A DNA stretch of 64,000 bases from Bdellovibrionales bacterium. Lineage in GTDB: Bacteria > Bdellovibrionota > UBA1018. The position numbers and the translations under genes are program-made. Below, in pieces: positions 1-64,000 of this stretch (the stretch's first letter is position 1; each line of letters opens with the position of its first letter). The notes below the pieces were generated by a model. The model made no database searches, was not told the origin of the DNA, and saw only the letters and a list, made by a program, of their open reading frames with translations. The stretch spans positions 146,422-210,421 of the forward strand of contig JAEUWC010000016.1 in the NCBI GenBank assembly GCA_016786465.1, written 5' to 3'.

Positions 1-1
1 G

Positions 2-535
2 ATGGAAGTCGTGTTGGAAAACGTCAAAATTCCCATAGAAAACCGCATTTCCGACGAAGGCGACGGTTTCAAAGTCGCGATGGTCGCTTTGGACAGCGGT
101 AGAATCACGATTGCGTCGACCGCCGTCGGTGTCGCTCGCGGCGCGCTTGAAGTTGCACTTTCGCATGCGAAGACCCGCGAACAGTTTGGAAAACCGATTT
201 CGGAATTTCAGGGCGTCAGCTTCATGTTAGCCGACATGGCTACACTTTTGGATTGTTCAAGAATGCTGGTTCAACGTGCTGCCTGGTTGAAAGACAACGG
301 CAAACCGTTTTCTACCGAAGCGGCGATGGCAAAAGTTTTCGCAACCGACGCGGCGATGAAGATCACCACCGACGCCGTTCAGATCCTAGGCGGATCTGGC
401 TACACTCAGGAATTTCCGGTTGAACGCTACATGCGCGAAGCCAAGGTTCTTCAAATCGTCGAAGGCACCAACCAGATCCAGCGCCATGTGATCGGAAGAA
501 ATCTGGTTTCTCCGCGAACGGGTTCAAATTCATGA
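2..535 (+). CDS. acyl-CoA dehydrogenase, C-terminal part (5' end outside window)
   Basis: ORF runs to the window edge. Translation ends ...GGSGYTQEFPVERYMREAKVLQIVEGTNQIQRHVIGRNL, typical of the ACAD C-terminal helical domain. Confidence 0.8.
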   Translation: MEVVLENVKIPIENRISDEGDGFKVAMVALDSGRITIASTAVGVARGALEVALSHAKTREQFGKPISEFQGVSFMLADMATLLDCSRMLVQRAAWLKDNGKPFSTEAAMAKVFATDAAMKITTDAVQILGGSGYTQEFPVERYMREAKVLQIVEGTNQIQRHVIGRNLVSPRTGSNS

Positions 536-1878
536 TTGCCAAATCAACTGCGACTGCACTTCGTCTTGGAAACTCTCCGATCCATTGGGATTGGACTCGC
601 TTAAATGCGGGTGGTGTCCTTCTGGAATCCGAAATTAAGGAATTAGAAAAGGAATTCGCCCTATCCTGGGAAAAGCTTCGATCCCGTTTTCTTTCGGGCG
701 AAGTCGGATTTTACCATGCTCCGACCGAACCGGAATTGAACCAAGCCAAGGAAAGTATCCAGCTTGCGAATGAATTATTGGAAAAACATCATTTCACCGA
801 CGCCCTTTTTCTAGGGATCGGCGGAAGTTCACTGGGACCGATCGCGCTTCTTTCGGCGCTTCGTGAAAAAGCCCATGATCAAGTCCGAATCCATTACCTG
901 GAAAACCCAGACCCGATCGAATGGAAGATGACCTTGAAGCGTCTGAACCCAGAATCGACACTGGTGGTTCCGGTTACAAAATCCGGTTCGACTTTTGAAA
1001 CCATCGCCCAGTTTTTGTTGGCGCTGGATTGGCTGGGAAAAGACCGCTGGAAATCCAACGTAGTCTGCCTGACCGATCCAGAAAAAGGCGACCTGCTTCA
1101 GTTTGCGAAGAAAAACGATTTGCGATGCCTGAAGATTCACCCGTCGTTGGGTGGTCGCTTCAGCATTTTTTCCCCAGTTGGACTTTTTCCCGCAGCCCTT
1201 TGCGGATTGAACGTCGAAGCTTTTCTGAAAGGCGCATCGGATGTTCGCGACTTCAACGAAAAGGTTTCACTGGATCGCAATCCGTTTTTTCAAATCGGTT
1301 CAGAACTGATCCGCCAGTTTGAAGAACGCCCAATTCACATCTGCATGCCGTATTCGACCCCGCTTCGCGCGATGGGTTCTTGGTTCGTTCAGCTTTGGGG
1401 CGAAAGCTTGGGCAAGGACGAAAAAGGATTCACGCCCCTAAGCGCATTGGGTGCGACTGACCAGCACAGCATCCTGCAATTGATGCGTGATGGTCCAGAT
1501 GACAAGATCACTTGGTTTTTGAAAGTTGACCAAGTTTCCGACCCCGTCACGATCCCAGAAGCTCTTCCAGGCGGGGCAGGTGCCACGCCATCCAGCTTCA
1601 CGCAACTGCAGGGACATTCGTTACATCGGTTATTGAATGTCGAAGCCGACGCCATCGCCCAAGTCTTGACCAAAAGGGAAAGACCCCACCTGATCGTGAC
1701 CTTGGATCAGTTAGACGAAGCCGCCATGGGTTCTCTATGCTTTTCATGGGCATTGCTCACCGCGGTAACCGGTACCCTTTGGGGCGTTGACCCCTTTGAC
1801 CAACCCGGGGTTGAAGAAGGCAAAATCTACATTCGCGAATCGCTCGCCCGATTGCGCAACGAGTCCAGAAGTCGTTGA
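532..1878 (+). CDS. pgi: glucose-6-phosphate isomerase
   Basis: 448 aa. Has PGI signatures GIGGSSLGP, SGSTFET and GGRFS. The ATG overlaps the upstream stop (TCATGA). Confidence 0.85.
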   Translation: MIAKSTATALRLGNSPIHWDWTRLNAGGVLLESEIKELEKEFALSWEKLRSRFLSGEVGFYHAPTEPELNQAKESIQLANELLEKHHFTDALFLGIGGSSLGPIALLSALREKAHDQVRIHYLENPDPIEWKMTLKRLNPESTLVVPVTKSGSTFETIAQFLLALDWLGKDRWKSNVVCLTDPEKGDLLQFAKKNDLRCLKIHPSLGGRFSIFSPVGLFPAALCGLNVEAFLKGASDVRDFNEKVSLDRNPFFQIGSELIRQFEERPIHICMPYSTPLRAMGSWFVQLWGESLGKDEKGFTPLSALGATDQHSILQLMRDGPDDKITWFLKVDQVSDPVTIPEALPGGAGATPSSFTQLQGHSLHRLLNVEADAIAQVLTKRERPHLIVTLDQLDEAAMGSLCFSWALLTAVTGTLWGVDPFDQPGVEEGKIYIRESLARLRNESRSR

Positions 1879-1939
1879 TTTGAATTGGAAAAGTGAGAAA
1901 GGGTTGCGAGCCCCGAGGCTTCCCGTTACCCTTACCTTT

Positions 1940-2878
1940 ATGAGCGACGAGGGATCCAACAATCCGCAGATTGTTTCCGATCGGACTACAATCATCACCA
2001 AGGAAACCGACACCCAAAAGCGTGACATGGCTCGCGCTAAGGACACGGCTGCTTGTTTGATCATCGTTCGCGGAACGCCCCAGGGCGAAAGATTTTTCAT
2101 CACCCAGGATGGAATGCACATCGGTCGCGATCCCGCTGTTGAAATCAGTGTCGCAGATCCCAGCATTTCCAGAAAACACGTCATCATCAACAAGAAGGAT
2201 GGCGAAATCGTGATCACGGACTTGGGATCGTCCAACGGCACCTTCATTAACGAAAAGAAAATCGAAGCAAACAACCCGACCCAGCTTCACAAAGAAGACA
2301 TGCTTCGAACCGGAAATACGATTTTCAAATACCTTCCCGCCGGAGCACTTGAAACCTTGGCCTGGGAAAATTTGGGTTCGGCCGCGCACACGGATCCGAT
2401 GACCCGAATCTATAACAAGGGTTTTTTGCTGGATGCTTTGGAATCCGAATTTAAACGCGCCAAAGCATTGCACCAGGAATTTTCAGTTCTGTTCTTTGAC
2501 TTGGATCATTTCAAAAAAATCAACGACGGCTACGGTCACGATGCGGGCGATTACGTATTGAAAGAATTCACCAGCCTGGTCAAGACTTCGCACCTTCGCC
2601 CAAAAGACATTTTCGCGCGTTACGGCGGCGAAGAATTCGTCGTTCTTTTGGCCAATACTGCGGCAAAAGCAGCCCAAGACATCGCCGAACGGATTCGAGC
2701 AGCCGTCGAAGCGCATGCCTTTATCTATGAAGGAAAACGCCTGCCCGTGACCACAAGCATGGGCGTGGCCGAACTGAACGCGACCGTCGAATCGGCACAA
2801 ACCCTTTTAAAAGCAGCGGATAAGGCTTTGTACACGGCCAAGCAAACTGGCCGAAATAAAGTTGTCGTCAGCAGTTAG
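1940..2878 (+). CDS. FHA-domain diguanylate cyclase (FHA-GGDEF), DgcB-like
   Basis: N-terminal FHA signature (GRDPAVEISVADPSISRKHVII...GSSNGTFIN). C-terminal GGDEF domain with an intact RYGGEEF motif. The longer ORF from 1787 would overlap pgi, so the start is set at the first ATG after the pgi stop; a TTG near 1880-1903 is an alternative. Confidence 0.8.
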   Translation: MSDEGSNNPQIVSDRTTIITKETDTQKRDMARAKDTAACLIIVRGTPQGERFFITQDGMHIGRDPAVEISVADPSISRKHVIINKKDGEIVITDLGSSNGTFINEKKIEANNPTQLHKEDMLRTGNTIFKYLPAGALETLAWENLGSAAHTDPMTRIYNKGFLLDALESEFKRAKALHQEFSVLFFDLDHFKKINDGYGHDAGDYVLKEFTSLVKTSHLRPKDIFARYGGEEFVVLLANTAAKAAQDIAERIRAAVEAHAFIYEGKRLPVTTSMGVAELNATVESAQTLLKAADKALYTAKQTGRNKVVVSS

Positions 2879-2907
2879 TTTTTTCGTTAAGGCCTTCTTA
2901 CAGGCCC

Positions 2908-4836
2908 ATGCAGACCCCTATTCAACGGATCCAGACCTTACCCCGAAACGTCGCCGAACGCATCGCCGCCGGTGAAGTGATCGAAAGACCTTCTAGCGTC
3001 GTTAAAGAACTGGTCGAAAATTCGATCGACGCGGAAGCCTCGATGATCGAAGTTCAGCTGGAAGACGGCGGCAAGAAACTGATTCAAGTCACCGACGACG
3101 GTTACGGCATTCACCCAGACGATCTTGCGCTTTCGCTGGAACGCCACGCAACTAGCAAACTAAAAACCCTGAACGATCTAGAAAGCATCGCGACCCTGGG
3201 ATTTCGTGGCGAAGCACTTCCGTCGATCGCAGCCGTTTCAGATCTCGAAATTCTAAGCCGTCGCCGCGCCCCGGAAGAATCCAAGACCGCAGAAGCTTTT
3301 CACGTTCGCGTGACCGACACATACTGGACCCATCGCGACCCATTAAAGGCAAAACCTGTGACCTTTGGCCAGTTCCTGGGCCGCGCCCACGGAACCCAGA
3401 TTCGGGCCCAAAGTCTTTTTTCACAGGTCCCAGCACGTCAGAAGTTTTTGAAATCCAATTCGTCAGAAGCGTCGCAAGTTCGAGACTGGCTTGAGCGCCT
3501 TTCCCTGACCCACCCCACCGTCGGCTTTCGATTGGTCAACGATGGAAAGGTCCTTTTTCAGGTTCGGAGCGAAAACAAGTCGCAAGAAGTAAACGAAAAG
3601 AACCGCGTGCACGCGATTTTGGCCGGAGGTGAAGACTTCCCGATTGCTTCAAGACGAAGTGTTTTGGATTCTGGGATCGAAGTGCGTGCGTACTGGGTTC
3701 AGGGCATGAGCCTGTCGCACACACGAAAACTGGTTCAAGTCGTGAACGGCCGCGCGGTTCGCGATCGCCTTCTTCAACAAGCCATTTTGAATCCGTTCAA
3801 GCAGGCGCTTTTGCCGGGCCAGTTTCCCGCGGTCGCCGTGTTCTTGGACCTGCCCTTGTCGTCGGTTGACGTGAACGTTCATCCCACCAAATCCGAAGTT
3901 CGTTTCCTGGATTCATCGGCTGTTTTCCGCGCGGTTGCCGAAACCTTAGAAAAGCTGATCCGTGAAAAGGGTGCGACAGGCTTTTTGGCGTCGACACCGG
4001 CTAGCGCATTGAACCCAAAGTCTAGTTATTCCTTCAGCATTCCGGTTATGGAACCCCGCCAGGAAGATGCCTTTGGCGGACACGCCACCGCAACATCGCC
4101 GTGGCAAGAAACAGCGCAGAATCCAGAGCAGGAATCGGTGCGAAATCCAGAACAATCCAGCGCAAGCGAAAAACCAAAAGTGGCCCCAAACGCAGCCGCT
4201 GAAATTCTTTCGGGCCGATTTCGCGGTACATTTTTTCAAACTTATATTGCGTTGGAAAAGGGCGAAGAACTGGTTTGGGTGGATCAACACGCAGCCGACG
4301 AACGCATTCGCTACGAAAAGCTAAAGGCCAAGATCCTGGACCCCAAGCGCGCCGGAAAACCCCAGCAGCTTCTGATCCCCGAAGTCGTTTTCTGCGACCC
4401 TGACAAACGCGCGCGCGTGAATCTGCTGACCACGCCCGGTGGCCTTCTGACAACCCTGGGTTTTGAATCTGAAATCTTTGGTGATGACCGAATCATCATC
4501 CGATCCATGCCTTCGGACTGGGGAAATCATTCCCTGAAAATTCGCCTAAAGAACCTGGTCGAAAGGCTTCTAGAACTTTCCGAAGTCGAAATCGAAGAAG
4601 CAACATCCAAGACCCAACGGGGTCTGATCCTAGACGAACGCCTTTTTGAAAAAATCGCTTCCGAAGCTTGCCGATCATCCGTCATGGCCGGCGATGAACT
4701 TTCCCAAACGTCTGCGCAAGCACTGATCGATTCATTGAAAGATTGCGAACACCCCTGGAACTGTCCCCATGGACGGCCCACCATAGTTCGCGTGCCCAAA
4801 GCCCGCCTTGAAGAATGGTTCCAGCGCCGCGTCTAG
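2908..4836 (+). CDS. mutL: DNA mismatch repair protein MutL
   Basis: 642 aa. N-terminal GHKL ATPase motif RIAAGEVIERPSSVVKELVENSIDA, plus a C-terminal dimerisation region. Confidence 0.9.
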   Translation: MQTPIQRIQTLPRNVAERIAAGEVIERPSSVVKELVENSIDAEASMIEVQLEDGGKKLIQVTDDGYGIHPDDLALSLERHATSKLKTLNDLESIATLGFRGEALPSIAAVSDLEILSRRRAPEESKTAEAFHVRVTDTYWTHRDPLKAKPVTFGQFLGRAHGTQIRAQSLFSQVPARQKFLKSNSSEASQVRDWLERLSLTHPTVGFRLVNDGKVLFQVRSENKSQEVNEKNRVHAILAGGEDFPIASRRSVLDSGIEVRAYWVQGMSLSHTRKLVQVVNGRAVRDRLLQQAILNPFKQALLPGQFPAVAVFLDLPLSSVDVNVHPTKSEVRFLDSSAVFRAVAETLEKLIREKGATGFLASTPASALNPKSSYSFSIPVMEPRQEDAFGGHATATSPWQETAQNPEQESVRNPEQSSASEKPKVAPNAAAEILSGRFRGTFFQTYIALEKGEELVWVDQHAADERIRYEKLKAKILDPKRAGKPQQLLIPEVVFCDPDKRARVNLLTTPGGLLTTLGFESEIFGDDRIIIRSMPSDWGNHSLKIRLKNLVERLLELSEVEIEEATSKTQRGLILDERLFEKIASEACRSSVMAGDELSQTSAQALIDSLKDCEHPWNCPHGRPTIVRVPKARLEEWFQRRV

Positions 4837-4872
4837 CTTGCTTTTAGGGTTTTACAAACCTAGAATGAAACC

Positions 4873-5283
4873 ATGAACAAAATGAATCTGACTTGGATCG
4901 CATGCGTCATTGCCCTTAGCGCTTGTGCCGAAGACCGCACCTTGGGTCTGAATATCGTCCCGCATACGATTGACCGTTCCGTCGACGTTTGCCCTGGATC
5001 GGCGGTAACTTTTTCAATCAAAAAGGGAGAATCCAAGTTCTTCAAAGTCATCCACCCTGTCGACAGCAATGATTCGATTCGCCTAAATACCGCCGGAAGC
5101 GGAAACGTCAACCTTCGCTGCTTCAATCAGACAGGCTACTTGACGCCGATTGCGGCCCAGATTTTTGAGAATGTTTCAAACCCCCAGTGCGACTCGGGCG
5201 GAAACACCAACAAAATACCCCACTTTTTTGTCGTTGATGGATTAGCGGACGGAACATTTACAGTCTGTGCGTATCAGACCTAG
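4873..5283 (+). CDS. hypothetical lipoprotein
   Basis: 136 aa. Signal peptide with lipobox (IALSAC). No recognisable domain. Confidence 0.5.
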   Translation: MNKMNLTWIACVIALSACAEDRTLGLNIVPHTIDRSVDVCPGSAVTFSIKKGESKFFKVIHPVDSNDSIRLNTAGSGNVNLRCFNQTGYLTPIAAQIFENVSNPQCDSGGNTNKIPHFFVVDGLADGTFTVCAYQT

Positions 5284-5286
5284 CGT

Positions 5287-6240
5287 TTGAAGATCCCGAT
5301 CATCACCGGCACCACCGCAAGCGGAAAGACGGCCCTTGCTCTGGAATTGGCAGCACAAATGAAATCCGTCGGCGCGCGCGTAGAAATCATCAACGCCGAC
5401 AGCCTATTGGTTTACCGCGGTCTTGACATCGGAACTGCGAAGCCATCAAGCGATGAACTGAAACGCTTGAAGCACCACTTGATCGATACCCACTTCCCGA
5501 ACGAAACTTACACAGCCGGCGACTTCGCGCGCGACGTGAATCAGATCTTGGAAAGCGACGACGGACAGACCTGTTTTTTGATCGTGGGCGGGACCGGTTT
5601 CTATTTGAAGGCGCTTTTATTTGGAATTTGGGACGGCCCCAAAGCTGACCCCGAAGTTCGCGCGCGCCTGGAAAAAGAAACCAACGAATCGCTTCACCAA
5701 AAACTTACGCTCAAGGATCCAATATCCGCCGCGAAGATCGCGCAGGCCGATCGTTACCGATTGGTCCGCGCCCTAGAAATCATCGAAATTTCGGGCAAGC
5801 TTCCGTCCGAACTTGAAGCCCAGTCCAACAAGTCACCTGACCCAAGATTTGATCTGATCATCTTGGATCGCCCCAATCCTGAACTTTTCGAAAGGATCGA
5901 AAAGCGCACGAAGCAAATGCTGGAACAGGGGCTGGTGGATGAAACGAAACGCGCTCTGGACCGCTACGGCGACTGCGCGCCGCTAGGGTCGGTTGGCTAC
6001 GCACAGGTCGTGGATCACATCCGTGGGATCGCACCGCAGGGTCGAAAATCGACTACCCTGTCTGAAGAAATCAGTCTGGCTACGCGACAGCTAGTGAAAC
6101 GTCAGCGGACTTGGTTCAAGGGCCAGTTCCCGTTTGCTCAACCCTATGTTTTGGATCAAGATCGAGAAAAAGTATGGAATCACGTCCTAGCCGCATCATC
6201 ATCCTTTCAGACGGAACCGGAGAAACCGCAGCCCAAATGA
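5287..6240 (+). CDS. miaA: tRNA dimethylallyltransferase
   Basis: TTG start. P-loop ITGTTASGKTALALELA. Length and overall layout typical of MiaA. Confidence 0.85.
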   Translation: MKIPIITGTTASGKTALALELAAQMKSVGARVEIINADSLLVYRGLDIGTAKPSSDELKRLKHHLIDTHFPNETYTAGDFARDVNQILESDDGQTCFLIVGGTGFYLKALLFGIWDGPKADPEVRARLEKETNESLHQKLTLKDPISAAKIAQADRYRLVRALEIIEISGKLPSELEAQSNKSPDPRFDLIILDRPNPELFERIEKRTKQMLEQGLVDETKRALDRYGDCAPLGSVGYAQVVDHIRGIAPQGRKSTTLSEEISLATRQLVKRQRTWFKGQFPFAQPYVLDQDREKVWNHVLAASSSFQTEPEKPQPK

Positions 6241-7031
6241 CCAAGGCGGCGATGGTTCAATTCCGTAGCCAGGAAGTCTATTTTACCCGATACAAAAACG
6301 TCCGATCCGAATCTCAGATCACCGCCATTTGCGAAGACGCGGCCACGAACAAAGACCTGATCATTTACACCATCGTTTCGCCCGAACTTCGTCAAACGCT
6401 GATGAACAAGGCTTTGGCACTGGATATTCCCTTGGTCGATCTGCTGGGGCCCCTTCTTTTGGGCCTGGGTTCCCATTTTGGTTATGAACCTTCGGCAATT
6501 GCAGGGCTGCTTCACAACGTTGACGAACACTATTTTCGTCGAATCGACGCCATGGAATACACGATTCGCCACGACGATGGTCGGGATCTGACCGAATTGG
6601 ACAAAGCGGATCTGGTGATCCTGGGAATTTCACGGACGTCCAAGACCCCGCTTTCGATGTACCTGTCGCACCAGGGCTGGAAAGTTTGCAACATTCCACT
6701 GATCAAGGGATTCCAGATCCCTCAGGAACTTCAGGAAATTGATCAAAAAAGAATCATCGGGCTAACGATCGACGCCGACGACTTGGCAACGATTCGCAGA
6801 AATCGCCTGGAACGCCTGGGACAGGACAAAGGCGGTGATTACGCAGACCCAGACAAGGTCATCGAAGAAATTGAATACGCGAACGAAATTTTCCGCCACA
6901 ACCGGCGCTGGCCTGTCTTCAACGTCACGGGAAAAGCCCTCGAAGAAACGGCTTCTGAAATCATCAAGCTGATGGCTTCCCGACGAATGACCCCTCCGCA
7001 TATTCTGGAAGTGATGCCCCCGAAAAGATGA
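6174..7031 (+). CDS. DUF299 bifunctional kinase/pyrophosphorylase (PEP synthase / PPDK regulatory protein)
   Basis: MESRPSRIIILSDGTGETA N-terminus and the ISRTSKTPLS P-loop-like motif are typical of PSRP/YdiA. Start chosen at the internal ATG; the longer ORF from 6111 overlaps miaA by 130 nt. Confidence 0.75.
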   Translation: MESRPSRIIILSDGTGETAAQMTKAAMVQFRSQEVYFTRYKNVRSESQITAICEDAATNKDLIIYTIVSPELRQTLMNKALALDIPLVDLLGPLLLGLGSHFGYEPSAIAGLLHNVDEHYFRRIDAMEYTIRHDDGRDLTELDKADLVILGISRTSKTPLSMYLSHQGWKVCNIPLIKGFQIPQELQEIDQKRIIGLTIDADDLATIRRNRLERLGQDKGGDYADPDKVIEEIEYANEIFRHNRRWPVFNVTGKALEETASEIIKLMASRRMTPPHILEVMPPKR

Positions 7032-7186
7032 AGTTCTCGTAATTGACGCAGCGCTCGCTAGTCGTTTGAAATCCAAAATTCTAGTGAATTCTTCCCCCGC
7101 TGAATGTAGGACTATGAAAATTCTACATACCCCAGGGCAGTTCTGCGCAGGCAAAGCCCTGGATCAAAATGTTAGGGAGAACCCTT

Positions 7187-8125
7187 ATGGCACGCGGATC
7201 ACAGGTTTGGTTCAACGGAAAAGTAGTCCCAGTCGAAAGCGCTAAAATCAGCCTTTTTACCCACGCCCTTCACTATGGCGTCGGCGCCTTTGAAGGCATC
7301 CGTGCTTACAAACAGAAAAAGGGCGGCGGCGCTGTGTTCCGTTTGGTCGAACACATGGAACGCCTGCACGAAAGCTTCAAGATCCTGGGATTCGAAATTC
7401 CCTACAGTGTTGACCAACTGGTCCAAGCGTCCCTTCAAACCTGCAAGGCAAATGGCCTGGACGAATGCTACATCCGCCCAATCGCCTACACGGCCGATGG
7501 CCCGCTGGGTGTTGACCCCGGAGAAAAACCCCCGATTGATGTCGCCATTTTGGTTTGGGAATGGGGTTCATACCTAGGTGACAAGGGCGCGAACGAAGGC
7601 GCTCGATTGAAAGTTTCAAGTTTCATCCGCCCACACGTGAATTCATCGATGACCAAGGGAAAGATCACCGGACAGTACGTCAACGGCGTTCTGGCGAAGC
7701 GTGAAGCCAAGCGCCAGGGTTACGACGAAGCTTTGATGCTGGATCCAGAAGGTTTCTTAACCGAAGGAACAGGTGAAAACCTTTTCTTGGTGAAGAACGG
7801 AATCATCAAGACCACACCTTTGACTTCGATCTTGAACGGCATCACCCGCAACACCGTGATGGAAATCTTGAAGCATCAGGGTCACACCCTGGTTGAAACG
7901 CGGTTTACCCGCGACGAACTTTGGTGCGCCGACGAAGTTTTCTTGACCGGAACTGCTGCTGAAATCACTCCGGTAAAAGCCATCGACGATCGTTTGATTG
8001 GAAAAGCCAGCCACCTGGGCAAGCCAGGTCCTGTCACCACCCGATTGAAAAACGATTACGCAGCGATCGTTCGCGGTGAACTTGAAAACGAATTGACCCG
8101 CGAATGGCTGTCGCCGATCAAGTGA
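7187..8125 (+). CDS. ilvE: branched-chain amino acid aminotransferase
   Basis: About 312 aa, fold-type IV PLP aminotransferase pattern (VWFNGK..., EGIRAY, LTGTAAEITPV). Start taken at MARGSQVW. Confidence 0.8.
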   Translation: MARGSQVWFNGKVVPVESAKISLFTHALHYGVGAFEGIRAYKQKKGGGAVFRLVEHMERLHESFKILGFEIPYSVDQLVQASLQTCKANGLDECYIRPIAYTADGPLGVDPGEKPPIDVAILVWEWGSYLGDKGANEGARLKVSSFIRPHVNSSMTKGKITGQYVNGVLAKREAKRQGYDEALMLDPEGFLTEGTGENLFLVKNGIIKTTPLTSILNGITRNTVMEILKHQGHTLVETRFTRDELWCADEVFLTGTAAEITPVKAIDDRLIGKASHLGKPGPVTTRLKNDYAAIVRGELENELTREWLSPIK

Positions 8126-8151
8126 TCGCGACCCATCCCAAGGCCTAAATC

Positions 8152-8565
8152 ATGTGGATCGGCGTCGGTCGAATTGTCTTGGACTTTTTCGGCAACCTGA
8201 ACGTTTCCAAAAAACGTAAGAACGTTGAAGACCTGTGCGTGGACCTGCGCAAGCGCTACAACGTTTCGTGCTTGGAAGTCGCATCGTTTGACGACCCAGA
8301 ACGCTGCGTGATCGGATTTTCGGCCGTGATCCCCGAAAACTGGAAAACGGTTTCGGCTGAAGATTTTGTGAAAAAAATCTGTGAAACGATCGATACGGAA
8401 GCTTTTGCTCGTGTAGTGGTTGAAGACTGGGATCTTCTTTCGCACGGAACAGAAAAAGAACACGACGACGCTTACGAACGTGAAGCGGCCCGAAATTCGC
8501 CTGAAGCAAAACTGATCGCGAAGAAATTGGAAAACCGTCAGCGCGACAAGAAAGGCCGAAAGTGA
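8152..8565 (+). CDS. DUF503 (YlxP-like) protein
   Basis: 137 aa. The pattern MWIGVGRIVLDFFGNLNVSKKRKNVEDLCVDLRKRYNVS resembles DUF503. Confidence 0.5.
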   Translation: MWIGVGRIVLDFFGNLNVSKKRKNVEDLCVDLRKRYNVSCLEVASFDDPERCVIGFSAVIPENWKTVSAEDFVKKICETIDTEAFARVVVEDWDLLSHGTEKEHDDAYEREAARNSPEAKLIAKKLENRQRDKKGRK

Positions 8566-8990
8566 AAACCCAAGTGACGACAAAGACCGCCCACGAAATG
8601 TTCACGAAGGCCGCCTTTATCCAGTGGATGGGAATTGAACTTCAAGAAATTGAAAACGGGGTCTGCCGGGCCAGCATGAAAATCCGCCCCGACATGCTTC
8701 AGCACGATGGATTCGTTCACGCGGGAATTTTGACGACGCTTGCAGATCATTGTTGTGGTGGGTCGGTCGGTTCGCTTTTAAAGCCCAGAGAACATGTCTT
8801 GACCGCAGAATTCAAATCCAGCTTTCTGCGCGCAGCAACCAGTCCCGAAGTATTTTGCAAAGCGGTTTGCCTCAAGCGCGGAAAGTCTGCCGCTTTCACG
8901 GAAGCCAAAGTTTACAGCGGCAAAGAAATGACGGACGATCAGCTTTTATCGACACTTTCGTCGACGCTGGTGATTCGGGTCATATCTTAG
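8562..8990 (+). CDS. PaaI/YbgC-type hotdog thioesterase
   Basis: 142 aa. Motif HDGFVHAGILTTLADHCCG is typical of TIGR00369 hotdog thioesterases. Start overlaps the upstream stop. Confidence 0.65.
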   Translation: MKTQVTTKTAHEMFTKAAFIQWMGIELQEIENGVCRASMKIRPDMLQHDGFVHAGILTTLADHCCGGSVGSLLKPREHVLTAEFKSSFLRAATSPEVFCKAVCLKRGKSAAFTEAKVYSGKEMTDDQLLSTLSSTLVIRVIS

Positions 8991-9060
8991 TTTAAAAATC
9001 TGCCCACCCCCTACCCAGGATTCGTTCCCCTAGTATCATTTTATTTTAAGGGGATAATCC

Positions 9061-9780
9061 ATGAAACTTTTCGCGACGACGTTGATGATGGCCACTTTGC
9101 TATGGAACCAAGTAGGAATTCCGGTGGCCAGTGCTGCCAAGGCCAATGCTTCACAGAAAAGAGCGGAACGCCTTCAGAAGCGTTACGACAAGTTTTCCAC
9201 TGAAAAGAAGATTCGTTTCTTGGATCGTCGCATCGCAAGGATCGACCACGTAGAAGCGAAATTGGGCGAAAACAACGAAAAGGCGGCTAAAACACTAGAA
9301 AAGATGAAAGTCGCTTTCTTGGCGAATACGGCTGAGAATTCGGAAAACCTGAAACTGTCCGAAGCTGCAAAGAACGAACTTTCCGGTGAAACCAAAGACC
9401 CAGTTGAAGAGTACACACAGGAAGAGCTCGAAGAGCTGGATTCATGCGGTCAAGGACTTCCGACTCAGGACGAAGTGACCGTGGCCCAGGCGAAGAGCCT
9501 GGATGTCGAAGTTCTGCGCGCGAAGGTTTCAAAAATCCGTTCCGAGCTGGTTAAGGAAAAGTCGCGAGTCCAAAACGGAGAACGCGAGCCCGCATCTGTC
9601 GACAAGAACCGAGGCCTGTTCATCGGACTTTGCGTGCTTGCAGGTGCAGTTATGACCTTCGGACTTCTGATCCTTTTCGGCGTGATCGTCATTCCAAGCA
9701 TGGGTGTCGGCGTAGGTCTGATGCTTGCGCTGATTGGCGGACTGACGCTTTTCGGCCTGACTGACGTTGGATCGTCCTAA
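9061..9780 (+). CDS. hypothetical secreted/membrane protein (signal peptide, coiled coil, Gly-rich C-terminal TM pair)
   Basis: 239 aa with SD AAGGGG upstream. N-terminal signal peptide, a central charged coiled-coil-like region, and two C-terminal hydrophobic Gly-rich helices. Confidence 0.55.
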   Translation: MKLFATTLMMATLLWNQVGIPVASAAKANASQKRAERLQKRYDKFSTEKKIRFLDRRIARIDHVEAKLGENNEKAAKTLEKMKVAFLANTAENSENLKLSEAAKNELSGETKDPVEEYTQEELEELDSCGQGLPTQDEVTVAQAKSLDVEVLRAKVSKIRSELVKEKSRVQNGEREPASVDKNRGLFIGLCVLAGAVMTFGLLILFGVIVIPSMGVGVGLMLALIGGLTLFGLTDVGSS

Positions 9781-9782
9781 TA

Positions 9783-10820
9783 TTACTTCCCTAACCCAAA
9801 GTGATCCATCGCGTGCCGAATTTCATTCGGGCTGACGGTCGCAGTTCCGCGTTTGCCGACTTCGACGCCTGCAGCCAGGTTGCCAAGAATCACGGCATCC
9901 ACAATGGACGCACCCGTCGATAGGGCCAAGGTCAGAACTGAAATGACGGTGTCACCGGCACCCGACACGTCGTACACTTCGCGCGCGTAGGTCGGGATGG
10001 TCACGACTTCTTTGGATCCTGCTTCGAAAACAGCCATCCCTTCTTTTCCGCGGGTGATCACGACGTGATCAGCGCGCGTTTGGGTCAGGATCTTGTGACC
10101 TGCGTCCCAAAGCGATTTTTCATCGCGAATGGAAACACCTGAAAGCTTTTCCGCTTCCTTCGTGTTTGGGGTCAAGACCCCTGCCCCACGGTAGCGTTCC
10201 AGGGGGGTTTTCATGTTCGGGTCCACCGCCATGATTTTTTTTGCCGACTTTGCGCAAGAAAAAACCTGTTCTGAAAGCGACGGGCTAAGCAATCCCTTGG
10301 CGTAGTCTTCCAAAATCACCGCGTCGACTTTTTTCACCAAGGTGCGGATCCGATTGATCAACTGAATTTCGACTGCCGAATTCACCGGGTGAAAACTTTC
10401 GTAATCCACGCGCAAAAGCTGCTGACGATCACTGACGATTCGTTCTTTCAAAACCGTGCGCCTAGATTCGTCTTCGATCAGATACGAAATCTCGATTCCC
10501 GCTGTACGAAGAAGTCCGCGAAAATCTTCCGCGGTTCGGTCGCGACCCACCACACCGGTCAATAGCGGGATCCCACCTAAAGCTTGAACGTTGTCGGCGA
10601 CGTTTGCGGCAAGGCCCAGCTTTAGCTTTTCTTCTTCAACCAAAACAATCGGAACCGGCGCTTCCGGGCTGATGCGTTCGACAATCCCCATCGTGTAACG
10701 ATCCACGCCGACGTCGCCGATGACCATGACCCGCTGACCTTGAAAAGCCGCCAAGGTTTTCTTCAGTCGCGAACGATTCCAACTTTTGGGTTCTAAGTGC
10801 TTAAACTTGATTTTTTGCAT
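9783..10820 (-). CDS. hldA: D-beta-D-heptose 7-phosphate kinase (HldE domain I only, monofunctional HldA type)
   Basis: 345 aa ribokinase-like (RfaE domain I) with motifs GDVGVDRY and DVSGAGDT. No fused adenylyltransferase domain. Confidence 0.75.
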   Translation of the reverse strand: MQKIKFKHLEPKSWNRSRLKKTLAAFQGQRVMVIGDVGVDRYTMGIVERISPEAPVPIVLVEEEKLKLGLAANVADNVQALGGIPLLTGVVGRDRTAEDFRGLLRTAGIEISYLIEDESRRTVLKERIVSDRQQLLRVDYESFHPVNSAVEIQLINRIRTLVKKVDAVILEDYAKGLLSPSLSEQVFSCAKSAKKIMAVDPNMKTPLERYRGAGVLTPNTKEAEKLSGVSIRDEKSLWDAGHKILTQTRADHVVITRGKEGMAVFEAGSKEVVTIPTYAREVYDVSGAGDTVISVLTLALSTGASIVDAVILGNLAAGVEVGKRGTATVSPNEIRHAMDHFGLGK

Positions 10821-11946
10821 AATCGATTTGGTGATGAACTTCGGTTAACGCCTCGGGTACGGAAAGGCGGCTCATGCAGGGATAGTAATGACAAACAGGT
10901 CCACGGCACTTGTAGTCTTCCCCACAATAATTGTCTGGGACCAAGATTGAAGCGCGTTCTTCGTCCTTCAGATAAGGCCCCCAACGAATCGCACTTTGAA
11001 CGCGAATCGGAGGGTAAAATGTGACGACCGGGCGACCCAATGAAACCGCCAAATGAAGCGGCCCAGTGCTTGGGGCCACGACGACCGCCGCATGGGTGTA
11101 CAGCGCACCCAGATCTTCCAGGTTTCGCCCGTTTTCACCGCCACGATAGATCAAAAGTTTTCCGGGGCCGCGTTCGTTTCCTGCGCTAACGGACGAATCG
11201 GGCTTAAGAATCAAATCCGCGATCCGATCCACTAAACCGTATTCCGCGGCGCCTGCCGAAAGAACAACCGTCTTGCCTTCTTGAACCAAGGCCTTCGCCA
11301 ATTCAGCATAATGCAGTTCGGGCCAATTCAGGGCCGAACCACCCATTCCCGGATGAATCGCAATCAAGGGTGAAGACGGATCCCACCCTTGTTCCCAAAG
11401 CCAACTTCGGGCCGCCACGACTTTTTCGGGTGCGACCGCCGCGCGCGTTTCCTGGGCGCGAGCCACGACACGAACCCCAATTCGCCGAAGCAGCTGAAGG
11501 TTGTAATCCGCTTCGTGCATTTCAACCCGCGAGCGCCTTTGCCGAAGGCCGCGGTTGTAAAAAAAGAACGAATAAATCTTACTGAGCGGGCCGACCCGGT
11601 AACGGATTCCGGCACCGAAGACGGCCGCGGCCAATCGGAACTGCGACTGAAGCAAGATCCCCATTCGGAAGTGGCGCGCGCGCAGTTCACCTAAAAGTCG
11701 GAAAAAACCCCGGATCCCAGCGTGGCGGCCCTTGGGTTCATAAATCAAGACTTCGTCGACTTCGGGAAGCCCCCGAATCACCGGCGCAACGAAATCCTGA
11801 ACCATGACGGTAAGCCGTGCGCCTTTAAAGTTCTGCTTGATTGCCGAAAAGACCGGCGTCGACAAAAGCACATCCCCTAACCGATCGCATCGGATGACCA
11901 AGATCGAAAAGGCAGGTTCAGATTTTGCTTCGTTTTTTACTGTCAC
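10801..11946 (-). CDS. ADP-heptose:LPS heptosyltransferase (GT9 family)
   Basis: 381 aa. GT9 pattern: IRCDRLGDVLLSTPVFSAIK N-terminus and a GPLHLAVSLGRPVV C-terminal motif. Overlaps hldA and cmk. Confidence 0.7.
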   Translation of the reverse strand: MTVKNEAKSEPAFSILVIRCDRLGDVLLSTPVFSAIKQNFKGARLTVMVQDFVAPVIRGLPEVDEVLIYEPKGRHAGIRGFFRLLGELRARHFRMGILLQSQFRLAAAVFGAGIRYRVGPLSKIYSFFFYNRGLRQRRSRVEMHEADYNLQLLRRIGVRVVARAQETRAAVAPEKVVAARSWLWEQGWDPSSPLIAIHPGMGGSALNWPELHYAELAKALVQEGKTVVLSAGAAEYGLVDRIADLILKPDSSVSAGNERGPGKLLIYRGGENGRNLEDLGALYTHAAVVVAPSTGPLHLAVSLGRPVVTFYPPIRVQSAIRWGPYLKDEERASILVPDNYCGEDYKCRGPVCHYYPCMSRLSVPEALTEVHHQIDYAKNQV

Positions 11947-12695
11947 TTGAGTTTCAGTTTCTGATTTGCAATCGCTTCCATGTAATCGACGACTTCGTCC
12001 AAGGTCATTCGGCTGGTGTCGACGGCGACGGCATCTGCCGCTTTTCTTAACGGCGCAATTGCCCGCGTTGAATCGGCTTGGTCGCGGTCGGCGATCTGTT
12101 TTTTGATTTCTTCAAAACTGGGTGCGTCCGACCCTGCCGCTTCAAGTTCAGCGAGGCGGCGCTTCGCGCGTTCTTCTACGCTAGCGGACATGAAAAACTT
12201 TAAGTCAGCGTCTGGGAATATCACCGTGCCGATGTCACGGCCTTCCAAAATACTGGAACTTTTGCAGCCCAAAGCACGTTGCAAATCCAAAAGCGCCTTG
12301 CGAACACCCGGGATGGCCGAAACCTGGCTTGCGGCCATGCTGACTTCCGGGGTTCGAATAAAGGGCGTCACATCCCGCCCGTTGGCGAAAACGCGATTTG
12401 AAGGATTCAAACCCTGCATTCGTCGAAATTCAAATTGGACCGACTGTGCGGTTTCTTCGGCCAAAGTGGCCAGACGGTCGAAATCGACTTTCTTTGCCCA
12501 GTCGGAATGCGGCCCCAGCTTTTCGGTCAATAAAAGGGCGATCGTTCGGTAAAGCGCGCCCGTGTCCACATGAATGAACCCCAGTCTTTCAGCCAAGCGC
12601 TTGGTCACTGAACTTTTACCCGTGCCAGCGGGGCCATCAATTGCGATGACAGATCCAGCTTTCTTTACACTTTGCGAGACCGACGGTTGGCCCAT
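11943..12695 (-). CDS. cmk: cytidylate kinase
   Basis: P-loop IAIDGPAGTGKSSV. Length and motif arrangement fit Cmk. Confidence 0.85.
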   Translation of the reverse strand: MGQPSVSQSVKKAGSVIAIDGPAGTGKSSVTKRLAERLGFIHVDTGALYRTIALLLTEKLGPHSDWAKKVDFDRLATLAEETAQSVQFEFRRMQGLNPSNRVFANGRDVTPFIRTPEVSMAASQVSAIPGVRKALLDLQRALGCKSSSILEGRDIGTVIFPDADLKFFMSASVEERAKRRLAELEAAGSDAPSFEEIKKQIADRDQADSTRAIAPLRKAADAVAVDTSRMTLDEVVDYMEAIANQKLKLK

Positions 12696-13870
12696 CAGTG
12701 TTTTCTCCGAAAAGTGTCCGAAAGGTTTTCCAAAACCTTCGCAGCCAGCCGATTTTCCACCATGGTTCCGATGCTGATTCGAAGCGCATCAGGAAGCCCA
12801 TAGTTCGCGACTGGACGAAAAATCACCCCGCGCTTCAGGCAGCTTTCAAAAACTTCCGAACCGCTTTTGCCCAGTCCCACGCGCGTATCCACCAAAAGGA
12901 AATTGCCCTGGCTGGGGTAATAGGGAATCGCCAAATCCGTCAGCGTCTTTTCCCAAAACTTCATTCCTTCTTTGTTCAGCTGAACCGAACGTTTGACGAA
13001 GGCCTTGTCGGTCAGCGCGGCTTCGGCCGCACAAAGGGCCAGCGAATTCAGATTAAAGGGCATTCGAACTTTTTCCAGAATTCCGATCAGTTCGGTATGC
13101 GCAATCCCGTAACCCACGCGAAGGCCCGCAAGTCCGTACACTTTCGAAAAAGTGCGAAGGATCACGACGTTTCCGGGAAATTCCTTCAAAAGCAGAATCG
13201 GGGTCTTCAGATCCGAAGCCGTGACGAATTCCTGGTACGCACAGTCCAAAACGACCTGGATTTGATCGCCGCGAATTCGCTTCACTTCTTGAATGAAAGA
13301 ACGAAGTTCTGACGTCGGAATATAAGAACCCGTCGGGTTGTTGGGGTTTGGAATAAAGACCAAGCGAATTCTGGAATTGGCCTGAATCGCGCGAAGCATT
13401 TCGGCCAAATCAAAGCGAAGAGGATTAGCTTCGTTTCCTTCGCCGGTTTCGCCCGAATCCAAGGTCGAAGTTTCAACCGTCGCGACGCCTTGGATCTGCG
13501 CACTGATTTTGTACGCGATGAATGCCGTTTTGGAAGTCAGGATCGCGTCGCCAGGAACACAAAGGCTTCGAATCAAAAGTTCTATGACTTCGTTAGATCC
13601 GTTACCCAAAACAATTTGATTGGCTGCGACTTGTTCGTGTCTTGCGATTGCGGATTTCAGATGGAAGGCCGCTGAATCGGGATACCGATGCAATTCCTTT
13701 TGCGCTTTTTGAATCGCCTTCAGGGCTTTTGGGCTTGGGCCCAAAGGGTTTTCGTTTGAAGCCAGCTTGATCACTTTCTTCAGACGGAATTCTCGTTGTG
13801 TTTCTTCAATGGGCTTCCCCGGGACGTAGGGCTTCAACGTCCGGATATAGTCCGCGGTGGTGTAAGGCAT
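12695..13870 (-). CDS. hisC: histidinol-phosphate / aromatic aminotransferase (class II PLP)
   Basis: About 390 aa. HisC family pattern (KLASNENPLGPSP, YPDSAAF, FSKVYGLAGLRVGY). Start taken at MPYTTADY to avoid a 40-nt overlap with the upstream gene. Confidence 0.75.
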   Translation of the reverse strand: MPYTTADYIRTLKPYVPGKPIEETQREFRLKKVIKLASNENPLGPSPKALKAIQKAQKELHRYPDSAAFHLKSAIARHEQVAANQIVLGNGSNEVIELLIRSLCVPGDAILTSKTAFIAYKISAQIQGVATVETSTLDSGETGEGNEANPLRFDLAEMLRAIQANSRIRLVFIPNPNNPTGSYIPTSELRSFIQEVKRIRGDQIQVVLDCAYQEFVTASDLKTPILLLKEFPGNVVILRTFSKVYGLAGLRVGYGIAHTELIGILEKVRMPFNLNSLALCAAEAALTDKAFVKRSVQLNKEGMKFWEKTLTDLAIPYYPSQGNFLLVDTRVGLGKSGSEVFESCLKRGVIFRPVANYGLPDALRISIGTMVENRLAAKVLENLSDTFRRKH

Positions 13871-13878
13871 GGAAAAGA

Positions 13879-14478
13879 CTAGACCACGGGTCGAACCTTG
13901 GCGCAAGCCCACTTGACTGAATCCAGTTCAGAAGCCGCGCGACTCAAGACCCGCTCTACAAGCTGGTCAGCAGGGACTTTCAGTTCTGAAAGTCCGATCG
14001 CTGGGACCGGTGCTCCGGCGGGATCAATATTGATCCCTGCATGCAAAAGAATCGATACCGGCGATGCCGTGACAATGGAAACGGATAGCTTTCGAGCATC
14101 GTTTCCTTCGCCGATGAAAAGATCGTCTCCGTCGCGGCGAATCGCAACGCCTGGATTCGTGCGCGCCAGGATGGCCGCGATTTCGTCCCGAACTATGGCC
14201 ATGAAAAGACGCTGAAACAAGACCCCTTGGGCCAAGGTCCAGCCGAAGAATTCTCCTAGGAAGTGAACCATCCGCTTGGCTTCGATGCGGTCTTCAACCA
14301 TTCGGTCTTCCCAGTCGACCAAGTGTCCGGTTTCCACGCGACATGGGCCTTCGAAAGCGGCAAGCGCGTCGCCCTTCATTTGAAACTGGGTCAAAAGGTA
14401 ATGCGGACGTAGTTCGGGGCCCGTGTACGGGATTTCCTTTTCGATTTTTTTGATCTGGATGGTTCCGGTCATCGTCAT
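13879..14478 (-). CDS. divergent QueF-like T-fold protein (putative preQ0 reductase homolog)
   Basis: Sits immediately downstream of queC with ATG/stop overlap. Has a Cys followed by a weak QueF-motif-like stretch (PCRVETGHLVDW...EAKRMVHFL), versus canonical C-PKTGQPD...ESKSLKLYL. The assignment is tentative. Confidence 0.4.
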   Translation of the reverse strand: MTMTGTIQIKKIEKEIPYTGPELRPHYLLTQFQMKGDALAAFEGPCRVETGHLVDWEDRMVEDRIEAKRMVHFLGEFFGWTLAQGVLFQRLFMAIVRDEIAAILARTNPGVAIRRDGDDLFIGEGNDARKLSVSIVTASPVSILLHAGINIDPAGAPVPAIGLSELKVPADQLVERVLSRAASELDSVKWACAKVRPVV

Positions 14479-15155
14479 CACCCCATCGCCCTTTTTAGCC
14501 TTTGGCAACTTTCGCAGGTTCCGCAGGGCTGTTCCCCACCCAAGTAACAAGACCAGATTCGATCAAAGGGGAACGGTTTTTTCAGCCGGCGAAGTTCAGC
14601 GACGATTTCGATCTTGGTCATCGAAGTCGTGTAGCAGAATACACGCGCACCATTGGCGGTCGATAGCGCCAACGCATCCGAACAGCGGTTCAGATATTCT
14701 AAAGAATTGTCCGGGAAGGTCGCAGCTTCTTCGCGATTGAATCCGACAATCACTCGGCCCGCACCCAGACGGTCGGCAAAAGCAGCGGCGACGTTGATCA
14801 AGACACCATTTCGGTTTGGAACCCAAACTTGTTTGGCTGTTTCACGGATGATGGACCCTGTATCCAATTGATGGGCGCCGATTTCAGGGACTTTTGATTC
14901 CGACGTCAGGCTGCTTCCGCCCAAACGCCCCAGCCAAGTCAGATCCAGGATTTGGTGGCGGACGCCATAATACTGCGCCAAGCGCCCAGCGGCTTCGATT
15001 TCTTTTTTCGCTGCCTTTTGGCCATAGTCGCAGGTCAGCGCCAGTTCGACGGGTTCGCGTTCGCAAGCAATCGCTAAATTAGCAGAAGAATCCAGGCCGC
15101 CCGAAAGCAAGACGACGGATCGCGAAGACGGGTTTGAAGATGGGTTGGAAATCAC
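14478..15155 (-). CDS. queC: 7-cyano-7-deazaguanine synthase
   Basis: PP-loop VVLLSGGLDSS and the C-terminal zinc motif CGTCESC are typical of QueC. Confidence 0.85.
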   Translation of the reverse strand: MISNPSSNPSSRSVVLLSGGLDSSANLAIACEREPVELALTCDYGQKAAKKEIEAAGRLAQYYGVRHQILDLTWLGRLGGSSLTSESKVPEIGAHQLDTGSIIRETAKQVWVPNRNGVLINVAAAFADRLGAGRVIVGFNREEAATFPDNSLEYLNRCSDALALSTANGARVFCYTTSMTKIEIVAELRRLKKPFPFDRIWSCYLGGEQPCGTCESCQRLKRAMG

Positions 15156-16096
15156 GCTCCGTGCTTTAGCACAGACCGACGCAGCTGCGTCGTAGAATAA
15201 GAACGAATCACGGGAACTCCGCGACGAATCGCTTCGTAATAATCCCGAGTCGTGGTTCCGCGGAAGCGCTTGCCCTTTTCACGGCGAAGCTGGTCCAAGC
15301 GGGCTGGGCCCATGTTGTAGGCCGCAAACTGGTAGTAAGGCGAAACTTCAGAATACTTGTTTCGAAGATGGGCTAAGTAATTGATTCCAATAGTTAAATT
15401 GGTAAATGGATCTTCCAGTGCGCGGGCGCGTGGAAAGTGAATTCCATTGGTCTTGGCAACGAAGAATGCCGTCGCAGGCATGATTTGCATCAATCCCATC
15501 GCGCCGACCGGCGAACGGGCTTTCACTTTGAAAGCGCTTTCCACGCGGATCACCGAAAGGATCAACGCGGGATCAAACTGGTGTTTGCGGCAAAGGTCCA
15601 GAAGGTGATTGGCCAAACGGGGGATCCAAGCCTTTGGAAACGAATCCAAGTGATCGCGAAGAATTCTTTCAACGCGGTCTGGGGTCATCAATTCATTCGA
15701 TTCGGCTTTGCGGTGGAAAACCAATGAAAAGCTAAAATCACCAGTCAAATCAACAACTTTTGACTGAAACGCGGACAGAACCAGGAAAACGACAACGCTG
15801 TAAATTCCCTGCTTCACCAAGAAAGCCGTCAAGCGTGAACGCTTCGGTTCACGGGTCGGTGCCGATGGAACCGCAAAGTGCTTCGACGCGCGAAGCGAAG
15901 AAGATGGGTCCATTCGTTTAGGCAAGGTCGTTGATTGTACTGCTTTCATACGCACCGCATTGTTTGGTTGCCGTGGTCGTACTTCTTTGGACTGGGTCTG
16001 ACAAGCCCAAAAACCTTTGTTTTGAGTCAACTTTTGCTGGCGAGTGACCATTTCCATACCCCTAGCTAGTGCAGCCGGTATGCCAAAGCGCCCCAA
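15152..16096 (-). CDS. lytic transglycosylase (SLT domain) with N-terminal TM anchor
   Basis: SLT catalytic region IRVESAFKVKARSPVGAMGLMQIMPATA and AYNMGP motif. N-terminal hydrophobic helix. Confidence 0.75.
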   Translation of the reverse strand: MGRFGIPAALARGMEMVTRQQKLTQNKGFWACQTQSKEVRPRQPNNAVRMKAVQSTTLPKRMDPSSSLRASKHFAVPSAPTREPKRSRLTAFLVKQGIYSVVVFLVLSAFQSKVVDLTGDFSFSLVFHRKAESNELMTPDRVERILRDHLDSFPKAWIPRLANHLLDLCRKHQFDPALILSVIRVESAFKVKARSPVGAMGLMQIMPATAFFVAKTNGIHFPRARALEDPFTNLTIGINYLAHLRNKYSEVSPYYQFAAYNMGPARLDQLRREKGKRFRGTTTRDYYEAIRRGVPVIRSYSTTQLRRSVLKHGA

Positions 16097-16124
16097 AAAT
16101 GAATTAAGTAATTGTATTTAAAGG

Positions 16125-16622
16125 CTAAAAATCAAGGGCCTGGCCATCCATTTGAAGGGCCATCTGATAGGCGTCCTCGCCATTTGAATAAAAACCCTTT
16201 CGAATCGACGAGATAGTGAATCCAATGGCTTGGTAAAGTTCGATCGCTTTCAGGTTGGATTTGCGAACATCTAACTTCACGACTTGAATGCCCTTTTTCA
16301 TCGCCTGACTACAAACCATTCGGACTAACTGCTTGCCTAAGCCAAGTCCTCGAAATGATTGAGCAACCCCTAGATTAAGGATTTGACAGTCGTCTAGCAT
16401 CAGCCAGTAGACGACATAACCTAAGACAGTTTCGTCGGTTTCGTCGTCGGTCAGCAATAGGGTGTGGCTATAAGGCTTTTGAAGCTCGGCTTCGAAGGCA
16501 GCCTGGGTCCAAGGGGCCACCTGGATCTGCTTTTCTAGGGCTGCAAGCCTTTCTAGGTCATCTACGGCCGCTTCGCGGGGGGAAAACTTCACTTCTTCTG
16601 GGCTACTGGACTGATTTGACAT
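16125..16622 (-). CDS. GNAT N-acetyltransferase, RimI-like
   Basis: GNAT motif A (QSFRGLGLGKQLV). Size about 165 aa from the internal ATG. Confidence 0.65.
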   Translation of the reverse strand: MSNQSSSPEEVKFSPREAAVDDLERLAALEKQIQVAPWTQAAFEAELQKPYSHTLLLTDDETDETVLGYVVYWLMLDDCQILNLGVAQSFRGLGLGKQLVRMVCSQAMKKGIQVVKLDVRKSNLKAIELYQAIGFTISSIRKGFYSNGEDAYQMALQMDGQALDF

Positions 16623-16720
16623 GGACACCTGGCCCTTCCCACAGAACTGGCCCATTGCGAAGGGTAAATTCATCAGTTAGGCATTCCGAAGGACTTCAAA
16701 TCTAATCGGGGGATATTCAA

Positions 16721-17728
16721 GTGCTTCATTTCACGGTTTCGTCATTGGCGTTTTTTCTTGGCTTTGCTCAGATCCAGGCTTTGGCTGCACCGACTTTTGT
16801 TCCAGTTCAGGACTGCAAGGAAACCGTTGTCCCAGGAGCGAAGAAGTACTTCTCGTGCCCTTTAGAAACCCGGACTACAGGGAAGGAAGTCGAAATTCTT
16901 TGGATCATCGACGACAGCGGCAGCATGGACCCGCACCAGCAGGCACTTGCCAAGCTTTCAAATTCGTTTCTGACCGACTTGACCCAGGCCGGTGCTTCTT
17001 GGCGAATGGGAATCCTGACGACCGACATCGCGCGGGTGCCCGAGATCGGCTTTAAGCGCGAGCTTTCAACGGCGCAGAAATCTTTACCAGCCGACTTTGC
17101 AAAAGAAATCAAGCGGATCGGTACGTCCGGGGACGCCATGGAACGAGCGTTTGATAGCCTGGACAAGCATGCGACAGCCTTTTTTAAGGACCCTGCTGCA
17201 CATCACGTGGTTATCTTGATTTCGGACGCGGAAAATCAGGCCTCGATTCTTCCCCGCGATATGATTCAGGTCCTGACTCAGGCTACCGGCGGACAGACCC
17301 AGGTTTTTGCCCTTCTTGCGGCAAATGACCTGACCCCAAGCTGTGCGAACGAAGGATGGAACTTCAGGGGCAGCCGCATGGAATCCATGATTCAGGCCCT
17401 GCAAGGGAAGGTCTACGATCTTTGTGACATGCCAAATTCGTTGAAGTCTGTTTCTAAGGAAATCATTCCAAGCCTTCCTGCCGGCGGAATCATCACCTAT
17501 GACCTTTTGGGAACGCGCACGATTCAGATCGATTCCAAGGCCATCGCTGGAACGATTGGTGTGACCTTGGTCGGCGGGTCCTTCCCTGGACCCTTGAAAG
17601 AAGGCCCGAAAGCGTCGGGCGGCTTCTGGGAATACGACGCATCGAATTCAATGATTCGATTCCACGACTTTGCTTTCGTCACGTCGCCAAACGCACGCTT
17701 CGAAGTCAGCTATCAGGTTCAACTTTAG
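16721..17728 (+). CDS. secreted von Willebrand factor A (VWA) domain protein
   Basis: GTG start, signal peptide, MIDAS-like DDSGSM motif early in a VWA-like fold. Confidence 0.6.
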   Translation: MLHFTVSSLAFFLGFAQIQALAAPTFVPVQDCKETVVPGAKKYFSCPLETRTTGKEVEILWIIDDSGSMDPHQQALAKLSNSFLTDLTQAGASWRMGILTTDIARVPEIGFKRELSTAQKSLPADFAKEIKRIGTSGDAMERAFDSLDKHATAFFKDPAAHHVVILISDAENQASILPRDMIQVLTQATGGQTQVFALLAANDLTPSCANEGWNFRGSRMESMIQALQGKVYDLCDMPNSLKSVSKEIIPSLPAGGIITYDLLGTRTIQIDSKAIAGTIGVTLVGGSFPGPLKEGPKASGGFWEYDASNSMIRFHDFAFVTSPNARFEVSYQVQL

Positions 17729-18510
17729 TTTAAAGGAAAGAACCCCACACAGCCGTTGTCCAACGGAGCACCGCCGATCTGTCGGGGGTTCATCCAGCGG
17801 TGTTTGGGTGAAAAAGACCTGCTTTGGTCCAATGAAATTTCAACGGACTTGGGAAAGGTCGACACCCCTTCGCCCGGACGCAAGACCGAAAGGTGGCGAC
17901 GAAAGCTGCCTTGAAAGGCCACTCGGCTTAGGCTTGGGATGAAATTCACAAATCCAGAAGTCTTGGCCGCCGGCATCGAACACAGGCGCGATTCGGGGAC
18001 ATCGACCAGGTACTGAACTTCGGCGCGCTCGCCCGCTTCTAGGGAAACTTCAATGGATTGGCCCTCAATAGCCGGATGTTCTTGATCGCCTCTCCTTTGA
18101 AGGACCCGAATTCGCGTCAATGCCAAAGGAAAGAATCCCGCTCCGATTTCGTAGACCCCTGAACTAGTCCCTCCAGGAAACCCTCCGGTCGTTGCCGTCC
18201 AAAAAAGAACAGGGTCGGCGGCAAGCTGAACGCCCGACTGAATCCAAACGCGAACCGGGCCAGGATTTGGATTGACCAAGACTTCGGTCACGATCGCGAT
18301 GGGCTCGGCCGCCATTTCCCGAGTAATCGGTTGCCCTGGAGGCATTTCATAACGAGTTAGCTCGGAAATTACTTCGGCAGGAGTCCCGAAATCGCGAACC
18401 CCCTGTTGATTCTGTCCTTCCTTCTGGGCTTCATTTCGAACTGTTCCACCACAACCACTGATCACGACCATTGCAGTCGCTACTGCAAAAAATCCTAGCC
18501 ACTTCTTCAT
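17725..18510 (-). CDS. hypothetical lipoprotein
   Basis: SD AGGAGA before MKKWLGFFAVATAMVVISGCGG (lipobox). No recognised domain. Confidence 0.55.
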   Translation of the reverse strand: MKKWLGFFAVATAMVVISGCGGTVRNEAQKEGQNQQGVRDFGTPAEVISELTRYEMPPGQPITREMAAEPIAIVTEVLVNPNPGPVRVWIQSGVQLAADPVLFWTATTGGFPGGTSSGVYEIGAGFFPLALTRIRVLQRRGDQEHPAIEGQSIEVSLEAGERAEVQYLVDVPESRLCSMPAAKTSGFVNFIPSLSRVAFQGSFRRHLSVLRPGEGVSTFPKSVEISLDQSRSFSPKHRWMNPRQIGGAPLDNGCVGFFPLN

Positions 18511-18638
18511 ATGTTTTTCTCCTGTTTGCGTGGGTACAAAGCAAAAGCGTGGCCAAGCGCATTGCAAAACTGGAAACCTTCAAGGGCGCGGCATTCCTGG
18601 GTTGATAAACACCTAAATTTAAAGAAGAATGGCAAGGC

Positions 18639-20459
18639 ATGAGCGACGCTTTAAAAGATTTCGAAGAACCGGAAATTCATTCCGAACTGGAAACCATGAG
18701 GCATTCGGCAGCCCACGTGATGGCACATGCCATCAGTCGACTGTGGCCAACCGCCAAATTCGGAATCGGCCCGACGGTTGAAAACGGTTTCTATTACGAC
18801 GTTGATCTGGGCGAAGTGAAACTGGTTCCCGAAGATCTGAAGAAGATCGAAAAGGAAATGATCGAAGTCATCAAGAAGGCGGCCCCGTTCGTCCGCCAGG
18901 AACATCCCGTCGATGAAGCCATCGCGATGTTCAAGAAAATGAACCAGCCTTTCAAAGTCGAAATCATCGAAACCTTGCGCGACAAGACCGGCGCGAAAAC
19001 GGTCAGCACCTATACCGAAGGTGATTTCATCGACCTTTGCCGCGGCCCCCACGTCAAAACGGCGGGTCAGATCAAAGCATTCAAACTGACTTCAATCGCA
19101 GGCGCTTATTGGCGCGGGAATGAAAAGAACCCTCAGCTTCAACGCATTTACGGCGCAGCCTTCATGACCAAAGAAGAACTTCACGAACATCTTCAGATGG
19201 TCGAAGAAGCCAAGAAGCGCGACCACCGAAAACTGGGTAAGGAACTGGACCTTTTTACGTTCATCCAAGAATCCCCCGCAGCACCTTTTTTCCTGCCCAA
19301 GGGAACGATCATCTACAATCGCCTGGTCCAGCTGATGCGAGATCTGTACAAGCCTTACAAGTACGACGAAGTCATCACGCCGCAGATCATGGACGTGGCG
19401 CTTTGGCACAAGTCCGGACATTACGCGAACTATAAGGAAAGCATGTACTTCACGGACGTGGACGAACGCCAGTTTGCGGTCAAACCGATGAACTGTCCGG
19501 GCCACACTTACATTTTCGCGAATTCTCGCAGATCGTACCGCGAACTTCCCTTGCGCCTGGCGGACTTTGGTCGTCTTCACCGCTACGAAAAGTCCGGTGC
19601 GACGGCTGGATTGACCCGCGTTCGGACTTTTTGCCAAGACGACGCACACATCTTCTGCACGGCCGATCAGATCGAACCCGAAATTAAGAACGTGGTCGAT
19701 ATGATCATGCGCACTTACAAGCTTTTTGGATTCACCGATTACAAGATTGCTCTTTCCACGCGCCCAGAAAAACGCGTGGGAAGCGACGAACTTTGGGACA
19801 AGGCGGAAGCCGCGCTGAAACGCGTGTTGGATTCTTTGGGAATGCCTTATTTCATCAATGCGGGTGACGGAGCATTCTACGGCCCGAAGATCGATTTTCA
19901 GGTCAAAGACGCGTTGAAGCGTCCGCATCAGCTGGGAACGATCCAGCTGGATTTTTCGATGCCTGAACGCTTTGACTTGAATTACATCGACGCGGACAAT
20001 TCACAAAAGCGTCCGGTCATGGTTCACCGTGCGGTTTTGGGATCCTTGGAACGTTTCATCGGCGTGGCTATCGAACACTTTGGCGGCGCTTTTCCGTTCT
20101 GGTTGGCACCCCTGCAGGCCCGCCTGGTTCCGATCCCAACGAAGACCCCAAAAGAAGGCGCAACGTCCGATCCGAACATCGACTTCTGTGTCGAAATTCA
20201 AAAGAAGCTAGAAAGAATGGGTTACCGCGTGGACATCGACGACCGAAACGAATCCATGGGCTTCAAAACCCGGGAAGCGCAGACGGCGAAAATCCCCGTG
20301 ATGCTGGTCGCTGGCGACCGTGAAACCGAAGCCGGGCAATTTGCGCTTCGAAAGTACGGCGAACGCGATTCGAAAACGATGTCCGTGGATGAAGTTTTTG
20401 CGTTTTTGAAAGAACTGCAGGACGTCCCCTATCAAATATTGGATGGGATCAAAGCTTGA
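18639..20459 (+). CDS. thrS: threonyl-tRNA synthetase (lacks N-terminal TGS domain)
   Basis: 606 aa. Begins about 20 aa before the RHSAAHVMAHA motif of the N2 editing domain. Class II catalytic core and anticodon-binding domain are present. Confidence 0.9.
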   Translation: MSDALKDFEEPEIHSELETMRHSAAHVMAHAISRLWPTAKFGIGPTVENGFYYDVDLGEVKLVPEDLKKIEKEMIEVIKKAAPFVRQEHPVDEAIAMFKKMNQPFKVEIIETLRDKTGAKTVSTYTEGDFIDLCRGPHVKTAGQIKAFKLTSIAGAYWRGNEKNPQLQRIYGAAFMTKEELHEHLQMVEEAKKRDHRKLGKELDLFTFIQESPAAPFFLPKGTIIYNRLVQLMRDLYKPYKYDEVITPQIMDVALWHKSGHYANYKESMYFTDVDERQFAVKPMNCPGHTYIFANSRRSYRELPLRLADFGRLHRYEKSGATAGLTRVRTFCQDDAHIFCTADQIEPEIKNVVDMIMRTYKLFGFTDYKIALSTRPEKRVGSDELWDKAEAALKRVLDSLGMPYFINAGDGAFYGPKIDFQVKDALKRPHQLGTIQLDFSMPERFDLNYIDADNSQKRPVMVHRAVLGSLERFIGVAIEHFGGAFPFWLAPLQARLVPIPTKTPKEGATSDPNIDFCVEIQKKLERMGYRVDIDDRNESMGFKTREAQTAKIPVMLVAGDRETEAGQFALRKYGERDSKTMSVDEVFAFLKELQDVPYQILDGIKA

Positions 20460-21919
20460 AGCATAACGCCGTCATCTACGACGTTCTTTACGGCTTCATT
20501 CCGATCACTGAATGGGAAGAAAAGATCATCAATAGCCCCTTTTTCCAGCGCCTGCGCTGGATTAAGCAGCTGGGATTTTCGAATTACATCTTCCCCGGCG
20601 CCGAACACAATCGATTTGCTCACGTCATTGGCGTGATGAATTCGATGGAGCAAATGGTGCGCGCGCTGGACATCGCTGTTCCACAAAATCAACTTTTCGA
20701 TCGGCGTTCGACCAGCAAGGCGGCGCTTTTGCACAAAAGCCTTCGGATCGCGGCACTTTTGCACGACATCGGAACCTTTCCTTTCAGTCATGCGATCGAA
20801 TACGCGTACATGCGCCACGGAAACGATTCGCGCGTAAAATCACAGGGCCGACGTTCAAAACTAAAGGACCTTCCGAACAATCACGAACACCTGGGTTCTT
20901 TCATCATCAAGAACACGCGGTATGAAGGCGGGATCACGCAGATCCTGGAAGAATACGGCCTAGATGTTCAGCTGATTTCTGACATCATCAAGGGCGATTC
21001 ACCGTACTTGGTCGCAAATCAACTGATGCATTCGGACCTGGACGCTGATCGAATGGATTACCTGCTTCGTGATTCCCATTACACAGGAATCAAGTACGGG
21101 CAGTTTGACCGTGAATACATTTTAGCGAATCTTCAAACCTACGACGCCGGCGACGGGCAGATGGCATTCGGCGTTCGCGAAAATGCGGTTCACGCGGTCG
21201 AAGATTTTCTGATCGCCCGATTTGGTTGGTACAGCCAGGTGATCAAAAACCCCGGATCAGCGAAGTTTGACATCATGTCGTCGCACATCGCTCAGGGGCT
21301 TTTGGAACGGGACCTGCTTTTTCAATTCCACGACCTTTTGGATTTCATCGAAAAACGCGACGAACGCTTTTTTTGGTGGAACGACCTTTACTTCATGAAT
21401 CGCTGCCAAGAAATTCACATCGGAAAGCTTTTGGGCAAGAAAGCAGACGATGCTCGCCTGGCGGAACTGATTGAAATGCTTCTTTACCGAAAGGCGCCCA
21501 AGACCGTTCACCATCCTTTGTTCCAACATCGGATCTTGAAAGACGATTCGGGCACCGGCACTGAAAAAGAAAAGTTGATCGCCAAGATCCAAAAGACGGT
21601 TGCAGAAATGCAAAAGGTTTTGGAATCCAAAGGCACCGGTAAAGAATGGATCTTGGTCGACATCCCTGAAAAAGATGTCGTCTTCACCAAGGGACTTCAG
21701 CAGATCGTGAAGAAAAGATCCCAGGACAATCTTTTGAAAGAACGCGACCCCGTGAAAGTGGTTTCACGGCGAAACGGTCCAAGCCTTTTGGTCGAACTGG
21801 ACAACACTTTGATGAAGCACATGTCCGGATTCATGAATTTTGTGCCCAGCGTTTACGGAAACCATTCGGCCATCGAACTTTTGAAAAACCACGGACTGAT
21901 TCCTTCGTCCCGAAAATGA
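20456..21919 (+). CDS. HD-domain dNTP triphosphohydrolase (dGTPase/SAMHD1 family)
   Basis: TTG start overlapping the thrS stop. The FFQRLRWIKQLGFSNYIFPGAEHNRFAHVIGV and LHDIGTFPFSH motifs closely mirror the SAMHD1/dGTPase HD signature. Confidence 0.8.
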   Translation: MKHNAVIYDVLYGFIPITEWEEKIINSPFFQRLRWIKQLGFSNYIFPGAEHNRFAHVIGVMNSMEQMVRALDIAVPQNQLFDRRSTSKAALLHKSLRIAALLHDIGTFPFSHAIEYAYMRHGNDSRVKSQGRRSKLKDLPNNHEHLGSFIIKNTRYEGGITQILEEYGLDVQLISDIIKGDSPYLVANQLMHSDLDADRMDYLLRDSHYTGIKYGQFDREYILANLQTYDAGDGQMAFGVRENAVHAVEDFLIARFGWYSQVIKNPGSAKFDIMSSHIAQGLLERDLLFQFHDLLDFIEKRDERFFWWNDLYFMNRCQEIHIGKLLGKKADDARLAELIEMLLYRKAPKTVHHPLFQHRILKDDSGTGTEKEKLIAKIQKTVAEMQKVLESKGTGKEWILVDIPEKDVVFTKGLQQIVKKRSQDNLLKERDPVKVVSRRNGPSLLVELDNTLMKHMSGFMNFVPSVYGNHSAIELLKNHGLIPSSRK

Positions 21920-21935
21920 CGTCGATTCGGGTCGC

Positions 21936-23294
21936 TTATTCAGGTTGAAACGTCCGCGCGATGACTTGCGTGCGGTATTGAAAGATCTTTTTGACGTCGT
22001 TTCGAACCCAAGCGCCCGCCACCCACGAACCCAGGATTCCAACGGGCAGTTCGTACACCACTTCGTCAGTCATCAACGTTCCGCCTGGCACAGGAAAGAA
22101 GCGATGGGTGTGATGCCACTTTTTGTAAGGTCCGGCTAACTGCGTGTCGACGAACTGAGAATTGGGGCTCCAATCTTCAATACGCGTCTTCCATCGCACG
22201 GGAACACCATGAATCTTCAACTTGTAATCAATCAAGGTGTGGTTTTGAATCTGTGGCGTCGATTTTCCCGTAATCTGAAATCCCAGCCAGGGCGGAGTAA
22301 TCTTTTCAAGGTTTTCGGCTTGGCTGAAAAAATCAAAGACCTGATCAATGGGTTTGGGCACGAACTGCATCGCGCTAAAGCGCCTTTCGTGGCCCCTAAG
22401 ACCGCCCTTTAAATCAGCCAAAGCTTCAGCCAATGTCCCAAAGCGAAACTGAAACCCAGATTTCTGGATTTTTTCGGAACTGACCCGGGCGCTATCCAAA
22501 ACGATACTGGCCATTTCACCCAAGACTGCCCGTAACGCAAACGCCGGAGCGCCCATTACGGCAGGTAAGTTCTGAGACCGGCCAAGCTCCTGGGTGAATT
22601 CCTTGTTCCGCACAGGATTCGGAGCAACCAAGTGGTAAGGGCCCACCACTTCTGAATTCTGGATCGCGTGGCGCACGAACCGAACCAGGTCTTCCAGGTG
22701 AATCCAGCTCATCCATTGCTGGCCAGAACCCAAGGTGACGGGAACCATCTTTTCAAGTGCCCCACCATTTCGACCCAAGACAATTCCAATTCTTAAAAGC
22801 ACGGTTCGGATTCCCAAGGCATCCGCTTTCCGGGCTTGGTCTTCCCAGTCCCGAACCACTTCCGAAAGAAAGCCTTCGCCGGGAGGGCTTTCTTCTGACA
22901 GCCATTCATCCCCGCGGTTTCCATAAAGGCCAATGGCCGACGCGCAAATGAATGTTTTGGGCCGCAAATCTTTTGGCAGAAAACCCAGAGCATCAACGAT
23001 GGACCGGGTGCTTTCGATTCGAGAACTTCTGATTCTTTTTTTTGTGGCGTCCGTCCACTTCGCGGCGGCAACGGGTTCTCCGGCCAGGTGAATGATGACG
23101 TCTGCGCCTTTCAGGACTTCCGCTAGCTTGCCCGAATTGGATTTGCTCATGTCGCATTCGACGGCTTGGCAGGGCAAATTGGCCAGATTTTCACGACGTC
23201 GGGTCAGGCCAATGATTTCGTAGCCTTGAATCGCAAGATCTGCCAGAACCGCTTTTCCAACAAAGCCCGTAGCGCCGGTCAGAACGATCTTCAT
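21936..23294 (-). CDS. NAD-dependent epimerase/dehydratase (TIGR01777/YfcH-like) fused to a C-terminal SRPBCC (polyketide-cyclase-like) domain
   Basis: N-terminal Rossmann motif LTGATGFVGKAV and a DUF1731-like middle region. The C-terminal ~150 aa has an SRPBCC-like pattern (WHHTHRF...). Confidence 0.65.
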   Translation of the reverse strand: MKIVLTGATGFVGKAVLADLAIQGYEIIGLTRRRENLANLPCQAVECDMSKSNSGKLAEVLKGADVIIHLAGEPVAAAKWTDATKKRIRSSRIESTRSIVDALGFLPKDLRPKTFICASAIGLYGNRGDEWLSEESPPGEGFLSEVVRDWEDQARKADALGIRTVLLRIGIVLGRNGGALEKMVPVTLGSGQQWMSWIHLEDLVRFVRHAIQNSEVVGPYHLVAPNPVRNKEFTQELGRSQNLPAVMGAPAFALRAVLGEMASIVLDSARVSSEKIQKSGFQFRFGTLAEALADLKGGLRGHERRFSAMQFVPKPIDQVFDFFSQAENLEKITPPWLGFQITGKSTPQIQNHTLIDYKLKIHGVPVRWKTRIEDWSPNSQFVDTQLAGPYKKWHHTHRFFPVPGGTLMTDEVVYELPVGILGSWVAGAWVRNDVKKIFQYRTQVIARTFQPE

Positions 23295-23373
23295 GGTTTC
23301 TAGAATGCCTACTTGGCGGCGGAATGTCGATTCACGCAGCCCCGGTATTTTTTAGACAATACCTAGACGAATT

Positions 23374-24009
23374 TTAGTAGCCGTTGCCGTACTTGGCTTG
23401 GGCAGAATAGCCTTTGCTGACTGCGCCTGAATTTCCATACGAATTTCGGCGCTGCTGACGTCTTTCTTTCCAGCGGCCAAAGAAGCCACGGCGCATTTTG
23501 TTTTTTGCGACTTCGCTGCCGACGGCTGATTGAGCATTTTCGACCGATTTTTTGGCAATCATTTTTTCCAGAACTTTCGGACCCATTCCCATAGGCATCC
23601 GTAAGGCTTTTTGAATTTGATCGTCGGGGATTCCAGCACTTCGGGCGCGTTTGACCAAAAGTGCGCGATCCGTTGCTTGACCCAGCAAATTTGATCCCAT
23701 TCCCATGGGCATCTTGCGCATTTGATTGATCTGATCTTGGGTTAAACCCGCCTGAAGTGCCGTTTCATTTTGGTGCTTCTGCTGAATCATGTTCCGAAGC
23801 ATGCCTTCTTTTTGACCCGGAGAAAAATGAGGCAGGCTCACGACTCGGCGGATGGCGTCTTCGGGAACGCCAGCAGCCTTCGCTTCTTCGGCGGCACGCT
23901 TCAAGTTTTCGACTTGCATGCGAAGCATTTGCGGGTCAATTGCGTAAGAATCTAGCGGTGTAAGCGAAGCAAGTGCCGCCACAAGAAAAAAAATGGACCC
24001 GAACCGCAT
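23374..24009 (-). CDS. secreted tandem-repeat protein (3 x ~40 aa G-x-P-x-D-x-I ... MPMGMG repeats) with basic Gly/Tyr-rich tail
   Basis: Signal peptide MRFGSIFFLVAALASL. Three internal repeats (AAGVPEDAIRRVV..., AGLTQDQINQMRKMPMGMG, SAGIPDDQIQKALRMPMGMG). Lies 17 nt downstream of the metzincin gene on the same strand. Confidence 0.55.
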   Translation of the reverse strand: MRFGSIFFLVAALASLTPLDSYAIDPQMLRMQVENLKRAAEEAKAAGVPEDAIRRVVSLPHFSPGQKEGMLRNMIQQKHQNETALQAGLTQDQINQMRKMPMGMGSNLLGQATDRALLVKRARSAGIPDDQIQKALRMPMGMGPKVLEKMIAKKSVENAQSAVGSEVAKNKMRRGFFGRWKERRQQRRNSYGNSGAVSKGYSAQAKYGNGY

Positions 24010-24077
24010 AAATCTTTCCCCCAACCTATTCATTGTAGAATGCGGCAAAATTACACACAATATGTGTCAAAAATGAC

Positions 24078-24881
24078 CTAATCGAACTGCTGCTGGCCCG
24101 CTGGAGAGATGTCTTGATACAAGCAGTTTGCGCGCCCCTGGTCGTTAATGTTCAAGGCCCGCCGGACTTCACCCAATCCGTTGTTAAAGAAAACACTGGG
24201 AAACATGACCGCGTTCAAATAGTCGCTATTGATTCCCGAATCCGAACACGAAGGAAACCCGTTTCGCCCGCTGTCGCCGGTACAGCTATGATCCAGCCCC
24301 AATAGATGCCCTAATTCATGCGTCACGATGGAACGCAGGTCTGGAATGGGTCGTCCATCGACAAAAAAGTTCTGATAGTTCAGATCCATGCTGGCCATGT
24401 AGGACCGATTGAAAGGCGATCCGCCCGATCGGCAGACTGCGGTCACCGCAATGGCGTTTGGAATCGACGAGTTCCAAGTGCCCGACTTATAAATGACCAC
24501 TTGCCGGGTCGTGACCCACTCGCCCCGCGAATCAATCAGTGACGTGCTGCAAAGACGCGAATTGCTTGGCTTGGCCACGCTGGATTCACGAATACTGCTT
24601 CCGCCCATATCGAAGATTTCTTCGCCCAGGCTGACCCGCGTGAAGCTGTTCCAGGTTTGGACCGCGTTTTCAATGTCGCGGGCTTCGTCCCCGCTGAATT
24701 GCCCTGCGGCAACGGCGATCGGAATCTTCATTCTGGGAAAGCGCCCCATCAGGGTCGCACCTTGGTCTGGGCCAATGACACATTCGCGGGTCAGAACATT
24801 ATCTTCTGCGCTAAAGCCGCAGGCACACAGGCCCAGAGCCTGAACCCCCACGATCGCTAAGATAAAAATGCGTTGCGTCAT
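24078..24881 (-). CDS. metzincin (matrixin-like) zinc metalloprotease lipoprotein
   Basis: Lipobox LGLCAC. Extended zinc motif HELGHLLGLDH (HExxHxxGxxH) followed by a Met-turn-like AVMFP. Confidence 0.7.
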   Translation of the reverse strand: MTQRIFILAIVGVQALGLCACGFSAEDNVLTRECVIGPDQGATLMGRFPRMKIPIAVAAGQFSGDEARDIENAVQTWNSFTRVSLGEEIFDMGGSSIRESSVAKPSNSRLCSTSLIDSRGEWVTTRQVVIYKSGTWNSSIPNAIAVTAVCRSGGSPFNRSYMASMDLNYQNFFVDGRPIPDLRSIVTHELGHLLGLDHSCTGDSGRNGFPSCSDSGINSDYLNAVMFPSVFFNNGLGEVRRALNINDQGRANCLYQDISPAGQQQFD

Positions 24882-25009
24882 GCACTCCCCTTTGTCTACC
24901 CGACGCGTCGGCAGACTCTTCTTAAAACTTGACAGTTTTATTCAGGTATTGCAATCCCTTGAAAATTGAGTGGAAGTTTTCCCTAAGATTTCAGAAGCTC
25001 GCGCCTGTC

Positions 25010-25801
25010 ATGAACACCACCAAACAGAAAAGCTCAAGACAGCGGCACAAGACAGTGATCATCACGGGCGGAGGAAGCGGGATTGGCCTGGATACGGCCA
25101 GAAAGCTTTTAGAGCAGGAAGATTACCGTGTGGTCTTGGTGGGAAAAAACCGCGAAAGGCTTCAAGAAGCTGTCGAAACTTTAGACGCTTCGCCGGACCG
25201 ACTGTCGATTGCTGAATGTGATCTGGCCGACGCCGCATCGATCCAAGCGACGATCAACAAACTGGTGGCCACACATCCTTCGATCTGGGGATTGGTCAAC
25301 AACGCTGGCATCTATCCCTTTGGGGGGCTGGGAACCACGACTTCAGAATCTTGGGATGAAACCTTCATGGTGAACTTGAAGGCCCCCTTCTTAATGATTC
25401 AAGGCATCGCGCCTTACTTGGCAAAGAATCCGGATGGCGGCCGAATCGTCAATGTGTCTTCGACTGCGGGAATTCTGCCGAATCATTTCGCATTGGCTTA
25501 TTCCGTTTCCAAAGCAGCGCTGATCACATTGACCCGTACTTTGGCCAAGGAACTGGGAAAAGAAAACATTACTGTGAACTGCGTTTGCCCAGGCATTGTG
25601 AAAAGCCCGCTTCACGAAGCCTATCACACCAGCCGAACGGATTTAGAATCCTTCTATGCAAAACGTGGCGCCGCTTTTCCTTTGGGCCGTGTCGGAGAAC
25701 CGCAGGATATTTCCGGAATCATCCGTTACTTCTTGTCCGAAGAAGCGTCCTGGGTCACAGGCGATATCTTCATCGCCGACGGCGGAAGACTTCTTCTTTA
25801 A
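25010..25801 (+). CDS. short-chain dehydrogenase/reductase (SDR)
   Basis: Cofactor motif VIITGGGSGIG, NNAG, and a YSVSK catalytic pattern. Start taken at MNTTKQ. Confidence 0.8.
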   Translation: MNTTKQKSSRQRHKTVIITGGGSGIGLDTARKLLEQEDYRVVLVGKNRERLQEAVETLDASPDRLSIAECDLADAASIQATINKLVATHPSIWGLVNNAGIYPFGGLGTTTSESWDETFMVNLKAPFLMIQGIAPYLAKNPDGGRIVNVSSTAGILPNHFALAYSVSKAALITLTRTLAKELGKENITVNCVCPGIVKSPLHEAYHTSRTDLESFYAKRGAAFPLGRVGEPQDISGIIRYFLSEEASWVTGDIFIADGGRLLL

Positions 25802-27852
25802 TCAAGACGAACCGGCAAGTCGATTGCTCCGGAAAGGTCCGTCCTAAAAACCGCGGTTTTTTGAAGTCCCAGCCGGTCCAGCACGTCCGGATGTGGGTGC
25901 TGATACTGATTCCCGATTCCAGACGATATCCAAACTTCATCTGGATTCAGCCTTTTTAAAAATTCGCGCGAAGACGAAAACCTGGAACCGTGATGGCTGA
26001 TTTTGAAAATCACCTTCCCACCCTTCTTTCGAAATGGATCCAAAATGTTTTTGGCTTCCCGAAGAAGTAAATTTTCTTGTTTCGAATCCGCGTCACCGAA
26101 ATTCACGTAAATCCGACTTTGATTCAAAGGGATCAGAATTCCCGTCATCGCTTCGTTGCCCAAGGCCTTCTTCGCCTGTTTGGACGGCGTGGGGCCCACC
26201 AGCGGAAACGGAACGCACCTGGGACTTAGTTTTTCGTCCTCGGTGCTTCGCATTTGAATCCCGTTTGAAGAAAGTACGGACTGAATCCTTCGACCCCGAT
26301 TGCTGAACCAGTGAGCTTGCGCTGTAACCACACATCGAATGGGGATCTTGCCAATCCATTTCAAAAGCCCCCCTGCATGATCGTCGTCCAGATGGGTCAG
26401 TAGAATCCAATCGATTTGTCGAATCCGCTTTCTGCTCCAGGCCGAAATCCAAGTTGAAAGTGTGACCCCGCGACTGCCGGGGCCTGAATCAATGAATCCC
26501 GTCTGAATCTTCCCATCAGCGCTGCTGCTTTGAACCCAAGCTGAATCCCCTTGTCCCACGTCCCACTGACTGATTCGAATCCCAGGCTTTTTTGATTGAA
26601 GCAAGAATGACAGAACGATTCCCAAGGTCAGTGCCCCAAGAAATACCTGCCTTTTCCGAGCATGAGGAATCAGTAAGATTCCCGCTGAAAGCACAAAACC
26701 CAATATCGCTGAACTTCGGGACGCCTGAATCCAGATCGGAATCCCATTTTCCTGAAGGACGTCTTGAACCTGGCTGATTCTTTCCAAAACAACCGACAAG
26801 TCAGCGACCCAGGAAAGATCGTGAACCCCAGTCAGAACCGCGATCAAGGTCACGGGATAAAGAATCCCCACCATCAGTCCTAGGCTAAAAAAACTGATCA
26901 AAGGGGTCCAAATGGAAGTAAAGCCGGAATGGATCAAGTCCCAGACTGCCGTCGTCCACCAGGAACCCAACGATAGCGCGATCGGACCCAAGGTTCTTCG
27001 CTTCGAAGGACGAAGCGATTCAATCGCGGCAAGTCCTCCGCCAACAGCCAAAGCGTAATGAATCCGTCCCATCAAGAAATCGCTATCCACGTCCAATCCG
27101 ATCAACGACGCGCAACGAAACAAGATTTCTTCGCAAGCCAAGGCCAGAATCAGCGGAATCCACCATCGAATTCGAATTCCACGCCAGGCCAAGAATTGAC
27201 GAATCAGCACAACGACCCAAGGGCGAAGCCAGCCCCATCGGAAGCCGGCCAATGCCCAAGCTGCGATTCCTAAAGTTAACGCAAGCACGCGGGCTAGGTT
27301 CTGTGCGACCGAAACGTCCACATTCCAGGCACGAAATAAAAGAAAGGCCAAAGACATCGAAACACTGATCAGGACGTAAAGATGAATTCCCGCCGCGCTG
27401 AAATGGTGAACCCAACCCTTTAGGCGCAGATCCTGTTCTTGAAATCGTTCGCCGCTGTCCTGGACTTTTTCGTCCAGCAGAAGGCGTCGAAAAATTCCGC
27501 TAGGATCGTGCTGGGTGATCCTTTTGGAAACCAGGATTCGAAAATCTTCCCATTGACGCAAAAGCGACGGCGTTTGGGGTGGCACTGCCGGCGAAAGTCG
27601 ACGCACCAGAAAATGATGAAAGATCCGTTTTTCGGATCCGCGCGATTCGCTTTGTTTTTGGTCCAGAAGGGGCGGCGAAAACTTTTTGGGCGTTCCGTAA
27701 GCCCAGTAACAGCCCGATTCCGGTCGGTTGGATCCCAGTTTTTCGGAAAAACAGACCGTCACGCCTGAATTCCGAAACTGAATTCGGCAGTTTTCCGAAG
27801 ACCGCAAAGTCACAAACACGCCCTGCGCGCAAATCAGTATCGGAACAAGCAT
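25798..27852 (-). CDS. comEC: DNA internalisation competence protein ComEC/Rec2 (competence domain plus metallo-beta-lactamase domain)
   Basis: Competence-domain motif HFSAAGIHLYVLISVS, multiple TM helices, and a C-terminal MBL motif LLTHLDDDHAGG. N-terminal ~150 aa is unusually hydrophilic, so the start is uncertain. Confidence 0.7.
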   Translation of the reverse strand: MLVPILICAQGVFVTLRSSENCRIQFRNSGVTVCFSEKLGSNRPESGCYWAYGTPKKFSPPLLDQKQSESRGSEKRIFHHFLVRRLSPAVPPQTPSLLRQWEDFRILVSKRITQHDPSGIFRRLLLDEKVQDSGERFQEQDLRLKGWVHHFSAAGIHLYVLISVSMSLAFLLFRAWNVDVSVAQNLARVLALTLGIAAWALAGFRWGWLRPWVVVLIRQFLAWRGIRIRWWIPLILALACEEILFRCASLIGLDVDSDFLMGRIHYALAVGGGLAAIESLRPSKRRTLGPIALSLGSWWTTAVWDLIHSGFTSIWTPLISFFSLGLMVGILYPVTLIAVLTGVHDLSWVADLSVVLERISQVQDVLQENGIPIWIQASRSSAILGFVLSAGILLIPHARKRQVFLGALTLGIVLSFLLQSKKPGIRISQWDVGQGDSAWVQSSSADGKIQTGFIDSGPGSRGVTLSTWISAWSRKRIRQIDWILLTHLDDDHAGGLLKWIGKIPIRCVVTAQAHWFSNRGRRIQSVLSSNGIQMRSTEDEKLSPRCVPFPLVGPTPSKQAKKALGNEAMTGILIPLNQSRIYVNFGDADSKQENLLLREAKNILDPFRKKGGKVIFKISHHGSRFSSSREFLKRLNPDEVWISSGIGNQYQHPHPDVLDRLGLQKTAVFRTDLSGAIDLPVRLD

Positions 27853-27878
27853 GGGCTTGGTTTTGCAAAATCAGGGAC

Positions 27879-29462
27879 ATGAGCATCAAAAGAAAATTCT
27901 GTGCGCTACTGACCACCGAATGGGAACCCGAACTTCAAACCGTCGAAGTCGCCATGCCCTTTCAATTGCCCCAGTTCCAAATTATTGGACTTGCGGGACC
28001 TGAAGTCGCGGAAGCGCGTGAACGGATTCGTGCCGCTTTTGAGGAATCCGAACTGGAATTTCCCAAACGCAAAGTCGTTGTGAACCTGGCACCTGCACGG
28101 ATCCGAAAACAAGGCACGGGCGCCGACCTGGCGATTGCGTTAGCGATCCTGGAACGATCGCTACAACAACAAGATGCGGGGGCCTGGGTCGCAGAAGAAG
28201 TTTGGGTCGCGTCAGGTGAACTGGGACTAGACGGTGGTCTTCGCCCAATGAATCAACCCCTTCGAACACTGCAAGCCGCAATCCGCCACCAGGCGGATGC
28301 CGTGGTTTTTCCTGAAGCCGAACGAGAAAAGGTAGCGACCTATGCAAGTCTGCTTGCGTGCCAGGGCAGTCGCATTCCGAAAATTTTTCTGATCCGATCG
28401 TTGAAGGATGCCGACCTGATCTTTCAAGGCCAACTACCCCCTTTAAAACCAGACGATTCGCCGGACCTTCCAGAAACCAGATCAAAGGACCCTTCGCAGC
28501 TTCTGGAAATATCTTGGATGGATCGTACCGCCGTCGGAATTGCCTGTGCGGGTCGACATCACGTTTTACTTTTGGGACCCCGCGGAGCCGGAAAAACACA
28601 TCTTTTGGATTGGATCCGATTTCTGCGTCCGCCAAGTGCTACTGAAGACGTTTTAGAAAGGGCCAGCATTGAAGAAATGGGCACCCCAGGCAGTGTGGAT
28701 CCTTTTGTATACGTCAGTCCTACTGTCCGCCCGTCAGCGCTGATTGGAAGCTTTCAATCCGGAAAATGGACTCCGGGGGCTCTTAGCCGCGCGAATCGCG
28801 GGGTCCTGGTTGCCGACGAATTCGCGGAATGGTCCCGCGATTCACGTGAAACCCTTCGCGAGCCATTAGAAAACGGAATGATCAGTTTGACCCGAACCGG
28901 AGGCCATCTGCGTATCCCTTCACGTTTTCAGTGGCTGGGAACATCCAATCTTTGTCCGTGTGGTGGCTGGCCGATCGAAATTCAAGTTCCCGATCACTTG
29001 AAGTCCGCAAAGCTTCCGACCTGCTATTGTCCAAAGACCAGCCGTGATTCATATCGCCAAAGAATTTCGGGTCCTGTCATCGATCGAATCGACATTCTTT
29101 GGTTTATGGCGGCGGGCTTGGGCAAGAACTCGGAAAAATCCCACGAATCAGAAAAGCGTGCTCACGCGCTCGCTGCCCAAGTTCGTGATTGCCGAGCCCG
29201 CTTGATCCGTTCCTATTCAAAACTTCCCAGTGAAATGAGCCCCAAAGAAATTCAGTCTTGGGTCGAGGCCCATCCCGAAATCTTCCAGTTTGAAGAAGAA
29301 ACGAACGAAACAGAAACCTTGAGCTTTCGCCGGCGCCATAAGTGGGCTCGCCTAACCCTCAGCGCATCGGCGTGGCTGGGTTCGGATCGTCCCCACCGAA
29401 CGGGGTTTGAACTGGCTAAAACCCTGTTTTCAGCAGGGGTGGCTAGTCCTGTAAATGATTGA
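27879..29462 (+). CDS. comM: Mg-chelatase-like AAA+ protein ComM/YifB
   Basis: N-terminus aligns residue-for-residue with E. coli YifB (...TVEV...GLAGPEVAEARERIRAAF...). AAA+ core (LLLGPRGAGKT) follows. The ORF stays open upstream to a GTG at 27579, but that would overlap comEC. Confidence 0.8.
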   Translation: MSIKRKFCALLTTEWEPELQTVEVAMPFQLPQFQIIGLAGPEVAEARERIRAAFEESELEFPKRKVVVNLAPARIRKQGTGADLAIALAILERSLQQQDAGAWVAEEVWVASGELGLDGGLRPMNQPLRTLQAAIRHQADAVVFPEAEREKVATYASLLACQGSRIPKIFLIRSLKDADLIFQGQLPPLKPDDSPDLPETRSKDPSQLLEISWMDRTAVGIACAGRHHVLLLGPRGAGKTHLLDWIRFLRPPSATEDVLERASIEEMGTPGSVDPFVYVSPTVRPSALIGSFQSGKWTPGALSRANRGVLVADEFAEWSRDSRETLREPLENGMISLTRTGGHLRIPSRFQWLGTSNLCPCGGWPIEIQVPDHLKSAKLPTCYCPKTSRDSYRQRISGPVIDRIDILWFMAAGLGKNSEKSHESEKRAHALAAQVRDCRARLIRSYSKLPSEMSPKEIQSWVEAHPEIFQFEEETNETETLSFRRRHKWARLTLSASAWLGSDRPHRTGFELAKTLFSAGVASPVND

Positions 29463-29579
29463 TATCAAAAGAAAAATATACCTAAAATTCCCCATTAAGA
29501 TTTAAACCACGAGATCCGAAGAGAAATTGACCATATATGTCGGGTATTGGTACCCTAAAAGATGGGGAAGGGGGAAGTC

Positions 29580-32444
29580 GTGAATCTGAAATTCTATTCG
29601 ATAGCAATCGCGGCGGCCGCCCTATTCACCCTCAGCGCATGTACAAACCAGATCGGCCGCCCAACGTCGAGAAACACCACGACATCCAGCGGAACCTTGG
29701 CCGAATCCGATGGGGCTCAAGGTCAATGCCGAAACATCGACAAGTCCAGCCCAGATCGACTGACCTGCAAAAGCTGTTATCAAACTTTGCTTTCGTCTCA
29801 GTGTGGAAGCGTTTCGGCGTCGAACTGTTCGGCTGCAGCCCTTGCGTTGGATCCGGCATCTTGCTGCCAAGATGCGGCTGTGAAGAAGAATTTTCCAGCA
29901 CTGGTCAACCAGTGCATCTTGCAAACGAACACTGCTGGATTTACCTGCGGAATCACTTGTCCCAGCAGTCAAGTCTTGAACACGAGCACCTGTCAGTGCG
30001 TGGCACCGACCGTCACCCTAAGTACCGTCGGAGCCGGCGGTACGACTTATATCGACACAGGCGTCACCGACTTCGGACCGCCGGTGGTCAGCGCAGTCCT
30101 TTCGACCAGTTCTTTGGAATACTATTCTGAAACCAGCTATTCAGGCGCGATGGTCAACACCTGCGGCCCAAGCACAACCACTGCGCCGCCAGTATGGTTG
30201 GGGGTGAGAAATCGCGGAAGTTCGATTCCGGCGCTGAACACCTTCGGAGCGCCCGTTGCTTCATCAAACACCAATGCTGCCAGCAACCCGATGGCACCGA
30301 CACCGCCGCCACCCACTGCGATGAACGGACCGGGAGGTGCAAATGCGGTACTTCAGTTTATTTTTCAGTCCGGTGGCCTGACCGAATTCGGAAACGCGGA
30401 TACGGTCACACACAAGATGCGCGTGGGTACCAACGCCAGCGGCGGACAGCCCGGAAACCTGATCCTGCTTTCAGGCCGGCCCAACGAAGTCATACCCTGG
30501 ACTTTGCCTTCCTTTCCCCCTGCAAACGTTCCGAATGCGGAAGCGGCTATGTCGCTGAACGGAATGGCGACCGGAGACGAATACATGGCCGCATGGGCCG
30601 AATGGGGAAGACCTTTGGGCGGCGCGCGTGACCGTTGGGGTAATATTTATTTCACCAACCAGGGCAACGTTCCCTCCATTCGGGTGATTTGTAATGACGT
30701 TCGATCCAATAACGAAGGCGCCGGGATCTTCAATTTTTGGTGCGCGGGACGAGAAGTCGGAAAGATTTACACCGCCGTTGGTGCGGCCAATCTTGCGCCT
30801 GCGGATTACACGGTTGGAAACACACCTGGAACTTGTACGGCTTGGGCAACCGGTGGCGCAGGTTGTTCGGCATCCACGGGCGCGGCGGCGACGACCGCAC
30901 GCCTAGCAAGCCCCGTCTCCGTGGTTTTGGATCGCTACGGAAACATCTACTTTTCGGAATCCAGCGGACTTCCAAATCGAAATCTAAACTTGATTGCCGT
31001 CGCGTGTGCGGCGCAAACCGTCGGTTTTTGCTCGGGCCGCGGTTATGTCGCCAACGAAGTGCGCGCATTCCTGGGAAGCCCTCCGACGAACTCGAACTCG
31101 GCAGCCTATAGCCCTACGATGGCACTTCCCGCAACGCCGCTGATGGCAGACGGTACCGCGGCTGCGTCCCAGTTGAACGGACCCATGGGGCTAGACATCG
31201 AAACCAGCGGAACTTCCTTGAACGTCGTCTGGGTCGAACGCGGAACCTATTGCCCAACCTGCGCTGCACCGATTGCTTTGGGATCCGGAAATATTCGCCG
31301 GTACTGCGAATTTGCGTCAACCCAAGGGCCCTGCAGAAACTTTCCGCAAAACACCGTGCTATCGAACACTTCGATCTATACTTTGGTCACCAATCCTTTG
31401 GCCGCAGGTAACCGCGTCGCTCGTGTGACCAGCCCGACACCTTATACGAATGGAACTTACCCGACCTTGGTCGACGTAAAGATGAATATCTACGGTAACC
31501 TTTTTGCCACGGAAACGACGGGGCACCGCATTTGGAAGGTTTGCTATGATTCGACCAAAGACGACTTTTGCAAGGGTTCACTTGGGTTTTCGACTTTGAT
31601 CGGATCAGGCAATCCCTATCAAAATGGAAGCATGGGAACCTTTTTTGATGGTGCTCCAGTCGCCGCGGGCGTCACACTGACCTACCCTCTTTATCTGGCC
31701 CTAAACGAACCGTACGGAGATTATTCGGTCGCCGTCGACGGAATCGCCAATATTCGTGATCAGAAAATTGTGGACAACAACATCGCCTTTACGCAAGAAG
31801 GCGGAAGATGGACCGTGCCTGGCGGCGCAGGCGGTTTAGGAAATGACGTTCGAATTCTTTGCGGCGACAACCGAACTTCGCCTGTTTTGAATGCGGGTTA
31901 CTGCCGTGGAAGAAATCTGAAGACGGCTTGGAAATTGGCCGGAATCCCCGGAGTCCCTCGCGGAGCGAAGCCGCAGACTTCGCTGGTTGACGATGCCACA
32001 GGATACATCTGGACGACGAATTACGCCGCCGATCCCGCCCAGTCGTACCAAGCAGGCAGCGCGAAGTTTTCAGCTTTGAATGGGCCCACCGGAATCACTT
32101 ACGACGGAAACGGGCAATTAGTGATTGCGACGACGGCATCACCAGCAGGAAACGTCCCGGCTGTCACCAGCACTTGGGATCCTTCGCCAGTGGCGATGTC
32201 AGACAACTATCGAGACAATTCCTTGTTTCTGATTCAGCTTTTGAAAGAAACTGAAAGATCGTCTGGGATTCGTTACCGATTTACCGACAGCAATAATCTT
32301 TCGGCCGACTATTGCTTGCGTTTCAGCATCACGACTGCGTGCTATCAGTTGAATGACCGAATCGGTTGCAATTGCTTGCCTAAAGTCGGACAAGGTGCGG
32401 CGGCATTCTGGAGCGGAATTCCGCTGGGAAGTTCCTGTCCTTGA
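29580..32444 (+). CDS. large Cys-rich lipoprotein with NHL-like beta-propeller repeats
   Basis: GTG start 4-5 nt after SD AAGGGGGAAG. Signal peptide with lipobox (LFTLSAC). N-terminal Cys-rich module, T/G/A-rich composition, and repeated motifs resembling NHL repeats (DRWGNIYFTNQGN, LDRYGNIYFSESSG, GNLFATETTGHRIWKV, GITYDGNGQLVIA). Confidence 0.6.
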   Translation: MNLKFYSIAIAAAALFTLSACTNQIGRPTSRNTTTSSGTLAESDGAQGQCRNIDKSSPDRLTCKSCYQTLLSSQCGSVSASNCSAAALALDPASCCQDAAVKKNFPALVNQCILQTNTAGFTCGITCPSSQVLNTSTCQCVAPTVTLSTVGAGGTTYIDTGVTDFGPPVVSAVLSTSSLEYYSETSYSGAMVNTCGPSTTTAPPVWLGVRNRGSSIPALNTFGAPVASSNTNAASNPMAPTPPPPTAMNGPGGANAVLQFIFQSGGLTEFGNADTVTHKMRVGTNASGGQPGNLILLSGRPNEVIPWTLPSFPPANVPNAEAAMSLNGMATGDEYMAAWAEWGRPLGGARDRWGNIYFTNQGNVPSIRVICNDVRSNNEGAGIFNFWCAGREVGKIYTAVGAANLAPADYTVGNTPGTCTAWATGGAGCSASTGAAATTARLASPVSVVLDRYGNIYFSESSGLPNRNLNLIAVACAAQTVGFCSGRGYVANEVRAFLGSPPTNSNSAAYSPTMALPATPLMADGTAAASQLNGPMGLDIETSGTSLNVVWVERGTYCPTCAAPIALGSGNIRRYCEFASTQGPCRNFPQNTVLSNTSIYTLVTNPLAAGNRVARVTSPTPYTNGTYPTLVDVKMNIYGNLFATETTGHRIWKVCYDSTKDDFCKGSLGFSTLIGSGNPYQNGSMGTFFDGAPVAAGVTLTYPLYLALNEPYGDYSVAVDGIANIRDQKIVDNNIAFTQEGGRWTVPGGAGGLGNDVRILCGDNRTSPVLNAGYCRGRNLKTAWKLAGIPGVPRGAKPQTSLVDDATGYIWTTNYAADPAQSYQAGSAKFSALNGPTGITYDGNGQLVIATTASPAGNVPAVTSTWDPSPVAMSDNYRDNSLFLIQLLKETERSSGIRYRFTDSNNLSADYCLRFSITTACYQLNDRIGCNCLPKVGQGAAAFWSGIPLGSSCP

Positions 32445-33490
32445 TTCGATTGCAAAAAGGCGATCACTTCATCCAGGCTTTCAAAGCGTTTCAGTTGATC
32501 GAACCAAGGAAGCGGCTTCCGAATTCTTGAAAAATTCAGCCACTGTTTGATTCGCGCCAGCACGTAGCGTTCAATCGGGTAACTGCGCTTCAAGCGCCCG
32601 CCTTGATCGACATCAACAAGGCGTAGCGAAACTTCGATATAGCGTGAAAGAAGTGCCAACCAATCTGACGGATTTTCAAAACTTTTGGCGCCGTCCTGAT
32701 CGCGATCGTTAAAGGGCAGCCCCAGTTCTTTTGCGATCTGAAAAACTAAACCTGGGTTTCCCAAGGCCCCGCGGCCGATCATGAAATGAAGCGAACCCGT
32801 TTCTTCGCGACAGCGTTTGAAATCTTCCAAGGTCCAGATTTCGCCGTTCGCGACCACGGGTATTCCCAAACGCGCACGAACGCGGCCAATGGGATCCCAA
32901 TAAGCTGGCGGTCGATAGCCCTGGGTTTTGGTTCGACCATGGATGGTGATCCATGAAGCCCCACCTTGCGCCGCCATTTCAGCATTTTCGTCGATGGATT
33001 CCATCGAATCAAAACCCAAGCGCAATTTTGCAGAAACAGGAATTTGTGCCGGAACCGCGCGCCGAACTGCTTCAACGATTCCGCGGATCCGGTGCGGGTA
33101 CTTAAGAAGGGTTGCTCCGCCATCGTGCCGATTTACAGTGGGCGCAGGGCAACCGAAATTCAGGTCGATCCCCGGTGCACCCAGTTCAGCTGCACGTCTT
33201 GCTGTTTCGGCAAGGACTTCGGCATTCCCACCTAATAGTTGAACTTGAACCACCGTCCCGACAGACGTTTTCCACCCCTTCAAGCTTTCCGGAATATGGA
33301 CTTTGAAAGTGCGATCCGGCGGAACCAGGTCGTTGACCCGAAGGAATTCTGAAACACAGTAAGAAAAACCGGAACGTTCCGACATCAAGGCGCGCATGGG
33401 CGCATCGGTGACGCCTTCCATAGGCGCCAAAACCAGCGCTGGTCGGCCCGCTTTGGGAAAAGCGATTGTTTCGTTGGATTCATGTTTCAT
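32345..33490 (-). CDS. tRNA-dihydrouridine synthase (Dus family) with C-terminal extension
   Basis: Motif LAPMEGVTDAPMRALMSE and TIM-barrel Dus pattern. 3' end overlaps the convergent lipoprotein gene by 100 nt. Confidence 0.75.
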   Translation of the reverse strand: MKHESNETIAFPKAGRPALVLAPMEGVTDAPMRALMSERSGFSYCVSEFLRVNDLVPPDRTFKVHIPESLKGWKTSVGTVVQVQLLGGNAEVLAETARRAAELGAPGIDLNFGCPAPTVNRHDGGATLLKYPHRIRGIVEAVRRAVPAQIPVSAKLRLGFDSMESIDENAEMAAQGGASWITIHGRTKTQGYRPPAYWDPIGRVRARLGIPVVANGEIWTLEDFKRCREETGSLHFMIGRGALGNPGLVFQIAKELGLPFNDRDQDGAKSFENPSDWLALLSRYIEVSLRLVDVDQGGRLKRSYPIERYVLARIKQWLNFSRIRKPLPWFDQLKRFESLDEVIAFLQSNQGQELPSGIPLQNAAAPCPTLGKQLQPIRSFN

Positions 33491-33541
33491 GACGCAATCG
33501 TTCTAGCACAGGGGGCAGGTTCCGGGTAACGTCTTTCCATT

Positions 33542-34264
33542 ATGTTCACCGTTGAAGCTCTGATTGCCCTTTTGACCCTGACATCGCTTGAGATTGTTCT
33601 GGGGATCGACAACATCATTTTTATCGCGATCTTGGTGGGTCGACTGCCCAAGGAAAAACAAGCATCCGCGCGAACCTTAGGGATTGCTTTAGCCCTGATC
33701 ACCCGACTGGCGCTTTTGTTTTCTTTGTCCTGGCTGATGGGATTGACCCAGCCTGTGCTAACGGCCTTCGGACGCAGTGTTTCGGGTCGGGATTTGATTC
33801 TTTTGTTCGGAGGGCTTTTCCTGATCTATAAGGCCACCAAGGAAATCCACGAAAAAGTCACAGGCGAAAACGACACCCCGAAGACGGGCAAAGGCTCGAC
33901 GAATGCGTCTCGAAAGGCGTACATCGGACTTTTGATTCAGATCGCTTTAGTGGACATCGTTTTTTCGTTGGATTCGGTGATCACCGCGGTTGGGATGGCT
34001 CAAGAACTTTGGATCATGGTCACTGCCATGATCACTTCGGTTTTGGTGATGCTGTTCGCGTCGGGTTGGATTAGTGATTTCGTTTCAAGAAATCCGACGA
34101 TCAAGATGCTCGCGCTTTCCTTCCTATTGATGATTGGGTTCATGCTCACGGTCGAAGGAACCGGACAACACGTCGCCAAGGGTTACCTTTATTTCGCGAT
34201 GGCGTTTTCCCTGGTCGTCGAACTTTTGAACATTCGGGTCCGAAAAGTCAGCAGGGGAAAGTAA
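33542..34264 (+). CDS. TerC-family integral membrane protein
   Basis: Motif GIDNIIFIAILVGRLPKEKQ and multiple TM helices, typical of the TerC/YkoY family. Confidence 0.75.
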   Translation: MFTVEALIALLTLTSLEIVLGIDNIIFIAILVGRLPKEKQASARTLGIALALITRLALLFSLSWLMGLTQPVLTAFGRSVSGRDLILLFGGLFLIYKATKEIHEKVTGENDTPKTGKGSTNASRKAYIGLLIQIALVDIVFSLDSVITAVGMAQELWIMVTAMITSVLVMLFASGWISDFVSRNPTIKMLALSFLLMIGFMLTVEGTGQHVAKGYLYFAMAFSLVVELLNIRVRKVSRGK

Positions 34265-34267
34265 TCC

Positions 34268-34702
34268 ATGGAAGTTCAAATTTCCGAAATGAAGGATTCC
34301 GACTGTGAAGGCGTCGCACGACTTTCGGGACAGCTGGGCTATCCCGCAACGGCCTTGGAAATTTCGGCAAATTGGAAGGTCATTTCCCAAGAAAAAAGCC
34401 ACGGCGTATTGGTGGCGCGCTTAGGGGATGAAGTGGTCGGTTGGCTGCACCTTCAAGAACACTGGTCACTTCCGACCGGTGCACGCTGCGAACCGCTAGG
34501 CCTAGTGATTGACGAAAATCACCGCGGAAAAAAGATCGGAACCCATTTGCTGAAGGCTGCAGAAGATTGGGCGCGCGCTCGGGGGCTGCCTGAAATCCGG
34601 TTTGCGTCCCAAACGAAACGCACGGACGCACACCGCTTGTACGAACGCTTGGGCTATACGATTACCAAGACCAGCCATTTTTTTAAAAAAGCCCTGACCT
34701 AA
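34268..34702 (+). CDS. GNAT N-acetyltransferase
   Basis: 144 aa. Motif A region NHRGKKIGTHLL. Confidence 0.65.
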   Translation: MEVQISEMKDSDCEGVARLSGQLGYPATALEISANWKVISQEKSHGVLVARLGDEVVGWLHLQEHWSLPTGARCEPLGLVIDENHRGKKIGTHLLKAAEDWARARGLPEIRFASQTKRTDAHRLYERLGYTITKTSHFFKKALT

Positions 34703-34764
34703 TTTAGTATAGATTTTTGATATTATTGGCTTATTCAACCAGACTGACGTGATCAAGTAATATT

Positions 34765-34793
34765 TTGACTTGGTGCGTCATTTTCTATATAAG
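34765..34793 (+). promoter_or_regulatory. candidate sigma70 promoter (TTGACT-N17-TATAAG) for downstream secreted-protein gene
   Basis: TTGACT at 34765-34770 and TATAAG at 34788-34793, in an AT-rich intergenic stretch. ATG at 34801. Confidence 0.3.
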
Positions 34794-34800
34794 CGACTGC

Positions 34801-35265
34801 ATGATGATTCTTGGTTTGTTGGCGATCTTCAGCTCAACGGCTTTGGCGGGAGAAATATCGGTGATCACACCGGATGACTATCGTGACAATCCGTACACTT
34901 TTAACATCCGCATGGATTCACTGAAGGGCCAGATAGCGGACGCATACTATGCGGACAATTCGCCCTATTACAATGACCTGTTGATCACGGCCAAGTACGT
35001 CGGCGCAAAAGGTTGCCTATCGAAGAAAGCCAAACTGACTTTGCTGGAAAAGACCAGCAACACCGGGCCATTTGCAGGCGGACAAGGTTACATTGTCAAA
35101 AAAGTTCGCAAGCTAGAAAAAGGCCAGAATTCTGAAATCGGTGCCAACGCCCTTTTGGCGACCCATTGCACTGCCGAAGTTCAGATCGATGCCTACATGG
35201 GTAGCGAACACGTGACGGGTACTTTTAAGTTTAAAGGCGAAGCGGAAATCGTCGTTTCTAACTAG
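34801..35265 (+). CDS. hypothetical secreted protein
   Basis: Signal peptide MMILGLLAIFSSTALAG. No recognised domain. The ORF-finder start at 34765 lies within the predicted -35 element. Confidence 0.5.
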   Translation: MMILGLLAIFSSTALAGEISVITPDDYRDNPYTFNIRMDSLKGQIADAYYADNSPYYNDLLITAKYVGAKGCLSKKAKLTLLEKTSNTGPFAGGQGYIVKKVRKLEKGQNSEIGANALLATHCTAEVQIDAYMGSEHVTGTFKFKGEAEIVVSN

Positions 35266-35683
35266 AGCTACCTTCGCGAACGCGATTGCGATTCCAAGAA
35301 GGAATTTCTACGACCAAATCCTGCGACCCATTAGGGACGCATTGGCAAGCCAAGCGAGAATTTGGCGTAACGGCCGGGGCCTTATCCAGCTGATCGCCTT
35401 CTTCGTCTGTACTTTCACTGCACGAATTCATTCCCTGGCGGACGATCACATGGCAGGTGGAACAAGCGCAGACACCCCCACACGCGTGATCAATATCGAT
35501 TTCCAGCGCCATAGCGATGTCTAGAACGCTTCCAGGAAGCCCGGAACCACTGGTGGGCATATTCGAAGGATCGATATCCACATCTTGTTTCAAACCCTGC
35601 GAAGGATTTTGAAAAGTGATGCGAAATGGTTTCGTCGCGGCCTTTGTATCCGGTTTAGTGATGTAGGGATTGGATCCACCCAT
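35258..35683 (-). CDS. fdx: 2Fe-2S ferredoxin, ISC/adrenodoxin type
   Basis: Motifs HACGGVCACSTCHVIV and LDKAPAVTPNSRLACQCVP align with E. coli Fdx cluster ligands. Start set at the internal ATG giving about 142 aa. Confidence 0.75.
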   Translation of the reverse strand: MGGSNPYITKPDTKAATKPFRITFQNPSQGLKQDVDIDPSNMPTSGSGLPGSVLDIAMALEIDIDHACGGVCACSTCHVIVRQGMNSCSESTDEEGDQLDKAPAVTPNSRLACQCVPNGSQDLVVEIPSWNRNRVREGSSS

Positions 35684-35720
35684 GGTCAGTCTTTGCCTTT
35701 TTTCCTGTGGCCTGGGCCTA

Positions 35721-36650
35721 TCATGGAATTCGGGCGAAAACACCCTGGATTGCCTGAACGAATTCAAGCTGATCCCGCCTTTGCTGCGGCGTGGGCTTGG
35801 GGGTCTGCGCCGAAAGCCACTTTTCCAAGGCTTTCATGAACTTTTCTTGCCGTTTCTTCAGGCGTTCGGATGCTGGATAAAAGCCGTAAAGCGAAGGCCA
35901 GGTCAGCTTTCCTTGGGCTTCGTCTTTGCCCGCCGTTTTTCCCAGGCGTTCTGAAGTTTCCGAAATATCTAAAAGATCATCCCCTTCTTGGAAGCAAACA
36001 CCCAATTCCGTACCGAGCGCTTCGGCCTGCCGAATTTCCTTTGTTCGGATTGCGGGTTTCTGCTTGGCACGCACGGTGGCGACGGCCAGGGCGAAGACCG
36101 CTGCGAAAAGCGCCCCTGTTTTCAGTTGATGAATTTTCACGATCGCTTTTTCAAGATCGACCGAAACAGAATCGGCCCCCAGTTCGGCCTTCTTTTGATG
36201 GGCTAAATCCATCCATTGGCCATAAACCATTCCACGCGCACCTGCGGCCCGGGTCAAGATTTGCAGCCAGTCGACTGCCGTTTCTGCGCTAGGCGCATCC
36301 GCACACCAACCCAGCGCTTCGGTTAAAAGCGCATCGCCCACCAGAATCGCGCGACCTTCGCCCACGACTTTATGCAAAGTGGGCTGCCCGCGACGAAGAT
36401 CGTCGTTGTCCATCGAAGGAAGGTCATCATGAATCAAAGAATAAGTATGAATCGCTTCAAGCGCGCAGGCCGCGGGAATCGCCTGGGATTGTGTCCGTTC
36501 AGTGCCTAGGGCTTTTGACAAAAGCAGGACCAGCTTGGGGCGAAAACGCTTTCCACCTGCCCTGACCGAATGCAAAGCCGCTTCCTGAAATCCGTAATGG
36601 CGATCCCAAGCCGCAATTCTTTTCTGAAAAGCTTTTTCAAAAGCGTTCAT
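35721..36650 (-). CDS. ispA: polyprenyl diphosphate synthase (FPP/GGPP synthase type)
   Basis: First DDxxD-type motif LIHDDLPSMDNDD and second motif FQEGDDLLD. Confidence 0.8.
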   Translation of the reverse strand: MNAFEKAFQKRIAAWDRHYGFQEAALHSVRAGGKRFRPKLVLLLSKALGTERTQSQAIPAACALEAIHTYSLIHDDLPSMDNDDLRRGQPTLHKVVGEGRAILVGDALLTEALGWCADAPSAETAVDWLQILTRAAGARGMVYGQWMDLAHQKKAELGADSVSVDLEKAIVKIHQLKTGALFAAVFALAVATVRAKQKPAIRTKEIRQAEALGTELGVCFQEGDDLLDISETSERLGKTAGKDEAQGKLTWPSLYGFYPASERLKKRQEKFMKALEKWLSAQTPKPTPQQRRDQLEFVQAIQGVFARIP

Positions 36651-37534
36651 TCTACTTTCTTTCCTTTCGCGGGAATTCGCCCCAGGGCTTTCGCCGTTTC
36701 AAGATCATCCACTGCTGTGATCCGAAAGCCATCGGCTTCAATCGTCCACTGAATATCCAAATCTTTCACCGCAAACCCGTACTTCAAGCCATAACTGCTT
36801 TCGGCTTTTGCGGGCTTTCGCCGGCGCTGAAATGCCGGCCTAGGATCCAAAGAAAGCAGGTCTTCCACCAATTCAACCAGTCCCATCCGGGTGCGCGCAA
36901 AATCTTCCAAGCGTTCCATCATTCCGGGGGCGTAAAGAACCGGATTTCGTTCAATGGGTTTTTCTGCCCAACCGGATTTGGCATCTGGAATCTGGTCGGC
37001 GTATGGAAGGTAGGGCTTGATGTCCAAAATCGGCGTTCCATCCAAAATGTCGACGCCTTCGACATGAATCGAAACGTCGCCGTTTTTCGCGACTTCGATC
37101 TTTTCCAATCGCAATGCCGAAAGTCCGATCGGGTTTGGACGATGCGGTGACCGTGAAGCCAGCACGCCGACCTTCTTGGCACCACCTAGCCTAGGTGGGC
37201 GAATCGTGGGCTTCCAATCGTAGCTTTTTCCGTGGTCCCCACCTGTCTGATGGAAAACAAAAACCACCCAGATATGCGAAAAGCGATCCAGATCCCGAAC
37301 GGCAGAAGAATAACGAAAATCCTTTTTAAAGCGAATGACACCCTTGGCGTTCGCGGCCATTCCGACTTGCCTTGGAATCCCGAACTTTTCTTTAAAGTCC
37401 GTTTCCATCACGGCGATGGGTTCAAAATTCCAAGCATCAAATCCCGTCGAAGTTTCGGAAAGCTTCTTCCTAGGCCGCTTTTTCTGCGGTGGGCGGGAAG
37501 CCGTTGGGCTGGATTTTGCCTTGGGCCCCGTCAT
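36647..37534 (-). CDS. tRNA (t6A37) methyltransferase TrmO/TsaA-like (YaeB family) with Lys/Pro-rich N-terminal extension
   Basis: YaeB-like beta-barrel region (DFKEKFGIPRQ ... RSPHRPNPIGLSALRLEKIE ... ILDIKPYLPYAD). Start uncertain; it overlaps the ileS 3' end. Confidence 0.7.
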   Translation of the reverse strand: MTGPKAKSSPTASRPPQKKRPRKKLSETSTGFDAWNFEPIAVMETDFKEKFGIPRQVGMAANAKGVIRFKKDFRYSSAVRDLDRFSHIWVVFVFHQTGGDHGKSYDWKPTIRPPRLGGAKKVGVLASRSPHRPNPIGLSALRLEKIEVAKNGDVSIHVEGVDILDGTPILDIKPYLPYADQIPDAKSGWAEKPIERNPVLYAPGMMERLEDFARTRMGLVELVEDLLSLDPRPAFQRRRKPAKAESSYGLKYGFAVKDLDIQWTIEADGFRITAVDDLETAKALGRIPAKGKKVE

Positions 37535-37541
37535 GGGTGGC

Positions 37542-40500
37542 TTACTTCCGCGGCTGGGCCGTGACCGCAATCACGATCTTGCCTTCGTCCAGTTCGACTT
37601 CTTCACGGTGCTTGCCTTGCGGATCGTCTGAAAAACTGAAATTCGTGGCCAAAGTTTCCCCGCAAATCATTTTTTCAAAATCCTGAACAGCTTGTCTGAG
37701 CAGGCCATCGCACTTCAACTGAAGCTGAATTCGGTCATCCAATTGAAAATCAGCCGACTTGCGCGCAGCCTGAATCTTCCTCACGACTTCGCGAGCCAAC
37801 CCTTCGCGAATCTGATCGTCGGAAACGCTGGGGTCGATTTCGATGGAAACGATCGGTGCAACAAAGATGGTTTCCTGCCCTGGCTTTGCAGCACCCTTGG
37901 GTGCGCGGCGAATTTCGACATCTGAAAGGTTGATTTCTTCACCTTCCAGGGTCAACGAATCACCTGCTTCAAGCTTCAATAAATCCTGAAGCCCAAGCGA
38001 GCCGATCTTTGCGGCAATGGCTTTCATCTTGGGGCCAACCTTTTTGCCCAAAACCTGAAAATTGGCTTTTGCGGTGACCTGAACGAAATCGTCTTCGTTG
38101 GACGCGTACTCGAATTTTCGAATATTCAATTCATCCGTAAAATACGGCTCGAAGTTCTTTAGATTCTCTAGAACTTTTTTGTCGCGCTGGATGATCTTCA
38201 TCGTCTTCAGCGGGATCTTGGCCTTGATTCCGATTTTTTCGCGGGTATTGCGTCCCAGCAGAACCAACGCGTCCATCACGCGGACGGCGTCTTCTAGATC
38301 CTTCTGAATCAGCTTCTTGTTGGCTTCCGGAAAAGCTTCAAGGTGAACACTGAGCTGCGCCTTGGCAGGCGACCCTTTTTTCAGATTCTGATAGGTCGTT
38401 TCGGCCAAAAACGGCGCAAACGGAGCCATGACTTTCGAAAGCGTGACCAGCGCGTGGTAAAGCGTTTCAAATGCCAAGCGTTTTTCTTCGGGCATGCCGT
38501 CTTGCCAAAAATGGCGTCGATTGAAACGAATGTAAGTGTTGGTCAATTCTTCGACGAATTGAAGAAGAACGGGGACCACGTTGTAAAGGCGGTAGCCTTC
38601 CATTTCGCGCTGGGTTTGATCGACCAGCGTGTTCAACCTGGACAGAAGCCATTGGTCCAAAAGATTTGGGGATTTATCAAAATCGCCCTTGGGTTTGAAC
38701 TGGTCAATGTTCGCGTAGTTCACAAAGAACGAATATGAATTCCACCAACGAAGAAGTATGCGACGAACGACTTCCTTCACACCGACTTCTGAAAATCGAA
38801 GTTCCTGAGCGCGCACTACCGGCGAATCAATCATGTAAAGGCGCAAAGCATCTGCCCCGTGACGATCCACCAATTCCATGGGGTCAGGATAGTTTCTTAG
38901 GCTTTTAGACATTTTCTTGCCGTCTTCGGCCAAGATCAGTCCGTTCACGACCACGTTCTTGAAAGGCGACTGCCCTTTCAGCGCGGTTCCGATCACGGTC
39001 AGCGTGTAGAACCACCCGCGAGTCTGATCCAATCCTTCGGCAATGTATTCGGCGGGAAAATGTTGATCCAGGTACTGATCAGCTTCAGCCTTCGAAGCAA
39101 ATGAATCCGGGTACCCGTTCTGAGCAAACGGCATCGAACCGCTTTCAAACCAGCAGTCCAAGACCCCCTCGATGCGTTTCAACGGCGACTTGCCCGTCGG
39201 GCTTGGGATGGTGATCTGATCGACGACGTCAATGTGAAGGTCGTCGATTTTCTTGCCGCTTAATTTTTCAAGTTCAGCGCGCGACCCCACACAGATCACT
39301 TCGCCTTCTTTATTTCGCCAAATCGGAAGCGGCGTTCCCCAGAATCGATTTCTGGAAATGGCCCAATCGCGTGCGTTTTCCAACCAGTTGCCAAAACGAC
39401 CGTCACGAAGGTGATCGGGAACCCAATTTGTTTTTTTGTTCGCTGCGATCATCTGGTCCTTGATCGCTTCGACTTTGACAAACCAGCTGGTGACCGCGCG
39501 ATAGATCAACGGCGTTTCCGTGCGATAGCAAAATGGATAACTGTGCGCGTAGGTTTCTTGCTTGATCAGGCGTCCAGCTTTTTTCAGATCCGCGATGATG
39601 TCTTTGTCGGCTTCCTTGACCTTTTTGCCTTGATAGGTCGGAACTTCGGATGTGAACACACCGTCATCATCGACTGGGTTCACAATCGGAATTCCTGCTT
39701 TTTGGCATGCAAAAAAGTCTTCTTCACCAAACGCAGGCGCCATGTGGACGATGCCCACACCGCTTTCCGTGGTGACGTGATCGGAATGGATGACTTGGAA
39801 GGCGCCTTGGGCTCTCTTGCCCTCGAAGAACTTAAAGAGCGGTTCGTATTTCAGTCCAACCAAAGATGAACCCTTAAACTTCAGTTCAACTTCCGCGTCT
39901 TTTGAAGGGTCTTTGAAAATACTTTTCAGCAGCGCTTCCGCAAGAATGTATTTCTTTCCTGTAGAGTGTTCTTTGGCCTGTACGTAGTCCACATCACTAT
40001 GGACGGCCAAAGCCAAGTTGCTGGGAAGGGTCCAAGGAGTCGTCGTCCAAGCAAGCAGTTGCGCACCTTGATCGATCCCTAGTTTTTTGTAGGCATCATG
40101 ATCAACGATCGCTGCCCCATTTAAGGGAAACGCCACCGTGATCGCGGGATCTTGAACCTGTTTGTAATTCAAATTCGCTTCAAAGTTCGAAAGCGGTGTC
40201 GAAATTCCAGTCGAATAAGGAACGACTTTATAGCCTTCGTAAATCAGCCCTTTGTCGTGGAACTGCTTAAAGACCCACCAGACGCTTTGCATGAACCCAA
40301 CGTCCTTGGTGAAGTACGCGTTTTCCATGTCGACCCACCGACCCACGCGCCGAACCGTTTTCTTCCATTCATTGGAATAACGATCCACGATGGATCGGCA
40401 AGCGGCGTTGTACTTGTCCACGCCGTAAGCCAGAATCTGTTTGCGACTTTCCAGTTTCAACTGCTTGTTGATTTCGTTTTCAACAGGAAGACCGTGGCAA

Positions 40501-40772
40501 TCCCAACCAAAACGCCGGGGGATCGAATAGCCCTTCATCGTCCAGTAGCGCGGAACGATGTCCTTCAGCGTTCCCGCCAAAATGTGCCCGTAGTGCGGCA
40601 ACCCCGTGGCAAAAGGCGGTCCGTCGTAAAACTGGTACGGCTTTGCCTTGCCCTGTGCGGCAGGCGCTTCCAAAGATTTTTCAAAAATTTGGTTTTCGTC
40701 CCAGAATTTCAGAACGTCTTCTTCAAGCTTGGGAAGAGAAACGTCGGGACGGACCGGAGAAAACAGGCTCAT
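37542..40772 (-). CDS. ileS: isoleucyl-tRNA synthetase, type 2 (eukaryote/archaea-like)
   Basis: 1076 aa. Motif PPFATGLPHYGH (HYGH rather than bacterial type-1 HIGH), a KMSKS motif, and a long C-terminal region without the type-1 zinc finger. Confidence 0.9.
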   Translation of the reverse strand: MSLFSPVRPDVSLPKLEEDVLKFWDENQIFEKSLEAPAAQGKAKPYQFYDGPPFATGLPHYGHILAGTLKDIVPRYWTMKGYSIPRRFGWDCHGLPVENEINKQLKLESRKQILAYGVDKYNAACRSIVDRYSNEWKKTVRRVGRWVDMENAYFTKDVGFMQSVWWVFKQFHDKGLIYEGYKVVPYSTGISTPLSNFEANLNYKQVQDPAITVAFPLNGAAIVDHDAYKKLGIDQGAQLLAWTTTPWTLPSNLALAVHSDVDYVQAKEHSTGKKYILAEALLKSIFKDPSKDAEVELKFKGSSLVGLKYEPLFKFFEGKRAQGAFQVIHSDHVTTESGVGIVHMAPAFGEEDFFACQKAGIPIVNPVDDDGVFTSEVPTYQGKKVKEADKDIIADLKKAGRLIKQETYAHSYPFCYRTETPLIYRAVTSWFVKVEAIKDQMIAANKKTNWVPDHLRDGRFGNWLENARDWAISRNRFWGTPLPIWRNKEGEVICVGSRAELEKLSGKKIDDLHIDVVDQITIPSPTGKSPLKRIEGVLDCWFESGSMPFAQNGYPDSFASKAEADQYLDQHFPAEYIAEGLDQTRGWFYTLTVIGTALKGQSPFKNVVVNGLILAEDGKKMSKSLRNYPDPMELVDRHGADALRLYMIDSPVVRAQELRFSEVGVKEVVRRILLRWWNSYSFFVNYANIDQFKPKGDFDKSPNLLDQWLLSRLNTLVDQTQREMEGYRLYNVVPVLLQFVEELTNTYIRFNRRHFWQDGMPEEKRLAFETLYHALVTLSKVMAPFAPFLAETTYQNLKKGSPAKAQLSVHLEAFPEANKKLIQKDLEDAVRVMDALVLLGRNTREKIGIKAKIPLKTMKIIQRDKKVLENLKNFEPYFTDELNIRKFEYASNEDDFVQVTAKANFQVLGKKVGPKMKAIAAKIGSLGLQDLLKLEAGDSLTLEGEEINLSDVEIRRAPKGAAKPGQETIFVAPIVSIEIDPSVSDDQIREGLAREVVRKIQAARKSADFQLDDRIQLQLKCDGLLRQAVQDFEKMICGETLATNFSFSDDPQGKHREEVELDEGKIVIAVTAQPRK

Positions 40773-40786
40773 GATTCACTACTTTC

Positions 40787-41437
40787 TTAGCGTAAGAATC
40801 CCCAGATCGAGCCCCAGGCCATCGCCAACACGACGAAGAAAAGGACGATCGCAAAAGCTTGAACCCGATTCATTCCCTTTTGGGTCGTCGTGATTCCCCA
40901 GCCAATGCAGAATTGCCAAACGCCGTTGGCCAGGTGGTAAGCAACACCCAATGTTCCCAGAAGGTAGACGGTCAAAGTCACGGGTTCGGAAAATGCTTCA
41001 ACCATGTGGGCAAAGTCAGCGGGCTGACCATTGATGTAGGTCGGAAGAATTTTGCTTTTAAAGATGTGAGCAGGAAGGAAAAGAAAAATTCCGATGCCGC
41101 TTAGGCGTTGGGTCAAATACTTCAGATTTTCCCAATGCCGAAAGGTGCCATAGTTCGGCTTCGCTTGCTTCAGCTTAATCATGCCCAAAACGCCGTGGTA
41201 AAGGATCGGCGCCCAGATGAACAAGATCGCCAAGATTCCCAAGAAGGGTCCGCTTCGGGAAGATTCCAAGTGGCGATTGAATGCTTCCGCACCTTCAAGG
41301 CTGGTCAGATTTCCGTAAAGGTGAACAATCGCGTAAATACCTAAAGGGAAAATTCCCAATAGGCTGAAAATTTTGTTTCGAAGAAACGCCTTGGAAAGTC
41401 CGGCGGACGGGGCTGCATGCTGCACTGTGGTTTCCAT
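40787..41437 (-). CDS. cytochrome b-like 5-TM membrane protein (succinate dehydrogenase cytochrome b558-family-like)
   Basis: 216 aa, five hydrophobic helices with conserved His positions (AIVHLYGN, ILYHGVLG, AYHLANGVWQF). No adjacent sdhA/sdhB. Confidence 0.45.
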   Translation of the reverse strand: METTVQHAAPSAGLSKAFLRNKIFSLLGIFPLGIYAIVHLYGNLTSLEGAEAFNRHLESSRSGPFLGILAILFIWAPILYHGVLGMIKLKQAKPNYGTFRHWENLKYLTQRLSGIGIFLFLPAHIFKSKILPTYINGQPADFAHMVEAFSEPVTLTVYLLGTLGVAYHLANGVWQFCIGWGITTTQKGMNRVQAFAIVLFFVVLAMAWGSIWGFLR

Positions 41438-41464
41438 GATTAGAACTTAGCTCAGAATCGGCCT

Positions 41465-41908
41465 TTAGGCGGCAGATTTTTTTGGTTTCCGGCGCTGAAC
41501 GGCAATCTCGCTCATCACAAAAGCAACGAGGATCACGACCGGGACAAAAAGAATGTATGAAAACCCCAAGTACATCAGAATTCCATCCCAAGTCGGGGCC
41601 GCTTCACCTGCGACTTGCAAGCTAGCCAAGCCCTGAAGCTGAATCGAAAGCGCCTTGAAAGGGACTTGTTCGATGAACATCGCAAAGCTTGCGGCCCGAA
41701 TAACCGCCCAACGCTTACTTTGATGCAAGGCAGCAAGCCAATAACAGAAGGCTGCCAGTGCTCCCATTCGAACCAAAATAAAAGTCACATTGCCCGCGAA
41801 CGGCCCCTGCGTGCGCATCACGGTCGGAGCCAACCAAAAAGTATTCAGTGCGAAAATAGAAAACACCGCCAGCCATCCGGCCCAAAGGGGAAATTTCTTT
41901 TGCGTCAT
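41465..41908 (-). CDS. hypothetical 4-TM membrane protein
   Basis: 147 aa, four predicted helices, no recognised domain. Confidence 0.45.
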   Translation of the reverse strand: MTQKKFPLWAGWLAVFSIFALNTFWLAPTVMRTQGPFAGNVTFILVRMGALAAFCYWLAALHQSKRWAVIRAASFAMFIEQVPFKALSIQLQGLASLQVAGEAAPTWDGILMYLGFSYILFVPVVILVAFVMSEIAVQRRKPKKSAA

Positions 41909-42031
41909 GGCGGAAAGCCTAACAGAACAACGCGGCGGTTCATAGTGTTGGAATCGTGCATTTTTTCGTTTTCCAATGAACGTCCGTAGGCCATATTCAA
42001 ACTACTCAATACAAGTACTGGAGAACGCATC

Positions 42032-43384
42032 ATGTCGTCATCAACCACGCTACCTCATGAACAATTGGTCACTGGCGGAAAAACCATGGCCGACATCAAC
42101 GAAGATGTCAGCTTCCCGCTAGAAAATTTTCCGACCCGTCGTTGGTGGATTGCCTTTTCGATCGCGATGGTCGTTTTGGCAGTTTGGCTTTTTGCGGTTG
42201 GATCCTTCGTGAAAGACGGACAAGGCGTTTTGGGAATTAACCAGCCCAGCGGCTGGGGTACCGACATCACGAACTTCGTTTTCTGGGTCGGTATCGGTCA
42301 CGCAGGAACTTTGATTTCCGCCATTTTGTTTTTGTTCCGTCAAAAGTGGCGTACGGCGATTAACCGTTCTGCAGAAGCGATGACGATTTTCGCCGTGATC
42401 TGCGCTTTGACCTTTCCATTGCTTCATACCGGTCGCCCGTGGCTAGCGGCATTCTGGCTTCTTCCTTATCCCAACCAGCGCGAACTTTGGGTCAACTTCC
42501 GTTCGCCTTTGCTTTGGGACGTTTTCGCCGTTTCGACCTACTTCACGATTTCCGCAGTGTTTTGGTACGTCGGCTTGATTCCTGACTTGGCTTCGGTCCG
42601 CGACCGCGCCAAAAACGGAATCCGCAAAGTGGCTTACACCCTGCTTTCGATGGGCTGGCACGGATCAACCAAGCAGTGGAACAATTACGAAATGGCGTAC
42701 ATGATTCTAGCCGGGCTTTCGACCCCGCTGGTCCTTTCGGTTCACACGATCGTTTCGTTCGACTTCGCCGTTTCCCAGATTCCAGGATGGCACACGACGA
42801 TCTTCCCACCCTACTTCGTCGCGGGTGCAATTTTTTCGGGCTTCGCGATGGTCGTGACACTTCTGGTGATGATGCGTGAAATGTTCGGTTTCAAGAACTA
42901 CATCACGATGGATCACCTGGAAAAAATGAACAAGATCATCATGGCCACCGGCTTGATGGTCGGTTACGCCTACGCTTGCGAATTCTTTATCGCTTGGTAC
43001 AGCGGATCGTCCTTTGAAGGTTACGTTTTCTTGAACCGTGCGTTTGGACCTTACTGGTGGGCGTACTGGATCATGACCAGCTGTAACGTCTTCATCCCGC
43101 AAGTTTTCTGGTTCAGAAAAATGCGTCGTTCGATCCCAGTCATGTTCGTCGTTTCGTTGTACGTAAACATCGGCATGTGGTTCGAACGTTACGTCATCGT
43201 CGTCACTTCGCTTCACCGCGACTTCTTGCCATCCAGCTGGGCGATGTACTTCCCCACTTGGTATGACTGGGCGTGGACCGCCGGCTCGTTTGGCCTTTTC
43301 TTCTTCCTGTTCCTGTTGTTCGTTCGGTTCCTACCGACGATCGCCATGTCGGAAGTCAAAGGCGTCATGCAAAGCGACCACTAA
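42032..43384 (+). CDS. NrfD/PsrC-family polytopic membrane protein (quinone-interacting subunit family), orphan
   Basis: 450 aa, SD GGAGAA, about 10 TM helices. NrfD-like pattern ([19 protein letters not shown]..., [15 protein letters not shown]). No adjacent Fe-S or molybdopterin subunit gene. Confidence 0.65.
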
Positions 43385-43386
43385 TT

Positions 43387-43572
43387 TTGCGAGCGCTTCT
43401 GATCGTTGGAATATTGACGCTTCAGGCGGTCGGCTGCGCCGGCAAAAAGGACAAAGGGCCTTTTCAAAGCTGTATTGAACGCTGTTCACGGATTGAAAAA
43501 CAGGATCCTAGTTCATCCTGCGTCCGCGACTGCGAAAAGATCTTCTTGCCCGGCCAGCACGGGTTTCCGTAG
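43387..43572 (+). CDS. small twin-Cx3C lipoprotein (about 61 aa)
   Basis: TTG 2 nt after the NrfD stop. MRALLIVGILTLQAVGC signal/lipobox, then SCIERCS and SCVRDCE (two Cx3C pairs). This is a short ORF and may be spurious. Confidence 0.35.
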   Translation: MRALLIVGILTLQAVGCAGKKDKGPFQSCIERCSRIEKQDPSSSCVRDCEKIFLPGQHGFP

Positions 43573-43619
43573 GAGCGCTGTGGCGCCCTGTGCAGTTGTA
43601 GGACTGATGTCGGAAAGCC

Positions 43620-44558
43620 CTAAGGCTGAACCCACCAAATCGGTTCTTTGGGGGTCGAAACATTTCGAGCGTCGATTCGCATCCCAATGACCTTACCTTG
43701 GCGTTCAATTTCAAACCTGCCAGATGGATTGGCGACTTCTTCATCGATCCTTGCGCCGATCCATTTGAAAATCAGGTCGGGTTCGTAAAAGAAGACGCCA
43801 AACTGCGCTTCGCCGGATTCAGCCCAACGGCGGTTCTTTTTGCTGCGAATCAGTAAACTGAGCAAAGAAACTCGTTTGCCGGTCATCGGACCGCCGACCA
43901 GTTTGGCCGGAGCCGCGATATTCATGGACCAAGCGGCCTTCAAATCAGAAGTCAAAAGCCCCGCCAATTCGACCAAGCTAACACCAAACGCAGAACAGCC
44001 TGCACCTTCAGCGTGTCTTGGGCTGTTGGGCAAGCCGTACCGCGTGTAGACCTTGTTTTCTCGATATTCGGTCAAATAAGTCGCAAGCCTGCGGCAGGTG
44101 GATGCCGAAATATCGTAAGCAATGTAGCGCATATTCCCACCCTTCGATTTTTCGACCGCATTGTCGGTGTCGACTTCGTCAGTCGACTGCATTCGGCCTT
44201 GAAACGAATGAAAAAGCGCGCCCAGGCCGCCGCCTTTTAGCAGCAGGAAAGTTCTCGCTTCGGACTTTTTCGCGTCAGTCATTCCCGTTGCCTGGCGAAA
44301 CGCAGGTTCAGTCGCCGTCGCATCACAACTGACTTCAACGGCGACATGCCCCATGGGGTATCCGGAACGTCCGGTAAAGTTCTTTACAATGGTCCGCGCC
44401 AAGCGGTTTGGATCGCGCCAGTCGATCCCCGGACTGGAATAGGTGAAGATTTTCAGTTCATCACCAAAGGCGCCTCGAGCCTGTGAAATCTGAACGACAA
44501 GAAACGAAGCGAGCAATGGAAACCAAAACCTGGACGTCCTGACCAAGAATTTTTTCAT
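43620..44558 (-). CDS. hypothetical secreted protein
   Basis: 312 aa, signal peptide MKKFLVRTSRFWFPLLASFLVVQISQA. Last gene of a four-gene minus-strand cluster. Confidence 0.55.
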   Translation of the reverse strand: MKKFLVRTSRFWFPLLASFLVVQISQARGAFGDELKIFTYSSPGIDWRDPNRLARTIVKNFTGRSGYPMGHVAVEVSCDATATEPAFRQATGMTDAKKSEARTFLLLKGGGLGALFHSFQGRMQSTDEVDTDNAVEKSKGGNMRYIAYDISASTCRRLATYLTEYRENKVYTRYGLPNSPRHAEGAGCSAFGVSLVELAGLLTSDLKAAWSMNIAAPAKLVGGPMTGKRVSLLSLLIRSKKNRRWAESGEAQFGVFFYEPDLIFKWIGARIDEEVANPSGRFEIERQGKVIGMRIDARNVSTPKEPIWWVQP

Positions 44559-44613
44559 CCCTCTAGTCTAAGGTCAGTTTCTGAATTTCGCGGTGATTAA
44601 AATTTGACGCTGA

Positions 44614-47373
44614 CTATTTCGCGACCTGGAAGCGGACGCTTCCGGCAGGGCCCCATTTTACTCGATCTACCGAATAGCCCAGGTTCAAAAGGTAAAAGTC
44701 GCCCTTGGTCAAAAGTCCAAAAAGCTCGCGTTCCAAAACAGTGGGCGAAGTCGCCGAAAGCACCATTCGGTTCTTTCCTTGGACAAACTTTCCGGCGGTA
44801 TTATCGACCATCAATTCGCCTTCAACTTTGAACTTCTTCCAAACCGTTGACCGCGTCAGACGAAAGTAAAGAATCTGGGGTGTTTTCTTCAAATCGAAGG
44901 TGACTTCCAACTGATCCGGACCCAGGGCTTGGGTTTTGAAATCCGAAACGGTCAAGTGCGGATCGCCTTCGAAGCCCCCCGCCTGTCGTTCTAGCCCTAA
45001 CTGTTCATCCGTCAGATTGATGATTTGGTTGACCTGAAGGATGACATCCCCTCGTTCCTGAAGACGTCCAACCGAAGGCCCTTGCATCGTGTAAAAGTAG
45101 TCCACCTTTTCACCGGCCAATGCGATTGCCAGTACCTTCATCAACTGGGCGCCGCGGTGTCGGATCGAAAACATCTTGCCCATTTTTTCGGCGATGACTT
45201 CCGGGGGCAAGGTGACTCCGGTCAATGCTTTCCACTGCGCCAGGAAGTTCTTCATTTTCGTGACTTCCGAATCTTCCAGTTCGTCCGGGGGCGGCGCAGC
45301 CGACGGGAACTTAATGCCAAAAGCTTCTTCTACAATTTCAGTTTTCCTGGAATCCGGAATCGCGATGAACTTTTCAACCTGCGGCCGGTTGACGTTCAAC
45401 CCATAGTACAAGCTGAATCGCCCATACTTTGCGATCGGGCCTTTCTTGATTTTCTTCAGTTTGTCGGGAATTCCGTCCCCATCGGTGTCTTCCCAGACTT
45501 CGGTCAATGATTTCATCTTGGGCATTCGGGCCGGCAGCTGCGGGATTGCCGGCAGATTGCCCACAGCTGCGCGTAGATCTCGAAGGTAACGCTGCATTTC
45601 GCGACCGTTCGTCCGTGAATCCTGAACGGAAGCTTCAGCCATCAGGGTCAACGATTCAGGTTCTTTCTTTTGATAGGATTCCAGGTCCAACCCAACCGAA
45701 AAACGATGAAAGAAGTTTTCACGAAATCCAAAAATGGTCTTCCAGTCTTTGGTTGAAGTGTTTGCAAAGCGCAGAATGTGCTTCACGCCTGCGGGTAATT
45801 TGATTTCCGCGGCAAAAGTTTCTTCCTGACTGGATCGTCTGCGTTCGTGAAGAAAGGCCACTTCAAACTTTCCACTTCTCGATTTTTTGTCGTCCGTAGC
45901 GGTTCGATCGAAAATGCGCTCGACGACTGGGTGGCCCGATGGGTCTTTTACGCCTTCCAGCTTGCCGGCTTCGAAGAATGATCCAGCCAATGCGTCTTCA
46001 AAAGCACTGACGCCATCTGGGGTCGAAAGATTAAAGCGATAGCCGATGTCAAAAGTTCGCACGCTATCGCGATTGGCGGTCAGTTGAAAAGGCATCAATC
46101 TAAGCTTGGCCAAGCTGCCTAGGTCTGTCGAAATCGGCGAACCTTCAAAAACCATCACGCCTTCGATCAACTGAGCCTTGCTGGTCGCCCCCCCCACGCT
46201 CAGTCCGGTTCCCCTTCGTGTCAGCCTGGAAATTTTCACTTTGGCGAACTGGTCGTTTTCTTTCAAAACATAAACAACGTATTCACCGCGCAGGTACGTA
46301 CGAACATTGATTCCCACCGTGAAATCAACGAACTTGGGCAAGTTCAAGAATTGGAATCCGACGCCCGCATCCATTTCGACACCACCGAAACCGGTGTAGC
46401 CAAAAAGTTCGCCGTCAGCCATTCGGTTAAACGCGTCCTGAGTCAGCGGAATGCGGAACGGCAGCGAAACGCGTCGGAAAAGTTTGCTTAGCCGCGGACG
46501 AATCGAAGGATCCAACATTCCCGATGTCACGCTGGGGTCAAGGCGCGTGATCGAAGGATCGGCTGGCAAAGGCCCCGGTGATGCCGACGCCGACGGTGTA
46601 CTGGACGGGGATGGAACTGCCGAAGCAGTCCCCGATGATCCGCCAGTTCCTGCCGCCTGAGCGCGCCTTTGAGCGTTTTTTTCCTTTAAAGCTTTGTACC
46701 AGTTTGATCGCGTGACTTCTTCCGCAAGCTGCTGCGTGGTGGGAAGATTCTTATAACGCTTGGCTTGTACTTTTCGGATATTGACCCAAGACATCCCGCT
46801 GACTCCGCCAATGCTGAAGTTCATGTTTAAGTTCATCGGAATGACAGAACTAGGAATGCTGGTGTCCAAATAAATCACGGGAACTTTGGATTCGATTTGA
46901 AATCGGTCCACCACCGTCCACGTATTCAGAAGGTCGAAGTTATCGTAGATATCCCGGCGGGTATTGAAACGAACCCTTCCGCCCTTTTTTCCTACAGGAA
47001 TCGAAAGAAGTTCTAAATCCGTCAGCGAACGAAAAATCGAGTTCGTCAAAGAAAGGCTCAAGTCGTTGACGCCTTCGCCAAGCTTGTTCATCAGCTGGTT
47101 GGGCCAGGATTTAACCTGAACGCCACTGCTGGTCGTTACTGCGCGGGCCGAAATCCCTTCCGCGCCCAACTGTTTCATCACGTCCGTATCGAAGGGTTCT
47201 AACGATTCGTTCTGCCCCTCTGATTCCAAAAGTTCATCGGGTTGGGCATCTTGCTGAACATCTTCTACGAACTGCGCCGGCGCACGAGCCCCGTCCATCG
47301 GGGAACATCCCCCTGCCGGAAGCATCAAAAGAATCACGAAAAGAATAGGCGCCAAGACCCGAAACACCATCAA
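44614..47373 (-). CDS. large hypothetical lipoprotein with Ser/Pro/Thr-rich linker
   Basis: 919 aa, lipobox LPAGGC. Low-complexity segment AGTGGSSGTASAVPSPSSTPSASASPGPLPADPS around residues 250-290. Confidence 0.6.
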   Translation of the reverse strand: MMVFRVLAPILFVILLMLPAGGCSPMDGARAPAQFVEDVQQDAQPDELLESEGQNESLEPFDTDVMKQLGAEGISARAVTTSSGVQVKSWPNQLMNKLGEGVNDLSLSLTNSIFRSLTDLELLSIPVGKKGGRVRFNTRRDIYDNFDLLNTWTVVDRFQIESKVPVIYLDTSIPSSVIPMNLNMNFSIGGVSGMSWVNIRKVQAKRYKNLPTTQQLAEEVTRSNWYKALKEKNAQRRAQAAGTGGSSGTASAVPSPSSTPSASASPGPLPADPSITRLDPSVTSGMLDPSIRPRLSKLFRRVSLPFRIPLTQDAFNRMADGELFGYTGFGGVEMDAGVGFQFLNLPKFVDFTVGINVRTYLRGEYVVYVLKENDQFAKVKISRLTRRGTGLSVGGATSKAQLIEGVMVFEGSPISTDLGSLAKLRLMPFQLTANRDSVRTFDIGYRFNLSTPDGVSAFEDALAGSFFEAGKLEGVKDPSGHPVVERIFDRTATDDKKSRSGKFEVAFLHERRRSSQEETFAAEIKLPAGVKHILRFANTSTKDWKTIFGFRENFFHRFSVGLDLESYQKKEPESLTLMAEASVQDSRTNGREMQRYLRDLRAAVGNLPAIPQLPARMPKMKSLTEVWEDTDGDGIPDKLKKIKKGPIAKYGRFSLYYGLNVNRPQVEKFIAIPDSRKTEIVEEAFGIKFPSAAPPPDELEDSEVTKMKNFLAQWKALTGVTLPPEVIAEKMGKMFSIRHRGAQLMKVLAIALAGEKVDYFYTMQGPSVGRLQERGDVILQVNQIINLTDEQLGLERQAGGFEGDPHLTVSDFKTQALGPDQLEVTFDLKKTPQILYFRLTRSTVWKKFKVEGELMVDNTAGKFVQGKNRMVLSATSPTVLERELFGLLTKGDFYLLNLGYSVDRVKWGPAGSVRFQVAK

Positions 47374-47388
47374 ATCCGTATCGGAATT

Positions 47389-48684
47389 TTACGGGCTGTT
47401 ATTGCGGCTTTTCTGAGCAGTTTTTGCTTCGATCCAGCGCGAAAAATAGTCCGTCGAACGAAGCTGGTTCATCCATAGGATTTCCTGAATCCAATGGAAT
47501 GGTTCCGAGCCCTTTCGAACAGGGTGAAGCAGTTTTTGAAAATCTGACCGAAACCGAACGTCAATAGCTTGACTCGTATAAACCCGATTAAATGCGTCCA
47601 TGCTTCGTTGCGATCCCGTGCTCCACGCCTTCGCATCAGAAGTCATTTCTTGAATCGTCGCGACCCATTCTTGAAGATTTGCGCCCGGTACAAGACACGG
47701 GTTTTCGCTGCCTTCTGGCAGCACCCCTTCGGCACCGATTTCTGTAGTGATCACCGGTGTTCCCACTGACCAACTGTCCAAAATTTTTCCCTTTACGCCC
47801 GCACCAAACCGAATCGGGGCAACCAGGACGCGAACACTGGACAGCATCGCCCGAGAATCATCTGCCGGACCGAGAACCACGAAGCCTTCGCGAGGGTTGC
47901 TCCACGCCATTGCTTCCTTCGACGGATAGGCCCCAAAGATAGACAGGGTCGCATCGGGAATCTTTCGACGCACTTCGGGCCAAAGCTGAAACTTAAGGAA
48001 TCGAACCGCATCCAGATTCGGCGGATGCCTGAAATTCCCGATGAATCCCAATCCAATTCGCTCTGAAAAATCCTTTCGACATTCTGCCCGTTCGACGCCC
48101 AAATCGATGGGCAGTACAGAAATCTTTTTCGGATCGACCGCAAAAAAGCGCTCAAGTGCTAAGGCTTCAGAAAACGAAACCACCCAAGTCAAATCGCAAC
48201 GATGAATGGACGCCAATTCCCGGAAGGTGTCTTCGGTGAAAAGAAACTCACTCGGAATTGAAGGAATTTTTGAAATTGCTTGAAGGTCTAGACCTGAATC
48301 GTGGTTCAGATTTTTCAGCACCCATTTTTCGCGCGCACGGCGAACACTGTGCAGATCGCTGGTATCCAGGGCTGTCCAAGCGCCTGCGGCTTCTTCACGA
48401 ACGCGCGCACCAAATTGTTCTTCTACGATGAAGCGCTCAAAAACGACGCCATCGGGGCGAACTTCGCGAAGCCATTCGTTGAAACTGGAATCGTTCAGTT
48501 GAACTTCGCGGGTGATGATTCCCAGGCGATCCAGTTCGGCCTGAAATGAATTGGGTTTGCAGGCTGAACCCCAGAAAACGGTCGCCCCTGCCTTTAAAAA
48601 GTTTTTTGCTAGACCCAAAACGCGTACGCCCGCCGCCGAAGATGTCGGTTCTGGCCACACGGTGGTTAAAAACAAAACTCTCAT
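47389..48684 (-). CDS. glycosyltransferase, GT-B fold (GT4-like)
   Basis: 431 aa. N-terminus MRVLFLTTVWPEPTSSAAGVRV and a C-terminal GAGVKGKILDSWSVGTPVITT region, typical of the GT4 nucleotide-sugar binding domain. Confidence 0.65.
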   Translation of the reverse strand: MRVLFLTTVWPEPTSSAAGVRVLGLAKNFLKAGATVFWGSACKPNSFQAELDRLGIITREVQLNDSSFNEWLREVRPDGVVFERFIVEEQFGARVREEAAGAWTALDTSDLHSVRRAREKWVLKNLNHDSGLDLQAISKIPSIPSEFLFTEDTFRELASIHRCDLTWVVSFSEALALERFFAVDPKKISVLPIDLGVERAECRKDFSERIGLGFIGNFRHPPNLDAVRFLKFQLWPEVRRKIPDATLSIFGAYPSKEAMAWSNPREGFVVLGPADDSRAMLSSVRVLVAPIRFGAGVKGKILDSWSVGTPVITTEIGAEGVLPEGSENPCLVPGANLQEWVATIQEMTSDAKAWSTGSQRSMDAFNRVYTSQAIDVRFRSDFQKLLHPVRKGSEPFHWIQEILWMNQLRSTDYFSRWIEAKTAQKSRNNSP

Positions 48685-48693
48685 ACGAAAAAT

Positions 48694-49389
48694 CTAAAAG
48701 AAAAGTCGGACGCCCAACTGCGGCCCACCGCTGCCAGCCAAGCTGACTGCCGTCTTTTCAATTTCGCGAAAGTAATTTCCGTAAATCCGAAGAAACTTAA
48801 AATCGATAAATGCGCCGACTTCCGCCCGATACCCGCTAAACCGAAGCCCCGTCGAATTCGGCGTCGAATCCAAAAAGCTTCGATAAATTCCTTCGATGCC
48901 GAAATAGCGCGCAAAATAAACTGACATCCACCCACCCCATAAAGCATTTCGGTAACCCGAATTCTGCTTCACGCCCGCCTGAAGCGTCAGGTGCGTCCCC
49001 TGCATCTGATTCCCGAAAATTCGAAAATGAAAGATGCCATTCAATCGAAACTGATTTCCCGCCAGGACTTCGCGTGAAAATTCCAAACCAAAAGCGCTGG
49101 CGTACGCTACCAGTCGGTAGCTTAAACCTGTGATGTCGGGGTTTGACGCCATCGAATAATCCGTTGCCAGCGAAAATTCGAATGGGCTTGGGGTATGCAT
49201 GGACAACCAAAGGTCCATCCAACGCATCTTTTCACGGGTCTCAAGCCAATCGCTCAGGCTCCAACGGGACTTCGCCTTTTGTTCCTGCTTCTTCACAATA
49301 TTGAAGGTGTACGTTTCGTCGGCCCAAACTTCCGCGGCCGAAAGCGAAGCCATCGTCAACGCCGCCACTAACCCTAGAATTTTCTGCAT
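48694..49389 (-). CDS. outer-membrane beta-barrel protein (hypothetical)
   Basis: 231 aa. Signal peptide, alternating amphipathic strands, C-terminal aromatic residue (....GVRLFF). Confidence 0.55.
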   Translation of the reverse strand: MQKILGLVAALTMASLSAAEVWADETYTFNIVKKQEQKAKSRWSLSDWLETREKMRWMDLWLSMHTPSPFEFSLATDYSMASNPDITGLSYRLVAYASAFGLEFSREVLAGNQFRLNGIFHFRIFGNQMQGTHLTLQAGVKQNSGYRNALWGGWMSVYFARYFGIEGIYRSFLDSTPNSTGLRFSGYRAEVGAFIDFKFLRIYGNYFREIEKTAVSLAGSGGPQLGVRLFF

Positions 49390-49698
49390 GAACTCAGTCT
49401 AGAACAGGAGGTCCCAAAAAGACACCGGTCCCAAAGCGCCAGCCCTTCGTCGACCCCTAGTTCGGCACTGCTGCTTTGTTAGGTATTTGTAATTAAAGAC
49501 TTTATTGGATCTTGCCGCGCAGGTATTGGATGGCACGTCCCCTGCTGAATAGGGGTACATCAGGCTCAGGACGAGACTGTTTTTCGTTGTGCAGGGCGAG
49601 CCCATTTCAGCTCACCCAGGGACAGGAATTCAGGTTTGGCGGCCTGTAGCTCCTGTCGCAATACCAAACGTCCCGCCGAAAAACTAAGGGGTTTAGAG

Positions 49699-51783
49699 AT
49701 GAAATCCAAGATCTTGTTAGCATTAGGAGTGCTGTCAGCACCGACTGCAGCCAGCGCGCAATACCGATATTACGACGGACCTCCGGTCGACATTCACTTT
49801 GAATCGACCAAACCGGCCAAGTACGCCGTCTGCGATAAGTACCTTCAAGACACCACCGCACGCCGCTACGCCGCGTGTGAATTCGGACGCGACGAAGCTG
49901 AACGCATGGCCGTTCGCTTTGGCGGAGGAAACGGAAAAATTCAGGGCTACCTTCGCGGCTTTGCTTGGGGAATGCACAAGATGTCCGACGCGTATGAAAA
50001 CGACGCTTCTGAAATGATCGCCGGCGAAAAAATGGTCGGATCGATTGGATCGACCATGCAAGCCGGCTTAGACGCCGGGATCAGGGCCGGTCAACAGCAG
50101 GGTTCGCCCCGCGGTCTTTCTGATGCGATTGCCCGCTTTGAAGCCGTTGTGAACAAGGGCCTTCAACCTGATTCGAAGCTCATTGTTCCAACCGTCACCT
50201 ATGCCGGGGAAAAAGATGCTTATCAAAAATTCGTCGGACCGGTTCCGACTTCTCAACAGATCATCCAAAACGAAATCAAGCCGGGTGAACTTCAGATTTA
50301 CTCGACCTGGGATGATGTCTTCCTTGGAGAACGCAAGCCCCTGACCGTTTGGGATCTCTGGTTCTCGGACGGAGTCTACAAGTTCGAAAAAGCCTACTGG
50401 TATGACCAGTCATTGGCGATGGAAACCTGGTTCAAACGTCCGATCGATACTCGTCCGAAGTATGACCAGCTGAACATTCCAGCCCTGGTGGATATCCAAG
50501 GCCAGCAGGTCGACCTTCAGGCGGTCTTCCGCGACGCCTTCATCAGTTCGTATTCCTACTACGTGAACTACAACTTTTCGTCGCAGTTCAAAGTGGCCAT
50601 GGATGACGGAATGCTGGCTGGCCAGATGATTGGAACCCAAGTTGGAAAACGCGTCGCCCAGTACAAGGGACTGGTTCGCGCCTACAACGACAAGTTCCAG
50701 CAAAGTTCGCTTCAGACTTTCCAAGCGGCTTTTGCAAAGGCCTACACGGATTCGTTCAACACGACTTTTGCGGATTACAGCAACAATCCGAAACTTTCGA
50801 TTGAACTTTTGCAGGCAATTGGTGCCGACAATGACGGGATCCTTCAACCTGGTGAAGAAATTTCCTTGGAAATCAAGATTCGTAACTCGGGAGGAAAAGG
50901 TACTAATCTGACCATCGGCGCAGGTGGAAACATCATCGACGCAGTTCAGTCGACGGGAACCATTACCGCCCTTCAGGAAAAGACGATCACCACCGGAATC
51001 CTGGCTAAGATCGATCCTAGATTGAAGACCCGGAATTCCGCACGAATTCTAGTGACCATCAACGGCCTGACCGACGAAATCAATCGCACGGTGAATCGTA
51101 TGATGCAGCTAGCATCCACCAAGCAGACCTTGGATCTTCTGAACGGTTCGGGATCCTTGATCGTGCAGGTGATCAACACTTCAACCGTTCGTTCCCCAAG
51201 CAACGTGACTGCAACGCTACAGATCAATGGTCGCGATGTGGAAACTCAGAACTTGGGATTGGTTTCGGCCGGAGCAACGCAGGAAACTGCGCTGAACTTC
51301 ACCCAAATCGACCCACTGGATCTGATTCATTCGCAAATCAAAGCCAGTGTGATCCTAAGAATGGGAACCTTGAATTCGGACCAGACATCTGAAGTCATTG
51401 CCATCGGCGACGCAAACGAAGCCCTGGTCGACTACTTCAACGGACTGGCGAACAACAAGGCCTTCACCCCAATTCAAAAGGGCCGCGATCACCAGATCGA
51501 CCTGGTTTCTGAAGAATTGGTCAGTGAAAACAACCAGGAAACTCGCGAACTGAAGAAAGGCAAGAACCAGTTCAAGAAGAATCCTGATTCAACGATCATC
51601 GGTGATTTGGTGAAAACCTTCGAAACCAACGTTCAGACGTCAGATGCGAAGAATCGCTACAACACCTTGGCAAAAGCCTTGTGGCCTGCACGCAAGAACC
51701 TAAAGAACTTCTTGTTCTTCGGCGGAAAGCGCAAAAGCTACGAAAAGCTGGTTCGCCGAATTGCTCAGTCTGACTTGAAATAA
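49699..51783 (+). CDS. hypothetical secreted protein
   Basis: SD AAGGGG before MKSKILLALGVLSAPTAASA. About 694 aa, no recognised domain. Followed by a rho-independent terminator. Confidence 0.6.
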   Translation: MKSKILLALGVLSAPTAASAQYRYYDGPPVDIHFESTKPAKYAVCDKYLQDTTARRYAACEFGRDEAERMAVRFGGGNGKIQGYLRGFAWGMHKMSDAYENDASEMIAGEKMVGSIGSTMQAGLDAGIRAGQQQGSPRGLSDAIARFEAVVNKGLQPDSKLIVPTVTYAGEKDAYQKFVGPVPTSQQIIQNEIKPGELQIYSTWDDVFLGERKPLTVWDLWFSDGVYKFEKAYWYDQSLAMETWFKRPIDTRPKYDQLNIPALVDIQGQQVDLQAVFRDAFISSYSYYVNYNFSSQFKVAMDDGMLAGQMIGTQVGKRVAQYKGLVRAYNDKFQQSSLQTFQAAFAKAYTDSFNTTFADYSNNPKLSIELLQAIGADNDGILQPGEEISLEIKIRNSGGKGTNLTIGAGGNIIDAVQSTGTITALQEKTITTGILAKIDPRLKTRNSARILVTINGLTDEINRTVNRMMQLASTKQTLDLLNGSGSLIVQVINTSTVRSPSNVTATLQINGRDVETQNLGLVSAGATQETALNFTQIDPLDLIHSQIKASVILRMGTLNSDQTSEVIAIGDANEALVDYFNGLANNKAFTPIQKGRDHQIDLVSEELVSENNQETRELKKGKNQFKKNPDSTIIGDLVKTFETNVQTSDAKNRYNTLAKALWPARKNLKNFLFFGGKRKSYEKLVRRIAQSDLK

Positions 51784-51806
51784 GTAAAAAGAGAGAGAGT
51801 GAGTTG

Positions 51807-51848
51807 CCCGGCCGGATCTTTTTGAAGAAGATCCGGCCGGGTTTTTTT
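51807..51848 (+). terminator. rho-independent terminator
   Basis: Perfect 14-bp stem cccggccggatctt / aagatccggccggg with a 7-nt loop, followed by a TTTTTTT run. Lies 24 nt after the stop at 51783 and is preceded by a (GA)4 tract. Confidence 0.75.
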
Positions 51849-51873
51849 ATAGAACAATTTCCGCTAGAATGGC

Positions 51874-52779
51874 TTGATGCCCACCCTTGCCTTTGCAACC
51901 GATAGCCGCCACCCGAACGGCGGCGACGATGATACGGATCTTCGCGCTTGCCTGACTGAAGCAGGGATTTCGGTAGAACTGCCCGTTTGGGATGACCCTA
52001 ATATCGACTGGAAGAAATACGATCTGATTCTTCCAAGGTCGATCTGGGATTACCCATCCAAGCACCCGGCCTTTCTGACTTGGCTTGAAAGGTTGAAACG
52101 CTTGGGCGCACCTGTTCAGAATCCAACGCCCCTTCTGGCGTGGAATTCGAATAAAGTTTACTTGAAGGAACTGTCTGAAGCAGGGGTCCCTGTTTTGAAA
52201 ACCCGATGGGAAGCCCCGAAATCGAAGTCGGATCTAGAAGAAATCGTCGGCACGCTTTCCAACCAGCACGAATGGATTCTGAAACCTTCGGTTTCATCGG
52301 GCGCGGACTTGACCCTGCGCTATCACCCTGCCCAGACAGGAAGCGCCAAACCAGTTCAAGGTTGGATAAATTCTTGGGTCGGTGAAAAACTGAATCAGAA
52401 AGACTGTCTTCTTATGATTCAGCGTTTCGAAAAAGAAATCCTGAAATCCGGAGAAACCTCGCTTCTGTACTTTGGGGGAATTTTTCAATACGCAATTCGA
52501 AAGCAAGCCCAGGGCGAAGACTTCAGAACGCAGCCCAACTTTGGTGCAAAACTGACCCAAGTCAAAGCCACAGACGATCAGTTAAATGTCGGAAATCAAG
52601 TATTGAAACACGTTCATCGGATCGACAAGACCCTTTATGCACGAGTGGATCTGATTCAATCCGAAGGAAAACCCGCCTGCATTGAAGCAGAACTGGTCGA
52701 ACCCAATCTTTTTCTTCGTTACACCGATTCCAAACAGAACCATCTGGCGTTGGCAGCGGAAATCAAGAAACTAGTTTAA
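51874..52779 (+). CDS. ATP-grasp domain protein (GshB/RimK-like)
   Basis: 301 aa with a small N-terminal domain then ATP-grasp-like pattern (KVYLKEL..GVPVLKT, WILKPSVSSGADL, ARVDLIQSEG.PACIEAELVEPNL). Confidence 0.5.
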   Translation: MMPTLAFATDSRHPNGGDDDTDLRACLTEAGISVELPVWDDPNIDWKKYDLILPRSIWDYPSKHPAFLTWLERLKRLGAPVQNPTPLLAWNSNKVYLKELSEAGVPVLKTRWEAPKSKSDLEEIVGTLSNQHEWILKPSVSSGADLTLRYHPAQTGSAKPVQGWINSWVGEKLNQKDCLLMIQRFEKEILKSGETSLLYFGGIFQYAIRKQAQGEDFRTQPNFGAKLTQVKATDDQLNVGNQVLKHVHRIDKTLYARVDLIQSEGKPACIEAELVEPNLFLRYTDSKQNHLALAAEIKKLV

Positions 52780-53577
52780 ACGGATCTGAACCCCAAGCCC
52801 GGTACTGCTTCCTGCAAGAATCGGAAACAGTTGATAGCGTGCAACGCCTTCGTCATCCTTCTGGCCCCACTGCCCATCCAAACCAAATGCGTAACCCAAC
52901 CCCAACGTCGCACCGAAAAGTACGTCATGAAGGTAGTGAGCATTATCATTCATCCTGGAAAACCCGATAAAGCTGGCAACCGCGAAAGATCCCACCCCCC
53001 AAGCAATGCCATGATTTCGATAGATGACACCTGCCATGACAAACGCATTTGAAGCATGACCACTTGGAAAAGAACCGAAGTCTCCGCCTCGACGCGGACG
53101 CTCTTCCATGTGAAGCGCTTTCAGTCCCTGCGTCAGCAAAGAAGTGTAGATCGAAGCGCGCGCCATCAAGATCGCCTTGCCATAGGCCGCGGAATCGCCC
53201 GAAATCCATCCATAAAGTGAAACACCTGCTACATAGGCGACGTTGGATCGCCAGAATCCCAGCTGGTAACCGATGTTCGAGGCTTCCCCCAGTGGGCGGC
53301 TTTCGGCGATGTCTTTCTGAAACGAAGTTTTACTTAAGGGGTACGTGGTCAGCGAAAGCACGGTTCCGCCGATCATCAATCGGGGTTTACGGATCGGCGC
53401 AATCAGATCGCGCCCTAGGTTTTCAAGCTGCGTGGAAACATCACCCGCCTGGGATGACGCCGGAAAAACCAGCCCAACGATCAGAAGAAGTTTAAGGCGA
53501 ATCAGAAGGGACCTGCGAAGGAAGTGGAGACGGGACCGGAGTCTCGGCCGCTTCTGCTTCAGGAACCCCTTTTTCAA
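52771..53577 (-). CDS. PAP2-superfamily phosphatase (membrane/secreted)
   Basis: PAP2 motifs PSGHASNAF and SRMNDNAHYLHDVLFG (SRx5Hx3D). Signal/TM at the N-terminus. Confidence 0.75.
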   Translation of the reverse strand: MKKGFLKQKRPRLRSRLHFLRRSLLIRLKLLLIVGLVFPASSQAGDVSTQLENLGRDLIAPIRKPRLMIGGTVLSLTTYPLSKTSFQKDIAESRPLGEASNIGYQLGFWRSNVAYVAGVSLYGWISGDSAAYGKAILMARASIYTSLLTQGLKALHMEERPRRGGDFGSFPSGHASNAFVMAGVIYRNHGIAWGVGSFAVASFIGFSRMNDNAHYLHDVLFGATLGLGYAFGLDGQWGQKDDEGVARYQLFPILAGSSTGLGVQIRLN

Positions 53578-54643
53578 GCGATCCCAAAGTCAGTTTGACC
53601 GACCCAAACTTCACCTTGGCTTCCATCTTTACGGGGTAGCGGCGTTCATCGTCCGTAATCCAAAGATAGATTTCGCCTTTTTTCTGAAGTTCTCCGTTCA
53701 AGTAAATTTCCGGCTTTAGCACGAAACAATCGCGATCGCCCAAGATTGTAGAAATGTTTTCGCGTCGAAGGACATTGGCTTCGACGACCCAATTTTTTCC
53801 TTCGGTCACTGCAGGAACCTTGATCTTGTCCCCGACTTTCAAGGGAATCATCCGAACAAAGTGAATCAAAGAAATGGAATCCTGAGAAAACGGAACCATT
53901 TCTTTGAATTCTTTGGTTTCTACATAACCTTTTTTCACGTGATTCCATCGGTTCCAATAGAACGTTTGCTTACGAACTGAATCATTCAATTCCAACGCAT
54001 CCCGAGTCTGGTCTTTTTCATCCAAGACCATGTGATATCGGTGCGAAAAAAGACCTTCGTAATCCCAAAAGCTTTCGATCGAATCGTTGATCCGATGAAC
54101 CATATTGAAAACGGACGTCGATTCGATTTTCAAAAGGTGATGGTACACCTTGCGGCTGTTTACGAATTTAAACGGTAATTGTTGGATCGTCAGTTCTGCT
54201 GCCGTGACGCCTAGATAGCTCACGTCCATTTTCAAAACTTCTCCCCGAAGAATCGGGTCGACTGCGGGGCGACGGCTGGGAAACTTAAACTTCGCGGCCG
54301 CTTTTTCTGCGGCTTTTTCCGCCGCTTTTTCCTTCTTCGATTTGGCTTTTTTCTTCAGGGGCTTTCCCGTCACGGGATCGGTTGCTTCGGGAACCGGAAT
54401 CACAGGTTCACCCACGGAATTTCGAACTGCGAACTGTTCTTCCAGTTCTTTAGGCAATAAAGCGTCGGAAGGTTCGATTCGCTTTAAAGTCCTGCCCCCG
54501 CAGCCGGGCAAAAGTGTAAACACTGCGATCACCCAAAAGGTGACCAAGAAAACACTAGCCGAAAGCGAAGGAGCGGTCCTAGACGTGATCACCGACTTTT
54601 CCGAAGAAACCCGTCTTGGTTCAGAAGCCCGTCGATCGACCAA
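53492..54643 (-). CDS. hypothetical lipoprotein with Lys/Ala-rich segment
   Basis: Lipobox LLPGCGG. Basic repeat segment KKKAKSKKEKAAEKAAEKAAAK. Remaining ~250 aa has no recognised domain. Start uncertain; the 5' end overlaps doxX. Confidence 0.5.
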   Translation of the reverse strand: MVDRRASEPRRVSSEKSVITSRTAPSLSASVFLVTFWVIAVFTLLPGCGGRTLKRIEPSDALLPKELEEQFAVRNSVGEPVIPVPEATDPVTGKPLKKKAKSKKEKAAEKAAEKAAAKFKFPSRRPAVDPILRGEVLKMDVSYLGVTAAELTIQQLPFKFVNSRKVYHHLLKIESTSVFNMVHRINDSIESFWDYEGLFSHRYHMVLDEKDQTRDALELNDSVRKQTFYWNRWNHVKKGYVETKEFKEMVPFSQDSISLIHFVRMIPLKVGDKIKVPAVTEGKNWVVEANVLRRENISTILGDRDCFVLKPEIYLNGELQKKGEIYLWITDDERRYPVKMEAKVKFGSVKLTLGSLEKGVPEAEAAETPVPSPLPSQVPSDSP

Positions 54644-54987
54644 TTCCCTGCACCGTTCATAAAGATCAAAGCAAAACCCACCAGGTAAAGCCCCGATAGT
54701 TCACGATGCGAAAACGGATCGTTTCCATGAATAATAAAAAACGCCACCGCCATGGTGACCAAAAGGGGAATCGCCGCCAAACGTGTTGCGAATCCTGCCA
54801 TCACCGCAATCGCACAAAAGAATTCTGCGAAAATCGCCAGAATTAAACTGACCTTTGAACCCATTCCGAAAACACTGGGAAAGGTCGCCGACTTGGTTTG
54901 AAAGTGGACCAGTTTTTCCATTCCATGTCCGAAAGCCATGGACCCTGCTAAAACGACACGAAAGATCAGGAAGCTCAGGTGGTTCAT
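54589..54987 (-). CDS. DoxX-family membrane protein
   Basis: 132 aa, four hydrophobic helices with DoxX-like composition. Confidence 0.55.
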   Translation of the reverse strand: MNHLSFLIFRVVLAGSMAFGHGMEKLVHFQTKSATFPSVFGMGSKVSLILAIFAEFFCAIAVMAGFATRLAAIPLLVTMAVAFFIIHGNDPFSHRELSGLYLVGFALIFMNGAGNWSIDGLLNQDGFLRKSR

Positions 54988-55012
54988 CCCCTGATTATGA
55001 CCTTGGACGCCC

Positions 55013-55450
55013 TCAAGCGTCAGCTAAAATTCGACCTAGGATCTTTGCGGATTCCAGGCAAGCCGAAGCGGCCTCGCGTCCCTTATTGTGGGCATCATTT
55101 CTAGAACGGACCACCGCTTGTTCATCGGTATAGGTCGTCAGGATTCCGAACGTAATTGGCGTTTCCGTTTCCAAGCTAGCCGTCATGATTCCGACGGTCG
55201 CCCCCAGGCTGATGAATTCAAAATGGGCCGTATCCCCCTTGATGACGCAGCCCAGACAAATGACCCCGGCGTATTTTCCGGTTTGGGCCAGTTTCTTTGC
55301 CAAAAGCGGCATTTCAAATGCCCCGGGCGCCAGAAAGACGTCCTTAGGTTGAATCGCAACGCCACTTTCGGCCAAAAACTTTTCCGCGCCTTGCCGAAGG
55401 CCCGAAGTCACTTCTTGATTGAACTGGCTGACGATCATCGCAAAACGCAT
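55013..55450 (-). CDS. ribH: 6,7-dimethyl-8-ribityllumazine synthase
   Basis: 145 aa. MRFAMIVSQFN...GAFEMP...VICLGCVIKGDTAHFEF is the typical RibH signature. Confidence 0.9.
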   Translation of the reverse strand: MRFAMIVSQFNQEVTSGLRQGAEKFLAESGVAIQPKDVFLAPGAFEMPLLAKKLAQTGKYAGVICLGCVIKGDTAHFEFISLGATVGIMTASLETETPITFGILTTYTDEQAVVRSRNDAHNKGREAASACLESAKILGRILADA

Positions 55451-55458
55451 AGCTTCAC

Positions 55459-56658
55459 CTATTTTTTCTTCAGTTGATGGCCCATCTTGTCGCGCTTCAC
55501 GTTTAGGTAATTCTGATTGTGAACATTGGGTTCAACTTCAATCGGCACGCGATCGACAATTTCAAGATCGTAACCATCCAGACCAACGACCTTCTTTGGA
55601 TTATTGGTCAAAAGGCGAATTTTTTTCACGCCCAACATCTTCAAAATTTGTGCGCCCATTCCGTAATGTCGCAAGTCGGCCTGAAATCCCAGATGTCGAT
55701 TGGCTTCGACCGTATCCATTCCGCTGTCCTGAAGTTCATAAGCGCGAATCTTGTTGGCTAGACCAATTCCACGGCCTTCGTGGCGCCGCATGTAGACCAA
55801 GACCCCGTTTTCGGCTTCCGAAATCTGTTTCAGTGCTGCTTGAAGCTGCGGGCCGCAATCACAGCGAAGCGAACCCAAGGCATCACCCGTTAGACATTCG
55901 GAATGGACCCGAACCAAAGTTGGACTTTGGATCTTTCCTTTGACCAAGGCCAAGTGTTCGGTGTCGTCCAGACGTGAACGAAATGCATACAAAGTAAATT
56001 CTTCGCTTCCGTAAACGGAAGGAAACTTGGTTTTTGCCACCTGTTCCACCAGGCTGTCGCGACGCATGCGTTCTGCGATCAAGTCCTTGATGGCGTAAAT
56101 CGGCAGACCATGCTTTTGGGCGAAGTCTTTAAGATCCTGCATTCGGGCCATCGTGCCGTCGGGATTCATGATTTCGCAGATCACGGCACCCGGGTTCAAA
56201 CCCGCCAAGCGCACCAAATCCACAGAACCTTCCGTATGCCCTGCGCGAACCAAGACGCCGCCTTCCTGGGCTCGAAGGGGAAAAATATGCCCCGGAGAAA
56301 TCAAATCATCAGGCTGGGTTTTAGGGTCAACCGCAACGCGAATAGTGTGAGCGCGATCACCGGCAGAAATTCCAGTAGAAACGCCCGAACGGGCTTCAAT
56401 CGAAACCGTGAACGCGGTCTGCTTGGGCGACCGGTTACGCGAGGTCATCATTTCCAAACCCAGTTGATCCACGCGCTTTCCTTCCAGCGCCAGACAGATC
56501 AGCCCGCGTGCATGGGTGGCCATGAAATTGATGGCTTCCGGGGTCGCAAATTCGGCGGCCAAAACCAGGTCACCTTCGTTTTCACGGTCTTCGTCATCGA
56601 CCAAGATGACCATCTTGCCGTTTCGGATCTGATCGACCGCTTCTTTCAAGCTAACCAT
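55459..56658 (-). CDS. ribBA: bifunctional 3,4-dihydroxy-2-butanone-4-phosphate synthase / GTP cyclohydrolase II
   Basis: RibB N-terminal domain ([16 protein letters not shown]) and GTP cyclohydrolase II domain with a zinc-binding CDCG motif. Confidence 0.9.
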
Positions 56659-57259
56659 GGGTGCGTGACCTCAACATTTTTTCGACGTACTTCGCGATGA
56701 CGTCCACTTCCAGGTGAACTGCGTCCCCATCGCGAATTTCTGAAAGCTGCGTGTTTTCCCAAGTGTGGGGAATGATGTGAACCTGAAATTCATTTTTCGC
56801 TTCATCGATTTCGTTGATCGTCAGGCTGATCCCGTTGATCGCAATCGAACCTTTCGAAACCAAGTACCGCGAAAGTTCGGCAGGAACTGAAAACCAAAGT
56901 TCGCGAGAAACTCCGTTTGGCGTTTGAAAGGTTTTCGAACGCAAAAACTTTCCAACCCCGTCGACGTGGCCTTGCACGTAATGACCTGAAAGACGGGTCG
57001 TGGGCAAAAGCGCTCTTTCCAAATTCACCTTTGCGCCGACCTTCAAATTTCCCAAAGCCGTCTTTGAAAGGGTTTCTAGGCTGACAAAAAAATCCAACCG
57101 GCCGGCCTGCGTGGTCGTCAGGCAAACTCCGTTAACGGCCACACTTTCTCCGGTCAAAACATCCGAAAAATCGGCATCGACCTGAATGCGCATCGCCTGC
57201 GATTCGGTCTTTTCAATGGCCCGGACGCGTCCGGTTTTTTCAATGATTCCAGTAAACAT
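56651..57259 (-). CDS. ribE: riboflavin synthase alpha subunit
   Basis: N-terminus MFTGIIEKTGRV and two lumazine-binding repeats. Confidence 0.85.
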   Translation of the reverse strand: MFTGIIEKTGRVRAIEKTESQAMRIQVDADFSDVLTGESVAVNGVCLTTTQAGRLDFFVSLETLSKTALGNLKVGAKVNLERALLPTTRLSGHYVQGHVDGVGKFLRSKTFQTPNGVSRELWFSVPAELSRYLVSKGSIAINGISLTINEIDEAKNEFQVHIIPHTWENTQLSEIRDGDAVHLEVDVIAKYVEKMLRSRTHG

Positions 57260-58211
57260 GGTTTTGAATCAGGTCGGGTTTGCCGTTGTTTTGCGCTTGG
57301 ATTACCACATGTTGCCCACAAAAGCCGCTGTTCAAAACGGCTTGGGTTAGGGTCGGCCCAGCTTCGACTAGGATTGAATTCAGCCCTTTTTCACCCAGTT
57401 CTTTCAACGTTTTTTCAAGTTCCTGGCGAATCCAAACGTCGTGGCCGTTTTCCTGGGCTTTTTGAATCCAGTCCCTAGGGGTTCTGGAATGGCGGTCCAT
57501 GACGACCAAGATTCGCGGCTTTCCTTGCCGAACCGCCGCGTGGTCTTGCAGGTGCCGAACCGTAAAAAGCGGGCGGTCCGCCAGGACGGTTCCGATACCC
57601 GTTAAAATCGCGTCGGACTGCCGGCGCAGCCGGTGTGCAAAATGAAGCGATTCGGGTGACGTGAAAGTCTTTTTTCCTGCCGGAGGAATCATGCTGCCAC
57701 TTGGGTCCAACGCCTGTTTGACCACAACCCAGGGATACCCTTTCACCAGTCGGTGGGCCCAGGGGCGGATCAGTTCACGGCATTTCAATTCTTCTTCCTT
57801 CATCCCTAGTTCAGAAAGGGTCTGCACCTGAACACCGGATTCTTTCAAAGCATTCCCGCCGCCGCCTTTCACAAGCGAATTCGGGTCTGAAACGCCGTAA
57901 ATCACGCGCGGAACCCGCGAATCCTGAATCGCCTTTGTGCAAGGGGGCGTTTTTCCGGTGTGATTGCAAGGTTCCAAGGTCACGAAAAGGGTGTGGATTT
58001 GCGGGGTCTTGCCCTGGTGATGAATTTGCTGAAGCAAACCGGCTTCAGCATGCGACTGGCCCGCTTTTTCATGGGCCGAAACCCCAAGGATCCGTCCTTC
58101 GGAATCCCAGGCCACTGCCCCAACCGGAGGATTGGGCGCCGTCGCACCCACAAATTCCCAGGCGCGCGCAAGCGCTTCTTCGATGCCAGGTTTTAATGGG
58201 AAAGTAGCCAT
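57240..58211 (-). CDS. ribD: riboflavin biosynthesis deaminase/reductase
   Basis: CMP/dCMP-type zinc deaminase motifs (HAE..., LEPCNHTGKTPPC) followed by a reductase domain. Confidence 0.85.
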   Translation of the reverse strand: MATFPLKPGIEEALARAWEFVGATAPNPPVGAVAWDSEGRILGVSAHEKAGQSHAEAGLLQQIHHQGKTPQIHTLFVTLEPCNHTGKTPPCTKAIQDSRVPRVIYGVSDPNSLVKGGGGNALKESGVQVQTLSELGMKEEELKCRELIRPWAHRLVKGYPWVVVKQALDPSGSMIPPAGKKTFTSPESLHFAHRLRRQSDAILTGIGTVLADRPLFTVRHLQDHAAVRQGKPRILVVMDRHSRTPRDWIQKAQENGHDVWIRQELEKTLKELGEKGLNSILVEAGPTLTQAVLNSGFCGQHVVIQAQNNGKPDLIQNHVYWNH

Positions 58212-58429
58212 TAACGGCTACGGTTCATCATTCCGTGGGGGGTTTTCAAGACCTTTTCGTCGGTGTGAGTGCGATTCGGTTGGGACCCCTGGCCGTTTTG
58301 GAAAAGGGCCGAAAGAAGAATTCCAACGAAGGCTCCGGCTAGAAGGGACAGTCCCCTTCCCGACCAAGTCTTTAGGATCTGTACGAAGCTAGGGATGTTT
58401 TCTGACTTCAGGGCCGACTGAACTTTCAT
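58211..58429 (-). CDS. small hypothetical membrane protein translationally coupled to ribD
   Basis: 72 aa with one hydrophobic helix. Its stop overlaps the ribD start (TAATG). Confidence 0.4.
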   Translation of the reverse strand: MKVQSALKSENIPSFVQILKTWSGRGLSLLAGAFVGILLSALFQNGQGSQPNRTHTDEKVLKTPHGMMNRSR

Positions 58430-58460
58430 CGCGGCTGGTCATATCAAAGCCGCCCGGCCC

Positions 58461-59837
58461 TTACAAGACTATTTTAGTCTGGAATTGAAGTCGATCCAAA
58501 TAGTCCTTTGATGGCGAATACTTAGACACTTCTTCAGGCTGAAAATAGAGCAAATAAAGGTTGTGCAAGGTCATATAGTCCAACCCTGAAAACCGATCAC
58601 CCGCCGAAAAGTACCAATCGCCCTCCTTATATACGGGCGGATTGGCTCGGGTGCGGCGGTGACTGTAAAAGCGGTCAGGACTGTTCCAGCTGTTCATGTC
58701 GGATTGGACCGGACCATTGTCAGGTGCATTGTTCAACATCCCTAAAAAGAAGTTCTGAGTCAGACGGCTTTTAGGATGAAGTTTTTTGTCAAAGATCACC
58801 GCGTGCTGAAGCGGGTACATCGGAATGTCGTACATCTTGTCCAAACGTTTGAAGGCTCGTTGGGTGTGGGCACCCCACGTATTGCTGATGGATCCCAGGA
58901 CAAAAATCATCGAACGCGTGAACCACTGATACGGAAGCGGCGTCGCTCCCAAGACGGGCATCAGCAACAAAGAAGACCAATCGCGGCTCAGGTCATCCAA
59001 TGCTTCTTCCCCGGTCACTTGTCTTGCGGCTTCCAAGATCGGGCCTGAAAAAATTCGAGCATCCGGCCCCTTGTCGACATTTTTTCCCGTGTCCGGCCGC
59101 ACGATTCTCCAAGCCTTGCGCTTTCCGTTACCGTTCACGTAGCGCACCATGCTTTCGACCTGACGGTTGACCATGCGACGAAGATTTCTTCCGTTCCAGT
59201 CGTCTTTTTCATCCAGAAATTTTCCAAGAAGGCGATAACCGGCAAGCAAACTGATCACCTGATCTTGGCTGACTTCGTTTCCGACGACACCCAGGCCTCG
59301 GGCTTCGTCGACACTGCCGGCTTCAATTCCTTGCACGTCTTTCATCGGGCGATTTTTCAAGAAATCGACAGGAATGTCTTCGCGCACAAAGTAACCATCG
59401 ATACGATCAGGAATTCCCGCGCGTTGGTTCGCGTGCTTCGACAGACGATCGAAAGCATTGAGCGCATAAAAAATTTCCATTCGCACGGCCTTAGTATCCG
59501 CGCCCGACTTGCGAAGTAGCGCAAGTTCCGTCGCCAAGACCGAAAGGTACTGTCCCAAGTAGCAGGTCGAATCAGCGTAGAAAAGTGATCCTCCCATCAA
59601 GATCGGAGCAGGGACGCTTTCTCCTGGCTCGTCTCCGACCCAAACAAAGCTATTCAGAAGATTCGTGCGATACCGCCAGTAGCGATCCAAGGGCGCCGTT
59701 TCCGACGCGGATGCGATTCCGCGTTTGGCCTTTAAGATCCCGACTCGGTGCAGACTCAGTGCTCCGACCAAAAGGAAAACGCCCAGAAACAATCCCTTAA
59801 AAATTGCCGCCAACGGTTTGACATTTTTACGCTTCAT
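58461..59837 (-). CDS. hypothetical secreted/membrane-anchored protein
   Basis: 458 aa, N-terminal hydrophobic anchor, no recognised domain. Confidence 0.55.
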   Translation of the reverse strand: MKRKNVKPLAAIFKGLFLGVFLLVGALSLHRVGILKAKRGIASASETAPLDRYWRYRTNLLNSFVWVGDEPGESVPAPILMGGSLFYADSTCYLGQYLSVLATELALLRKSGADTKAVRMEIFYALNAFDRLSKHANQRAGIPDRIDGYFVREDIPVDFLKNRPMKDVQGIEAGSVDEARGLGVVGNEVSQDQVISLLAGYRLLGKFLDEKDDWNGRNLRRMVNRQVESMVRYVNGNGKRKAWRIVRPDTGKNVDKGPDARIFSGPILEAARQVTGEEALDDLSRDWSSLLLMPVLGATPLPYQWFTRSMIFVLGSISNTWGAHTQRAFKRLDKMYDIPMYPLQHAVIFDKKLHPKSRLTQNFFLGMLNNAPDNGPVQSDMNSWNSPDRFYSHRRTRANPPVYKEGDWYFSAGDRFSGLDYMTLHNLYLLYFQPEEVSKYSPSKDYLDRLQFQTKIVL

Positions 59838-59902
59838 CTTACTTTCGTTTCGGCGTCATTCAGTGAAAAGCTGACAAGAACTTCATTCGTATGCTGTAAT
59901 TC

Positions 59903-60667
59903 ATGGCTATGTTGAAAATCACTTTGATGGCGACGACCCTGATTCTTTCCACCCTGACTGCTTTTGCAGAAGACCAGCCGGCGGCTTCGGCTTCTGCCGC
60001 TTCGGCCCCTGCGGATTCGGCAAAGCCGGAAGCGAAACCTTCACCTTCTCCTTCTGCGGTCCCTTCACCCAAGCCTTCAGAAACCCCCGTCGCCGAAGAA
60101 GCGCCTGGAAAAATTTGGAAAGCCGGAATCTATCTGGCACCGATTCAAATTCCACGACTGATGACCGCTGGCGTGGAAGGCCGGATTTTCGATGCTCTGG
60201 GATTGTCGCTTGAAAAGTGCTTCTTCCCCAAAGTCAGCTATAAAGACATTTCTGCAAAAATCGACGGATTCGAAGCACGTCCGCGTTGGTATCCGTTTCG
60301 TGGTTCTTTCTTCTTGGGACTGGGTGTCGGTAGCCTAAGCGTGATCGGCAGCAAAACCGAACTGATCGCCGGTGAAGCCGTCGAAGTCACGGCCGACGTC
60401 ACTGCAAGCTATATCGCGCCGATGATGGGTTGGACGTGGGGTGCAAAAAAGGGCGGATTCTTCTACGGAATGGAATTGGGCGTTCACTTGAACACCAGCG
60501 TGAAGACCCAAGTTGAATCATCCAGCAACAGCCCGGCTGTTTTGGCCGCACAACAATTCGTCGACTTGAAAGGCATGGTTGAAAACCAGGCCCGCAACGC
60601 GATTGATCCGTTTACGAAGTACCCCATCCCCATTCTGGGTCTGATGAAATTCGGCTGGATGTTTTAA
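59903..60667 (+). CDS. hypothetical secreted protein with Ala/Pro/Ser-rich N-terminal linker
   Basis: Signal peptide, then low-complexity AEDQPAASASAASAPADSAKPEAKPSPSPSAVPSPKPSETPVAEEAPGK. C-terminal aromatic residue (MKFGWMF) suggests an OMP-like fold. Confidence 0.5.
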   Translation: MAMLKITLMATTLILSTLTAFAEDQPAASASAASAPADSAKPEAKPSPSPSAVPSPKPSETPVAEEAPGKIWKAGIYLAPIQIPRLMTAGVEGRIFDALGLSLEKCFFPKVSYKDISAKIDGFEARPRWYPFRGSFFLGLGVGSLSVIGSKTELIAGEAVEVTADVTASYIAPMMGWTWGAKKGGFFYGMELGVHLNTSVKTQVESSSNSPAVLAAQQFVDLKGMVENQARNAIDPFTKYPIPILGLMKFGWMF

Positions 60668-61787
60668 GGCTGCGAAGCCAGATTGAACAGTCGTGATAAA
60701 GCTTCTTGGCTTTTTCGGCGATCGTCTTTCGATCGATGCGAATCCAATTGACCACGCCCAAGGCAGCCAGGGATCCTAGCAGATAGGGCCCTAGCTCTAC
60801 GCCTCGGGTAGTCGCAATGGCACCGGCCACGGAAAGAATGGAACCGACCATCGCAAAAGACTGGTTGCGAATTTCGACCGTGTCTTTGTCGACGCCTTTT
60901 TCCAAAAGTCGCGCGCGTTCACGAAAGACCCCGATTTCATAGATGCCTTGTGAAAGAGTACTGAGTAGCGCAGCCACCGCGATTTCTTCCTGCATAGTCA
61001 GAAAGCCAATCGAAGGATCGATTCCTAAAAGCAGGTACGCCCCTTTGATCAGGTTCACGAAAATATGTTCAGTCAGAAACCACTTCCCCATTCTTTCCAC
61101 AAACGAACTTCCCGACTTCAGAAGTCCCATCAGCTTTCCAGTCTGATCTTTGAAGATCTTGTCCGAAATCTTCGAATGGTCCGTGAATTCAGAAAGCTTG
61201 GACAGGTTCCAGGTCACGCCCGCACAAAGTCCGGCAACAAAGATCCCGGCCGCCACCGCGATTTCAGGGGGCTGATTCATGACCATCAACGACCAACTTT
61301 GAATCACGCCATTCGCAATTCCCCGAACTGCGGTGAAACTGAGCCGATAGTTCGATCGAAACCATTTCTTCAGCTTTTCTTTCAAAGCCGGATTCACTTC
61401 TTTTGCTGGAAGCTTCACGTCCCGAACCGGAATCGGAACCGGCTGAGAATCCAAGGCCAAAAGCTTTTTAAGATCACCCAGGACCGACTGGGGCTTGCGT
61501 CCCTTCTGACTGCCTGCATCGGTGATCCAAGTCAGCGAAATTGTCAGTTTAGGGTTGGCCTTCAGATCTTCTTGAACTTGTTTCTTCAGAAACTCAAAAA
61601 TTCGAGCTTCTTCGGCATCGTTATTCCAAGCCGAAGCGAAAACTTCGGCGTAATTCAAAGTCTGATCATCGACCGCCACGCGAGTCTGAAAAATCCAAGT
61701 TTCCGGGTCAGCCGCGTGGCTCGGATTGGCGATCCCAGAAACGAAACCGAAAAGCATGACGCAAAGAAGCAGAATTTGTCGGTTCAT
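60612..61787 (-). CDS. hypothetical membrane protein (signal peptide, periplasmic domain, C-terminal TM helices)
   Basis: 391 aa. Signal peptide MNRQILLLCVMLFGFVSGIA and several C-terminal hydrophobic helices. Confidence 0.55.
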   Translation of the reverse strand: MNRQILLLCVMLFGFVSGIANPSHAADPETWIFQTRVAVDDQTLNYAEVFASAWNNDAEEARIFEFLKKQVQEDLKANPKLTISLTWITDAGSQKGRKPQSVLGDLKKLLALDSQPVPIPVRDVKLPAKEVNPALKEKLKKWFRSNYRLSFTAVRGIANGVIQSWSLMVMNQPPEIAVAAGIFVAGLCAGVTWNLSKLSEFTDHSKISDKIFKDQTGKLMGLLKSGSSFVERMGKWFLTEHIFVNLIKGAYLLLGIDPSIGFLTMQEEIAVAALLSTLSQGIYEIGVFRERARLLEKGVDKDTVEIRNQSFAMVGSILSVAGAIATTRGVELGPYLLGSLAALGVVNWIRIDRKTIAEKAKKLYHDCSIWLRSLKTSSRISSDPEWGWGTS

Positions 61788-61796
61788 CCGAACCGC

Positions 61797-62885
61797 TTAT
61801 CGGTAAGTCGTTGAAATCTCTTGAAAGCGAAGTTTAGGATTCTGCGCATCGTTTTGGGAATCCAAAACCCAGTCGCAAATCGTGCGAACCCAGTCAGGAG
61901 ATGAATTCAAGCTAGGAACCAAGCGAAGATCGCCACCGCCTAAGGCCTGAAACGATTCGCGCCCCCGAATCGTAATTTCTTCCAAGGTTTCCAGGCAATC
62001 CGCCACAAACGCTGGGCAAACCACCAGAACACGCTTTCGCCCCTGCTTGGCCAATTCTTCGTAAAGCACGTCAGTATAGGGCTGAATCCATGGCGTCCTG
62101 CCTAAGCGGCTTTGAAAGCTAACGGCGTAACGGTCCTTGGGGATTTCAAGAAGCTTGGCCAATTCCCGGGCCGTCGCAAAAGACTGAGCACGGTAGCAGT
62201 TTCGATTCTTTTCCGTGATCTTTTCGCAGCAGCTGGCAGCGGCTAAACAGTGGCGTCCTGAATCATCAGTCTTTTGGACATGTCTTTCGGGAACCCCGTG
62301 AAAACTAAACAAGGTAAAATCGGGCTGAAATTCTTGGGATGCCTTCCGCACTTGTTCTTGAAACGCGCGCAAAAAACCGGGGTCATCGTAAAAATCCTTC
62401 AACCAGCGAACTTTGGGTTGGGTGCCAGCGCCTGAATAAACCTTTCGAAACTGGGTCTTGAAAAACTGAAGCGATGAAAGGGTCGCGGCGTAGCTGTACT
62501 GCGGGTACAAAGGCAGAAAAAGGATTTCGGCGACGCCTTCGTCTTTGAATTCCCGAAGTGCTTTTTCTAACGAAGGGTGGCCGTACCGCATCGCAAGCTT
62601 GACACTGTACCCGGATCCCATTTCGCGGGCCACCCCTTTACACAGATCTTCGGAATGCCAAAGAAGCGGCGAACCTCGTTCAGTCCAAATTTTTTGATAG
62701 GCTTCGGCTGATTTCTTGGGACGAGTGCGAAGAATAATTCCATGAACTAAGGCTGCGCGAGCAATCCAAGGAATATCGATCACGTAGGGGTCCATCAGAA
62801 ATTCGCCTAGGTAATTTCTGACGTCAGAAACTTGGGTAGAAACCGGGGTTCCCAGATTCAAAAGTAGGACGCCGAACTTGCCCAT
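61797..62885 (-). CDS. hemH: ferrochelatase
   Basis: N-terminus MGKFGVLLLNLGTP, LYPQYS motif, and a His/Glu-containing active-site region. 362 aa. Confidence 0.85.
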   Translation of the reverse strand: MGKFGVLLLNLGTPVSTQVSDVRNYLGEFLMDPYVIDIPWIARAALVHGIILRTRPKKSAEAYQKIWTERGSPLLWHSEDLCKGVAREMGSGYSVKLAMRYGHPSLEKALREFKDEGVAEILFLPLYPQYSYAATLSSLQFFKTQFRKVYSGAGTQPKVRWLKDFYDDPGFLRAFQEQVRKASQEFQPDFTLFSFHGVPERHVQKTDDSGRHCLAAASCCEKITEKNRNCYRAQSFATARELAKLLEIPKDRYAVSFQSRLGRTPWIQPYTDVLYEELAKQGRKRVLVVCPAFVADCLETLEEITIRGRESFQALGGGDLRLVPSLNSSPDWVRTICDWVLDSQNDAQNPKLRFQEISTTYR

Positions 62886-62888
62886 TGC

Positions 62889-63746
62889 TTAGTAGATCAG
62901 ACCCAAGGTCAAAAAGAAGTTTCCAGGCGCTCCGGCGGCACGATCTGTTCCTAAAAGTGTCGAGTAGCGCAAAGTCAAAGTCATGCTGGTTTGCGAAAGC
63001 CGAAACAGGTGAATGCCTGCTTGACCGGTCAGTGCGAATCCCGACGAAGCTTTCAAAAGGCTATCGAAGACGACGCCGTAACCGAAATTCGCGCCCAAAA
63101 AAGGCGAAACGTCCTGACCCGAAAAAAGATAGCGACCGCCCAAGCCAGCGACCCAGAAGCTTCCTACCGACGAAAGCGAACTTGCCGCTTCAATTTGCAA
63201 AATCGCTTTATCCAGATCCCACGCACGTCCCATCACAAAAGATGGCAGAACCGATTCAGGACGCCAATTGCTTGCCAACCCTCCGCCAAATTCAAAATAC
63301 GAAACCGAACGAGCGGGCAGACGCCGATTGGTTCGCGTGATTTCTTCATCCGAAATTTCTTTGTGCTTCTGATTTTCTTCGGCGTTCGTGCCATTCACCA
63401 CCGCACGTGTCAGGCGCGCGACCAAAGTGTCCATTTCGTCAAGCTTCTGCGCCTTCAACTGATCGGACTTCACGACTTGCCTGCCCTGAATTTTTTCAAG
63501 GGTCAGAACAAAAGCTGCACCCATTTTCAAAGCCCTGGGCTGAATTTCAAAATCGGCATCGCTGGGATTGTTCGTCGTTTCGTGCCCTAGTTTTCGAAGT
63601 TCGTTGCCCACTAAATCCGTCATCGCCGATGCATCATCGGCTCCGTTTCCAAGCGGAGCCCGCACGAAGAACTTGTCCGAAGCTTGGGCTTTAAACGCCG
63701 AAAAGTAGATCGCGACGCCGGCGACCAGTAACATTTTGATTTTCAT
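62889..63746 (-). CDS. outer-membrane beta-barrel protein (hypothetical)
   Basis: 285 aa. Signal peptide, and a C-terminal amphipathic strand ending in an aromatic residue (LTLGLIY). Confidence 0.5.
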   Translation of the reverse strand: MKIKMLLVAGVAIYFSAFKAQASDKFFVRAPLGNGADDASAMTDLVGNELRKLGHETTNNPSDADFEIQPRALKMGAAFVLTLEKIQGRQVVKSDQLKAQKLDEMDTLVARLTRAVVNGTNAEENQKHKEISDEEITRTNRRLPARSVSYFEFGGGLASNWRPESVLPSFVMGRAWDLDKAILQIEAASSLSSVGSFWVAGLGGRYLFSGQDVSPFLGANFGYGVVFDSLLKASSGFALTGQAGIHLFRLSQTSMTLTLRYSTLLGTDRAAGAPGNFFLTLGLIY

Positions 63747-63870
63747 AGGTATTGCGAGACTAAGCCCAGATCTTCAGCGAGTCAAAAAGTCCCCTATCCC
63801 TTGGAAAAGACTGATGAAAAATCACAAACTCCTAGTTGACTCAATGCATCAGATTAGGTAACTCTAGCTT

Positions 63871-64000
63871 CATATGAAAGTCGCAAAAGTCAGTTACAAG
63901 GCGAAAGACGCCGGACGCCAGTTTGCCGAAAGTCTAAGAAACACCGGGTTCGCGGTGATCGTGGATCACCCGATTCCATTTTCTTTGATCGAAGAAACCT
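63871..64000 (+). CDS. partial CDS, possible 2OG-Fe(II) oxygenase N-terminal region (3' end outside window)
   Basis: MKVAKVSYKAKDAGRQFAESLRNTGFAVIVDHPIP resembles the non-haem dioxygenase N-terminal domain. Truncated by the window edge. Confidence 0.35.

Follow-up and report, generated by a model that had tools for sequence, protein, structure and literature searches.

A glycosyltransferase gene kept next to a lipoprotein-type gene in a probable clade-restricted envelope gene cluster of uncultured Bdellovibrionales

We analyzed a DNA stretch of 64,000 nucleotides from a Bdellovibrionales bacterium (hereafter the window), in which four minus-strand open reading frames of 231, 431, 919 and 312 aa follow one another with spacers of 9, 15 and 55 nt. 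Their products are referred to here as OMP231, GT, F919 and C312. The tight packing pointed out in an earlier note on this DNA was reproduced exactly, for the positions of the frames as well as for the gaps; the second spacer, between GT and F919, widens to 18 nt with the start codon of the 918-aa NCBI annotation, an ATG located one codon further downstream. All four frames are considered real genes because conserved homologues exist for each of them. Upstream of the four genes, only one gap exceeds 60 nt, namely the divergent intergenic stretch that separates OMP231 from the gene of a secreted 694-aa protein, X715 (positions 49390–49698). It likely carries the promoter of the cluster; a promoter scan found no convincing sigma-70 match in it. 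About 100 nt past the last gene, a pattern scan marked a terminator-like hairpin (43500–43521, minus strand), which is only a candidate because such sites are as frequent as chance predicts. Since the promoter and terminator scans of the region performed no better than chance, with a count of terminator-like sites equal to the chance expectation, a single transcript is neither supported nor refuted. A PAP2 phosphatase gene is located 3.4 kb from the cluster.

The first gene (48694–49389, minus strand) encodes OMP231, an exported protein with a signal peptide and the C-terminus ...GVRLFF; 20 of the 21 family members end in [FY]F. The protein contains 52 windows of alternating hydrophobicity compared with 21.9 ± 8.6 in shuffled sequences (maximum 46 in 500), and its mature part is 17% aromatic and free of cysteine. 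Conservation is strongest in an N-terminal segment of some 45 aa. OMP231 is thus plausibly a small outer-membrane beta-barrel, as the earlier note had proposed: the signal peptide, the C-terminal end and the strand pattern speak for this assignment, but Pfam and PDB sequence searches of the family returned no match (best Pfam model KdgM, E = 0.1, in 1/21 members). A Slam-like translocator was considered for OMP231 and rejected, as the protein is too small, has neither TPR nor DUF560 and shows no similarity to Slam-type translocators.

The second gene (47389–48684, minus strand) codes for GT, a 431-aa protein without signal peptide or transmembrane segment and therefore predicted to be cytoplasmic. 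Its identification as a GT4-type glycosyltransferase (predicted GT-B fold), made earlier from the letters of the sequence, is confirmed by a match to the Pfam model Glyco_trans_1_4 (PF13692) at residues 212–350 (E = 3.3e-19; 70 bits, cutoff 27), and the NCBI name is “glycosyltransferase family 4 protein”. The best NCBIfam match, TIGR03087, stays far under its cutoff. The N-terminal 200 aa are conserved across the family, with no Pfam model for that part, and the family shares the motifs VWPEPTSSAAG and RFxxEEQF as well as the C-terminal tail LRSTxYFSRWIE. With at least 398 full-length metagenome relatives, and with 77 of the 80 best loci lacking the cluster, GT is an ordinary member of a widespread, uncharacterised family of stand-alone glycosyltransferases, which also occur in Bacteroidota-like and gammaproteobacterial contigs without F919. 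As the family mostly stands alone where the F919 family is absent, its family-wide acceptor cannot be F919. A search of the 80 best loci for a conserved functional partner gave housekeeping neighbours only (MiaE-like, HscA, dihydroorotase, EF-G paralogue) and no functional clue. By sequence profile, GT is not a member of the known protein O-glycosyltransferase families (SdgA/B, GtfA, the BAHT enzymes Aah/TibC, HMW1C); its sole match to a protein-glycosyltransferase model was a weak one to SdgA in the C-terminal domain (E = 0.0016; 17 bits, cutoff 800). Assignments as BshA, as a sucrose-phosphate synthase or as an orthologue of PEP-CTERM stp1 were likewise rejected, with scores all far under the cutoffs.

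The third and largest gene (44614–47373, minus strand) encodes F919, a beta-rich lipoprotein and derived member of a secreted protein family that has no Pfam model. An exhaustive profile search found 271 clusters of this family at 50% identity, confined to the predatory Bdellovibrionota, and thereby overturned the result of a word-indexed homology search with five members only. The proteins are secreted or located at the outer membrane, comprise 800–1000 aa and often occur as paralogues. Two features of F919 matter for its interpretation. The signal peptide and lipobox span residues 1–23 (47305–47373, minus strand) and end in ...LPAGG-C23, where the residues A-G-G at positions −3 to −1 are non-canonical. 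Further downstream, the Ser/Pro/Thr-rich segment named in the earlier note, AGTGGSSGTASAVPSPSSTPSASASPGPLPADPS, was located at residues 241–274 (46552–46653, minus strand), where it forms an interdomain linker and a candidate O-glycosylation region. The AF2 model of F919 is of low confidence (pLDDT 46.7, and below 50 in the linker region), and a comparison of hydrophobicity with conservation did not discriminate between a membrane barrel and a soluble beta structure.

The last gene (43620–44558, minus strand) encodes the 312-aa exported protein C312. At the level of the fold, it appears to resemble the permuted NlpC/P60 (papain-like) group, in which the histidine lies N-terminal to the cysteine. 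The catalytic candidates His71 (44346–44348) and Cys188 (43995–43997, both minus strand) are invariant in nine sequences, and the motifs are kept in the 435-aa homologue at locus L002. No Pfam match (DUF6695, DUF4105, LRAT or YiiX-type) was obtained for the nine members at E ≤ 10, PDB searches gave no relevant profile match, and Foldseek found nothing. Relatives of C312 are found by themselves in unrelated surroundings, in two cases next to cell-wall genes. We consider C312 a putative cysteine hydrolase or acyltransferase. The earlier note had described it as a secreted protein and had seen no recognisable domain in any of the three envelope proteins; export and the empty sequence profiles (Pfam, NCBIfam, PDB) hold true, but the predicted enzyme-like fold of C312 goes beyond this description.

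In relatives, the GT gene lies directly upstream of a lipoprotein-type F919 gene on the same strand at nine loci (the window, L001, L002, L003, L004, L082, L087, L120 and L124). These represent six distinct lineages and thus every lineage found with a lipoprotein-type F919. Among them, F919 identity ranges from 33 to 70% and GC content from 51 to 66%, with three different flanking contexts; intergenic distances are 0–80 nt, and in L002 and L003 there is an overlap of stop and start codons. The depth of F919 divergence over which the adjacency is kept (33–40% identity) is comparable to the between-phylum divergence inside the GT family. The two remaining genes are not constant members. OMP231 lies upstream of GT in the window, L001–L003, L082, L087 and L120, and five of the six lineages have a C312 homologue beside the lipoprotein-type F919, on the opposite strand (convergent) in L002, L003, L004, L082 and L087 (three lineages). 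Both are absent from L124, and all four genes are adjacent and co-oriented only in the window and L001. Hence, the four-gene operon suggested earlier is not conserved in the relatives, given the inversion of C312 at five loci and the gene content of L124; of the proposed association of GT with envelope genes, the link to F919 remains. The conserved core consists of two genes, GT followed by F919, with OMP231 and C312 as accessory neighbours. Elsewhere, the families of all four proteins occur mostly without one another, as seen for OMP231 at L009, L011 and L012 and for C312 at L005–L007. The best explanation of the locus is a clade-restricted envelope gene cluster, and the carriers found so far are uncultured MAGs or metagenome contigs only.

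One possible reading of this distribution is that the four genes are not functionally coupled at all. The arrangement would then reflect inherited gene order in one narrow clade of uncultured Bdellovibrionales, with a housekeeping glycosyltransferase, a paralogous secreted predator protein, a small outer-membrane protein and a secreted hydrolase acting independently. The scattered occurrence of each family and the strand switch of C312 agree with this, as does the poor monophyly of the F919-linked GTs, which was recovered in only 3–4 of 50 bootstraps of a neighbour-joining tree. In addition, the flanking NrfD, X715 and DcsG_N-like genes are common to the window, L001 and L002, and these genomes are therefore not fully scrambled. 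However, the GT-F919 adjacency outlasts divergence down to 33–40% identity across three flanking contexts and GC contents of 0.52–0.66, the spacing is tight with coding overlap in two lineages, and the lipobox and linker traits of F919 co-vary with linkage to GT. On balance, we regard independent action of the four genes as rather unlikely.

This covariation becomes apparent when the GT-linked F919 proteins are compared with the rest of the family. In 6/6 GT-linked homologues a cysteine closes the hydrophobic region of the signal peptide (with FAAC, VASC, SQGC, MQSC and AASC in the relatives), and it is the sole cysteine in each of these 900–1000-aa proteins, which upholds the classification of F919 as a lipoprotein in the earlier note. 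A lipobox-type N-terminus is present in 7/133 family members, and its combination with a sole cysteine is limited to the GT-linked set and the member P0161. The linker region (residues 226–287) holds 17–27 Ser, Thr or Pro residues in the GT-linked proteins compared with a median of 6 in 127 other members, only four of which (4/127) reach 17 or more (Mann-Whitney p ~0.002, in a test that ignores kinship). The GT-linked linkers are also longer and less charged than those in the rest of the family, and those of the linked members P0003 and P0036 are only moderately rich, their best 30-aa windows holding 14 and 13 such residues. The GT-linked proteins form a derived subtype, marked by a lipobox with a sole cysteine and a long Ser/Thr/Pro-rich linker. 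All of them belong to one clade, and the correlations of linker and lipobox with GT therefore count as one or few evolutionary events. Among the non-lipoprotein F919 relatives, none of 30 GTDB loci (0/30) has a GT within 6 kb, and the neighbourhoods of 30 F919 loci yielded no conserved partner gene.

As GT and F919 are the only two genes kept together, GT may decorate F919. Glycosylation of F919 by GT before export is in our view the best single reading, with a probability of roughly one in three. GT would use a nucleotide sugar in the cytoplasm and O-glycosylate Ser/Thr residues in the disordered, Ser/Thr/Pro-rich linker of the F919 precursor, a step that would precede Sec export, lipidation and Lol sorting; the glycosylated linker might then protect or extend F919 at the surface or in the periplasm. 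The genetic and topological logic would be that of Aah-AIDA-I, TibC-TibA, HMW1C-HMW1 and SdgB-Sdr, and modification of Sec-exported adhesins in the cytoplasm by a glycosyltransferase encoded next to them is known for AIDA-I, TibA, HMW1, Sdr proteins and SRRPs. The gene layout, the GT domain, the adjacency in six lineages, the sole-cysteine lipobox, the linker composition and the lack of a GT near the 30 non-lipoprotein F919 loci argue for such a modification. Against it stand the missing significant similarity of GT to known protein O-glycosyltransferases, the stand-alone position of its family at 77/80 best loci, the single clade of GT-linked F919 proteins, the low bootstrap values of the linked GTs and the moderate linkers of P0003 and P0036; moreover, S/P-rich linkers are a frequent feature of lipoproteins that are not glycosylated. 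A literature search on protein glycosylation in Bdellovibrio found nothing relevant.

GT4 enzymes typically use lipid or sugar acceptors, and the broad, mostly stand-alone distribution of the GT family without F919 implies a generic acceptor. Accordingly, the product of GT could be a glycoconjugate other than a protein, for instance a small polysaccharide, a glycolipid or a sugar related to LPS. As its co-expressed envelope partner and possibly an outer-membrane protein with a barrel, F919 would serve to bind, anchor or export this product, with OMP231 and a lipid-directed C312 taking part in outer-membrane lipid remodelling. The predicted fold of C312 fits this scenario, since the characterised members of the permuted NlpC/P60 group target lipids (PMC3142127, PMC12994826), and so does the PAP2 phosphatase gene in the vicinity. 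Nevertheless, no flippase, polymerase, Wza/Wzc-like, initiating transferase or sugar-nucleotide gene was found within 10 kb of the cluster, F919 relatives generally work without an adjacent GT, the model of F919 is of low confidence, and the hydrophobicity comparison did not discriminate between barrel and soluble fold. A glycoconjugate product is a possible, though doubtful, explanation. Within the same 10 kb, no OTase (Wzy_C) gene was detected either, and a locally encoded general system of the PglL type was rejected on the missing OTase and flippase.

C312 accompanies the lipoprotein-type F919 in five lineages out of six, which brings up a further alternative. The cluster could be a module dedicated to lipoprotein tailoring: GT would glycosylate the linker, C312 would re-acylate or de-acylate the lipid anchor of F919 as LnsA or Lnb do, and OMP231 would aid surface exposure. 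C312 is exported, its predicted fold is permuted NlpC/P60-like and its His-Cys pair is invariant; this fold group includes two independent lipoprotein N-acyltransferases, namely LnsA (PMC7387801) and Lnb/DUF4105, the latter as cited in PMC12994826. The fold call, however, was not confirmed by Foldseek or sequence profiles, relatives of C312 turn up by themselves in unrelated settings, two of these next to cell-wall genes, and both accessory genes are missing from the L124 contig. Furthermore, OMP231 lacks similarity to Slam-type translocators, and there is no indication that the host is without Lnt. We consider this module improbable, and even slightly more so its reading as a “tailor-and-display” module for one surface lipoprotein, with O-glycosylation of the linker by the GT4 enzyme before export, remodelling of the lipid anchor by C312 (as by LnsA/Lnb) and exposure of F919 with the help of OMP231. 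If true, predatory bacteria would have a substrate-specific system of a new kind for the maturation of a lipoprotein.

If GT does glycosylate F919, the two would form the first pair of a dedicated cytoplasmic protein O-glycosyltransferase and a lipoprotein in Bdellovibrionota and would provide the first function for a widespread, unstudied GT4 sub-family. Whatever the mechanism, the analysis defines three families without a Pfam model (F919, small OMP-like and permuted NlpC/P60-like) as candidates for roles in the envelope and in the interaction with prey. With nothing but uncultured MAGs or metagenome contigs as carriers so far, the practical value is limited.

C312 has no sequence-profile or Foldseek match to TseH (DUF6695), YiiX/YaeF, LRAT/PLAAT, Tox-Act1, LnsA or Lnb (DUF4105), and its mature part of about 280 residues exceeds the 120–190-aa cores of permuted NlpC/P60 enzymes. 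OMP231 shows no sequence similarity to the 8–10-stranded barrels OmpX, OmpW, PagP and PagL, and its conserved polar N-terminal segment is without known counterpart, but it resembles them in size, signal peptide, aromatic C-terminal beta-signal and dyad-repeat strands, and its N-terminal helix-like segment recalls PagP.

For the GT-F919 pair, PglL-type O-glycosylation in Neisseria, Burkholderia and Acinetobacter offers a parallel on the acceptor side, as its acceptors are often lipoproteins with Ser/Ala/Pro-rich low-complexity linkers, and GT4 enzymes help to make the lipid-linked glycan. In contrast to these systems, no OTase, flippase or initiating transferase is encoded near GT-F919, and the PglL-associated glycosyltransferases are not encoded beside single acceptor genes. 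The Gram-positive systems SdgA/SdgB-Sdr and GtfA/GtfB-SRRP share with the locus a glycosyltransferase of the GT4/GT-B class whose gene neighbours that of a surface protein containing a Ser-rich stretch of low complexity, and in these Gram-positive systems GT4-type enzymes act as protein O-glycosyltransferases in the cytoplasm. The linker of F919, however, comprises 34–60 aa of mixed S/T/P/A/G instead of long SD or SRR repeats, the host is Gram-negative, no accessory Sec genes are nearby, and the likeness to SdgA is weak (17 bits against 800). Aah and TibC are bacterial autotransporter heptosyltransferases paired with adhesins. Unlike Aah/TibC/HMW1C, which belong to BAHT or GT41, the enzyme of the window is GT4-like and without detectable similarity to them, its action on F919 is putative, and its partner is a lipoprotein instead of an autotransporter or two-partner-secretion exoprotein. 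Yet in Aah-AIDA-I, TibC-TibA and HMW1C-HMW1 the glycosyltransferase modifies Ser/Thr (or Asn) before export in a large, beta-rich, outer-membrane-associated substrate, and the gene of a cytoplasmic glycosyltransferase lies beside that of a Sec-exported surface protein, a layout like that of GT and F919.

The four minus-strand genes at 43620–49389 were found at exactly the positions reported in the earlier note. In the direction of transcription they are OMP231 (a putative small outer-membrane barrel of 231 aa, 48694–49389), GT (a GT4-type glycosyltransferase of 431 aa, 47389–48684), F919 (a predicted lipoprotein of 919 aa, 44614–47373) and C312 (an exported protein of 312 aa, 43620–44558); they are annotated as JNL01_08150 to 08165 in a MAG named 'Bdellovibrionales bacterium'. 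Their tight spacing was confirmed as well, with intergenic gaps of 9, 15 and 55 nt, the second of which becomes 18 nt with the next-codon ATG as F919 start (NCBI annotation, 918 aa). No Shine-Dalgarno-like sequence was detected in the 9-nt or 15-nt gap; AGAGGG sits 5 nt 5' of the C312 ATG, within the 55-nt gap. On the same strand, a terminator-like hairpin (43521–43500) lies ~100 nt past C312, the last gene of the cluster. Another, with a T-run (49421–49440), falls within the presumed 5' leader of OMP231, ~30 nt ahead of the gene's start, and may be a chance occurrence or an attenuator. Scans for consensus promoters and terminators gave counts at chance level and therefore neither back nor oppose a single transcript.

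A word-indexed homology search recovered just five F919 homologues, and the contigs of all five carry the cluster. In locus L001 (70% identical), the four genes are co-oriented and flanked as in the window. L002, L003 and L004 (38–40% identical) contain OMP231-GT-F919 (stop and start codons overlap in L002 and L003), and their C312 homologue is convergent on the opposite strand. A metagenome scan for GT added L082, L087 and L120, all from lineages already represented. The nearest outgroup F919, P0036 in L124 (33–38% identity, GC 0.66), has a lipobox and is directly preceded by a GT of the same family across an 80-nt gap; this 6.3-kb contig holds neither OMP231 nor C312, and its other neighbours differ. 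Given this variable OMP231 and C312 content, the invariant unit is a GT followed by a lipoprotein-type F919, present in six distinct lineages from three deep groups, all uncultured. The conservation check proposed in the earlier note thus gives its interpretation partial support and rejects a conserved four-gene operon: the locus is a conserved pair with two accessory neighbours, OMP231 and C312.

F919 itself gave no Pfam, NCBIfam or PDB sequence match, even with family profiles. Its N-terminus carries a lipobox-like ...LPAGG-C23, and in 6/6 GT-linked homologues the hydrophobic region of the signal peptide is closed by a Cys that is the only one among 900–1000 residues. This conserved sole Cys lends good support to lipidation of F919, as the earlier note predicted. 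An AF2 model built from five sequences was poor (pLDDT 46.7) and contained many beta-strands of 20–24 residues, so that an F919 barrel is only a lead. An exhaustive profile search expanded the family to 271 clusters at 50% identity with full-length matches (157/271 at E < 1e-30). The scan of GTDB species genomes yielded 30 F919 loci, all in Bdellovibrionota (Bacteriovoracaceae, Oligoflexia, Bdellovibrionales, Bacteriovorax stolpii, Bdellovibrio sp.). Within 6 kb, none of the 30 has a homologue of GT, OMP231, C312 or the secreted protein X715, nor is any neighbour conserved among them. Most members have an ordinary signal peptide, with a lipobox in only 7/133 aligned sequences. Some Bdellovibrionota MAGs hold two paralogues at unrelated loci (L017 with L031, L029 with L033). 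In predatory bacteria, these large secreted proteins seem to have undergone paralogous expansion.

The Ser/Pro/Thr-rich string quoted in the earlier note corresponds to F919 residues 241–274. Across the linker region (residues 226–287), GT-linked proteins have 17–27 S/T/P residues, compared to a median of 6 in 127 other members, only four of which reach 17 or more. Their linkers are also less charged, and longer at 52–81 aa versus a median of 34 aa (Mann-Whitney p ~0.002 to 0.006, the linked proteins being one clade). The best 30-residue window holds 13–20 S/T/P residues in GT-linked proteins and 9–16 at 30 loci verified to be without GT. The lipobox and the sole Cys also track GT linkage. Because the GT-linked F919 proteins form one clade, these correlations represent few independent events; bootstraps (3–4/50) did not support the linked GTs as monophyletic. 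An inherited synteny with no functional link is, in our view, rather unlikely. The explanation ranked first, with a probability of about one in three, is that GT modifies the F919 linker, with F919 being glycosylated in the cytoplasm by the adjacent enzyme ahead of Sec export. Such an action is topologically possible, and the persistent pairing and the derived linker fit it.

Two observations on GT count against linker glycosylation, namely the absence of similarity to known protein O-glycosyltransferases and the wide occurrence of its family in organisms without F919. GT matches Pfam Glyco_trans_1_4 (70 bits, cutoff 27); its top NCBIfam match, TIGR03087 (PEP-CTERM-type GT), is well under its cutoff, the SdgA model reaches 17 bits (cutoff 800), and sequence searches found no related solved structure. 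At least 398 full-length metagenome relatives share 34–43% identity, including the conserved C-terminal tail. Family motifs (GT at 47389–48684 and loci L044–L123; ~410 aa) are VWPEPxSSAAG, RFxxEEQF and the tail STxYxSxWIExK. At the 80 best family loci, the cluster is missing from 77, where the neighbours are housekeeping genes: a MiaE-like gene divergently upstream (31/80), an EF-G paralogue directly upstream (8/80, Cycloclasticus-like), HscA or dihydroorotase. Cycloclasticus has one annotated member. This is a widespread, unnamed, GT4-like family. The explanation ranked second, only slightly less probable than linker modification, is that GT makes a non-protein glycoconjugate, with F919 as an envelope partner, possibly barrel-containing.

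For OMP231, the barrel proposed earlier is plausible: the protein has a signal peptide, a mature part without Cys and with 17% aromatic residues, a [FY]F C-terminus in 20/21 family members, and 52 alternating-hydrophobicity windows versus 21.9 ± 8.6 in shuffles. Pfam and PDB sequence searches gave no match to known OMP families. The best-conserved part is not the putative barrel but an N-terminal polar/aromatic segment of ~45 residues (49200–49320, minus strand; residues ~24–72; KKQExK..RWSLSDWLETRxxMRxMDLWLxxHxPSPxEF), in which K, W, D, H, P and E positions that are invariant or nearly so hint at a specific function in binding or catalysis. An OMP231 homologue occurs alone in L009, L011 and L012. 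In L011 (5037–9726), where GT and F919 are both missing, an M48 peptidase gene and a radical-SAM gene lie upstream of it; in L002, L003 and L087, an M48 peptidase gene directly precedes OMP231-GT-F919. This shared neighbour suggests that GT-F919 was inserted beside a pre-existing OMP231 locus or lost from one.

C312 gave a usable AF2 model (pLDDT 79, pTM 0.80), and its invariant His71 and Cys188, in permuted order (His precedes Cys), point to a probable permuted NlpC/P60-type cysteine enzyme, an assignment that Foldseek against PDB and sequence profiles did not confirm. The earlier statement that the envelope proteins lack a recognisable domain therefore stands for F919 and OMP231, which have no profile matches, and probably fails for C312 at fold level. 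Characterised permuted NlpC/P60 enzymes are lipid-directed, e.g. LRAT/PLAAT and Tox-Act1; TseH showed phospholipase activity in one assay, and YiiX was co-crystallised with a fatty acid (PMC7387801, PMC3142127, PMC12994826). LnsA is a lipoprotein N-acyltransferase (PMC7387801), and so, as cited in PMC12994826, is Lnb/DUF4105. That C312 remodels the lipid anchor of F919 in a lipoprotein-tailoring module is very improbable. A C312 homologue occurs alone in L005–L007. In L006 (8001–10159), two family genes are convergent, tail to tail, adjoining a PBP-type transglycosylase, a LysM polysaccharide deacetylase and a Tricorn-like protease, and an SLT-LysM gene is near the homologue in L005. These cell-wall contexts fit a role directed at peptidoglycan more than one directed at lipids.

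Divergent from the cluster lies X715 (49636–51783, plus strand; probable true start ATG 49699; secreted, ~694 aa, MKSKILLALGVLSAPTAASA...), with weak CARDB/DUF7932-like matches only. Its homologues adjoin the cluster in L001 and are ~4 kb off in L002 and L087. It is followed by an ATP-grasp gene (51874–52779, plus strand; DcsG_N-like by synteny with L001) and a PAP2 phosphatase gene (52771–53577, minus strand), which are convergent with a 9-nt overlap at their ends and are both kept near the cluster in L001.

There are established cases in which a Sec-exported surface protein is glycosylated in the cytoplasm by the glycosyltransferase encoded next to it: AIDA-I/Aah, TibA/TibC, HMW1/HMW1C, Sdr/SdgB and SRRP/GtfA. 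The GT-F919 pair plausibly resembles this known arrangement of a dedicated glycosyltransferase with its cognate surface protein, here formed by undescribed families.
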